NCBI RefSeq assembly: GCF_021028975.2
Contig: NC_059430.1
Span: 78,430,001-78,494,000, forward strand
Length of the DNA: 64,000 nt
Direction of reading: 5' to 3'
DNA from: Sphaerodactylus townsendi
Lineage: Eukaryota
The translations under genes and the position numbers were made by a program. Below the pieces are notes generated by a model. The model searched no databases. It worked only from the letters and a program-made list of their open reading frames with translations, and was not told where the DNA came from. Below, one piece after another: positions 1-64,000 of the stretch. Within the stretch, counting starts at the first letter, position 1. Every line of letters begins with the position of its first letter.

Positions 1-352
1 AAGCCTGAGCTACTCATTAAAATCAGTGGAAAGAACAACCCTTGAAATTAATTGGCCTTGGGTTTCAAACCACAGTTCTCAAAATGAGCATAACTGCAAG
101 GTTAATGAATGAGTACATTTCTCTAACCCTGACCACATTCTTGTGCACTATACTATGAGTTGTTTGCATTGACTGTATATAGGACAAAATTGATCATATT
201 TGTTTTTCAAGTCTCTTCTGAAGAGACTCATGAGTATTAGAAATACACAAGCAGGAACAGGAGGCTTCTCATACCATCTCCCCTACTATTTCCTGTTTCC
301 CTGCCCTTAAAACTCCCATGGTGTCTCTCCTTTTTCCTTCTTCCTTCTCTCC

Positions 353-500
353 TAGGATTGCCAGGTGGGGCCTGAATATCACCTAAAATCACACTGGATT
401 TCCTCCTACAGAGATCAGTTTCCTTCACAGTTGTCAGTGCCAGGTTTTCTTCAGGTGAACTGATCTCTGTCATCTGGAAAGCAGATGTAATTCCTGGTGA
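353..500. mobile_element. Degenerate MITE-like repeat (TAGGGTTGCC-terminal family)
   Basis: Starts TAGGATTGCCAGG and contains GAACTGATCTCTGTCATCTGGA...GTAATTCC. The same module recurs at about 6148-6340, 14456-14660 and 19290-19530. Confidence 0.5.
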
Positions 501-984
501 ATTACGAAGAATAGTCCCAATGTGGATACAAAGGTGAATTATGTTCGAGGACTCAGTACCATTGTGACTGCAGGAACATTCACAGTGGAACAGAACATCT
601 ACACAGCAACTATCAATTATTTTCTCCCTACCCCCCTGTGCTCATCATTTTTTTCTAGTTCTGACTGTTCTGTGCTGCTAGATGGCTTAAAATTGTTACC
701 ATACCTCCTTACTTGTGGGGGGGAGGGGAGTAGTGGGCCCCAGGGTATAGTGAGGGGAAATGGTGCTTGCAGATGCATCCATGCCCCAACTTGGCACATA
801 GAAGTGACCAGTTCTTGTCCATGCCACCATTTATACCCCACCAGGAATAGCCTGCACAGAAAGATATGCAAGTGGTGAAGACCCTGGAAGTATCATTCCC
901 TAATTTTGTTTTGAGAGTCAGTAGTTATTGATACAAAGAAAATTTAGATTGACAAAATGAAATGACATATGGTGTATGTTATAT

Positions 985-1070
985 TTATTTATTTATTATT
1001 TAAATTTATAGCCCGCCCAATCCCCAAGGGGCTCTGGGCAGTTTACAACACTAATCTATATACAATATAA
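985..1070 (-). mobile_element. L2-type LINE/SINE 3' tail fragment
   Basis: (TTTA)n tail followed by ATAGCCCGCCC...GGCTCTGGGCAGTTTACAAC, the reverse complement of a typical squamate L2 3' end. Confidence 0.45.
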
Positions 1071-3913
1071 AACAAGGGTCACAACAGTGACCATATACAC
1101 TAAAATCCATTAAAACCATTAAAACCATTTAAACAGCGGTCAAAACAATAACAATAGTAATGGCATCCCGTAACCCAATTCCTTTAAAACCACCCCAAAA
1201 AGAAGGGAGCGGCCGGACTCCTCCCTGAAATTAACAGTAAATATGCAAAAATAAATTATAAAAGATAGGGAGCAAAAGGGCCAAGGAGCAAAGCAAGGAG
1301 GGGGGGCGGGGGGCGCATTTACCTCAGAAGTTAGCTGCCAGAGACCAGGTCTTGCAATCCTAGCTTTGTGAGTTGACCAGATCCCACTGTATTTATTTCT
1401 AATGCTTGGGATGGAGACATTTTTATCAGCACATTTCTTGGGGAAATGTGGCAATGGCAGGCCATCCACTCCTCTTTGATCTCCGTGCAAGCAACAGGCG
1501 AGAGTGAGGTAAGTAGACACTGTCAAAAGAATTTCCTTTTTCATCAACAGAAACCATTGGAATCTCAAATCATAAAACTAATGTGTTATTTTTCTGGCTG
1601 GCACATAAAGAAAAAGTGGAAATTATTAAAATGAAATGCAGATTTCTGGAATAACTGAGATTTCCCCCCTATAAAAACAAGCAATTATTCAACCTACAGC
1701 TAGATAAATTAGAACTGAAATGGAGGCCCTGGAAAATCTATTTTAGAACAAAGTTAGTGTGTGGGTGGATATATGAACCATTAACTCTGTTTTTGTGTTT
1801 GTTTTTTTGTTAAATATCCCACAATTTCCCCCTACAGTAGCTCTCTGGAGAAAATCACTGTTTGCTTAAAGAAGTGTATGAAATCTTATGGGAAATCTCA
1901 AGATTTCTTACAGCTACAGATTTTTTTTCTCTCTCTCCCATTTAAGCTCTTTATACTTGTTCTTCGAAAAATAATGTAATGCATTCGTCCCATGACTAAT
2001 GACTAATGACTAATGACTTTTAAGTCTGGTTCAGGGGGTCATGTATTTCCAGCCTGGAGGACCACCTTCTGGAGTCTGATGATGTAACACCATGTAGATC
2101 TTTGAGTTCACAGAACAAAATAAGGAGCTGGTTTTTCCTGCCCCCTCAAAATATACAGAATTCTGAGACTGAAAAATAAATATAGCAATCCCTTCCATCA
2201 ACAAGTTCACACAAGGAGATTCCCATAGCAATTTTGTGAGGGAAATTATACTGTGGAATCGTATTCCCAGAATGTAGTAGACCCCTCGTGCCCTGACCTC
2301 TCCTATCAGTACTGTTTCTTTTTTGTTGTTGAGTCTAGTCCCCACAAATGCCAGAGAGGACAAGGGAAGAGAAACCCAGGCCTGTCAGGTAAGGCAAGAG
2401 GTCAAACAATTGGGATAGGGCACTGTGCAAGGCTAAGCAGCCGCTTCTTGAATTACCCAGAATTATAGGTGTTTTTCACAGGCATGTGAGAAACATCTGT
2501 CCATAGCTACAAGAAGGCTGACTGTCTCCTTTAAGGTTGGAAAAGGTTCAAGTAGCCAACACTTCTGAAAATACAACCCAAACACTATGTTTTATTATTA
2601 AGATCAACCAAAATGACATAATATACAAAGTGTCCTCTGGAACCCTTTATCAGGTTTAATGTTTAATAGGGTGGTGGAGGGAGATAAAAGTGTCTCATGA
2701 TGTTAAGGTTTTGTCTTGTCAGTATCCTGTGTAGAATGGTGAGCAGACCTGCAGAGTCATCATGATTCTGCATATGGTGTACTGGCATTTCATTCACACA
2801 ATGAGGGAATCCACCAGCTGTGGTCTGAGGGTGCATGATTTGTATGATCACAGAACATGCGAATTGGGTTTTGGTTCATGAAAATGGAAAGCCATTCTTG
2901 CATGGAAATTTCACACATTGACCAATTCATACATAATGTATTTGCACATATTAGGTGCATTGTGGGGATGCCTGGGCTCCTGTTTCACGTAAATGACACA
3001 ACAACATAACATTACAGAGCCTTAAAATGATGCTGGTATTAGGTAGCATGCTTGCCTTTCCTGGAAGAAGTGGTGGAATGGAGGCATATCAGAAACCCAA
3101 GCCTGACACCACTATCCTTTTAAAACTGCATATCTACTGCTCATTCTATGTATGATGCCAACAAGGTCAGCCTTCGTGGCCTAAGATATTTTTATTCCTC
3201 TTCACCTCTTTAAACATGAAGTCTGGGGAAGGGTTCTTGAGAGCTTGAAAGCTTTCGCATCACTGATCAATTGCATCCTTTTGTCTAATGTATGGTGTGG
3301 CTTTTGTTTTGGGATTTTCTGGGTTGATGAGATTTTCTGGGTTTTCTGGGCAGTAATTCTTAAAAGCACCTTTATACTATGGAGCTGTGCCAAGGTTCTG
3401 TTTCCATCCAGGCACTTGTCAGGCTAACAGTAAAAGATGCTACACTTTTCTGCTTCCTTGTAAAAATACATAGGTCAATCTTTATAAATCCAGCAGCAGG
3501 AATAATTTTGCACGAACACTTTCTATAAAATCCTTTAGTGAGATGTCAATTAGAAATAAAGGGAGAAATGTGTATGCCTGCCCCAGTAAAGTGAGTTTTC
3601 ACTGGATGATGTTACTTTTGTAATTATGGGGCTCTTTTTCACACATTACCTGAAGGCCATGCATGATTATCAGTTCTTGATCTTTGCTTTCTTATCACTA
3701 TCATCAGAAGGTGGCCCTAGACCTCAGACAGAGAAAATTATGGGGGCTGGCAAGGTGATCCTCCTGACTTTCCCAGTGGACTACAAACAGAATGTGTTCT
3801 TCCTTTAATTCAAATTAATTGGCCTTTGTCATAGGCATTTGTGAAGCAACTATTGACTGTAGACGTTTACATTACAATGGTCAGGACAAAATAGGCCAAA
3901 GATCTTAATCATT

Positions 3914-4097
3914 GGTTCTGGTGGGTTTTCCGGGCTGTGTGGCCGTGGTCTGGTGGATTCAGAGGATGAAGATGCCAACCACAGAAGATGCCAGCCACAG
4001 ATGCATGTTAGGAACAAAATCCACCAGACCACGTCCACGCAGCCCTGAAAACTCACCAGAACCATTTGAATCCGGCCGTGAAAGCCTTCAACAATAC
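3914..4097 (+). mobile_element. Penelope-like element terminal repeat with 5' inversion; hammerhead disrupted
   Basis: 3914-3959 is the reverse complement of about 4018-4063. Ends in the family tail CCGGCCGTGAAAGCCTTCAACAATAC. Flanked by the direct repeat ATCTTAATCATT (3902-3913, 4098-4109). Confidence 0.8.
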
Positions 4098-5478
4098 ATC
4101 TTAATCATTATTTCATTATTATTTATTTATTGAATAGCTAGTTAGCCAATTCCGAAAGATGAAGGAAGAGAAAGCAGAGAAGAACTGGCTGAGTTAGTTT
4201 CACTGCTGCCAGCTGATGCTTAGTCTGGGTGTAGCCAGAAATGCATACCCTTCAGCACAAGCCAAAGCCCTGGGCTCTCAGCCTGTGTCTCACAGACTGG
4301 GGTCTGTGTTATCTGCCCCATTGAATCAGAATATGTCTGTTTAAACTGTATTGTCTGTTTAAACTGTACTGACTGTTTAAATTGGTTGTTTGTATTGTAT
4401 TTTGGTATTTTCTGTATGCTGATTGATAGTGGAATTTTAAACTAAGTTACACACTTTTAAATCCGCTGAGAGGATTGCACTGCAAGGTCCCTCTGTGATA
4501 CAAAAGTCACATGAAATGCCCAAATAAGTAAATAAAATATGGTCAGGATTCATGCTGACAGAGGGAATGGAGAAGGTTTGGACTTTTGCCTCTCAAATAC
4601 AACTCCAATGCAATGTGGCAAATCACTATTGAAATACCCAAAGCAATTTGTAATATGGCTGTAGGAAATCTGCTGTTCAGAGATAGGCATGGGAGGCAGA
4701 TGAGTACAATATTCCCACTAGTTTGTGCAAACATTTTTATTATAGCACTAAAACTGTGCAATTCTCTCGCCAGCAAAGTTCCTCTCTCTCTCCCCCTTTA
4801 TCATTGTCTTCTGCCAGTGGGTGTAGACTTTTGTTGTTTATTTGTTTTGGCATTACCTTATTGACCCTTGTAATGGACTTCAAAAGAAAATGTGATTTGA
4901 AAAGTGTAGGTTTGTCTGAGGCATTCAGAATGAGGCATAAAGGCCTAAGAACAGGGGGAGCCACCTGATTGGCTGTGGCATCCTGGACTCTGGCTTAATA
5001 GCTGGATGATTCAGAGGAGGTTAGCTTTGTGATAGAACAATTTGAGAGGCCTTTGGACTTTAGAATTCCTGGAGTTAACATTTAGCTGCCTAACTGTGTT
5101 TAAAACAAAACATCTCTGAAGCAGGTAGTTCAGTCAAGGTGTGACTGGATTTATTGATATCACCCTGCCATCTGTGAAATGAAAGTGATAACATACACCG
5201 ACTGAGAGAAGTGGTGGAGGGGTTTATGGAGGGGCTAAGCTGAAGGGTCAGTAAGGAATATCTTCAAGTGAGGGAAGAAATCCTGGGTACCAGTTAGTTT
5301 GCAGTATTGGGTTTTGCTTTGTGTTTCCTCAGTAGAGTGTTTTATATTTTAGTTTGGGTTTCCTAACTGTGAAAGCTGAATGAGGGTACTTAGTATATGT
5401 ATTAAGTCTGCTAGAACCCTGTGTGTTTGAATAAGCCATTAGCCATTAGCCTTACACATAAGGAACGATACCATCTAA

Positions 5479-5619
5479 GGCTGATTCCATACGGGCCAAA
5501 AACAGCAGTGTGAAAACGGTGTGAAAATGGTGTAAAAGGGTTTAAAATGGTGTAAAAGGGGTTTATACTGTTTTTACACCGTTTTCACACCGCTGTTTTT
5601 GGCCCATGCGAAATCAGCC
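5479..5619. mobile_element. PIF/Harbinger-type MITE
   Basis: Long imperfect TIRs GGCTGATTCC...GGGCCAAAAACAGC / GCTGTTTTTGGCCC...GAAATCAGCC, internal (GGTGTAAAA)-type repeats, 3-bp TSD TAA (5476-5478, 5620-5622). Confidence 0.85.
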
Positions 5620-6147
5620 TAAGAAACAACTATATAACACCTAAGATGAACTGTAACTGATAACTGTAACTGAACAATCTTATTAAGTCTGTGCTTAAAG
5701 AACTAAATACTGAAATCTCTGTGCCAAGCTCTAGTGTATATGTATATTTCTCCTGCCTTATTTGTCTTATCCATTCCTTATCTCCAAGTTATTTATTTCC
5801 CTTTTCCATCTCACCTCTGTTAAATAAACCTTTTATTCTGTTTAAGTTTAAAATCTGCTTCAGTATTATTATTTTGTGTGCCTTATAAAGGAATTTACCT
5901 AGCAAAGGTTTTAAATCAACAAGCATCCTTCACCTTTTAGATAAGTTGCCTGGCTAAGAAAAAGTGTTTATATAGTTTACCATATGTACCATTTCTTAAG
6001 CTCTTCAGTTCTGAAGAGGAAAAGGTGGGAAAAATCTGACACACAGATCAGTGAGTGGTTCACTGCTTGAAGAAATTAAGAAGGTATGGGGGTCTGTCTC
6101 AGCCCTCTTTCCGATTCATGTTCTAAATGTGTGTATTGCTTTAAAGT

Positions 6148-6340
6148 TAGGATTGCCAGCTCTGGGTTGGGAAATTCTTGGTGATTCAGCAGCGGAGCCT
6201 GAAAAGGGCAGGGTGTGATAACATACATTCTACCCTCCCCAAAGCAGTGATTTTCTCCATGGAAACTGATCTCTGTCACCAGAAGATCCATTGTAATTAT
6301 AGTAGATTTCCTGGCACAACCTGGAGGTTAGCAACCTTAC
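6148..6340. mobile_element. MITE (TAGGGTTGCC...GCAACCCTA family)
   Basis: Ends TAGGATTGCCAGC and GTTAGCAACCTTA; internal sequence shared with 353-500, 14456-14660 and 19290-19530. Confidence 0.55.
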
Positions 6341-7429
6341 CCTGAAGCCCATTCAATGTTTTGTTTTAAAACATTCTGTTTTAATAAATGTTGTAAAATA
6401 GATCTAATGTATATCCAGAGCCATCTCTTGAAATCAATTCTTACATAAAATCTATGTAGAATTGTTTGGCTGCATCAGCCTCATAACCAAGGACAGACAT
6501 AAGTTCAGAAGGATGCCTTCATCTAAAATGTGTGGGCGGACCCATTAGAAAAATGTCTCCATTGGTATAGCTGGCAGATTTCTGTGCCTATGTAATAAAA
6601 ACTTGTGGCAAGTTTGGTCATATGGCATTTTAAAACTAAATATTATTATCATATAAGAAATACTTCTAGATTTAAATAGTCTCACCTTATTCTTGGTTAA
6701 TTATATTTACCTCTTATTTTTAATAGTCATTTATAAATGGTTAACAATTTTATGGTTTTCTTGGCACATCTTTCATTCTATTATTCTGGAACTTATCTTA
6801 TTTTATTCCATTTTTTACTATTAGTCTTTGGCCATAAATAAATAAATCTGACTGTATAGCTGTTCATAATAGAATATGAGCCATTCTAATCTTCTTCTGT
6901 TGCTAATGCAGATTCCTTTTTTTTCTTTCAAGAGAATTCCAGGCCCTTTTCCTATAAGAAGGTGCTGATTGGTGGCTCCTGAGTAATCTCTGCCAGTCTC
7001 CCAAGGCGAAACCAAAGGAAGTGAAAGAAGAGGATAAGAGAAGGCCTGGCTCCAAGGCATAGACAGGTTATCAGGATCCATCAGCAGGCAACAGTCTCTC
7101 ATGCCCTTGAACAATTAAAAACAAATGGGCTAAGGGGACAGGCCCAGCTATCATTTGAAAAGTCTAGAAGACAATGAATATAAAGGCAGAACCCTTAAGA
7201 ATGTCTAAAACATGGAAATAGCTTTTGAAGAGCCAAATGGCCCATAAGAGAAATCCCTGATTGGATTCCCAATGGTTAATTTAGTCACAAAAGGGTCTTA
7301 TTATGTATCAGAATTGTAATGTTGGGGATTAACTCTTTGCACCTGTACCACTGTCTCAGTACAAATGTTCCACATACTTCTTTAAGACCAGGTAGTATGA
7401 AGAAAAGGTACTTTAATAAGGGTTAAAGC

Positions 7430-7565
7430 CAGTGGTTGGATTCAGCAGGTTTGCACCACTTCAGCAGAACCAGTTGTTAAAATGGTGCTTGTAGACAACC
7501 AGTTGTTGAATTATTTGAATCCCACCACCAGAACCGGTTGTTAAATTATTTGAATCCCACCACTG
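7430..7565. mobile_element. hAT-type MITE
   Basis: TIRs CAGTGGTTGGATTCA / TGAATCCCACCACTG; 8-bp TSD GTTAAAGC/GTTAAAAC with one mismatch; internal duplication; same family as 36209-36309. Confidence 0.85.
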
Positions 7566-7739
7566 GTTAAAACCTTAAGAGATGTAGAGGTGAGAACATT
7601 GTTTAGTTGGGTAAAATTGCACAAGAGTAAACAGATTGTTGTGAAGATACTATCAACCACACCTTTGCATAGCAAGTTCCACCCAAACACTTACTGATTG
7701 GTTCCCTACCTGGGGACATGACAATTTATACCCCACTAA

Positions 7740-7919
7740 AATATTCCCTTCTCACTGGACACAGCGTGTAACAGACTTCCCTCTGTGATACACCTCTGAA
7801 GATGCCAGCCACAGATGCAGGCGAAATGTTAGAAACAAGATCCACCAGACTACGGCCACAGAGCCCAGAAAACCCACCACAATCAGTTGAATCCGGAAGA
7901 GAAAGCCTTCGACAATACA
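7740..7919 (+). mobile_element. Penelope-like element 3' terminal repeat with minimal hammerhead motif
   Basis: CCT-CTGAAGA(7796-7802)-TGCCAGCCACAGATGCAGGC-GAAA(7823-7826)-TGTT; ends GAAAGCCTTCGACAATAC like the other copies. 5' boundary approximate. Confidence 0.8.
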
Positions 7920-8148
7920 GAAGAAGAAACGTTTGGATTTATAGCCTGCTTTTCTCAACCATAAGGAGACTCAAAGTGGCTTACAAACCTCTCCCCTTCC
8001 TCTCCCCACAAGAAACACTTTGTGAGGTAGGTGGGGCTGAGAGAATTCTGAGAGAACGGCAACTAGACCAAGATCACCCAGTAGGAGTGGGGAAACAAAC
8101 CTGGTTCACCAGATTAGATTCACCACTCTTAACCACTGCACCATGCCA
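7920..8148 (-). mobile_element. Squam3-like tRNA-derived SINE
   Basis: Reverse complement has a tRNA-like head GCATGGTGCAGTGGTTAAGAGTGGTGAATCTAATCTGGTGAACCAGG, body CTCAGCCCCACCTACCTCACA and a (CTT)n tail; matches 28985-29275. Confidence 0.75.
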
Positions 8149-9240
8149 GTAGTAGAACCCAAATCATAAGATACAGACTATTAAGATGTTTTTCTTTTCT
8201 ATGCTTCCACTATGAGACACCTGTGTGTTTTCAATGGTGATAGAGACACTGTTGATCAGCTCTTGGTTTTCATAATTTTAGTTTCAGGAAGGTTATTCCT
8301 GCTGTCCAGATGGCCAAATGTGACAACAGCTCCATTTTAATCTTTGCATACTTGCAGAACATTCCACACCAGATGCTTACAAAAAGCCTTAAGAACACAT
8401 TTTCCTACATTCCTCTCTTTTTGAAAAAGCACCTAGCCTGGTGAAGAGTTCAGTAGAATATGGAAGCTCAAACTCTGGTTTGTGCTATTTAGTTGCTTTG
8501 GAATTTTGTTTTGGATTCATGAGGCTATTTGCCATCTGCTGAGAATAGAAAAGAATTTTTACAAATCGTTATTTGTAAAGTGTTTATTTAGCATTTATGA
8601 CCCTTAATTCAAGTAACATTTCTTAATGTGCATATGCAACCAGAGTCATATTTTTTATTTATACATTTCCTATAAACAGAACCTTACAATTCTGTAGCCA
8701 CTACAAGTGTCATTAACATTCTAGAAAATCTGACATTTGTCAGAGGACCAGTCCCTTCTGAAATGAGGTATGTTTTGTCAAGTGTTTCCTTGTGAGCAAT
8801 ATCCTCTTTTTGGCAGACCGCTGTCTCCTTCCTGCCACTTGAACACATCAAGGAAAGTCTTCTTGGATGCTTCTAAGTACAGCACAAGAAGACATTGGGG
8901 CAATTAGCAAAATCAAAATGTTTTCACTTGATAACCCAGCTCCTTTGTATTTTCTAAAGCAGTCAGGTCTGAAACCAGCTGAGACAAACCCAACCCAGGA
9001 GACAGGCTGTCTGCCCCCACACTTTTCCAGAAGCCTTAATTCAAGTCTTGTATGCCTCAAGTCTCGTATGCCAATCACAGTTTCATCTGATGTGCCACCC
9101 TGAAAGCACACACACTCCAGATATTATAAGTGAAAAAAATGAGTTAAGGAAATTATTCCATATTTCTGGAACTGTCATGCTGGTTATCTTCACATCAATC
9201 ACTTAAATGAGCAAGAGGCGGAACTCTTCCCTTGAGTGTT

Positions 9241-9283
9241 TGATAAGCAGTTGATAAAGAAGAGAGCCCTGGTAGGCTATAAA
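9241..9283 (+). promoter_or_regulatory. Putative szl core promoter: two GATA motifs and a TATA box
   Basis: TGATAA at 9241-9246 and 9252-9257; TATAAA at 9278-9283, 70 nt upstream of the ATG at 9353. Confidence 0.5.
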
Positions 9284-9352
9284 GCCTGAACTAAGGGTTG
9301 CCAGCCCTATAGAGGAATTTTGCATCCCCTCTGCATTTTGGAACACAAAAAG

Positions 9353-10251
9353 ATGCTTCTGGCAGCATTTTTGCTCATTTTTGCTCTGAGGTTGGCAGTG
9401 GGGTTGGACCTAGGGCTATCCACAAAGTGTGTAGCTATTCCTCAGGAAATGAGCATCTGCCATGATGTCGGATACTCAGAAATGAGGCTCCCCAATCTCA
9501 TGGGACACACCAGTTTGGCAGAAGTTGTTGCAAAATCTGCTGGATGGCAGCGTCTCATGCAGACCGGCTGTGATCCTCATGCAAGGACTTTCCTCTGCTC
9601 TCTCTTTGCACCCATCTGTTTAGACACGTAAGTACAAAGCTGTGTGTAAAGAAGCTGTGTAAATGACTATTTTTAAAATATCATTTGAAAGGTACCTAGG
9701 CAGGAATGGTACTAGGGAATAAACCAGAGGCAGTTGAATGATGATATTTTGCCTCATTGTAGCAGATAAACTATACTGAGTGTACCTTTAGGTAGTGTCT
9801 TTTGCTAACTAGAATTAGTCCTACTTCAGATTGACTAAAAGTGTGTAGTGTCTTTTAAAAAAAGAAAAGAACTGTCTGAAAGCTAGAAGTTCAAATGTCA
9901 ATCTATTTGGAAGTTTGAGAAGGACAATTTTTAACTTTTAGTTGAAGGGCAGATTTGCTTGATTCGATTTTAATAATTCTAAAAGTGATGACAAAATAGT
10001 AAAGATAATTTTTATTTTTTCATTGAGTGATAGTTGCTTGTTAAGTTGTAAATTATTTCTAAAATTATTTCAAAAACCCTCAATAATCTGCCTGTATTAT
10101 TGCTTTGATGTCTGGATTTACTAAAATTTAATGTATTAGTTAATGAGCAAGGCTGTTAATGATAGGACATTTTGGAGAAAATTAATTCATAGGGTCACCA
10201 TGAGTCGGAAATGACTTGATGGTACAACACCCGCATAAAACAACTACTTGG

Positions 10252-10306
<55 letters not shown>

Positions 10307-13300
10307 TACATACAAATCTAGTCTTTAAAAGCCATTCATATCTCACTGATGCCAACTTTTTCTGAGGGAAAATGCAGAATCAGTCTTTTTATTCTATATA
10401 TAAATAATGAAATGCTACTCAGATTGAAACAATGTTTCTTCTAGAAAGTGAAACAGATGACAAGGCAATTGGTTTGTTGGGTTGAATGACATCTAAATAG
10501 GCTTAAATGTATCTAGTAGTGACAGTGATGGTAGCAGTTTCCCTGTTATTTACTTTCAGTGCTGTGCTTGGTGCTGTACTGAAAGGGAATGGTTGTTTGC
10601 CTAAATGATCACAGATGATGCCCCCAATATTTACATAGGTATATCTGGTTGCTATTTTAGCTTAGCATTATTTTCCTAGATCCAGGCATAGCCATTTAAA
10701 ATACTTAATATATATTTGAGACCATATCCAGTTGGGAAAGTTCCTCTCTGTGCCCAGTTCCTCAGCCTCTTAAATACTTCCTTATTTATAATATATAGGA
10801 AAGAGATCTTATCTGCAAGCACAAAAGCTTGTATATACAGACTGGAGTGTCTCATTAAAATAAACAGGAATAGGACCGTCAAGAACCACTTTGCCCCTCA
10901 ACAAAGATTTCATCTGCCACTCTTTCAGTAAAATGCACACACAATGCTTGATCAAAACAGGCTTGCTGCTTCTATTCTCCAGTGGTATCCTTCTAAGCTC
11001 TCTGTGACCCATGAGTGATCGAGCCTTTTAGAATATGTTATCCCCCTCCTCCTTTGGCAGATCTGAATGGGGAGACCCAGTTCATGTGTGAATGGATCAG
11101 GATGCAGAACTGTAACATGAACAGGATTGATTGCAAGAGGATTGAAGAGCACAGCTTTTTATAAAATAGTCCACAGTAGAAAAGGCAGAAGAAAGGCAGG
11201 TACCATCAGAGGAAGCAAATGGCTGTCAAAAACTCCACTATGCGTATGAAAGCTTTTGAAATTCAAGAATAGTAAAAATGAAAAAAATAAGAACAGCTTT
11301 TAGGGTTAACTTGATAATTAAATTAAATGTCAGTTTTTAGCAGGTAATTATAAAATCTTTTTTTAAAAGTAGCTATGTTGACTAGTAGCAAAATAAAAAA
11401 TGTAAAGCTCCATATGTTTTATTAAAACCACTCTCTCCATAAAACACACAGCGCAGTATGCAAACTTTTGAGTTCTCCAGAGTTCTTCAGCAGGCTGGAT
11501 GTAAAAATGCAAAGGGTGGAGAGGTTCTCTGTATTCTTTGTAGAATGCTTTGATGTCTCCAGTGGGCACAGTATCTGGCAAATACCAGGTAAACTGTTTC
11601 CTGTAATAACATGATTCTGTTCCGCTTTACAATCACAATTAGAAATGGGAGGTTTCACAGAAGAGTTTGCAAATCCAAGTATTTGAATGAAACTGCAGAA
11701 ACTAATTTGGCTATATCTAACATGTTTTTCAAACAGTTTCATCCAGCCTTGCCGAAGCATGTGTGTTGCAGTTCGAGACAGCTGTTCTGTGGTCCTGGGA
11801 TGCCATGGAAGTCACTGGCCCAGCAGTCTGGACTGTGATCGATTTCCTGCAGATGAAGATGTATGTCTAGGATCCCTCAGCGAAGAACAGAAACACATTG
11901 TCAAAGGTACTGTCTGATTAAACATTGATTTTTCTAATTCCAAGGAGCTTATGGTAGCCTATGGATCAGGAACTGGGAAACTCAGTTTTGAATTCTCATT
12001 TTGTCAGGAAAACTTGTTGGGTGACCTTGACTTGGGCTAGTCACACTCTCTCCCTCTTAGCCTCAAGAACCTCACAGAGTTGTTGTGAGAACAGAATGGG
12101 ATTGGTGTTAGGCTGGTTGCATGGTTGTAGCTTAGTAGTATTATTTCCGAGCCTGTATTTAAGTATCTTCAGAGGATCCTCTGAAGATGCCAGCCACAGA
12201 TGCAGGTGAAATGTCAGGAGAAAATGCTACTAGAACTCAGCCATGCAGCCTGGAAACCACACAACACTCCAGTGATTCCAGCTGTGAAAGCCTTCGACAA
12301 GAATGTGGAAATGTTGTAGGTCACTTTGGATCCCCATTGATGAGAAAAGTGGGATTATAAATGAAGTAAATAAATAAAATAAGACTTTAAGAGAAGTGAG
12401 GCTGAGAAGTTCTGGCCCCAGGTCACTCAGCGAATATTACAGCTGAGTAGGATTTCAGTCTCACTTTCCCCAACCCTAGTACAGCAATCTGAACTGTTGC
12501 ACATCACTAGGTCTATATGTTTGGTACACATATATATATTAGCAGAGTAGAACAAAAGAGAGATTCTCAGTTGTTTTTTATATATGAGTTTACTAGCTAT
12601 AAAGGGAGGGTTACATGGAGATAATATAAGAAATTCTTTCTTTCCTGTTACACATCTACGTTACTGTATGTTTGGTTACATCTTGCTACCTAGCTGCTGT
12701 CTCACATAATGCCGTCTACCTCGTGTCTGGTGTCATGTCTGCTCAAACAAAGAAACAAAGTTAACTTTATAACTTCAGATGTACATACTCACTAGCATGT
12801 AAGCAATGGCTATCTCCCTGACCAATAGCTAATCAATAGATCAGGTCATAAACAGTGACTTCAGCAACTTGTTTACATACAGTTAACCCTTTTATAACTG
12901 AGTTGTGACAGATATTTGGAAAATCACAACACTGTATCAAATATTATATTGAAAAACACAGAGTATTTCCTCATATAAATGGGAAATAATCACATTAAAG
13001 CTAATGGTTTTAGCTTTAACATCTCCTTTTTTGCTAGTTTTCTACACGCGAAAGACTTGTTTTAAAATGTAAGTAGAATTAAGTATATGACCTAGTTCTC
13101 AGTAGAGTGAAATGGTTCACTCTAAAAAGAATGCTATCATGTGGCTTGCCTGAACATGCAGTTTTGTTTTCAGGGGCAAATCACATGTTATACGCAGAAT
13201 GTATATGAGAACATGGACAACTTAAATTTACTTAAGAAAGGTAGTTTCAGAAAGGTGAGAATGAAAGCCAAGAAGTGGCACAGTGAGATGTAGAAGTTGC

Positions 13301-16118
13301 CTGCCTTCCGTTTCCACACTACAAATTGCAGCACATCACAATCTGAATCCTCAGATCTCTTTCCCAGTGAATGGCCATTCATTAGAAAGCCTCCATATCA
13401 ATCTTGATGCTCAGATTAAAATTATGCAATACAATAACATTACCTGCTTACCGAATCCTTAGTATTCTTCTTCAGTGTTTCAAAATATGAGCCAAAGTTT
13501 ATGGATGGTCACAGGAAAATTACCATGATTTTGGAATATGCCTTGAATTTCTATGGCCGTTTCCGCACGGCCCCCCAGGCGCCCCCACTCCAGCAAGAAT
13601 TCTGCCGGCGTGGGGGCGGAGGCCGTTCGCACGCAAGTGTGCAGGCGGCCTCAAGAGAGGCCGGTGGATGACAGGCGGTTCTCCAGGGGTCAGAGGACAG
13701 TGAGGGAGGGGTTTCAGAGGCCAGCAGGCCGACGACGGGGACAAGGTGAGTGGGACAGGGAAGGGAAACAGCGTGTTCCTGGCGGTGCTGTTCGCACCGC
13801 GCCGCCGGGAAGACGCTGTTCCCTCAAAAACAACCCTTTAAAGGGTTGTTTTTTAGGGTGGCCTGACGCCGCCCTGAGGGAGGGGAAGGGCAGCCAGGTC
13901 GGTGCTGCTGCATTTCAGCAGCGCCGCCTGTGCGAACGGTGGCCTGGGGGCAGCGTTTTTACCGCCCCCAGGCCGCCGTTTTTGGCCCATGCAGAAACGG
14001 CCTATGAAAAACAAAATTGGCACTTTCTAATTGGATCCTTTGGAAAAGTACAGCTTAGTGGGCTAGGGACAGGTAAGCCAAATAGAAAGTGATTCATAGA
14101 ATTGGAGACTGGCCCTTTGCAGAAAAGTTCCCAATAGGCTAGTGTCCTGGAGCCAACAACAAACCAGTAGTCAACAGCAAACTAAATTAATTGGCCCCTA
14201 TGATGCTGGGAGCGCCACAGGGTGCAATCACTTCGGACCCAGATCATTGTTACCATGACAGTGGATGCGACTATGCCTGTGTTCATTGCTACAATATGAG
14301 ACCAAACTGAGCATGTTCTAGTGCTCTGCAGTGGCCAGTTGGCTTGGCTTGCTCCAGGGCTGTTTTGACATTGCAGTGTGTTCCTGCATATAGCATATAA
14401 CATTCTACCATGGTAATCACTGAAAAAGTGCCATGAGGTACATATGGATCATGATTAGGGTTGCCAATTTTGGGAAATTCGGTGGTGAGGTTTAGAGAGG
14501 GTGGGGATTGGGGAGGAGAGGGACCTCAGCAGGCTAAAATGCCATAGAGTGCCCTCTAAAGCAGCTATTTTATTTGGGGGAACTGATTTCTCTAGTCTGA
14601 AGATTACTTGTAATACCAGGAGATCTCCAGGCCCCATGTGGAGGTTGGAAGCTCTAACTATGATTCCCATATTATCCCCAGTTCAACCATATGGCTGCAC
14701 AAGAACTCCTGACTTGGGCTTATCTTTGTTGTTACTGCAAAGTAACAGATCTTATGGTTTAATTATCTAGAATCCCATGTATACCCATCATCAAAACATC
14801 TTCTCTGCTTTCCAGCCTTTCCAAAGCCTACCTGTCAGATTTGTCCAGCAGTTGAGGAATCCCTTTCATATAAGAATGTGGTGGACCTTCTTTGCATCAA
14901 TGACTTTGGTAAGTTTTTATATAAGCAGACTTAGAGCGTGAATGCATAGGCTTTCATTTTGAAACTTATTCAAAATGGCCATATACAATGGTTTGGTGAG
15001 GGAGGGTGAGATGAAAATTGGATCTTATTGAAGTTAGAGGAGGTTGTAACCAGGTGTATAAATTTGATGCAGATAAATGTCAGAGTATTTGAGACATTCT
15101 TATACATGCTAGAAATGAACCAAAATCTTTTCATTGGTCAGATGCACAAGAAGAGCTCAGTTGTTGTATTGCAGTGATTTAGCAAATAATACGGCAAAGG
15201 TGCAAGTATGCTGCTTTGTAGAACTTTACTAGATAACAAATAAAGTTACACTAAACATAGGAACAGCCAACTCTGTTTCTGCAAGTGTTTAGTCTGGGTG
15301 TATGTGCAGTCTATATGTGCCTGTGTCTGCCTTTTGCTGCTTTGGCTGAAAGAAGAAGCAGAGAGACATTTCCAGAAAATCATATGATTCCAACCATGTG
15401 ATTTCAACAGTTAACTCTTGCTTGACTGAATGAAGCAGGTACTTGTAAAATCTTAACATAAGTTCAATATGAAAACCTCCTTTTGTTTCTAATACAAACT
15501 ATTGGCTTGGAACCAGCAAAGGTTGTCTGCAGATGGCAGGGAACAGTATTCACTAATTTGCCAAAAACCTCTTATGCTGTTCCTGGGAGTCCTCTGTCCC
15601 AGCAACAGCATTTCAAGGGCCATTGGGGCTGGCAAGGTGAAGAAGAAGCATGAAAAACTTTCTCTAGTAACATAAGTCCTTTATATCAGTGGAAATTACT
15701 GCTAATGCAGAATTGTCCATTATTTCTTAACTAGCCACATTCACAGCATTCTGCAAAACTGCTATAGGAGAAGTGGCCCACACATTTCTTTCTTTTTCCT
15801 CTCACAGCAATGAAGGTGAAACTTTCTAGGAAACGAATTGTCTTCAGCATTCAACAATATAACGTCAACTGCCAGGCAGTATTCATTACTCCAAACTTGG
15901 TCTTGCCTTATGATGCTTGCAGTGTGATGGAACAGTGGCTGCTGGTCAATGAAGATTGTACTCAGAAGATGACCCATTCTCACCATCCCATGGTGTACCT
16001 CATTGTGGGGTCAACTGTGGAAAGTAATGTGTTAGTGCACCGAGTGTACCGCTGGCCAGAATGGAATTCCCAGCTAACCCTGTTAACATGGAAGTTGAGG
16101 CAACATAAATGTATATAG
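9353..16118 (+). CDS. szl: Sizzled (secreted frizzled-related protein family; Tolloid/BMP1 inhibitor), 282 aa, 4 coding exons
   Basis: Exons 9353-9627, 11737-11906, 14816-14908, 15808-16118; all GT-AG, phase-compatible, 849 nt. Signal peptide, then CRD LSTKCVAIPQEMSICHDVGYSEMRLPNLMGHT...LFAPICLDTFIQPCRSMCVAVRDSC..VLGCHG..WP.SLDCDRFP, then NTR domain ending ...RQHKCI*. Collinear with Xenopus Sizzled as recalled (LSTKCV.IP.EM.MC.DVGYSEMRLPNLMGHT, LPYD...EQWLL.NE.C, HKC). Confidence 0.93.
10256..10303. repeat. (CT)n(CA)n compound microsatellite
   Basis: Direct reading. Confidence 0.95.
11950..12380 (+). mobile_element. tRNA/L2-tail SINE interrupted by a Penelope-like fragment
   Basis: GGGTGACCTTG...GGGCTAGTCACACTCTC...CCTCACAGAGTTGTTGTGAG resumes at about 12301 with CACTTTGGATCCCCATTG...AATGAAGTAAATAAATA. 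Similar copies at about 42040-42190 and 51585-51795. Confidence 0.6.
12100..12300 (+). mobile_element. Penelope-like terminal repeat with inverted degenerate left arm; hammerhead motif 12177-12219
   Basis: Perfect 24-bp palindrome ATCTTCAGAGGATCCTCTGAAGAT (12165-12188). Right arm TCCT-CTGAAGA-TGCCAGCCACAGATGCAGGT-GAAA-TGTC-AGGA...GAAAGCCTTCGACAA. Confidence 0.8.
13555..14002. mobile_element. CpG-rich PIF/Harbinger-type non-autonomous element
   Basis: TIRs GGCCGTTTCCGCACGG / CCATGCAGAAACGGCC; 3-bp TSD TAT (13552-13554, 14003-14005); related to 26863-27465. Confidence 0.8.
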
Positions 16119-17890
16119 CTTATAATTTTAGGTTTTGTGATTTGTACACTTTAGAGTTCTACAAGCTTAGCATGAAGCTATGAAGCTATGAACATATTGA
16201 GGACCCCCACTCATTTAAATTAAAGGAGCCAATCTGAAGATCATTTTCTGTTGATTTGAGTGAGGAAGACACTGAGAGAGAGCAATTACTTGAATCCAGT
16301 GGAGAATTTCTGTGAATGGAAAGGTCGCTCATTATCATTGAGCTGACCCTCCTGTTGCAGAACTCCGACTCTCCATCTCACTCCGTTCCTGGGATTCACT
16401 TTTCTACCAGGAGAAGCATTTCAGGGGATATTATGAATTACAGAGGGAATGGGGAGGAGGGAAGTCGCTGTCTCCTGACAGAAAACCCTATGGAAATTAC
16501 CAGTGCATCAAAGCCTACATCCATATTGGATCTCGTTGCCTAGAACAGAGCAACAGATCAGGACAAAGACAATTTTGCAAGTGCATTAAAAGTTGAATGT
16601 AAAACTTTTACCACAACTTATGTTTGTGAAGTAAGATAGAAGAGCAAAAGTTTTCTGCCTTGGTAGCATTCTTAGTGTGAACATTTTTCTGTGTGTATGC
16701 TTCAGTAAGATTTCATTTTAACAAAATGTATAGATATTCTTTCATCAGGATCTTTTTGGGAAAAGTACTATATATTTATAAAGTATTGTTAGAAATACTT
16801 ATGAAATTCATAATGCTTTGTGTTACCTTCATAGTGTTGAGATATCTACTATTTTATTTATCTGTCTATGAAGTTTACAATATATTCAAGTACGAAAATG
16901 GAACAGCCCTCTCCTCACATATACCCCTGTTGACAAATTACGCACAATGAGCATACAAACAACATACAACACTATAACCATTACACTCAGCTAACTGTAA
17001 ATTGTTTACATATTGCCACATACCACTAAGGTTCTTGTGGTGGTATACAAAAAGGAAAGTAGTCAATAAAATGAAAGATGATTCATGTATGAAAAATGTG
17101 TCACTCTCCATATGTCACATGTCCATGGACAAATCAGCAACAGAATTTTCTTGTGGAAGTTAAAATGAGAATCAATCCTAGCCCTAATTATCACATTACT
17201 CTAAATTAACCCTTGAAACAAGCAACATCTGTAGACAGTTGCCTGAACAAAGCACTGACTTAAAGTATATAATCAATATATTTTCCTCAATGCAACCTGG
17301 CAACCAAATTCAACCATGTGACAACAACAGGCAATAGCTACCTGCTGCAGATTAGCATTTCTATTTCAAAATATTTTGGCTGAGGTTTTGTCAGGTTAAC
17401 ACCTGTATAGTGAGTGAAACAAGTAATCCCAGAGGAGATAAAACAGAGTTCTGCATATGTATTCTTCATAGGACTGATGTTTTCTTTGCTCAAGAACCTG
17501 AGACCACAGAAGGTGAAAGCTATTGGAAGATGGCAATTTTAAAAAACCCAAATTGGTTAGTTCCCCTCTAGCTTTCTAGAAGAACTCTGTAGTATCATTG
17601 TTAGCCGTCTTAGGTGTTGATACTGGGACTAAACTGGGATATAAATAAGAGCTCTATAAAGAAACAACCATATACATCACATTTTTATCTTCCACGGAGC
17701 TCAGGACAGCGATAATTATTCTCACCTCCATTTTATCCTCACAACCATCATGTGAGGTCAATCAGGTTGTAAGTGTGACTGCTCCAAGGTCATCTACTAA
17801 TCTTCATGATTAAGCAGGTCTCAATGGTTCTAGGGGTAAACAGGTCTACCCACCATGACTGTTTCTATTGCTGAAAATGATCCTGGAGAG

Positions 17891-18981
17891 CAGGGGCGTA
17901 CCTAGGCAAACTTGAGCCCTGGGCAAAACCTGAGTTTGATGCCCCCCCCCCCCACGGGTGGCCCCCACCATGACCAAACAATAATTTTTTCCACCAGGTC
18001 GTTTCAAAGTCACCATCACATTATAGAACATCCCCCAACTCACAAATCTGAACATAGCAATGGGCCATGCCACACAGTCGAAATAATATTTGGAAAACAT
18101 TTTTCAAAAATGCTTTCAAAATGTTTTATTACTGCTATGAAGTAAACATTTTGTATGGTGTGTTGTATCCAGTCCCCCCAATTGGGGGAAACAGCATCAC
18201 TTTCAATGTTATTTAGACTGGGGGGGCCCAGACTCCTCCCTTTTAAGGTGGATTTAAAAGGAGAATCTGGGCTCCCTGGTTTAAACAAGTGATGCTGGAA
18301 TCCACCCCCAAACAGCAATTTCATTTTTTTTAAATGGTGTTTAAACTGGGACCCTCAGATCTCTCCCTTGAAATCCACATGCCTAAGGGGTAGATTTAAC
18401 AACAACAACAACAACAACAACAAACCCTTTATTAGGGCACTCGAGAGAATAAAAAGAAAAGAAAGAAAACAAGCATTGGTGGGAAGGGAGTGAATTTTAA
18501 AAAAGAGAATCTGGGGAAATTTAGGGGTGCTCTGTTGTCAGGGGTGCAATTAGTTAAGATATAGCACCAAAATTTCATCAGAGGTGTCTTTTGTGAGACC
18601 CTTACTGATGATAACACCCAGATTTGGTGTGAAGTTTGTACCAGGGGGGTCCAAACTGTTATGGACCCCTCAAAGGTGTAGCCCCCCCATCTCCTATTAG
18701 CTCCCATTGGAAACAATGGAGGATGGGCACTCCCTTTGGGAGTCCATAACTTTGGACTCCCTAAACCAAACCTCACCAAACCTGGGTGACATCATCAGGA
18801 GAGTCTCCCAAAAAATCCCTGAAATTTTGGTGCTGCTAGCCTAAAATCTGCGCCCCCTGCAGGCCAAAAACGGAAAAACACTGAAAATACAAAATCCCTC
18901 ACAAACCTGCAATTTTCTCGCCCACCACAAGGTGGCGCCCAGGGCAGCTGCCCACTTTGCCCAATGGGAGGTACGCCTCTG
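17891..18981. mobile_element. Non-autonomous hAT element (1091 bp)
   Basis: TIRs CAGGGGCGTACCT / AGGTACGCCTCTG; perfect 8-bp TSD CTGGAGAG (17883-17890, 18982-18989); internal modules shared with 23645-24628 and 40610-41268. Confidence 0.9.
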
Positions 18982-19149
18982 CTGGAGAGAAGCTTGAAGC
19001 TCTTTCTCCTCCCTCACAGTACTCCCAAACCTGATGGTGTAGCAAAACTCTTTGAAGATGAATCCCCCCATCATACATGTATCCTGAACCAAGACCAGCC
19101 GTGTGTCACATGTGTTGTGTATTTTGGATCTAAATAAATACATTGTAAA

Positions 19150-19220
19150 GTGAAGGAAGGAGTGAAGGAGTAAAAAGTGAAGGAGTAAAAAGTGAAGGAG
19201 AAAAAAGTGAAGGAGAAAAA
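19150..19220. repeat. Short tandem repeat (GTGAAGGAGTAAAAA)n
   Basis: About four copies of a ~15-bp purine-rich unit. Confidence 0.85.
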
Positions 19221-20379
19221 GGAAACAACCAAAAGGAAACAACCAAAGCAGGAGGAAGAGAGGGAAGGAAAAGAATGAACATAGGCAACTAGGGTTGCCA
19301 GGTTTTACTGGCCATGTATGGAGTGGGGTGGGGGGTAGGCTGGTCAGATCCATGTTGGGATTTGGGGATGGAGCCTGAGGAGAACAGGGACCATAATGAA
19401 TACAGTGCCACACAGTCCACCCACTAACACATACATTTTCTCCAGGGGAACTGATATCTGTAATCTGGAGATGAGCTGTAATTCCAGGAGAGCTCTAGGT
19501 TTTGCCTGGAGGCTATCATCCCTATAGGTAACACAAAATAATTGTAAATGGTAAAAGCAGACACTCTGCAAAACCTATTCCCCTGCTTTGAGTCAGAAAT
19601 AGATAGTCATAGAAATACATATAGAATTAGGATAAGGGTAAGGTACAAATTCTAGGATATTTGAAGGCCTCCAATTTTTAAATTCAATTATTGCCACAAA
19701 GACAGGAAAACCAGTCCAATCTATTTTGACCAAGATAAATTCACTACTTTCTAAATACAGGCTCACTTTTAAATTTGTAAGCGCACAGTGAGTCAGTTGT
19801 GCTGCTGACCTCAACAAAGAGTGCCGCACAAGTGTAGGCACACCTGCTAAACTGACCACATTCCTCTATTAATGTAGAAACTGATTACATTGAGGACACT
19901 TGGACAACTGGCAGCTCCAGCCAGGATGTAACTCTTCCACAATTAAGGGCCCTGACATGCCTGAGGAGGGAGGGGCCAAGGTGGAGTGCAGATCAGGGCC
20001 AGATTTCCTGTTTAGAAAGAGGTGGTATGTGGGTGGCAACAAGGGAGGAAACTGATGTTTTATGCTCAGGAAGTCTCAAGCTTGTTTACATGTGCCTGTC
20101 TGATTGAAAGGAAGGAAGACTGGGATTCCTTGGTCTTTATACTCTGAGCATAAAATTCACACTGACCTGTCTGTATCCAGTTTTGAAGCAATATTGTTTT
20201 AATATAAATGTCACAAAAAGTTAACTAGGCAAAATTCTAGGAATGTTTTGCTAGTATTAATAGCCAGCATGGCATACTGGTTAGAGTGTCTGGCTAATAT
20301 CTGGGAGATCCAGGTTCAAATCTCCACTGTGCTGTGGAAGCTTGTCTGGCTCTCAGTTTTATCTACCTCCAGTAAAGCA

Positions 20380-20570
20380 ATATAATTACTGCAGCAGTCC
20401 CTTGTCAATTTCCTCCTGCAAAAGCAAGTTCCATAATCAATTTCACTTGCTCCTAACAGCTGACACATTGTAACTTCACCTTAAGGTGACATCACTCATT
20501 TGGGATGAAATTGACAAAGCTGATTCAATCAACCTGGCTTGTGTCTGTGCCATTATATTGCTACTGTGAC
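20380..20570 (+). repeat. Unclassified dispersed repeat; inverted copy at about 30200-30365
   Basis: CAGTCCCTTGTCAATTTCCTCCTGCAAAAGCAA...TCAATTTCACTTGCTCCT...CAATCAACCTGGCTTGTGT matches the reverse complement of about 30200-30365. Confidence 0.75.
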
Positions 20571-21624
20571 AGGAAATTTTTAAAAAATGCAAAAATTTTG
20601 GATAAGTGGGAGGAGAAAATGACTGAAAGGGAGGTTGGGCGACTACCCAGGAGTGTAAATAAGGTGTTTTGTGGGGCAGGTGTTTTGTGGGGCAGGAAAA
20701 CAAATACTGTTTCAACCTGATCCCATGCTCAAGGGAAGCTGGCTTTGAAATGGATCAAAAAACATTGTGGTAAAAGTGCCCAGGAGAATAGCTCGTGTGT
20801 GTGTGGGGTGTGTGTGTGTGTGTGTGACAAGGAAATGTTTACAGAACCAAATGGAGGAAAAAACATGCAGAATCGAAAGAAAAAAACAGCATTTGGTGGC
20901 AAGATACATTGTAAACAACTTATGTGGAAAAGACCCCAGTATGGAGGGGATTCCAGAATGCATTTCTGGACATTACAGAGAAGTGCAATGAACAAAAGTT
21001 TCACAGAGATTCCATTTCTTTTCCACTTGTATTACTCTCCATAATACTTGGGCAGCTGTACCAGGTGGGCTCTTAAAAGACAGTCCCAAAATGTTTGTCC
21101 AGATCGCAGTTATTACAAGAAGCACAGGAGGATTTGGCCCTCAGTCAGTGCAAGGTGTTGCCAGTAGTACAACTGGAGACATTGCTCCCTGTGGTATTTT
21201 AAGAATATAAATGTCCCTATTGACGAATTACATAGAAATTATCAGGTTTTCTCCAAAGAAACCCACTATGGATATTTTCATGGAGCCATCTGCCTAAAGA
21301 ACTCAGTCGCTGCGGGTTCTAGTTCTTGAATGGCAGCTAGCTCTGGGTGACCCTAGGTCAGGCCTTTTCTCTTAGCTGTAGCTTCTTCACAAGATTATTG
21401 TGAGGATAAAGTAAGGCATGTACACTGTCCTGGAATCCCTGCAGGGATGCTGTAAAATGTAATCAGTAAGGTTTTGTTGCACAATTTCCTCTGTCAGCTT
21501 GCCCTGAGGAGGAAAGATGTTTTGGAACACACCTTTCTCATTTGCAGTAATTGTTAGTATGACTACAACTCCCAGTGAAAGAGGTGGCCACATTTGAAGT
21601 GAATCCAATTTTGATCCGGCAACA

Positions 21625-23419
21625 ATGCAGACGATTCTCAGCTTGAGCTTATGCCTCTTCTTAACACTTTTAGCCAGAGGTGAGTATCTCATCTTATATT
21701 TTATTTTAAGTTGAAGTCCTATGCAGACTGTGTTGTTCAGATCCAGGACAAAGGTTCTAATTCAACGATATTTTTATTTCAAAATTTGATCATTGTCAGG
21801 TTAAATTATGTCTCCCAACCCCCAACTGAGCAGTGTCCCACTATGGTAAATTGACTGTGAAATTATTTTAAAAGAGACTTTTGAGGCTGTTTATTCTAGC
21901 TTTTCTGATGTGCACTTATAAACCAGCTAAAGCAGAAGCATTACTGCTCCCTCCCATCTGTTGGCATGGGCTGGTAAGCTGTTTTGAGCATTTTGGGGAA
22001 AATGTGGCTAGCAAATGTTCTCAACCCATAAATAAAATCTGAGTTATCAGTAATGGTGAAGGGCCTTGCATTGCATTTCTGGGCCTTCTCTGGAGTCAGG
22101 AGACAAATCCAGGAGTAGGAGTCTGAAAAAAAAAGCTGTGGGTAATAGATTTATGGATATGATGTCAAAAGGCAGGTAATTCTTGAAAAAATTGGGTGGT
22201 TATCCCTAGATCAGATTTCAAGCTGATACCTATCAGTTTGGTTTCACTATACCCATTAGTGGGACTGCTATGCTCTGAAACAGAGTGTGTGGTTTGCCTA
22301 AGGGCAGCCACCAAGCATTACTTAGTTCAGTATATCTGTTTTATCACATTTCATCCTCACTCCCAGAAAACAAGCAAGAGTCCGGCTTCCTTCGCTTTCT
22401 TTNNNNNNNNNNNNNNNNNNNNNNNNNNNNNNNNNNNNNNNNNNNNNNNNNNNNNNNNNNNNNNNNNNNNNNNNNNNNNNNNNNNNNNNNNNNNNNNNNN
22501 NNNNNNNNNNNNNNNNNNNNNNNNNNNNNNNNNNNNNNNNNNNNNNNNNNNNNNNNNNNNNNNNNNNNNNNNNNNNNNNNNNNNNNNNNNNNNNNNNNNN
22601 NNNNNNNNNNNNNNNNNNNNNNNNNNNNNNNNNNNNNNNNNNNNNNNNNNNNNNNNNNNNNNNNNNNNNNNNNNNNNNNNNNNNNNNNNNNNNNNNNNNN
22701 NNNNNNNNNNNNNNNNNNNNNNNNNNNNNNNNNNNNNNNNNNNNNNNNNNNNNNNNNNNNNNNNNNNNNNNNNNNNNNNNNNNNNNNNNNNNNNNNNNNN
22801 NNNNNNATGTATGGGGCATTTAATGACAACAAGTCAACATTTCTGAAGCCAGAAAAGAGACATGGGATTTTTAGCCACTGAGTAGGGGGAAGGACAGGGC
22901 TTCAATGGTTCTACACAGTTTACAGCTCTCTCCCTGTCATTAGGAAGCTATATAAAGTATGAAAATTGGTTCAAATTAATCTAATTTGCATAATATCACA
23001 GGTCTTGGTGGCTGAACATTCTCCTATACATACTGATTCTTTCTTACAGTAAGCATACACGGTTCTGGAGACAATTTTGAGAAATAGGTTTACAGAATGG
23101 CTTGCACAAAGCAAGACAGAATGTTTAGTAGCTGATGTTGAATAGGCATTTGACCTCTCCGCTGATTATGAATTTTCATTTTGCCATGTTTATTTAACTT
23201 GGATTAATCATAACCTGATCATTCAAGTTTGCCCTGTTGGAGTGATCATACATGTCCTCATCAGAACATGCACAAGTGGGTGATTCACAAAGACTGGGGG
23301 TGGGGGGATCTCATTTTCCTTTATATCCCTTCTCCTTTATATCCCCTTATATCCCCTTTTCCACTTTCCCTGGCAGCCCCAAAGCTTCTCCACAGTGATG
23401 TATGTATAGATTTGTTACC

Positions 23420-23456
<37 letters not shown>

Positions 23457-26400
23457 AGGGTGAGGCCACGCTCCCACCCGCCCCTGGGGGCATGGCCACA
23501 GCTCCCCAAGCCCCTCCCCTGGCCTCAGTGATTATAAAAGCAGCTCCCCAGGGCCAGGGACGGCAGACTCCCCTGCCCTGCCCGCCCCTCCACTAGCTGG
23601 GCTCCCAGCTAATAGCTGGCAGTCCCTTCTCCCTCCCATCCAGGCAGAGGTGTAGCTAGGGAAAATAGAGCCCGGTGCAAAATCTGAGGTTTGCACACAC
23701 ACACCCCCCCCCATGGGCAGCTGCTGTGATGCTGGAATCCACCCCCAAACAACATCACTTTCAATGGTGTTTAAATTAGGGAGCCCAGATTCTCCTTTTA
23801 AATCCATCTTAAAGGGAGAACCTGGGGGCCCCAGTTAAAACAACATTGAAAGTGCTGCTGTTCTGGGGTGGATTATCCCCCACCCTGAAATAGCATCACT
23901 TTCAATGTTTAAACTGGGCACCTCAGATTCTCCCTTTAAATCCATGCCGAAGGGATGGAGTTAAAAGAAGAATCTGGGGAAATTTTTTTGGGGGGGTGCC
24001 TGCTGTCAGGGGTGCAATTGTTAAGCTAGCAGCACCAAACTTTCAGGGTATCTTTAGGAGACTTCCCTGGTGATACCACCCAGGTTTGGTGAAGTTTGAT
24101 TCAGGGGGTCCAAAGTTATGGCCCCTCAAACGTGTAGCCCCCATCTTCTATTATCTCCCATTGGAAACAATGGGGGATGGGGCACCCCTTTTGGGAGTCC
24201 ATAACTTTGGACCCCCTGAACCAATATTCACCAAACTTGAGTGGTGTTAGCAGGAGACTCTCCTGATGATGCCACCTAGGTTTAGTGAATTTTGGTTCAG
24301 GAGGTCCAAAGATATGGACCCTCAAAAGAGTAGCCCCATCTACTATTAGGTCCCATTGGAAACAATGGGGGATGGGGCACCCCCTTTAGGGGTCCATAAC
24401 TTTGGACCTCCTGAACCAAACTTCACCAAACCTGGGTGGTACCGTCAGGAGTGTCACCTGACGATAGCCTGAAATTTTGGTGCTGTTAGCCTGAAAACTG
24501 CGCCCCCTGCAGGCCAAAAAATGAAAAAACACTTTAAAATACAAAAAACTCAAAAACGGGCGGGCGGAGCTTTGGACATGCAATGGGGGGAGGTTGAACC
24601 CGAGAACCCCCCCTTACCTACGTCCTTGCGAAGTTCTCCATTTTCCTTATTGCCTTTTTTTCTTCCCAATTACCAGCCAACCTACCACAGCCACACAGCC
24701 TGGAAAAGCCACCACAACTACCTTCATCTATTCCTGTCCTTCTCTCCCCCTGCTGGCAGACCCAGGAAAAGTGTTGACTTGTATTGTGGATACAATCATT
24801 GGCCTGGGTTGTATAGGTAGTGAGTTTCAGTGGTTGTCAGTGGGCTTGTCCCCAGCATCCTCCCCCATCAGGTGATGTGACAAGGAGAAGGATGAGAACT
24901 TTTCCAGCAATAGTTTGACTTCTAATTTATAGAAATGTAAGCTTGGAAGGCTCAGCAGCAGCATTGTTGTGGTTGTCCAGAAAACTCCAAAATGAACATA
25001 GAGAGTTCAATGTGCATTCTTTTAATAAAATTAGACATTGCTTTGATTATTATTATTTTTTTGCAGACTAGGGACTATCTGTTCTCATTTTTTTGCAGAC
25101 TAGGGACTATCTGTTCTCATTTCCATTTTGTGGATCTATTAATCATATATGCTGTGGTTCAATTTGAAATTTATATATGAAAAGCAAAAGTTCCACAGCT
25201 CTCTTTCTCCAATTTGCAGTTCAGCCTAGCCTAGCCGAGAGCATGTGCCAGGTCTGAAGGTGAGACTGTTTGAACTCAGTCTGAGCTCATAAACATGCCT
25301 GTTTTTTGAAAGAAAAATGGATTGGGACTCATTTGTAGGAACCCCCCCCCCCACACACACACACACTGTGATGCACCTTTTGCTCCTAGTAGAAACCAAA
25401 AATAATACCTCATGATGTCGCTCTAACCTAAGGGAGGTAAAAATCAGTCCTCTGTATTTTCACTTCTTTAATGTTAAATGCAATCACAAACAGTTTATGT
25501 AACTCACTTTATTTTCCTGTCCAGCACTTAAGACACACAATTATATACTCAGGTTGCCAGTCCCCACCTCCATCCCAAGAGACAGGAAATCCTCTGCCCC
25601 TGGTTCTTATTTCTGGCTGCCACTTGGAGTAAATAAAATGGCCTTTGGGCTGATGTCATTTCTTGGGAAATCCCAGAAGCGGTGAAAGTCTTCTCTAGGA
25701 ATTGCAAGAAATACTGTGGTTTTCCAACATAGTTCCTGGTGATTCCTAGGTAAGATATCACTTCCAGGTTTCTTCAGAACTGACATCATGCCATCAGCCC
25801 AATGACCCTCACCGTGTGCCTGTCCACTGGTCTCCCGCTGGTTGTTAAGCCATTCCTGGTAACCCTAATGCACACTCATCTGTTCAACTACCAACTCATC
25901 TGTTCAGTATAGGGATAGTTTTGTATCTATGGTTCAACAAAATAAATGTAAGACCTTAAGAGAAACTTCAGACCTTTGTATCTAGTTACATGCTGTTATT
26001 TCTTCCCAGTAGGGTAGCGAATACTGGGGAAATATCAAAAATAAATAAGGTAAAATGAAGCAGGATAATATGTAGCCATTATTTTATTTCCTAGGGACTG
26101 CACTGCAGTGTGAAATCTGCACAGGCCTAGGCCACAACTGTACTGGTAAGATAGAGACCTGTCCTCCTGATCATGACTTTTGCGGCACCACATTGTTTGA
26201 AAGTAAACATGGTAAGCAACTGAGATAAAATTTCTTTCTTGCTCAGATTTGGATATGTTTTTAAGGTTTTACGTTTATAATTTGAATTTTTAAAACCATA
26301 ACTACCTGAAATAGTAATATTGTTATATCTGTTTAAGGAAGGATTGGTTAAATGCATAGCCCTACAACCATTTCCCCAGAAATCCTGGGGAAAGTAAAAG

Positions 26401-29400
26401 CAAGAGAAATAGTTCAGACCTTAACAGCTAAAGAATAACAGCTGGAGAAATGTCAATTGAGAACATGACAGTTAAATATAAGTTTACACATCAGGAGACA
26501 TCTGGGAGCGGGGTGCCACTGTACAATGCTGATAAAACCATAGAGATTTAGGATATTGCTAGAGCATCACAATGATACATGATGTCACTTCCAGTTATCC
26601 AACTGGAACTGATGTTGTAGCTTCTTTTTGGAAAGAATACTGTCCTCATGGTTTATAATGCTATAGTGTTATAGCAGTAATAAAAAATGCCCTCTGGTGG
26701 AGCATTAGGGAAAATAACTGTAAAGAAGAAAGTGCATAAAATTCCACCACCACCACCACACAGTGGAAACTCCATTGGCAATATGCGTGCTTCTGCATTT
26801 ACACCAGCAATGAAAGCCACATGGAGAACCTTCACTGGGTTGAAGCATTCTTTTGAGTTGTAGGCCGCTTTCCGCACGAAAGGCTGTGTTATGAACGGGC
26901 CGGGTCGGCGCTTTCCAACGCCGACTCGATGTCGACGCTGGGACCGGGCCCGCGACGATCGACGTTCTTGAACAGCCGGGCAGCCGGGCGCCATTGCAGA
27001 GCGCCGGGCGCTCGGCCGCATTTCAGAATATCCCCGGGCCTCCGGGTTAGTCAATGGTGTTCGACACGCCCCTGGTCTCTGCGCCGCCTGCTCCAGCGGC
27101 GAAGGTCCCAGGCTCGCGACGCTTTCGAGGCCCGGGACACTGGCTCCTGCGCCGCCTCAAGCTCCAGCGTGCAGGGTATGTGGTCCCCAGGCCTCCGCGA
27201 CGCGCCGGAGGCCCGGGGACAAGGTAAGTGCCGGGTGGGGGAGGCGCTGTGAAGCCGCTGCCGTTTGCTCGGCAGCGGCTTCACGGCGGCTTTTCCCCAA
27301 AAAGAGCGCTGGGAAGCGCTCTGGGGAAACGCCGGCTTCAGGCCAGGCAGGCGGCACGAGGGCGGCACGGCTGCGTTGCAGCTGTGCCCCCCGTGCGAAT
27401 GGCGGCCTGGAGACGGTGTTTTTGCCGTCTCCAGGACGCCATTTAATGCCTGTGCAGAAACGGCCTCAGTATATTGAGATGTGATATAGTTAATTTACAT
27501 GGCTGAGAAATGTAGATGTAGAAAATTGAATGTTAACTTCTGGAAGAAATTGCTCATGGTATTCTGAAACAGCTTTTAATAGTAATATAACCCTGAATAT
27601 TTTATGTGCATTTCTTTATAATGAATTCTTTCCTGTTAAAGAAACTGTTCAAGAGTAGCTTCTTAACCTCCCATGCCTATTGAATTGTGTGCAGAAAGTG
27701 ATTTGTCCTTAGAATGAAACTTGTACAGAAAACTTGACCAGGGATAATGTGGTATACTCAGAGACACAATGTAAACAAGTGCTTTGAGAGTTGGCAAGAG
27801 AAAAGCATGCACAGTTGAGTAGTATGAGAAAAGCATCCTACCAACGCAAAACAATGGCACAGAACTTCTGGCTCTTTTTCCCCCGGCAACACTGCCAAAC
27901 TGTCTTGTACAATCAGTGTCTAATTTTCAAAACCACAGAATGCAAACAAAATTGAATACTTTTCCAAACCAACATTTCATTGTTGTAACTTGTAACTTGC
28001 TGGAAATAAAGCCTTCAGTATAATAGCAGTTTTTCTGCGCTATTTCCTGCCTGGGAGGACCAGCGACTGGAAATGTGTGTGACTGGAAGCCACCAATTGC
28101 ACAATAACAAATATGTATTTGTAATATTAATTTTAATTATTGTGGCTCCACCTTCTAGGTTCCTAGTCTGTTTTATGGGTTGGGTATAGCTCCCCACTTT
28201 TGTTGTTGGTTTTAGCTTGCAATAGTCAAGGACTTTTTCACATTAGCTCATTTGATTTATCCATTTTCTGTGTGTTTCTTTTATGGTTTGCTTGGTGAGC
28301 TGTTTCACGGTCTGAAGGCTGAAAATCAGATTAAGTATATTAGCAGTAAATAACATTGCAGCATTACAGAAGAGGTAATGGAAGATAGCAAAAACAGCCT
28401 TTAGGTTTTGCATTTGGAAGAAGTTATTCACTTTTTAGTCTTTGTGTCGCATCATTTGCTAAAAATTCCAGGGGTTTTTTGTTTCCCTGCAGATGACAGA
28501 TTAGTTCATGGCATTATTAAGAATTGCATTTCATCCAGTGTCTGTGCAGCTGGTTCTGCGGATATAAACTTGGGCAATAAAGGAAGATCGAAGAGTCATG
28601 TTTTCTGCTGTTCGGGTGATACTTGCAATGCAGCCATTGCAGCCAAATGTAGGTATTTAATCATGTCCTTCTTCCTAACCCTGCTCTTGCTCTTCATGAG
28701 CAGCAGGTGAAAAATGGGGGTGAGGTTTGATGCTGCTGTTTCTTTGATGTCACTTTGGGTCAAAGATCTGTAAGTGAGATCTCTATCCCACCATGATGTG
28801 CCAATAACTTACCTACTGTTCATGGTATTTACTATAGAGTTGTAGGGGATTCCTAGAACTTCATGATGTCAAAGCATCAGTAGTATTTTCCCCTCCCTTG
28901 TACCCAAACATTTTCCAGGGAATGCAGGTGTGGGCCTGTTATCTTTACTGCTTAGATTGCTTCTGTTGTCAAGCATCTGACAACAGAAGCCAGTGTGGGG
29001 TAGTGGTTAAGAACTGGTAAACTCTAATCTGGAGAACCACTTTTAATTTCCCACCCCTCCATATGAGCAGCAGACTTTAATCTGGTGAACCAGGTATGTT
29101 TCTCCTCTTCTACATATGAAACCTGATGGCTGACTTTTGTGTAGTCATAGTTCTACCAAAACACTCTCAACTTAAGGTGTCTGCTGTGGGGAGAGGAAGA
29201 GAAGGCATTTGTAAGGTGCTTTGAGATTCCTTATGCTTGACAAAAGTGGGGTATAAATCTAACCTCTTCTTCTTCAACTCTGGAACCCTGTAGTGCAACA
29301 GAGATGCTTCTGAGAATGACATCCTCTTTGTGAGCAACTCTCCCTTCTTGGCTGTTATGTATAGTTGGAGAAAGCTTATGGTCAACATGTTCCAATTTTG

Positions 29401-32400
29401 CCAAATCTGACCCATGGGAATCAACCAATGGTATGGAGTAGAATAAAAAAGTACACAATGTCAGTAAGAATAGCAGGAAATTATTGGGTGAGGGGAAGGG
29501 TAGAACTCCCTACAAGGAGTGTTTTCAATACCATTTTAGTATCAATGTTATTATTGGCTGACAATAGGCAAACTTCCTTCTGAGTTGGCCGGAGTGGAAA
29601 CAGCAAAACTGGGCAATTCTGAAAGGCTGAACCAAAACCTAGTAATGACCTCAGAGGTAATGCAGCTAAACTTGCTCCTTCTCTCTATCTATTAGCTATT
29701 GATCCATCTATACAGCTTAGTGAGGACACAAAGGAGGCCCATAACAGATCTCTGCAGTCTGTTTTTTGCCAGGATCCATTTGCCTGGTTGCTTCTGTGGA
29801 ATCCCCAGTCCATAAAGGTGGACGTAAATGAAATTTAGATTATTAGCTTCTCAAAGGAGATTTTTTTTCCCTTTATCACTTGTAAAACTCCATTCATGTC
29901 ATTATATAATGATTTGGGAACCTGTAAGGAAGTTGTAGACCATAGTGAAGAGGAAGAATGATTGATTCTTTCTCTTTATTTTTCCTCTACTGTTTCCCCA
30001 AGCAGGTTAACACAATTTTTTTCTATTTATTTCCAAGCCAGTTTCTCTTGAGCATATGACTATGTTGAAACAGTCTTTATTTCTCCACCCTTCCAAACAC
30101 TTTGCACTTATCCATGCCCCTACATAGTTGTCCAACTTCCTCTTCACCCATAAAGGTTTTTTTAAATTTATTTTCTCTCTTTGTCATACTGTGTTGGCAA
30201 AATAATATAAAGGCACACACACACAAGCCAGGTTGATTGGCTCAGTTTTGTCAATTTAACCATATTAGATAGACTGTGTCTGCAGTCAGGAGCAAGTGAA
30301 ATTGACCATGGAAGTTGCTTTTGCAGGAGGAAATTGACAAGGGACTGATGAAGTAACAATTATGTGTTACTTCAGCTCCATGTTGGCTGAAAAATGTGTG
30401 TGTGTTTTGTGGGGGGGGGGGGGAAGGACATGTTTATGTGCCTTCAGGTAATGGCGCCTGCTTTTTTTGNNNNNNNNNNNNNNNNNNNNNNNNNNNNNNN
30501 NNNNNNNNNNNNNNNNNNNNNNNNNNNNNNNNNNNNNNNNNNNNNNNNNNNNNNNNNNNNNNNNNNNNNNNNNNNNNNNNNNNNNNNNNNNNNNNNNNNN
30601 CTGAGAGTTTTTTAAAAATTGTAACTTCAAAATGTAATTGCACAGTAATGCTAGGGCATCTGCACTAAAGAAAAAGGGGGTGAGTGACAGATGACATCCC
30701 AGCACCATTAGAAATTATACATTTTCAGCAGTAGCATGTGGGATAAATACAACTTGAAGAGACAATGTGAAAAATGATGGGGTGAATCGAGGTATGTGGA
30801 ATGATTTTAAGGAGAATGTTTCCAACACACAAGGTTTGATTGCTGGAAAAATCTGTGGTAAGTTATGCAAGTAGAAAAGGCCACTGACTTTCTCTTTCTG
30901 TTTGTTCAGTTTTGCCTTCAGAAGCCAAGCACAATGGTCTGCAGTGCCCTGCTTGCTATGCTTTGTTCGGTGACACATGCAGTGATGCAGACATAGTCAA
31001 CTGCGTTGGATCTGAGTTTCAGTGCATTGATTTGGCTGGATATGTCCATTATGGTAAATCAGATTTGTCTATTAATTTGGCTTCAGTTTCTGTCATTCAA
31101 CATTAACTCCAAGTCTGTGTGACTCTTCAGTCAGATAACAGCCAAAGACATTCTTCTGTTAAATGAGGATCCTTCTTTTGAGAGAGGGAAGGGGTCCTCC
31201 ATGGGGAAGACTCTCCATGTAGTGAAGTAAAGCTTTGGACTTATCTCACTAACTTCCGAGTAAACAGGTTATTGGGATTTATGGATTTGATGTTCTGAAA
31301 TGTTGTCACATGCTCAAAATATTTGATGGGATAGAAATCAGTACCTCTTGCCCTGATCTAGAGTTTCCACAAGCATTCAGCTCTCTTGTGCACAAAGGTT
31401 TCTCCCTTCATTTCATCCAATTCAATTTGCATGTCAGGAAATGAATATACTAATTATGTTTCTTCTCTGAAATTAATAAGGTCAGGTGAGCACTGCATTT
31501 ATGCATAATAGTTCCTGTGACCCAATGCAAGTGCACAGCTGGCAGTACCTTCCTAAGCAGAGTTACACCATTCTTAACCTAAGGAAGTCAAAGGGCTTCT
31601 TAGTTGGTTGTAATTCTGCTTCAGGCTGCACTGTTAGACACTGTTTTTTTCTAGCACAGTGTGTATTCAACAGAACATTTCTTCTCCTTTTGATATTATT
31701 TTGGCATCACATACACACAACATATACACACACATACATGTGTAAACCATTTATAATATTATGCTGAGAAGATAATTTGCTGGGGAGATAATTTGCTCTA
31801 TTTTCCACTGCAACAGAAAACTGCAGGGGTAAAACAATGGAATTGGATTGCTTTCAATATTGTTGATTATTTTATATTATGTAATTATGTAATTGCTATG
31901 AACCCAAAAGGGGAGGGGCAGTCTAGAAATATTGTGATAATAAATTCTTCTCACCAGTTCCCTGTGCAAAATGAAACAAAAGTCCATGGGCATTTTTCAA
32001 GAATAAAAACATTTACTTCAATATTAGCCACAGCTCATTTCTTCAGGCATGTGATCAACTATTCCCTCTGTGAAGTGATATCCACTGTGAAGTGATATCC
32101 ATATGTTAGCACTTAGTTGCTTTGTGAACAAGTTTTACCTTGGCTTTAGATTCTAAATGAGTCACAGTTATACAACTCATGTGAGTTGCATGAATTTGAA
32201 AGAGGAAGAGAGCAAAGCAGAATGGCTAATGGGATTATTAATATTGTGACAAACAATCTGTTATTTTGTGTCTTGTTCTTCTGATACCAGGTGAATTGTC
32301 CCAGAGAATTGCCATGAAGGGTTGTGCCACCCATTCAGTTTGCAGTGCTAGTGTCGGAGGTGCGGCAGCATTTGCAGGCGTCAGTTCAGCGATAACGAAG

Positions 32401-32499
32401 CTTGAGTGCACACCAGCTTCCAGCACAGCCAGAATATCTTCTGGACCATTTGGACTCCTTCTTTCAGCAATTGTTGGGTTTCTGCTGGTGAAGCTCTGA
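21625..32499 (+). CDS. Phospholipase A2 inhibitor gamma-like / PINLYP-like two-domain Ly6/uPAR protein, 226 aa, predicted GPI-anchored
   Basis: Exons 21625-21679 (MQTILSLSLCLFLTLLARG signal), 26095-26211 (LQCEICTGLGHNCTGKIETC...DFCG), 28493-28648 (KNCISSSVC...FCCSGDTCN), 30910-31053 (NGLQCPACYALFGDTC...NCVGSEFQC), 32291-32499 (MKGCATHSVC...LECTPAS + hydrophobic tail). All phase-1 GT-AG introns, 681 nt. 10+8 Cys pattern typical of PLI-gamma/SPF proteins. Confidence 0.9.
22403..22806. other. Assembly gap (N run)
   Basis: Run of N. Confidence 1.
23422..23454. repeat. (TG)n microsatellite
   Basis: Direct reading. Confidence 0.95.
23645..24628. mobile_element. Non-autonomous hAT-like element with internal fold-back array
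   Basis: Left end CAGAGGTGTAGCTAGG, degenerate right end; repeated GTCCATAACTTTGGACCCCCTGAACCAAAC units in both orientations; homologous to 17891-18981. No TSD recovered. Confidence 0.7.
25550..25868. mobile_element. MITE-like element (AGGTTGCCAG...CTGGTAACCCTA)
   Basis: Inverted termini resembling the TAGGGTTGCC family; internal TGATGTCA/TGACATCA inverted pair. Confidence 0.5.
26863..27465. mobile_element. CpG-rich PIF/Harbinger-type non-autonomous element
   Basis: TIRs GGCCGCTTTCCGCAC / GTGCAGAAACGGCC; 3' half similar to 13555-14002; very GC/CpG-rich against AT-rich flanks. No clear TSD. Confidence 0.75.
28985..29275 (+). mobile_element. Squam3-like SINE
   Basis: Head GCCAGTGTGGGGTAGTGGTTAAGAAC...CTCTAATCTGGAGAACC; body GTGGGGAGAGGAAG...TTGTAAG...CTTTGAGA; (CTT)n tail. 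Confidence 0.75.
30470..30600. other. Assembly gap (N run)
   Basis: Run of N. Confidence 1.
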
Positions 32500-32818
32500 T
32501 CCCTTATTGATTGATTGTCTTTGCTAATGCATTGAATGGACATTCTAAGATAAGGCCTGCGCTGACATTAGGCTCTCTCTTAGTATAAACAGACAAATAG
32601 GGTGACCTGCAGTTCAGCCGTTTTGTACATTAAAGCCCGAAGCAGCAATATTATGATTTTTTAAACAGTCTTAGATTCAATTTAATGAAAGATTTTAATT
32701 ACCCAGTTTAGTTTTATTTATTTAAATATATTATTCACTACAAAGATATTGCAGTGACTGTAGCGATGGAGCTCAAGCCCTATCACATTGCTATCACAGT
32801 GATGTTCACAATGACATT

Positions 32819-32824
32819 AATAAA
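32819..32824 (+). terminator. Candidate poly(A) signal of the PLI-gamma-like gene
   Basis: AATAAA 320 nt after the stop at 32499; another at 33453-33458. Confidence 0.4.
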
Positions 32825-34983
32825 TAATCTACCCGCTGCTTGTCTAATGGGATCATATGTGGCATATTATAATTATTTTATCTTATTTTATCTTTGATAC
32901 CTGTTAAGCTATTTACTTAAAAAAAAAAGGTGGCGAGGAAGAAAGGTGCTAGCAGCCACATCTTGTAGCCTGAAGATTCCATCCCGTAATCCAAGAGGTT
33001 CTGGGCATGGCTGAGGTTGCTCATTGTTGAGGATTAACATTTTGCTCTAGAAACTATAAACAATGGCAAGATTGTTACCAAGGCAGCTTTACCTAGAAGT
33101 CAGAGTTAGAAAAAGAACACGAGAAAGTAGAGACACTGAGTAATTCATTAGTTTATTGATATAAATTCAGCATGATCTAGATTTTAATTGCTACTAGCGG
33201 GATGTTCCCTGGTTGGTGGATACCTCTCTGGAAGATTTACATGATTCAGTCTTTTTGACACAGGGTGGGTGGAAAGAACCAAGTAAAATCACACATTTAT
33301 CACCCTTGATTTTGATTAATCATCTCGGTAATACCTAAATTATAGGAAAATCCTCCTTCTGCACCTCAAGTTGTCTGTTACTGAATGTTCTTCCAGCAGC
33401 TGACATTCTCAAAGAAAAATTCATCTTAATATTTTGAAATGTGCAATTGAGTAATAAACGTACAAGCTGACTTTTCCTCTCATTTTATCTAAGGAGTTTT
33501 AGTATATGCACATTTCAGTCACTAGGCACAGCTTGTACATGACACTCTTGCTGCCACAAAACACAAAATGGCTTCTTAGAACTAAAATGGATTCTTCAGT
33601 CTTCTGGCCTGTTCTTCAATCTGGCTAATAGTAGCTGAGTTGGTATATTGTTGATTAGCATAAATATGAGTTGTTGATTAATATAAAATATGACTGTTAA
33701 TAGGATGCTGCCTTCAAAGATGTAGACTTATCACAAATGCTTCTGTGCATACACAGATTGTTTCCCCCTTTACACTAAGGGCCAGTTCACACAACTTGTG
33801 ACAGCTGTCGATTTTGACAAGGCTGTTCTGCTAGCGACGGAAGTGGTCATTGGCCTTTGCAACACCAAGCACTGAAGCCCAACTGTGCTTTTCCCCAACA
33901 TCAGCATTCTCCAGCTTTTTAAAATGGGCTATGCCTATATCTGTATGGCAATAAAGCATGGCCACAAATGGATCAAGGGTTGTATTGACTATTGTTTGGA
34001 TTCTGACCTTTTCTTTAGCTATTAATTAAACAGTAAAATCAATCAGAGAATGAAAATATGGGTGTGTATTTTACATCCTCTTTTCTAATTTGTAATTAAT
34101 GTATCATTTGATAGATTACAACAATCAATTAAAGCTTTCAATTCTATTTCCCATTTCAGCAATCTATACTGAAACTCAGACCAGAGCAGTCATATTAAAC
34201 ATATGAGCTTTCGATTTACTATTTGAGAAAGATGTATAGCGAAGCCAACCATAAGATGTGATATTCCTTACAAAGTCCTGCTTCTGGCTACCATTTGCAT
34301 ATCAAATGTATGCCACTATATTCCCTGTTTATAGTCACATGCTGCCCAACTGGGTATTTGATGGGCGTGGCACTCAAGAGCAAGCCTCAGGCAGGTTCCA
34401 TAACTGTGAAATCTCTTATGTGAAGTGGGATTTACATCAGTTCATTAGTACCGCCTTTGAATGCTGTCTGTTATTAATAATATAACTCACTCAGTGAGAC
34501 TTGCGCAAGGCTAGGTTCACGAAGCATATTCCATTCAAGTAATAGGTATCAATAGAACAGAACACTCAACGAAGCCAGCAGCTATGTGAAACATAACTGT
34601 GATCCACTTAGACACATTCAAATAAACAGCAGTCCCCTTTCGCAGTCCCCCCCCCCCCCCGTTTCCTGCTGCAGCTACCAATTCAGTACATTTGCAACGG
34701 TCGATTTCTTTGCATTTTCCCTGCTGCAGCCACACCGCCAGCTGCCATTCTCTTATTTGCCCCAGAGGGCTTGAAAAACGGCTCTTGATAGATTACTACA
34801 GTATTTCACTACTTCCTAGTGTTCTCTTTAAGTCTCTCTCCTATCAGTAGTTTTTGTGTGTTCAGATACAAAACCGAAGTGCACCATGTCAGATAGCAAG
34901 CGTATTTTCCCTTGAAAATCACCGTTATGGTTGAAACCCTATTGAGGAACGGTTGCAGGAGTTTAATTCACGAATCGTTAAAA

Positions 34984-35043
34984 ACACACACACACACACA
35001 TACACACACACACACACACTGAAAAAGAGAGAGAGAGAGAGAG
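34984..35043. repeat. (CA)n and (GA)n microsatellites
   Basis: Direct reading. Confidence 0.9.
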
Positions 35044-35219
35044 TCATGCCTGTTTCGCCTTTCACACACAAAAACCATTATGTACGTTCTTGTAGGAGTC
35101 AATCCGGAGATGTTTCCAGCACATGTTTCAGGCAGTATCATAGTGATTCTGTCCAGGAGACTTCAGTTTCGGAGGCGGATCTCTTCCTTGTGGCTATCGG
35201 CAGAGAAGACTAGCTGACA

Positions 35220-35470
35220 ATCCTGTGGCCCAATCAGGGATGGGCTCACAAAGAAAGGGGGGGGGGAATTCGCTAGTTTTTCTTTAAAGAAACCAGACCA
35301 TTTCTTCTCCCCGCCTTCTTTTCTGCTTCGCATTTCTGATTGGCCTTGAGTAGTGTCAACCAAGTATTCTTTATGCCAATCAGGAAGTGCAAGGACTTTG
35401 TTTCTTTTGTGTCTTACCGCCGCTGAAGTGGTCCGTCTTTTGTTCTTAAGTTACTTTTCTGGGTTAGTAT
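35220..35470 (+). promoter_or_regulatory. HDAC10: Putative HDAC10 promoter and non-coding first exon
   Basis: CCAAT boxes at 35230-35234, 35339-35343 (reverse) and 35376-35380; GC box near 35309; ETS motif CAGGAAGT 35381-35388; local CpG enrichment; candidate donor TGG|GTTAGT at 35463. The first coding exon has a splice acceptor (TGCAG ending 36848), implying an upstream exon. Confidence 0.6.
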
Positions 35471-35655
35471 GTCATTATTTTAAAATGGTGTTAGAGAGGA
35501 TTATTGGTTTCTAACGGGGTAGGGTGAGGGATTTTTTAAAAGTTAGCAATAAAATCAGTAATAGAAAAGGAATCACTGGCTCTGAGAAGCCGCCTGGCTC
35601 TCGCTGTGGTTGCTTTGGTTGGATCTCCACATATGTTGCATTATTGCAGTTTCCA

Positions 35656-35745
35656 CCGTGGTGGCGAACCTATGGCCATGCTGGCAGGGGCTGATGGGAA
35701 TTGTAGTCCACGAACATCTGGAGTGCCATAGGTTCACCTCCACTG
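35656..35745. mobile_element. Internally deleted hAT-type MITE
   Basis: TIRs CCGTGGTGGCGAACCTATGGC / GCCATAGGTTCACCTCCACTG; internal sequence matches the right arm of 53263-53410. Confidence 0.7.
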
Positions 35746-36208
35746 GATGGTATCCAGTCACATCTGGATGCAGCCTTAGTAAACAGGAAGAAGCACTCTT
35801 TACATGCTTAGAGGGACTCTTCCCATGATGAGTGTTGTTCAGTTCAGGGAGTCATCCCTGCCTCGGACCGAGTCTCAGCCTTCAACGAATTTGGTGACAT
35901 AATAAATGCATAAAATGCATGCACCATTGCAGATCCTTCTGTCTTTTGTATCCCTATTTTAGCCTTGAGCATTCCTGCCTCTATTTCAATCTATGAGGAG
36001 TGTGGTTTTGAAGATAAGAAAGAGGTGGGCGTGGAGTCATCATTCCTTCCTAAGTTGACTGGTGGCCAGTACTCAAGGAGGATGAGGTTCAAGCCTGTTT
36101 GAAGACATTCATCCTACTATTCTATTGTCAGGGCTATGTGGGCAATTTGTACATTTTCTGTGATCTATGGGGAATTCCTCAGCATATGGGGAATTCCTCA
36201 GCATATGC

Positions 36209-36309
36209 CAGTGGTGGGATTCAAATAATTTAACAACTGGTTGTTTACAAGCACCATTTTAACAACCGGTTCTGCCGAAGTGATGTGAACCTACTGAATC
36301 CCACCACTG
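36209..36309. mobile_element. hAT-type MITE (same family as 7430-7565)
   Basis: TIRs CAGTGGTGGGATTCA / TGAATCCCACCACTG; immediately preceded by a 19-bp tandem duplication (36166-36203); no TSD. Confidence 0.8.
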
Positions 36310-36874
36310 GCTCAGAAGCACTTTCCCTTTAAATTAACCGATACTTTTGGCAGAGGTATTGGAAGTCCTCTCTTAGGGACAAGCCTTGTGAATTGTGCCG
36401 AACAGGTAAAATTGCACTTAAAGGTTGAGATTGTGCCGGAATTCTGCACCAGTAGCATTGAGAAAACTGTCATTTGCTCAGGCTGCTTCACCTAGGGTGA
36501 AAGGGCATGAAGATCCTGATGATATTCTCTGCCAGAAGATCAAAATTTTGCAGCCTCCCCCCTCCTTGCTCCAGCCCACTGATCTCAATCAAATGCTACC
36601 GGTAAGGAACAGGGGATTCCCATGAGCAGCATGAAAGATAGATTAAAATTCTGGAGGGGAGAAGCATCAAAAATTTCCCCTTTCTGTTAGTTAACTTGAA
36701 AGTTCTCCAACTCCCAGTCTTCAGGTAAGGTAACTATTTTAGTATCTCTGCTTTCCAGCATCTTTTGTGGGAGTGCTAAACAGAATAAATCAAGTGATTT
36801 TTAAAATGTTCTTTGTTTTGAAATATGTCTGATCTGAAACTTGTGCAGACGATCCTTGTTCATTCATTACAACC

Positions 36875-39800
36875 ATGGTTTCTGGAACAGCGTTGGTTTA
36901 CGATGATGAAATGACCAGCCATAAACTACTTTGGGAGGAGTAAGTCATTTTGTTTTTCTAGCTTGCAGTTTGAATTATGGCAGTCATTTCTTTTAAAAGA
37001 AAAGAGTTTTAAGTAGAATCCTGTTTTCTGCTATGTGATGTTCAACTGAGTGTCAGCTTTTGGGTCTCTTACAGTGTTGTCCCAATAAAGCTTTCCCGAG
37101 AATAAGTCTCATTGAACAGACAGCACATAAAAAGCTTGAAAGTGTTAGGTCTGAGTAGGCCTGTATAGATTGCTCTACTAGACTACAGTGAGGCCTGTCT
37201 ACCTCAGCTCTGCCTTATTTGACCTTCTAATATGGTCAAAGGTCTGTTTTTATGGTTTATCTTTTTGTTCTGGGCTGGAATTTTAATACTTTTAATTAAT
37301 ATTTCTTCATTTTAGTTATTATCTTTAAAAATGACTAAACTGAGGCTGTTGTACTTTGGTCACATTATGAGAAAAGAGTCCCTAGAAAAGAAAACATAGG
37401 AAAATTGAAGACTGCAGGAAAAGAGGAAGACCCAACTTGAGATGTATTGACTATAAAGGAAGCCATGGCCCTCTGTTTGCAAGATCTGAGAAGGCTGTCG
37501 AAGGCTTTCACGGCCGGAATCACTGGGGTGCTGTGTGATTTCCGGGCTGTATGGCCGTGTTCTAGCAGCATTCTCTCCTGACGTTTCGCCTGCATCTGTG
37601 GCTGGCATCTTCAGAGGATCTGATAGTTGGAAAGGAAAGCAAGTGGAGTTTTCAGCCAGAAAAATCAGCAATAGCAGAACACATAATAAACCAACCTGGA
37701 CACAGAATATTATTTGAAAACACAGAAATTCTGGACCACTCTGACAACCACTACATCAGACTACACAGAGAAGCCATTGAAATCCACAAGCACATGGACA
37801 ATTTCAACAGAAAGGAAGAAACCATGAAAATGAACAGAATTTGGCTGCCAGTTTTGAAAAACACTAGAGTCAAGACAGTGACTAATCAGCTCCACACAGA
37901 CACAGGATGACTAAAGACAATCAAAGGGAACAAAGGCCAGACTACTTCTATTCCAATACCTCACCTATTGACCTTGGTATCTCCATTGTTACTCACATGC
38001 TACACTTCATGGTTACTCTCTTGCCAGGCCATTCCCATTCAGATGCCCTCACCTATTGACCTTTACTCACAGGTATATATACTCCACTTGCTTTCCTTTC
38101 CAACTATCAGATCCTCTGAAAATGCCAGCCACAGATGCAGGCGAAATGTCAGGAGAGAATGCTGCTAGAACATGGCCATACAGCCCAGAAACCACACAGC
38201 ACCCCTCTGAGAAGGCTGTTCGATAGACTATTGTGGACATTAACTCATAGGCTCTCCATAAGTCAGAAGCAACTTGAGCACACTTAACAGACCTATGAAG
38301 TTTGGTTTTTACTGTTTTTATTTTGTAAACCTTGGTTGCTGGAGAGCTGGCATAAAATTTTGTAAACAAATAAACATAGCAATCCTATACAGAATTTGTG
38401 CCGTCAGGTTGCAACTGACTTACTTATGACAACCCAGTAGGTCTTTTAAGGCAATAGACCAACAGAGGAAGTTTGCCAGTGCCTTCCTCATCATAACAAC
38501 CCTGGTATTTCTTGGTAGTCTCCCATTCAAATACTAACCAGTGTCAACCCGGTTTAGCTGCTGAGATCTGATGAGATTAGGCTAGGCTGGGCAATCTGGT
38601 ATTACATTCTGCATTCTTATATTCTAAGACTACTGACCTCAATAGAAGGGTGTATTTCCTACTCAGAATTACACCCTTCTATTGAAATCAGTGGTCTTAG
38701 AATAATGAAATTCTGCTTATAGTGAACAGACATGACAGACATTATGTTGGGGAGCCAGCATTCTCAAACTCAGCATGGCCCAATTGGACTCTAGAACAAA
38801 ACATAATTGAAGTGCCTCTTCCCACTGTGTCATGATTCTGAGCTGAATTGGGCCTTGGATTGCTTGGGAACACTAATTCCCTGATACAGTTCCCTAATAC
38901 GGGCTTTATTTGTTGTCTTGTTTAGCCCCATTTGTGCCATTGAAATCCCAGAGAGGCTTTCTTCCTGCTTCAACAACCTCCAGCGCTACAGTCTGGTTGA
39001 ACGATGCCTGGCTGTACCTGTCCGAGAAGGAACGGAAGATGAGATCACATTGGTCCACAGGTCTGCTGTAATGGATTTCCTCCATGGTTCATATTAGTGA
39101 AATAATAAGAAAGTCATTTGCTCCTCGGTTTAATGATTTTTTTGTTCAGTGGACCTACAAAATATAAAAACAGTATCTTGTACAACATATATCATACATC
39201 CAATTCAGTTAAATAGAAAAAACATATTTCTAAAACCTGTAACATTTACTATTCATAATTATACATTCATAATTTTACTGCTGCTGATGTCTTAAATCTA
39301 ATTTTTCCCGATAGTTCAGAAAGAGAGAGAGCATGGTGTCCGCTCCATACACATCTCCTGCGTTCAATGTAGCAAAATGCAAAGTGATGCACATAGGGGC
39401 AAAAAATCCAAACTTCACATACACGCTACAAGGGTCAGTTCTATCAATCACAAACCAGGAAAGGGATTTGGGCGACTTAGTGGATAGTTCCATGGGAATG
39501 TCAACTCAATGCATGGCAGCTGTGAAAAAGGCAAACTCTATGCTGGGGATAATTAGGAAAGGAATTGATAATAAAACTGCAAGGATTGTCATGCCCTTAT
39601 ATAAAGCCGTGGTGCGACCGCACTTGGAGTGCTGTGTTCAGTTCTGGTCGCCACATCTCAAAAAGGATATTGAAGAGATAGAAAAAGTGCAGAGAAGGGC
39701 AACGAGGATGATTGAGGGATTAGAGCACCTTCCTTATAAGGAGAGGCTGCAGCGTTTGGGGTTCTTTAGTTTGGAGAGGAGACATCTGAGGGGGGATATG

Positions 39801-42800
39801 ATTGAAGTCTATAAAATTATGCATGGGGTAGAAAATGTTGACAGAGAGAAATTTTTCTCTTTCTGACAATGCTAGAACCAAGGAGCATTCATTGAAAATG
39901 CTGGGGGGAAGAATTAGGACTAATAAAAGGAAACACTTCTTCACGCAACGTGTGATTGGTGTTTGGAATATGCTGCCACTGGAGATGGTGATGGTCACTA
40001 ACCTGGATAGCTTTAAAAGGGGCTTGGACCGATTTATGGAGGAGAAGTCGATTTATGGCTACCAATCTTGATCCTCCTTGATCTCAGATTGCAAATGCCT
40101 TAGCAGACCAGGTGCTCAGGAGCAGCAGCAGCAGAAGGCCCTTGCTTTCACATCCTCCATGTGAGCTCCCAAAGGCACCTGGTGGCCTCTGCGAGTAGCA
40201 GAGTGCTGGACTAGATGGACTCTGGTCTGATCCAGCAGGCTAGTTCTTGAGTTCTTATGTTCTTATGTTACTAAACATCTCTTGCACCTTACTTTTTTCT
40301 CCCGGATTTTCTTACATATTGTGATTTTATTCATCAGCACAATATGCCATGTTAATGCAATAGGCTTGGCTGCTTGCAAGCTTCTGTTTGTGCTGCCACA
40401 AAAAGATTTTTAAGCACATACTTTTTCTTTGTGGTGCATCTTCAGACAAAATACTTAGGTGAGCTTTCGTTCCTTATTAAAGGGCCTTAAAGTTGAAATA
40501 TACCATTTGTTATTTATAAGAAAAGAATATGGCTTTAGGCCAATTGCGCTTGGGTGGGGAATGGCTGAATAGAACATACCCTCTTGTGGGAAACAGGGAA
40601 ACCTACACAAGGTCAAAACAGAAAATTAGGCCCTTTAAGTCTTTCTCCATAACTTTGGCCCCCCTGAACCAAACTGCACCAAACCTGGGGAGTATCATTA
40701 GGGCAGTCTCCAGATGATACCCTGACATTTTGGTGCCAATACATCAAAAAATGCGCCCCCTGCAGGAACATCCCAGAAATTTGCCCAAGAATCTTTGTTC
40801 TGCATTGAGTTTTCTGCATTTCTGTCAATGGGGGTTGCAGGCTGCGGGGGGTGGGGGGGGCATTTCTGAAGGCACAGTTTCAAAACTTTCAGGGTCTCGT
40901 CAGGAGACTGCCCTAATGATACTCCCCAGGTTTGGTGCAGTTTGGTTCAAGGGGGCCAAAGTTATGGACCGTGCCCCCATTCCCCATTCTTTCCAATTAG
41001 AGCTAAGGAGATGGGGCTACCCTTTTGAGGGTCCATAACTTTGTCCCCACTGAACCAAACTGCACCAAACTTGGGGGGTAGCATGAGGACAGTCTCCTGA
41101 TGAGACCCTGAAAGTTTTGGTGGCGATATGTCTAAAAATGCACCCCCTGCAGGCACCAGTGACCTGGTGTAAAAAAAAATTTGGGGTCATGGTGGAGTGG
41201 CTGCCCATGCGGGGGGGCATCCAACTCAGGTTTTGCACAGGGCTCCAGTTTGCCTCGTTACGCCCCTGAATCTTACAATTTGTTTTAGGCTTGTAACCTT
41301 GAGACTTGTTTGAGCTCTCAGTTAGTGGGTGTCTGTTTGAGCCATCTGGGGACTATCACTGAGGTTCAGAAGCAGTTGCTTGTGTTTTGGGGTCACTATC
41401 ACTTGACTGTCTGGCCACCATAACTGATGTGTTCTTCACCTGAACTAGCTTTTAAGCATTGAAAATATTTTCCTCTTTCAGTTTGAATTACTTGGAGGTT
41501 GTGAAAAATACTCAGAATATGGATGAAGAAGAACTCCACAAAGTCTCGACTAATTATGATGCTGTTTTCTTTCATCCAGTATGTATACATGATAATGGTA
41601 ATTTTATATCAGAGTTCATATGTCTTAACCTTCCTATGTGGTTTTCTGCATTTTGAATTGCTTTTCCTATTCAGCTTAGTAGCACGCTGTCAAGAAACTA
41701 GTAACAGACTGCATATTGGGGAATCTTGTGACTTTTTCACTATGCTTTCATTGTAAGAGTTGCAAGGAGCAAAATCACAGCAGGGCTATCTGAATGCATG
41801 GATGTGAGCAACTTTAATAGCAACAGTTCCTCCCTGTTCATCAATCCTATTTGCCTGCTTACAAATCACTCACTGTTAACTGGCAAGTAGAAGCTGTGCA
41901 TTCTGTGCAATTAAGGTACAAGGCTGCATCATAGCCATCTGGCCTGTAGTTCAGTCTAAGCCACATTTATCGACTGATGCCAGTTTTGCACTTCAATTGA
42001 GACTAGTTCTCTGCCACACTGAAGCTCAGAAAGGTGTAGCAAACACACTGGGTGACCCATCATGCACACTCAACCCTATGTACCTCACAAGGCTGTTGTA
42101 GGAATACAATGTAGGTGTGGAGAACAGTTTAAGCCACTTTGGATGCCCATTGGGGAGAAAAATGAAGTTTAAATTAAGTAACTAAATAATGCTTATTGTT
42201 TGTACCACCGTGGTTCTCTTGGAGCTCTGTCTTGAAGGTCGGTAGTTCTCACTTTCAGGCCATGGAATGTCCCCTGCAGCCACAGTGGAATGCTTTAGAG
42301 AAGACCCTGCACATTGAGTACAAAGCTCAGTCCCATATTAATTGAAGTGAGCAGCATAGAAATTGAAAGCTCACCTAAAATGCTACAAGCTGTTGTAAAG
42401 CGAATAGTGCTTAACTGAGAGATTAGCAAAGGAGATTGAGAGATGGCCAAAGATGACCAAACAAGTTCTTGCAGTTTAGTGAACACCTTGTAGTCTTAGA
42501 GGTAAAAACTGTCATCGTAGCACTTTTTCATTCATTGACCTTTAATGGCATAAGTAAAATTTTACATCAAGAGCTCAGTTAAAATACAGTAGGCAAAATT
42601 GAAACAAGGAATCCAGCAATATCATTGGTCCGACTTTTACTAGTATCATTTAGAAACAGTAATTCCTAAATTTGAAGTAGGTGGGAGGCTATTAATATGG
42701 AGTTCTATATATTGGCTTCTCTGAACTTTATGTTTAGTAGCACTTAAAAGATTTTAATTTTTTAATTTAGTTTATTTATAGCCTACCTTTCTTACTTTTA

Positions 42801-45800
42801 CCCAAGGGAGGTTACAGCATCCCAAAAGAGAAAAATGTCACTATACAGTATAGAATCTCTGATGAACAATTCAATAAGACCAGAAGTACAAAGTCAGAGG
42901 ATAGTGAAAAGTCATTTTGGGGACAGCGCTGACTGCATGATAGCTGACAGGACCAGGGGTGCTGTGGAAGTTCACAGGTAGAATCTGAGTAGTAAAAGGG
43001 CCAAAGGAGAAAGTAATCCAAGGAAATGAATGCAGTGGTGCAGAAATAGCTAGGCAGCTGAAGATGAAAATTATTACCCCTTGCTTTGTAATTTGTGAGA
43101 AGTCTGAGGGCTATTCCACACTTTATAAAGTCCCTGTCCACTAGAGGTACTATTGGAAACATGTTTGAGTAGTTCCTTGCCTAGAACTTAATTCCCAGAT
43201 GTATGTAGGTTTGATTCAGATTGGGCAGGCAGAGTGGACAGGCCCATTGCTATTTTCTTGACCTGTAATGTCCCCAGGAAGCCACCCCTTGACCCATTGA
43301 GGAAACTAATGTGTAATTTATCAGCCCATCAGTAAAGGTAGGCTTCCTCAATGATGCAAGCAGTAGCTGCCTGGGGCTATTTCAGTTTGGGAAGACAGCA
43401 TGGGGAAGGAAAGGATTAACTCCAATGAGGAGGGAAAGGATTAACCCATGTGACATAGTCCTTCTGAGTCTGGCTCCTGTGTATTTCGTTATTAAGTTCC
43501 AGGCACAGAAGTTGAAATGTGCATCTGTTGACAGAACCCACAATGGGCATTTGGGAGGGGGGGCAGGGCAAGGTGACATTCTAACATGTGAAGTTACCAT
43601 AAGTCTTTAGGAGATCTCCAATCTTAAGAATTGTCTGGGATTTCAAAGGCCTGCCAAAAAATCACATTATAGCTGGATGAGATATGTAAAATAAGCACAA
43701 CGTTTATGCCTTTGTATGCAGGCACACTGTAGCAATTCCTGTTAAATGTAACATGGTCAGCATTATCTTTTTAATTTCACTAATGAATTTCCCCAGACCA
43801 CATATCACTGTGCCAAGTTAGCTGTGGGAGCAACGCTGCAGCTGGTAGATGCTGTGATGTCAGGAACAACATGTAACGGGATGGCTTTAGTAAGGTAACA
43901 GTTTTGTAAGTGCCTAACAACGTAAAAATCCTTCACTACCTCTAGTTCGGTTTAATGAAGAAACTAAGTTATGTTTTCTTACAGGCCCCCAGGTCACCAC
44001 AGCCAGAAAAATGCTGCCAATGGTTTTTGTGTGTTCAATAATGTTGCTATTGCAGCAAAATATGCCCAAAGGAAATACGGTGTACAGAGGTAAAGTCGAT
44101 GTCTATTGGTCCATATTTATTTCACATTGTAAGGCTTTCCAGCTCTTAAAGTGACGGTTGTTGTTTCATGCAGGGTTCTCATTGTTGACTGGGATGTGCA
44201 TCATGGACAAGGAATTCAATATATATTTGAGGAAGATCCAAGGTTTGTCCTTTGCTTGTTTGTGCACTCTGGAGCCACCTTGTCAGGGCACAGTGAGCCC
44301 AGGCCCAGTGCAAATGAGCTAAACATGATGAGACCTTTACCCATATTTGGTCTGTCCCAGCAGAACTTTTTCCTAAGGTAAGGGAAGGAGGGGAAGACAA
44401 AGGCAGGCATTAAGTTCTTGAATACAGGAGTACAGGTAATGTTTATTTAGCTCCCACAAGGAAAAAAACTATCCCAATGTATTCCATTCATACACAGGTG
44501 TGCCTCCATACACACCTAGGCTAGCTTTATAGGCTTCTGACACAGTGTGAATTGAGGAATCCTGTTAGGTAGTGAATGCAGTTCTGCTCTTCCCTTGCTT
44601 TTTGATGGGTTTATACCTATTTGTGTCTCAGACCCCACATGGTTTGCATCCTTCTCCTTTCTAGGAACAGGATCAGCAGATTCAAGTGGGAATTGCTTCA
44701 GCTTTCTTGGGTCCCCCCTGTATTTTTCTCTCCCATTTGAACGGGGCCACTTGGCACAATACCTGTATTGCTTAATAAACCCTGTTCAAAGGAGAGCCAT
44801 AATGCTCGCCAGGTTTAATGTTATGCCTTCTGCCTTGTTACATGGCAGATTTAATAAGCAAGAAAAGGCTAAAAGATTGTGCCCATGTAACGATGGCTCA
44901 GTTGAATCTCTGGCTGATCTAGCTTTCTTGGGAAAAAATGGCCTTCTCTTTGAGATAGCCTGGTGAAAACTGCTTTTTTTCTTATCTGAAGGTTGTGGTG
45001 GGCCGATTCTGGAGACTTGGTGACACCTGATCCAGGGTCACTGTCAGTATCTCAGCCAAAGGTTGCCTGTACAATAGCCAGGATACCATTATAGAAGGGC
45101 TGCAGTGGAGGAGATAGTCATATGTAGTGTCCTTTTGAGTTCCGTGAAAAATGGGGAAATAATTGTCCACTTGTTAAAGCTTATCATTGCAAGCCTTCAA
45201 GCGGACATAATTGCACCCAGCCACACTTATCTACATGTTTATGCCTTCAGCCTAACATTCCATGAAACAAAGATCAGCCAGTAATGAGAAACACAGGCTA
45301 GCAGGTAGAGTTTTTAAAAACATTTTTGGGCTTCCCACTCCTCGGGATAGCCCTCTGGAGTGGGCAGAACGGCGCTCAAGCAGTGCCGGCCCCATCCACC
45401 CAGCAGCTCTGGATGGAGCTGTAATAATGCTTTTTAACAAAACACAGTCTTCAGTTGTAAATGTGTATGTTATTAAACCAAATTATCAATGTGTCTGTAT
45501 GTATTAATTTTAAAAATATGATCAGTTAGCAATTGTGTATTTTTTGTTTTCTGCCCAGTTTTTGAAAAAGAAGAATTTTCATCCGTTTTTGTGTGTCTAG
45601 TTTTTACCTTGAAATTCTTCTGGAAAACACTGTCTTTTTTCATGCAAGGGTATATAGTAAACCATTTCTAAGGTTGACCTTTGTTTAGCCCAGAGAATAA
45701 AATTCTGGGCTTGTGGATGTTAGCTGGTCTGGTAGGAGATTAACAGTATAATCCTTTGATGATTTACTCTAGTGTAAGCCTGTTGATTTCAGTGGGCCTA

Positions 45801-46589
45801 GATTGAAGTTACTCTGCACAAGATTGCACTGTCACCCTTGGAGAAAATGGCTTATTGATTTCCAAAATGGGAACAATCATGGGGGAACTATCTGTGGTTC
45901 TTATGACAACAAGTACTAGTTGTAAAATATGTTGTACAAATTATGTACTACAGATTCATTTTCCTTGGTGATCCAGCATGATAAAATGTTTCATTTGAGT
46001 TTTAATGCTTACTTTTGTTTGACTCTTTCTTTCAGTGTTCTTTATTTTTCCTGGCATCGGTTTGAACATCAGAGATACTGGCCTTCCCTCAGAGAATCTA
46101 ATTATGATGCGGTTGGTCGGGGGAAAGGAATGGGATTCAATATAAATGTACCCTGGAATAAGGTGAACCTTACTTAATAGCACAGTAACGTAAAAAACAT
46201 AAGAAATTTCCTTCTGGTTCATACTAGTGGTTCTTTTAATTCAGTTGTCCTTTTTCATATAGTGGTCAACCAGAGGCGTAGCTGGGCCAAACTGCGCCCG
46301 GAGCAGACTCTGTGTTTTCCACACACCCCAACCTCCCGTGCCCCCCCACCCCCCACCGGCGGCCTTCCCCTCTACTTACCTTAGTTCAGCCTGAAAAAAA
46401 TTCAGGCTGAGAAACCAGCCTATTCAGTTCAGGCTGCAAAAAGCACCCTGGTGGGAACTTCATTTCCCAGGAGCCGTTGGGGCTCACAAGGTCTCCTGGG
46501 TAGTGTAATTCCCACCAGGATGTTTTTTGCAGCCTGAACTGAATGGGCCAGTTTCTCTGCCTGAACTTTTTCAGACTGAACTAAGGTAA

Positions 46590-46646
<57 letters not shown>

Positions 46647-49600
46647 CCATGGGGGGAGGGGTCAGGGGACGATTTTCCGCCCTTCAGGCATGCACCTGGT
46701 GCGTGGTGCACCCCCCGTCCCCTTATAGCTTTGCTACTGTGGTCAACAAGTTGTCCTGGAGGACCAAGAAACAGGGCATAGAAGTCCAGGCCATTCCCTG
46801 ACGTTGCCTTATAGAACTAGTATTCAGGATTTTATTGTCCGTGGGTATGGAGATTCCCCTTAGTCACTATGGCTTGTAGCCCTTGTGCTCCATGAATCTG
46901 TCTAATCTCCTTTAAAGCCATCTGTGCCCAATGGTACTGACTTGCAAGTTTATTGACTTAATGAATGAAGAATTTCTTCTCATTTTTATAGGTCTCTGTC
47001 ATATTCCTCCCACTTCCTTAGTCACCATTTTTTTCAAATCTGAATAAATCCCCAACACTGTACCCTTGCTTTATAGGAAAGATTTTCCAACACCTTAATA
47101 ATATTGGTTGACATGGCAGTAAGCTCTAAAGTGGCACCTCTTGCACATGCTAATGGATTTCCCAGAAGGTGGTGTACTAAAAATAAGTAGAACTATCCCT
47201 GTTCCATTTCTTCTTGTATGTTGTCATTTGTGTGCTTACTTGTGTGCTAATTTTATGCATAATACCTTCCCCATTCATAAGAACATAAGAACTAGCCTGC
47301 TGGATCAGACCAGAGTCCATCTAGTCCAGCACTCTGCTACTCGCAGTGGCCCACCAGGTGCCTTTGGGAGCTCACATGCAGGAGGTGAAAGCAATGGCCT
47401 TCTGCTGCTGCTGTTCCCAAGCACCTGGTCTGCTAAGATATTTGCAATCTCAGATCAAGAAGGATCAAGATTCAGCACACAATGTTAGGATATGGCCATA
47501 TTGATAAGGGCAGAAGCCACAGCTCTGCCTTTCTATATCAAGCTTGCCATTTTCTGTAAGATCTTAATAGAATCTCCAGAATGGTTGACTGCTGTCTTTA
47601 AAAATATTGTTATTATTATAGAAGAAGGGGGGGAATGTTGTTTTTCCTTGCCAGGAAACTACCTTATACTAAGGATTCCTTGGTAAATATCCACCACTCA
47701 AGGACATCTAAAGAACATCTAGATCAGTCAGGGTGAGCCTATTGAGTTCAGAGTGTCAAAAATTCACACACACATATCCCGCCAAATAAAAGAGTCACAA
47801 TTCATTACATATTCATGTATTTAAAAAATACATTGCAATCATGTTTGGTGGTGTATTATATAAAAGAAATGTCAAATAATTATAAAAATTACTCAGACAG
47901 GGAGAATAGTTGTTGTTGGGTGTTGATGAATGCTGGTGTGTTGTTGCAAATGTTGTGGTGTGTCACCCTTGACACACGTGTTACAGGTTTGCCATCACTC
48001 GACTAGCACATTGAGAAGGCATTCCTTTAGTATGGTACTAAAGCAATGATGAAGTGACAGGGCAGAAACCCTAGCAAATACCTTAATGGTCGATTATATA
48101 GGGTTATGTGGTGTAGCACACAGGAAAAACAGAGAAATATCACATAGAAGTAAATTGCAATAAGTGAAGCCAATAACAATTATCATTGCTCTTTGCTTTG
48201 CAGATTGGGATGAAAAACTCTGATTATTTAGCTGTATTTCTTCATGTGTTGCTTCCAGTGGCATTTGAGGTAACTTTTTCTTTATCCTTACAAACAGCAT
48301 TTACATCATAAAAAAGTGTCTAAAAGCTGTTGAACCATAATCTTGGTACTAAGAAATAATGTGTCAATTTCCCAGGTGTCAAAATAAAGGAAAACAAGTG
48401 AAGTTTCAATTTGATATTGTTTCTAGAAGTAGTGTTTGTGTGAACCATGGCAACTGTTGGATGAAAAATGTCATCTGTGTTTAGCTGGTATGACCTCCCA
48501 CCACCAAATATGCAGATTTGTTATTAGGAGGCCTTGAGGTGTGTTAATACTTTGAGTGGCTGCTTATAGGTTCCAAACAGGTTTACTGTGGGCAGGACAG
48601 TGTCTATTGCACAGCAACAAAATCTGCATTTAGCATTTGCAGTGCTCAATGATGTGACAACAAAACTAATGATGACAAGCAGTAAAGAGAGTTTTTACAA
48701 AGATTTTAGAAAGATTGCACAGATGCAAAAGAAGGAAATTTATTGTCTAGTGCCCCATACCCCTAGAAACGTTTGATTAATGTTTGCACACCCTACAAAA
48801 GCAATATCACATTTGAAAATGAAGAAGTCTAATTTCTAATTTTTGAACCACAAATTCAACCACGTACAATACTGTGGAGGAATAAATTGAACTTAAAAAA
48901 TAAGATAAATATTCCATTATGTGGGTTCTCAATCTAAATATTCCATTATGTGGGTTCTCAAGAAATATGGTAAGATATTTGCTCCTGTATTCTTTACCTG
49001 ACACTTGTTATCAAAAGTCACAGTATAATCTAATTCTTTCTGAATTACTATCAGTTGTTTTGTTGGAATACAAAATGGCACATAACTATATCTTAATTGA
49101 CAAGTTTGGTTTTTTCTTGTAAATCACAGTTTGATCCAGAGCTTGTTCTGGTCTCTGCTGGTTATGATTCTGGAATTGGTGATCCAGAGGTAAGGAATTG
49201 ATAGAGTCTCTCCCCCGCACCCTGGTGTCCTTTTTCCTGAATATAGTTTTTAAAACTCCACATGTAAGAAGGAGGGATATAGTGATGTAGTTGCATGGTC
49301 ATGGAAAGAAGCTATTCTATTAAAAAAATAATTCAAAGGGAATATACAACATGAAAGTCCTGAATTAGCAGTCATCAAAAATAAAACACTACTTATCATC
49401 TTGACTGAAAAAGAGATTTGGATAATCTTGCTACAGCTGTAATAGACAGGACCACTTTTTAGCAACTTAAACTGATGGTTCCTAACATATCATATTATAA
49501 CCTTGTAGTGATATCAGTAGTTTTTTTTAAGTTCGGAAAGCTTCTTCCTGATCAGTTGTATTTATCCTCCTTCATAACATTATTTGTTCCCCCTCTGACC

Positions 49601-52600
49601 CCTTTCACGATTCATTATGTGTAGTCTGTCTACTCCCTTACACAAAGAATCATGCTTGCAAGGTTTATTATGATGGAATTCACACCCCTGTCTGCCTCAT
49701 CCCCTCCCAACATTCTGTAATTTTCCCCATAAGATTTCCCAAAATGATTTTCATCTATTAGAAGTGAACTGTGACTTATTTATTTATTTTATACCCCACC
49801 TCATACTAGTGTCCTTAGGCAGCTTACAAAGGTTTAAAAATGATAAAAACATCATGAATAAAATATAACAATTAAAACAACCACATTAAATAACCCCCAC
49901 CCCAACCCCTCAGACCAGTTGTAGAAGAGGTTTCCAGGGAGGCTAACCAAATGCCTGGGTGAAGAGAAAGGTCTTTGCTTCAGAATCTCTGAGGGAAGAC
50001 TATTCCAGAGCCTAGGGGCAATCACAGAAAAAGCCACCCCCATGTGCCCAGGCTGGTACATGCAGGTACAGGCACTCCTTCAGGCAGGCAGGGCCCAAGC
50101 TCACAAAAGTTAACATTGGAATTTAGTCTCTAAAGAGCCATTGGTCTTTTGTTTTATGTAATGGTAGAGCATCTACTTTGAATGTAGAATGTCCCAGTTT
50201 CAGTCCCTGGCAACTCCCAATTAAAAGAATCAGGTAGTGGGTGATGGAAAATCCCTTGGAGAGTGGCTGCCGGAGTAACACTGCTGACCATTATAGACCA
50301 ATTGTCTGTCCAATAAGGCAGTTTCTTGTGTTACACAGGTCAGGCTTATTGAGACGATGAATCCTCGGTTTGTTTTCAATTTTCTAGGGTCAGATGAGTG
50401 CTACACCAGAATGTTTTGCCCATCTTACTCATTTCTTAATGCATTTAGCAAAAGGAAAATTGTGTGTGGTCCTTGAGGTAAGCTTTTTCAATATAATGAT
50501 TCTCTACATACTCCTTTCCTACACTGTTTTCTTCTTCGTCAGTACACATTGGCATTCACCACATTTGAGATGTTCACATTTGAACATGCTAATTAACCTG
50601 GTTTCTAGAGTTCCATCAAACTTTTATGTCATTGTTAGAAACAGTTCAGAGGAATGACATGCTCATGAGGGGATAAGGGCTATGTAGAAACAGCTGGCTC
50701 AGTTAACAGGGACTTGCTTTGAGTTTTACAGGGCAAATTAAATCAGCTTGACTGTAGGACATATGGTTGGAGGGGACAAAGATTGTGTCTTGGTCCAGAA
50801 ACTGGGTTATAAGTTTTTTGTTTCAGCTTTTCTCAGTGGTCATCTCAACTTCTGTATAGTACAATAAATGTTGTCTGAAGGAACAGCATTGCAGTGTAAG
50901 CAAATACTGTTTTCTAACCCTGGCTACCTCACAAGCCATTGGGTACATGACTAGGCCTTCCTGAGGGTGGCATTAGTTTCTGCACAGCCAGTCCTTACCA
51001 TAAATTGTTGTGGTTGTCTCTTGGAAGCTTTGTGAATAGTTCTTGTTTGTTATATAGTACTCAAGTCATTGCCTACTGCAGTATTCATGCTGGAATTTAT
51101 TGTGTTTGGAATGCGGTCTTATGCTTTGTGTCTAAATGAATAAATGTTTGCTCCCACAGGGTGGATATCATTTGCGGTCACTGTCTGAATCTGTATGCAT
51201 GACTATAAAAACTTTACTTGGGGATCCTTTACCCCCTTTGTCTGGAGAAATGAAACCATGCTTCAGGTATCCGTGTGTGTATGAACATAACTGTGTGTAT
51301 ATGGCTACAAATCAAACAATGTTAAGCGTTTTAAAGACCCTATTGATCTGTTAGGAAACTGACCATATTCTATTATAATTATAAAGATTATTTTTGACTG
51401 TATCATAGCCAGTGTTGATATACCAAAGTTTCTGGTGCGTGAAGGACACTAGTAGTATATTTGGAATCAATATGCTGTTTAGTAAATGTCTGATTCTTCG
51501 TTTTATGGCCTTAAATGCATAAATCAAACTTCTCCAAAATGTAAGGGGCAAAACAGAAATCAAATTTTACCCTGAATGAGATTGTATAGTAGTTAGAGAA
51601 TTGAGCTAGGATCTTGGAGACCCAAGATCAAATCCCCACTCTACCATGGAAGCTTGATCTTGGACCAGTAACACCCTCTTGGCCTAACATACTTCATAGG
51701 GATATTGTGAGGATAAAATGGAGAAGGAAAAAATGTTGTAAACCACTTTGGGTCCCCACTGGGGATAAAGGCAGGGACAAATGAAGTAAATAAATAGGGG
51801 TGTTCATATATTTCCCACTGCGTCTGTAGCACATGGTGTTAGGAGTTCTGTCATCTTTGTGTGGATTATAGTAATGATTTGTTTTTATTCTGTTCTTTAT
51901 TCATGGAGTTCAGGACAGCATTCCCCCCTTCCTTTAACCTTACACCAACTGCTTAAAATATGCTAGGCTGGTTCAAGGTCACCCAACAGATTTGTTTGTT
52001 CAGGGGTTTGAACCAGGATCTTTCTTTCTAAATCCAGCATGCAAGCTACACTGGCCGTCAGGATCAGGCTGGGGCATAAGAAACAAAGGGACCTCTGTTA
52101 TATTTATGAGTAAGTAGGGCTGCCTGGTCAATGACTGGCTTAAGGTCGCCTGGTAAATTTAATGGAAAGCATTGATTGGAACCTGAGTCCTAAGATTTTA
52201 GCCATGGATTCTAACCACAACATCACAGTGGATCTCAGTTATCATTTTATTCCATTGTTAGGATGACACAAACTCTTGTAAGATACAAAATTCACTGCCT
52301 TAGGAGTGCTTAGTGTGCTTAGTATTTGTGTGCTTAGTAGTTTTAGCACACAATTCTAAAATAGAATGAAAATATGGGAAGAGTTTGAGATCTCAGAAAA
52401 AAAAGGAGCACTGGCCAGGTATCTTCAGCAGTTTCCCACCTCTCACCATTTTCTGTTCCCATGTACTCCCCACATCTGTTACTTTCTTCTTTTGCACTCC
52501 TTCAAACTTTGTGCAAACTGACTTTTTTGCTCGTTATCATTGGTATGTAGTTTTGAGCACTGCTCAAAAGTATGCCAAGTACAGTTTTTGTTGTTTTGTA

Positions 52601-55600
52601 GTAGACAATACTTGGTTAATTTGCTGGAAAATGTATTTTGGTACCTGTAATCATCCTCAAGTATAACTTGTTCAGTGTGATCTAACTCCATGATTGTAGG
52701 AAGCACAGTCCTATGTTTGGCTGTCGTACCAAATCCTGTGGATTCATTCTCCTTGTCTGGGGGTGCTAGGCTATATATAGTGCCATCCTACACCATTTTA
52801 CATCCATAGATGTCAAGGGGCTTAGAAATATGTAATTCTACTTAGAATACAATTGTTAGTTAATATAGTCCACATAAAACAAAGCCACACCACTAGCACT
52901 GCAGTGTTCAAATCTTTCAAACTGCATTTACAAATCAAGTAACACCAAAGTGCTAATCTCTGGGCACTTATACAATAGGTTAGTAATCTGTATTGTTAAA
53001 TCTTAGCAGATCCTTACTATGTTGGGTTTTTCTCAACAATGTAGAGATCAGGTAGCATTTTAAAAATGAATAACCTGTTTTGTACTTTCTTTTGCAGTGC
53101 GATAGAGTCCATGCACAACGTTAGAGCTGCACATCAGTCATACTGGAAATGTTTGTCGTATGAAGGTACTATAATCTTCCACTATGATCAATGGGTGAAT
53201 CTAAATACCTTCACTGGAGGCTTCTTCCAATTGAAGTGTCTTGTCCTTTGTTGGAGCTAGAACAGGGGTAGGGAACCTGCGGCTCTCCAGATGTTCAGAA
53301 ACTACAATTCCCATCAGCCCCTGTCAGCATGGCCAATTGGCCATGCTGGCAGGGGCTGATGGGAATTGTAGTTCCTGAACATCTGGAGAGCCGCAGGTTC
53401 CCTACCCCTGAGCTAGAACTTCCTTGCTCTCCCTTTATACTGTAGCACAGTTGTACCTGGAAAACCCATTTCTAAGGTCTGACTTTTGGGAATGGTGGAA
53501 TGCAGCACAGGAAACTGCCATGGGCTAGAGAGAACTGTGAAAATATATTTGTCCCCCATGTGCCTTGCACAAGCAATAGCTCCTTTCATTTATGCAGGGT
53601 TGGTTTAGGTCAAAACTCAATACAATGCGAGTTTTTTAAAAATCTCATTGAAATTATACATGACACATGTTTGAATGCAGTAGTAAATATAATTACTTGT
53701 GTGAGCAGAATTGTGGAAGACCTGGGGTCTCCAAACCTTTTGATCCTGCAGAGACCTTTGGAATTTTGAGAGGGAGTGGAGTGACACACCCCAAAATGAT
53801 TGCAACAGGAGATGGAGTCAGATCCCAAATGGATTCTGAAGGAGCTGAAGCCAAATGGAATGCCTCTCTCCTTACACTTCTTGGAAAAAGGAACATCTGA
53901 AGAGGGATGGTCCTCCTGATCCTCCAATGAAAACCCTTTCCTGTGAGGACAGCCAATAACAAGACCTACTGCACAATGGCCCTGCCCACTTTATGAAAAA
54001 ACTTGTCAGATACCAAGGGAGCACTGGTAGATGTGTCATAAGGCCATGTTGGGGAATACTGTACAAGATAAATGCCACTTACCCTCTGTCATTGCTGCTT
54101 TCAATCCCTGCCAAACTGTGCTTAAGAGTGTCAGTGATTCTGAAGGAACAGTGCAGGGAACAAATTGAGAGTCTTCAGGAAGAATAGTAATTGGCAAAAA
54201 AATTCCCTCCCTTCCTTTACATCTGGAAAAAGCCATGCCTGCCTGGGGATCCAGCTTTCAGTTTTCCCACAAGTTGTGTTTTGTGTTTTCCAAAGATGTA
54301 TTTTGTGGTGTTGTTCTCAGATCTGACTCCCTTGAAAAATCTCAGCACCAAATTGTGCCAGTTGGAGCAAGTTCAAACTGGTGTACCACTTGTGGATCCG
54401 CAGGAAGCTGGAAAGGCAAACAATGATGAAGCCACCAAAACAGATACGTTTTTGGAACTGCATATGAAAGATATTCTGTCTCTGGAACCTCCTGCAAGAA
54501 CATCAGTAGCTGTTGCTGAAAGTAATGTTGACCTCGATAATGGGGACATCGATGAGCTGAATGCCATAGTCCGGTTAGCCACACTTTTGTCTGTTTTACA
54601 ACTGGGTAGAACATGAAGGATCAACCTGAAACCCTTTTACATACCACTGATTCCCGTGATCCACTGAAGTACGTGTTCAACTCTCTGTCTTGCTGGAATC
54701 AGTGGAGCTAAAAAGTGTTTATGAATTTATATCCTGCACCATCTCTCCTCAGGGGACTCAGTGTGGTTTAAACTGTAGTTGGTCATAACAGCCATTTGAA
54801 CCTCCAATTTGTATCACCCAGTTAATGTGAAGCCTCTTCTTTTAAACCTTTGATTGTGTTCAGAAAAAGTTACAGCGAAACACCAAGTGTAAATTGAAAC
54901 GAATTATAATTTCCCACCAAAGATCGGAGCATTCTCACACAAATTAGTCTTGGTGTGTCGAAGTATAAATGTCAGTATATCTTCAAGGAGGTTTTATATG
55001 CATAGTTCATAGTTGTTATTTGTATCCCATTTTTATTCCATCAGAGAATTCAAGGCACCATATGTAGACCTCTCCCATCAAGGCACTAACCAGCCCCAGC
55101 CTTGCTTGGGTTCAGCTTCATGTAACTTTATAACATATGAATACCAATAAATTTTATCATTGGTAGTTCTGGTGACAAATAAAACTAAACAAGTAGGCTA
55201 TATTGTTTATATTTTAATAAGACAAACTGCCTTTTTCTTGTATATAATACCCAGATTATTTCATACCACTGAGCTTTTGTAGACAATCCTATTTTAGTAT
55301 TTTTTTTAAAAAAGCAATGAACAATAATGTCCAGACTGCATCATTGTATTCAAAAGTGGTTATTTATTTATAAGGAGAATGTATATTTTGCTTCTCCACA
55401 GATCTAGTCAAAGCAGGTCTCAAGTATAAATGAGACCATAAAATCATTACAAGAACAACATAAATTATCAATATTAAAATCCAGCCAAGGGCATAAAAAC
55501 AGCATAATACAACCTTTGGGCAGGCTAAAAATAATCCATAAATCCTTGCTTAGGCTGTGTGCGTTCAGCATATTGGTGATACCCCACTCTACAACCACAG

Positions 55601-58600
55601 GGTAGACCTCTCTGTTCCACCACCTGTGGGTTATTACTCTGAAGCTCCTGGTCCTCTTTCCCCTAGCCTGAGATTCTGATCCTGAATATGAACCTTGACT
55701 AGACAGAAGCGTTTGAGGAGAAGGACTGCAAGGAAGTAAGCCATCAAATGTTGACTGTTTAGCCACCAATTGACTATATAACCCTTCCTTCTGAAATCAG
55801 ACCCTAACACTTTCCTGCTTTCTGTGCCTCTGTCCTGTCTAGTGTGGTCTGATCAAGCACCATTCTTCATGCAATAAAAGTAATCTTTTAAAAAAACGCA
55901 ACCCAAAACCTGAAATAGCACACAGCAGGTATTCAGAAGGTTCCAGTTCGATTGCTGACATCTCCAGTTAAAAGGATCAGGTGGTAGATGATGTGAAAGA
56001 CCTCAGCTTGAACAGCTGCTGCCAGTTTGAATAGGCAGTACTGGCCTTGATGGACTCTGGATGGACCAAGAGTAACTCAGTATAGAGCAGATTCATATGA
56101 AAATGGTTGTGAGAACTTCTTTTCCAAATGTGCTAGTTCTCTATTTTCAGACAGTTGTGTAATCAGGAGAGTATTCAAACATGGTATCACCCACTGATAG
56201 ACTTAGGTGATATAATCTATTATTTTGCCTTAATCAGCTTGTACAGGCTGGTCTGTTCTCTATCTCTGCTTATTCTCAGAAAGGCTTAACTTTTTTGACA
56301 GTTCTTTACTGAGAAAAGGTCCCAAGCTGCTTATGACACCTTTGCCTTGTGGGACGTTGCTGGCTATTATGAAGTTCATCCACAATTTCTGCTGCCATGA
56401 AATGTCTCAGTCAGTTAATGCTGAAGCAAAGAAAGTGGATATAAAAGGCAGACCTGCTGTGACCTCTGTGAACTTGTCTGGATTACTTAATTTTTTTCTT
56501 GCTTTGTAAAATGGGCAATAGTAATAGTTCACATTCTATAAGTGAAGTTTTGTGTGTTGATCAGCATGCACAGCTGTTTCAGTCCTTCAAATTTGCAACC
56601 TTTTTTAAAAAATGTATTTTTCAGTGAGTTTGCTGGTGGGTTTGTAAAAGAAGAAAAAGACTTAAATGCGCTGAGGAACATGTTGGCTATCCTTGAAAAA
56701 ATAGTCAAAAAGAAGGTAATGAGTAGTACATCCTTTTTAAAAAAATCCTTCTTCAATTGTAGACTCTGAGCAATTATTGCAACTTTTCTATTATTTTTAG
56801 AGATGCTGTAGATAAGCAGCTGTTCACAGTTACAGCTGATAGTTGTCCGTAGATTAAAGACAAGAGAAGACCCTTCACCACACCACTGCCTTTCTTAATC
56901 GGGTTCACTGATTTGACATATTTGGAATTTAAATGTATAATCATGGCTGCATCAAGCCTTGTGTGCCAAGGATAGTGGAAAATAACATACCACATCTGTA
57001 CCTGACCTAGGCATAATATATGTTTCAAAAGACCTTGCTTTGATACAACAGTACTATATTTGCACCATAAGCATTGTGTTGGCCATCCCTCATTCTTTGT
57101 TTCAACTATCTGTTAATAATGAAAGTTATTGCTTATGTCTCAGTTTCTATAACTTTTGGGCATATCATAACAACCTTGTGAGGTAGGTTATGCTGAGAGT
57201 GTGCGACTACCCGGTGAAATTCCATGGCAGAGATTCCATAGGGATTTGAATCTATATCCTAGTCCAACACTCTAACCACTATTTTCTCTTCCAATGGTTG
57301 AAGTCAAGGCATCAACATTCTGTTGATTAACTGTTTTATTTTTGATTTTCAGGTGACCAGTGGGCTTGTAGTATCTCGAGAAACTTCAGTTTCTTCTGCT
57401 CTTGCTCTAAAATACTGCCATAACCAGAGGCTCCAAAAGTGGGTAAAGGTGCTGTTTTTGTACAGTTAATGTGGTGCAATTACCGTAAAAAAGCCACCTC
57501 TTTAAATTTCTGCTTATTATGAATATTAGAATACTGTACAGTGGTGCTTGCTGCTGTTTTGGGGATCAGTCTTGACAGTGTTTAAAAGTTGTAGCTACTT
57601 TGTAGTATGTGTTTCCAATATGGGTACTGAAAAAGTTTCAGAACAATCCATCCTTTATTTGCAACTCTATTTTGGGTAGATGGGCCTCAGAGATGAGAAC
57701 AGATGGGGGGGGGGCGAAACAATTTTGCTCCTTTACAGTATGTGAAGAGCCTTGACAAAAATACATGACTCACAGTGCAACCATTCAGGATGGCCATGGA
57801 TTTGAGAACATTGTCTCAGTGGTCGTAATCCTGAGATTTGGTCGTAATCCTGAGATTTGAAAGCACATCTTCAGAGAAATGTCTCTAGTGTGTAAAAACA
57901 ACTGGTATCCCTGCAACTTGGGAGAGAAGAGAGGGGTCATTTATTTCTGTGCTATATTTGTTTGGTTCCTTTTTTTCTGCAGCCTACTATGCCACTCTTT
58001 ACTCAGATCTTATGGGAAGATTTTGTGTTTGTCCTCACGCTAATTTCTATCGACATGCTATATATTTTTATTGTACTGTTGAAAAGCAAGTTATACATTG
58101 TCAAATGCATCAAATTTTATAATATTGGCAACATTTGCCCCATAGAGTCCTGTGCATATTTATTGGTGAAATGGATATGAACATTGATTTGGATGATGGG
58201 TAAGCATTTTGGCCTTCTCTCCCCCCTCATACACACTTTACATTTGCAATCTACAAACCATTTAATCAAAAGCTATGTTGTGGATGTAATGGAAGAAAGA
58301 GACCTATTATTAGAGCTGTAATCCTGTGTCCACTTGCTCAAGAGTAAGCAAAATCAGCAGGACTTACTTTTGGGTATGTGCAGGATTGAGCTGCAAATCT
58401 GTTTTTCTGTTGTCTAAGCAACTACTTTCCATCAGTGCCAACTGAAGCAATGCTCTAAGCCCACTGCTTTCAATGGACGTAATTGTATGATGTATTATGA
58501 AAACATGCTTATAAGGAATGATCCTGTTGGCTGTCCAGTTTTGTTGTGGCAGTTTCTCCAGGCTCTTCTGCATCTCTTCCCCAAATGTGTAACTTATCCA

Positions 58601-61004
58601 ATCTGTTTACTGTCATTTCTTTAAGATTTGTTTCACATGTAAGCATTTTTAGTTTCTCCTATATAATTCCCACAACAGTCTGGTTGGTGATTCTTTCATG
58701 CATGCAGTATTTCTGTTGCCTACAGCAGAAACCATTTTTGTTAAAATCATTTAGAGTAATGTTTTCATTATAAATTTCAGCATTTTGAAATACTACTTTT
58801 ATTTGCAGAAAAGTCCTCTTGATCAATATTTGTGGTAAACAATCTGAGCAAGCTAACACAAAATACAATATTTCTCTAAACTGGAAGGAGGTAAGCTACT
58901 GTAAGGGGGTTGCTGCCTTGGCTAGCGAGCCTGCAGTGAGCTTGCCTGTCGAGATCAGGACTGGAGAGGGGGAGTGGCCTTGGCAGGTTCAGCAATGGGG
59001 GGAAGGGATTCCCTTGCGAGTTTTGTGGGTCCTCACTTATAAAATATAACACTCATTTGATGTTAATTGATACGCGATTGATGCATTTTATGTTGGGATG
59101 GGGGAAGTAGCAAGGGGTTATTTTGTACAAGAGTCTCAGAATTTAGAAGTGGGTTCCATTTCAAAAAGCTAGTGAACCACTATATTAAATGGTTACAAAA
59201 TGTATATTTTCCTTTTTAAAATGTATTTTATAGGAAAAAAGACAACACTGATTATTTTCATTAACTTTATACAACTACTTTTTGAATTTCTTCTTGAAGG
59301 ATGCTGAAGGAAACACTTTCTCCTCTGTTCTGTTTGGATTCATCCTTCCAGTAGTATACAGCTATCAGCCTGACCTAATGGTTTTAGTGGTTGGATCAAA
59401 CCAGACCTTTGGCACAAATGGGATTTTGTTGCTTATTAGCTTACTGCATGGGTTAGCACAGTCTCGAATTTTTGCTCTGATCCAGGTAAGGCATTGTCTG
59501 GTGATAAAATTAAGATAGTGATTTAAAACACATATTAAGGTGAAAAATCTTGAGAGAATGGATCCCTAGTGAGAAAAGGGCTTAATTTTTCATATCCTTT
59601 GAGTCTGCAAAAAGTTGGATGCCTCAAAGATATTGTTTTGTTATTTATCCCACTTACCTGCTAACACTGGAAAACCTTATTTTTGTGTTCAGAAATCTGG
59701 ATAGGGAGATAGCACTGCTTTGTTTCTGAACCATCTCTGCCTGTCTCTTGACTGAGGTCTGATTAGCATACATATGGGTAGAACTCAAGGTGCTGGGTAG
59801 GCCAGGGGTCTTCAGGAGTGGCTGCCTGCTGAACCAGTTACTGAGTAGGGAAGGCTGCAAATGTGGGTCAGCCATCTGTTGTGGTTTCTCTAGCTTTGGA
59901 TCTCCTGCATTGGGTGGGATACCCGACTGGTTGACCTGTAAGACCCCTTCCAGGTCTAGGACTCTGTAGTTGCTGAGACACTAGACTCATGTGTCCCATA
60001 TACTGCAACACAATTACCAGATGGTATTTTGGATAGCATATCTTATTTTGTTGAAGCTCATCTGTTTTGAGCCGTTGTGTTATACAGTTGCTCTGATTTT
60101 TGGAAGGATACAGAGGTACAACTTTTGGAAGATATATCTAAACTGTTGATGGGCGACATTTCACCCTGCTTTGGAACCTATACACCAGCTTCCCAAGAAA
60201 AAATACAAATGATAAAAAAATTAAGAGAGCAACTTCAACAAGAATGGGAAATGCTTCAGTGTTCAGGCAAGTAATCAGATACTATTAATTATAAAAAGGG
60301 TTTTCAAATATATAATCCTACTATTCAACATAATTCAGTCACCGTTGCAAGACTGAGGCCCCTTCCGGACAGCAAATGTGTAACAGGTTGCCTTCAGGAT
60401 GAAGGAACCTATTTTCCTGTTTTTGCATTCACATGCATCTGTGCAGGCATTGATTGGAGCCCATGGAAATAATCCGGATTGCTGTTGTGCCTTTGCAGAG
60501 ATGCATCTATTTTTTTAAATTACTTCCCGCCCATGCATAGCTATATAGGGATGCACAAATGAATCCCCAGAGCCATGCCAATGTCCCATGATACGACCAT
60601 CTGTACCTGCGTAGCTGTGTAGCTATGCAGATGCAACCCACAAAATAAAAAAGGAACACAGAGACAAATAAAGCACCTCCTGCCCAGCCATTTGCTTGCT
60701 GCAACCCAAGATTTTTTAAAAGACTTGCTTGTTTAGCAATTCTCAAAAAATCCAGGTTGGGGGAAGTAACATGGGGCAGACTTGTTTTGGGAGCAGGATC
60801 TGTGCAAAGTCCCTCCCCGCAAAAAATGGGGTTTTTAGTGTCCTACACCCATCTTTATTGGCCCGTGCAGAACGGGCCTTAGTTACCTTTCACTGTAGAT
60901 TTAGACAGTAGATGAGATGTCTGGAGTTTTATGTATCAGAAAGTTTGACTAATTTTATTTTATTTTCTCCTTGTGTAGTAAAAGTCCCTGTGACTGAAAA
61001 ATGA
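36875..61004 (+). CDS. HDAC10: Histone deacetylase 10 (polyamine deacetylase), 674 aa, 20 coding exons
   Basis: Exons 36875-36939, 38926-39060, 41482-41578, 43797-43894, 43985-44089, 44174-44242, 46036-46162, 48204-48269, 49130-49189, 50388-50477, 51160-51266, 53098-53165, 54321-54573, 56625-56715, 57353-57438, 58146-58199, 58809-58890, 59300-59485, 60107-60266, 60979-61004; phase-compatible, 2025 nt. Motifs [42 protein letters not shown] (gatekeeper Glu), LEGGY; C-terminal pseudo-deacetylase domain (YSYQPDL, WEMLQC). The last exon is the least certain. Confidence 0.95.
37576..37618 (-). ncRNA. Minimal type I hammerhead ribozyme (Penelope-associated), core intact
   Basis: Minus strand reads UCCU CUGAAGA U GCCAGC CACAGAU GCAGGC GAAA C GUC AGGA: stem I UCCU/AGGA, core CUGANGA and GAAA, stem II GCCAGC/GCAGGC, palindromic stem III ACGU, GUC triplet. 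Confidence 0.75.
38112..38154 (+). ncRNA. Hammerhead ribozyme copy with core mutation (probably inactive)
   Basis: UCCU CUGAAAA ... GAAAUGUC AGGA; G8 changed to A at 38121 and stem III C changed to U. Confidence 0.6.
38398..38597 (-). mobile_element. 5S rRNA-derived SINE with RTE-like tail
   Basis: Reverse complement of about 38500-38590 reads AATCTCATCAGATCTCAGCAGCTAAACCGGGTTGACACTGGTTAGTATTTGAATGGGAGACTACC, similar to 5S rRNA, followed by a GAGGAAGGCACTGGCAAAC...GTCAGTTGCAACCTGACGGCAC tail. Confidence 0.7.
39362..40270 (+). mobile_element. CR1 LINE, 5'-truncated (ORF2 C-terminus and 3' UTR)
   Basis: [12 protein letters not shown]...ERDLG...[23 protein letters not shown]...[10 protein letters not shown]...[10 protein letters not shown]; one frameshift near 39860, then [14 protein letters not shown]; ends (TTCTTATG)n. 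Possible TSD ACATCTC(C/T)TGC at 39351 and 40275. Confidence 0.93.
40610..41268 (-). mobile_element. Truncated non-autonomous hAT element (family of 17891-18981)
   Basis: Right end GTTACGCCCCTG is the reverse complement of the family terminus CAGGGGCGTA...GGCAAACT.GAGCCCTG.GCAAAACCTGAG; internal CCATAACTTTG...CTGAACCAAACTGCACCAAAC units. Confidence 0.75.
44750..44920 (+). mobile_element. Non-LTR retrotransposon C-terminal fragment (RTEX-like, tentative)
   Basis: [31 protein letters not shown]...[13 protein letters not shown] resembles the region leading into a LINE CCHC knuckle. Confidence 0.5.
46271..46739. mobile_element. Non-autonomous hAT element inserted in an older CR1-like fragment
   Basis: Termini CAGAGGCGTAGCT / AGCTTTGCTACTG; perfect 8-bp TSD TGGTCAAC (46263-46270, 46740-46747); internal inverted repeat about 46376-46590; (TG)n 46592-46642. 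Confidence 0.85.
47276..47472 (-). mobile_element. CR1 3' UTR fragment
   Basis: Starts (CATAAGAA)2; reverse complement of about 40065-40268. Confidence 0.9.
49780..50060 (-). mobile_element. L2 LINE 3' fragment
   Basis: Minus-strand peptide [17 protein letters not shown] (L2 ORF2 C-terminal motif) and (TTTA)n tail at about 49776-49790. Confidence 0.7.
50155..50335 (+). mobile_element. Squam2-like tRNA-derived SINE
   Basis: TGGTAGAGCATCT...GTCCCAG.TTCA.TCCCTGGCA...AAAAG.ATCAGGTAG; related copies at about 55920-56095 (+) and 61410-61610 (-). Confidence 0.6.
51585..51795 (+). mobile_element. tRNA/L2-tail SINE
   Basis: GTATAGTAGTTAGAG...CTAGGATC...TCAAATCCCCACTCT.CCATGGAAGCTT...AATGAAGTAAATAAATA. 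Confidence 0.6.
53263..53410. mobile_element. Fully palindromic hAT MITE (148 bp)
   Basis: CAGGGGTAGGGAACCTGCGGCTCTCCAGATGTTC...GGCCAATTGGCC...GAACATCTGGAGAGCCGCAGGTTCCCTACCCCTG; perfect 8-bp TSD AGCTAGAA (53255-53262, 53411-53418). Confidence 0.95.
60357..60878. mobile_element. PIF/Harbinger-like non-autonomous element in the last HDAC10 intron
   Basis: Termini GGCCCCTTCCGGAC / GTGCAGAACGGGCC resemble the TIRs of 13555-14002; flanks TGA/TTA. Confidence 0.55.
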
Positions 61005-61171
61005 AATTGCTTGGCTGCCATTTTGGTAATTTCCTTCTACCTAGAACTAATCAACAGTATCACATCAATCCTTATAATATGCAAATTGTCATACAAAGAA
61101 AAACCATAATTGAGATCAACTGCAATTCAGCTGCGTGCATAGATCAAGAAGACCTGAACGATAAAAAAAAG

Positions 61172-61177
61172 AATAAA
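61172..61177 (+). terminator. HDAC10: Candidate HDAC10 poly(A) signal
   Basis: AATAAA about 170 nt after the predicted stop at 61004. Confidence 0.45.
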
Positions 61178-63199
61178 GGCAGTGCTATGGAGAAGGAATT
61201 ATACCACAAGAAACCTCACTAATTTTATCTTGAAACATTAGCATGTTGTTAAATGTATATGTATGTTTAAAATTTTGGAAGTCTATGATTATAGCCAGTT
61301 GTAGAAATGGGAACCATTAGTCTGTGATGTCCCACTTGTTTTAAGTGCTAGCAAGGTAAAAAAAGAGTTGGAGCAAGTGTGCATACAATGCTCCTAAATG
61401 CACGAGCACACATAAAATTGCTCTATACTGAGTTAGACCACTGACCACTATCAGGGTCAGCATTGTCCCTTCTGACTAGCATTTGACTCTCCAGGGTTTC
61501 AGAAAGAGGTCTGGCCCACCACCTACCAGGTCCTGCTAACTGGAGTTGCCAGAGATTGAAACTGGGATCTTTTGCATGCAAGGCAGATGCTCCATCACTG
61601 AATCATGGACCTTCCTCTTAAGACGAATGACTGAGATGCCATCCAAGGACAGCTCTTCTTACTTGTTTTTGTTTACTGTGACAAAATGTTAAGGCAAGGG
61701 AAGAAACATTGTTATAAGGTCATATTGCTCTCATGAAAAATTACAGCAAAAACAGGAATCTTTCATGTAACAATCAGGTCTTTCCTCTATGTAAAGAATG
61801 TAACTTCTCATAGATAATTAAAACTCTTACTCCAGTGTATTCACTTTAGCTGGTATTTGGGCTTTTTGGAAGTAGACTTGCAGAGAAAAATTTACATGGG
61901 AAGAATATGAAACCTGAACATTGCTTCACATCTCACACTGTTTGAAACTAATTTTTAACTTGCAACAGAAATTGGAGGCTGTACTGTAAAGTCAAAAGGA
62001 CTAGTTGCAAAACTTTTCTTACAGAAATATATTTTAAATCAAGCAAGGGAAAAATGAACCCATTGCGACCAAATGACTACATTTTTCTTTTGAAGATGTA
62101 TACTACCGTGAATACTATTGGCATACAAGCTTGTTGAGCTAAACCTTAGACCTTCAATGGGCCTTTCTCAATATAAAATGTGAAGCAGTTGGTTTCCTGT
62201 TATGGATTGATCCTAACAGAAGACACATTAACAGAGCTAAATTATGATCTAATTAACTTCTTCTAGCTTGTTTTTTACTTTTCATGCAACCACAGATGGA
62301 TTCATCTAAAAAAACAGCTGGATCAATAAAACATCTATGAATTGCTTAATAATTGAGGTGGGCTTCTAGTTTACCACTGTGCCATTCTAAGCAACTGTTT
62401 TCCCCAAGCCAGGAAACAAAGGAATACATGGAATGGCAGTTGCTAAACATTTTTCTTGTTTGTATCCAATTTCTGAAAGATGGTGGTTCGCCTTTTTTCT
62501 TTTTGAGCACCTAAAATGTACAGAGAAGTGTCTGCTGTAGCCCTTTAAAACTGAGCTATTAGAAGTAAGTTCTATCTTACTGCTGGGGTGGGGGTTTAGA
62601 GAAACCATTAGAAGCCACAGTGCTGTGGTAATCTGCAAAGTATAGACAAAAAAGTCCCTAGGAATTTGTACTGTTTATAGGATGTTATCAACATATTTTC
62701 TAGTACTGTTTTCTGTTCTTCTGGAAGGCTGATGATACATCAGTGGAGCCCTAAAGAAGTGCTGAAAGAATGTCCTATTGCAGGTTCTTTCTGAGCTAGG
62801 GATACATACGGGGGGAGGGGGGATCCAGATTTAAACTCTAGTACTGCTCTGGATTTTTTCAGTTCAGAAGAGTTAGAACTAGGAATGATAACGAGAATGC
62901 TTCTGACCGTGTTTACAGTGCCAACTTCACACTTGTAAGATTTCAGTACTCGCCTGCCAGCTGGGGTTTACAGGGAAACCGTGTATCCATTCCATCCGTT
63001 TTTCTTCTGCGCTACCATCACAATTTCTAAAAAAATTCCAGCCCAACTTCTCCTTATTCAAACTTTAACAGCAGTCTTACTGTCTTTTCTTCACTTCTGC
63101 GATGGCCCTGTTCAAATGTGGCACGTGCGACCTAGTGCTAAACTAGTATCCTTCTGAGCTTGTGCCATGCATATTCTATGGCATTAAAAGTTTATTTAG

Positions 63200-63900
63200 T
63201 TTATCGCCTACAGAAACGAAGCACAGCCCCATGAGCACTTATTCTCGCCTTCCGACCCTTACAAACTGATACTCTCGCCCCGCCCTCCTTCCTACGTCGC
63301 TTTCTTGTGACGTTAGAATCTTTGCGACTCACTGACGGAGTCCGCGTTTCCATCTCTGTGGCGATACCGAGGGCAGCGAAGCGGGAGGTTTTTTTTGCCG
63401 GTTTCTCCGCTATGGCAGGTGGAGGAAGGAAGATGCGGAGGCCCGTCGGAGGAAAAAGAAGCGCTTTCCGCACGGAGCGCGGAGCCTGCTGGGTAGGAGC
63501 GGTTGTCATGGAAACGTGTTTCGTTGGTGAGTGTTGGAGGTGGCTAAACGAAAGTGGATGCCTCACAGCATATTTATTACGAGTTCATTTATAACAGCTC
63601 ATAAATATGCTGTGTGGAATCCACCCGAGAAGCCGTTTCCTTCCAACCCCCGTGCGGGGAGCCTCGTCGTGGCTTCTCGATGTTGCTGGACAGATCCTTG
63701 GCGTGAAAAATAAATGGGAAGCTTGTGGCCCCGTTTTTATTGTCCCGCAAACTTCCGTGGACAAGAATTGATGGTATCGCTCCCTCCCTCCATCCGAAGA
63801 GGTGTGCTCTGGTCCTCGGAAGCGTCTGCTGGAATAAGCATGTATTGGTCGTTAGGATATCTCAAGGGCCCCATTTAATTTTTCTGCAGCAAACCCACGC
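63200..63900 (+). promoter_or_regulatory. CpG-island promoter and non-coding first exon of the next gene (probably TUBGCP6 by synteny)
   Basis: CpG-rich; GC box GCCCCGCCC 63277-63285; CRE-like TGACGTTA from 63308; X-box-like GTTGTCATGGAAAC 63502-63515; donor TTG|GTGAGT at 63527. No coding sequence of that gene is visible here. Confidence 0.6.
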
Positions 63901-64000
63901 GGCCACTTCTCTTAAACTCTTATTAGTAGATTTCTTTTTTTTTTTTAAATGTAGCTTGTTTTCACGGGTTTCAGAAATGGGAAAAGGGGTAACCGAATAA

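Follow-up and report, generated by a model that had tools for sequence, protein, structure and literature searches.

The insertion in the HDAC10 intron is itself an ordinary one, and the host-defence signal that had been proposed for it failed testing. We regard as highly probable the reading in which it is a 5′-truncated, head-to-head insertion of Penelope/Poseidon type, whose hammerhead ribozyme in sense to the gene likely acquired its G8>A change by neutral decay. Sequence-intact minimal hammerheads occur by the thousands in introns with no orientation penalty detected, which argues that they are near-silent without the element protein or a partner. A peak of insertion ends, one base wide, at the predicted cut site would moreover offer an assembly-only readout of in vivo ribozyme activity, applicable to any Penelope family.

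HDAC10 lies on the + strand (exon match, E 6e-9) of the window, by which we mean the whole stretch of 64,000 nucleotides that was analysed, and the host gene had thus been named correctly in the preliminary description. Its intron, with coding exons upstream (about 36875-36939) and downstream (38926..39061, +), holds a head-to-head, 5′-truncated insertion of Penelope/Poseidon type with a 14-nt target duplication. The duplicated site, TCTGAGAAGGCTGT, is found at 37485..37498 (+), where its last 3 nt are shared with the element end, and again at 38206..38219 (+). We compared nine further copies of the repeat that hosts the insertion: in three, both flanks are contiguous and hold one copy of the TCTGAGAAGGCTGT site, and in the remaining six the right flank is unmatched. 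The claim of a single insertion with a target duplication stands. The claim that it is nested in an RTE fragment holds in so far as the target is an older, dispersed repeat (37385..37484, +, resuming at 38220-38290); from the end of its ORF, we tentatively take the repeat to be RTE/BovB.

From left to right, the insertion consists of an inverted pseudo-LTR arm with a tail (37496..37649, −), in which lie the intact ribozyme and the ORF's first 37 codons; the C-terminal 86 codons and stop of a GIY-YIG endonuclease (37650..37910, +); the 3′ untranslated part and the start of the pseudo-LTR (37911..38080, +), with TATATATA at 38074-38081 as a putative promoter element; and the sense pseudo-LTR arm without a tail (38081..38205, +). 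The tail, of ~29 nt (37496..37524, −), is found on the minus arm only. This tailed arm ends ~112 nt past its ATG at 37608, and the sense arm ~84 nt past its own at 38122. Compared over 37520-37649 and 38081-38210, the inverted arms mismatch at 5 of 125 positions: the left arm has one private change and the right (sense) arm four, of which three are transitions at CpG and the fourth is G8>A at 38121. The stop-free frame (37650-37907, 86 aa) begins downstream of the GIY and YIG motifs, which were lost through 5′ truncation and are seen only in longer copies elsewhere; arms and frame agree with the earlier picture of mirror-image hammerheads flanking a stop-free GIY-YIG C-terminal frame. As separate observations, the inverted arms (window 37520-38210) are predicted to form ~125 bp of dsRNA in the pre-mRNA of HDAC10, which would be a likely substrate for editing, and 48 head-to-head pairs of this kind were counted in 1.76 Mb of introns. 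The same HDAC10 intron also contains a 5S rRNA-like sequence (38490-38607, −; Rfam, 45 bits), which is likely a 5S-derived repeat head or pseudogene.

The ribozyme of the left arm (37576..37618, −, antisense to HDAC10) is an intact minimal type I hammerhead composed of a 4-bp stem I, CUGAAGA, a bulged U, a 3-bp stem II, GAAA and a palindromic ACGU. Set against the minimal type I core (C3-A9, G12-A14, A15.1-U16.1, H17, a bulge before stem II and a palindromic 15.2-16.2) it is complete, as first described, with C17 at 37580 and a GUC cut predicted between 37580 and 37579. Its counterpart in the HDAC10 pre-mRNA (38112..38154, +) is decayed and departs from this core at two positions, G8>A at 38121, which is not a CpG change, and C15.2>T at 38147, which is (ACGT>ATGT); the preliminary description had recognized both the non-CpG G8 lesion and the damaged ACGU. 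At the subfamily A control rate (2.1%), a given arm would carry one or more non-CpG core changes with a probability of 19%, and either arm with one of 35%, and the G8>A change in HDAC10 is thus not above chance.

Five hammerhead motifs are indeed present in the 64-kb window (at 3984, 7796, 12181, 37614 on the minus strand, and 38116); only one of them is intact, and that at 3984 is without its GAAA half. The sense pseudo-LTR copy in intron 2 of sizzled (12175..12299, +), a gene that also lies on the + strand (exon near 11.8 kb, E 4e-23), has a short inverted remnant immediately upstream, and its ribozyme (12177-12219) shows two changes of CpG type, its core being free of non-CpG changes, consistent with the CpG decay suggested for it earlier. 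An apparent minus-strand motif at 12144-12172 was rejected, being the short inverted remnant running into unrelated sequence. An Rfam scan at the gathering threshold gave no hammerhead matches. Among ten closely related copies, compensatory change was seen in 0 of 11 predicted pairs of stems I and II, and the predicted fold mispairs the core; upon cofolding of two ribozymes, the catalytic dimer was not the minimum-energy fold, a result that carries little weight either way.

Longer copies of the element extend upstream of the window frame via GVYxIPCSCGQVYIG, that is, a GIY-YIG motif with two cysteines between GIY and YIG (CCHH), into a reverse transcriptase (read by eye). In one of them, L233, reverse transcriptase leads into endonuclease in a single ORF (one 373-aa frame), the window copy being truncated there, and another, L238, matches RVT_1 (E 1.3e-12); Pfam returned no GIY-YIG matches, the endonuclease fragment included. 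The CX2-5CxxC linker finger, given as a Neptune feature in the accessible part of PMC8557442, was not seen by eye between reverse transcriptase and endonuclease in L233, L234 or L238. Judging from the available portions of PMC8557442 and PMC3846280, published elements typically carry pseudo-LTRs, either direct or inverted, and a tail of 30-40 nt on one end. On these sequence features we provisionally place the element in the Penelope/Poseidon clade of Penelope-like elements; the element class and ribozyme anatomy proposed at the outset, with inverted tailed pseudo-LTRs here and a reverse transcriptase/endonuclease frame in longer copies, were right. A non-LTR retrozyme, made of non-coding repeats in tandem whose ribozymes all face the same way, was ruled out by the inverted arms around an endonuclease fragment.

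The family is very large and dispersed, as had been anticipated: the identical 43-nt ribozyme has 8,991 exact copies genome-wide, and the number of terminal pieces, extrapolated from introns, is ~146,000. The HDAC10 copy belongs to subfamily A; in the older subfamily B (window 7793-7914 and 3984-4093) the majority cut site is GUU rather than GUC and the downstream sequence differs. One subfamily B insertion in the window (3900-4110) is rearranged: it contains a short piece in inverted orientation, the start of its ribozyme is duplicated and 7 nt of the core are lost, and its ends carry an apparent ATCTTAATCATT duplication. As far as the available text of Cervera and De la Pena 2014 (PMC4209133) describes them, the minimal hammerheads of metazoan Penelope elements share with ours the conserved core, the bulged base before stem II, G10.1-C11.1, the palindromic 15.2-16.2 and the missing stem III, and they too number in the thousands per genome and occur in pairs on opposite strands, spaced 100-700 bp; in contrast, stem II is short here (3-4 bp) with a long loop, and heterogeneity is stressed there whereas 8,991 copies are identical here. 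Animal non-LTR retrozymes, in the accessible portion of their description (bioRxiv 10.64898/2026.07.22.740005), likewise have pseudo-LTR-related hammerheads, and selection against their genic copies has been asked about; however, they form tandem non-coding arrays with dimers in cis, whereas our element has an inverted pair and an endonuclease fragment and, owing to this inverted rather than tandem arrangement, only one ribozyme per strand.

Likened by its described features, the Poseidon element of Anolis carolinensis (PAc; Frangieh et al. 2024, PMC11167929, available in part) has in common with the present one an ORF that begins at the start of ribozyme stem II, an element end ~112 nt into the ORF here and 111-118 in PAc, a tail lying between two start sites, a reverse transcriptase followed by a C-terminal GIY-YIG domain, and a cut site that is read through in most copies; it differs in having the cut site 26 nt past the ATG instead of 29. 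Of the 48 head-to-head pairs in our intron sample, introduced below, 42 have a tail on one arm alone and none has it on both, a pattern that agrees with reverse transcription of the anole element starting at two internal sites, as given in the accessible part of that paper. Drawing on the same work and on our end statistics, we infer a mechanism in which the element protein would nick both DNA strands ~14 nt apart and reverse transcription would initiate at two internal sites, ~84 and ~112 nt into the ORF; the two initiations would then yield two cDNAs, one with the tail and one lacking it, that are joined head to head.

The preliminary description had further suggested that selection disarms ribozymes lying in sense within host transcripts, and this part of it did not survive. 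Our intron sample comprises 180 stretches (1,764,500 nt) inside 17 gene spans and has sense and antisense arms and no intergenic arm; an effect of about twofold lies within its error. Gene strand was taken from Pfam exon matches (CUB, spectrin) only, and nested or antisense genes may be included. A large CUB gene region on C6, where equal-score CUB exon matches lie on opposite strands (98308800, +, and 98325109, −), suggests an inverted duplication or an assembly fault and was excluded from the set. All alignments were trimmed by 4 bases per end ahead of counting. BLAST recovered 142 pieces, 69 in sense and 73 in antisense (p 0.80), and a profile search 152, of which 76 were in either orientation; a depletion of sense copies is ruled out by these counts. 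Among the 78 copies spanning the ribozyme, it is intact in 11/42 sense versus 8/36 antisense copies (p 0.79). There is thus no orientation bias in number or intactness, and, as detailed below, neither an excess of changes at G8 nor a sense excess of core decay in subfamily A. CpG changes are present in 53 of the 59 non-intact ribozymes of the sample, and copies would decay chiefly via the two CpGs within their own core. Our literature search found no orientation test for Penelope copies.

The comparison of non-CpG core decay by orientation that had been called for could be made in the intron sample, and it gave sense/antisense ratios of 1.3-1.5, with the excess confined to subfamily B. Pooled over the BLAST alignments, such changes amount to 24/501 in sense versus 11/462 in antisense (p 0.06), and the age-matched ratio is 1.52 (permutation p 0.17). 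When we repeated the test with profile alignments, using substitutions only and copies with at least 5 core and at least 10 control sites (55 sense, 49 antisense), the age-matched ratio was 1.30 overall (p 0.40). Subfamily A shows 2/253 sense versus 8/228 antisense changes (BLAST) and an age-matched ratio of 0.97 (p 0.96, profile). In subfamily B, a subgroup chosen post hoc, BLAST gave 22/248 versus 3/234 (p 0.0001, unadjusted) and the profile alignments 18/259 versus 7/245, with an age-matched ratio of 1.61 (p 0.21). There may be a modest sense excess of core decay in the older subfamily B.

Such an excess is what would be seen if host selection slowly favoured core mutations in sense-intronic copies, mainly of older subfamilies, with the HDAC10 G8>A change among them, an explanation that we consider improbable. 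It can draw on the BLAST counts for subfamily B and on the G8>A changes of the intron sample, of which there are three, all in sense copies and all in subfamily B. It would also be in keeping with the depletion of tandem, dimer-competent retrozymes from Xenopus introns (bioRxiv 10.64898/2026.07.22.740005) and with the finding that a ribozyme in an intron can reduce mRNA output (PMC10919898), as the accessible parts of these sources report. However, the subfamily B signal falls to p 0.21 once profiles are used, and subfamily A is without signal; core changes private to one member of a pair number 13 in sense and 10 in antisense (profile); the 24 sense core changes observed are fewer than the 33 expected from a base-matched control; and to the unbiased counts and intactness is added that G8 is not changed in excess genome-wide.

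More core changes can in fact be expected in sense copies without any selection, since purine transitions are favoured there and 7 of the 10 non-CpG core positions are purines. At non-CpG control sites, purine transitions amount to 56/1466 in sense versus 37/1528 in antisense copies and pyrimidine transitions to 48/1239 versus 74/1316, a strand asymmetry with p 0.003 overall and p 0.04 within pairs; G8>A is itself a purine transition and so belongs to the class favoured in sense copies. Transcription-linked mutation asymmetry of lineage-dependent direction is known in vertebrates, and the available part of PMC2927911 does not state a G>A excess like the one seen here.

For the genome-wide test at G8, we used as a unit a 34-nt CpG-free stretch of the ribozyme and as a control the loop II G, which stands in an equal AGAT context. 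The stretch is found unchanged 9,016 times, with its sole change at G8 106 times and with its sole change at the loop II G 126 times (95% CI of the G8/loop-G ratio 0.64-1.10), and G8 as a selected hotspot is ruled out by this control. The same data bear on whether the G8>A or CpG change was inherited from the source element or made during reverse transcription, in which case it would be uninformative on the host locus. That the arms are separate cDNAs, with four private changes in the right one and one in the left, would agree with such an origin; nevertheless, three of the four changes are CpG transitions typical of DNA decay, and G8 variants are rare (1.2%) and scattered across all large contigs at the control rate, so that we deem it very unlikely.

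With neutral decay as the preferred reading, the question is why selection would be weak. According to the accessible text of the respective papers, single minimal hammerheads (monomers) showed no in vitro cleavage (PMC4209133) and the anole Poseidon ribozyme requires added protein (PMC11167929). The minimal ribozyme likely cuts only with help, from a dimer and/or the element protein, and then no more than a few percent of its templates. A ribozyme standing alone in a host pre-mRNA would therefore likely be near-silent, and near-silent copies would come at little cost, hence the weak selection. The HDAC10 copy would be even more silent, given the predicted end-to-end pairing of its sense ribozyme with the inverted arm: in the predicted fold of the pre-mRNA, 42 of its 43 positions pair with that arm at a probability of at least 0.88, the sole unpaired position being 38121.

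Indirect evidence that the ribozyme has probably been active nonetheless comes from where insertions end. Of the 69 subfamily A pieces in the intron sample, 29 begin 5-11 nt before C3, ~30 nt past TATATATA, starts that we interpret as run-off where an uncut transcript begins; among all 142 pieces, 3 have their first base precisely at the cut site. When the whole genome was searched for short inverted junctions, 81 insertions emerged. In the 50 of them that were listed, whose ends were judged by eye, the scissile bond unambiguously accounts for 45 of the 100 arm ends, compared with 8 and 7 for the two adjacent bases and no more than 9 for every other position; this tally leaves aside nine arm ends with microhomology spanning the cut site. 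In 17 of these 50 loci both arms begin at the scissile bond, eight of them blunt and the others with A/T-rich filler or a same-base restart; examples are C2:59490026-59490061, C3:166011707-166011742 and C4:8559893-8559928, and inverted insertions of this kind occur genome-wide. A second search found 103 copies that begin at the cut site following three non-consensus bases. Among the 100 listed, 22 show stem I microhomology with the partner arm and 10 are small insertions in whole copies, which leaves 68; the control position four bases upstream gave 51 copies, 24 of which resemble microhomology joins that end further down. By rough scaling, ~250 cut-site ends against at least 9,000 whole ribozymes amount to a few percent.

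The peak likely records in vivo cleavage of this few percent of templates, and on balance we favour the view that hundreds of insertions were copied from RNA cleaved in vivo at GUC, often in both arms, leaving a genomic fossil record. We lean towards cleavage rather than a polymerase stop or a second start site. Specifically, the pile-up of 5′ ends at the cut site could instead mark an initiator-like TCAG used as a second transcription start, or a stop of the reverse transcriptase, which we think possible but doubtful. The main 5′-end cluster likewise has a TCAG motif, and PAc differs from our element in that its RNA-seq, as reported in the available part of PMC11167929, has no reads ending at the cut site, whereas we see a genomic 5′-end peak there. 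Against these alternatives, the peak is one base wide, is reached after copying the entire 3′ strand of stem I and lies ~75 nt from a TATA-like box. An extra G is the expected cap signature at transcript starts, and the fillers are A/T-rich with no surplus of this G (by eye). If cleavage is indeed responsible, pairs of cut-site arms would be expected where a dimer of the element protein lets two RNAs form a dimeric hammerhead; alternatively, such a dimer may copy one cut RNA twice. In the openly accessible literature that we searched we found no earlier report of a cut-site end peak, and Cervera 2014, in its accessible text, remarked on the absent in vivo evidence for cleavage (PMC4209133).

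Elsewhere in the window, another repeat family has direct and inverted copies near each other, at 18684-18878, 24009-24528 and 40621-41156.
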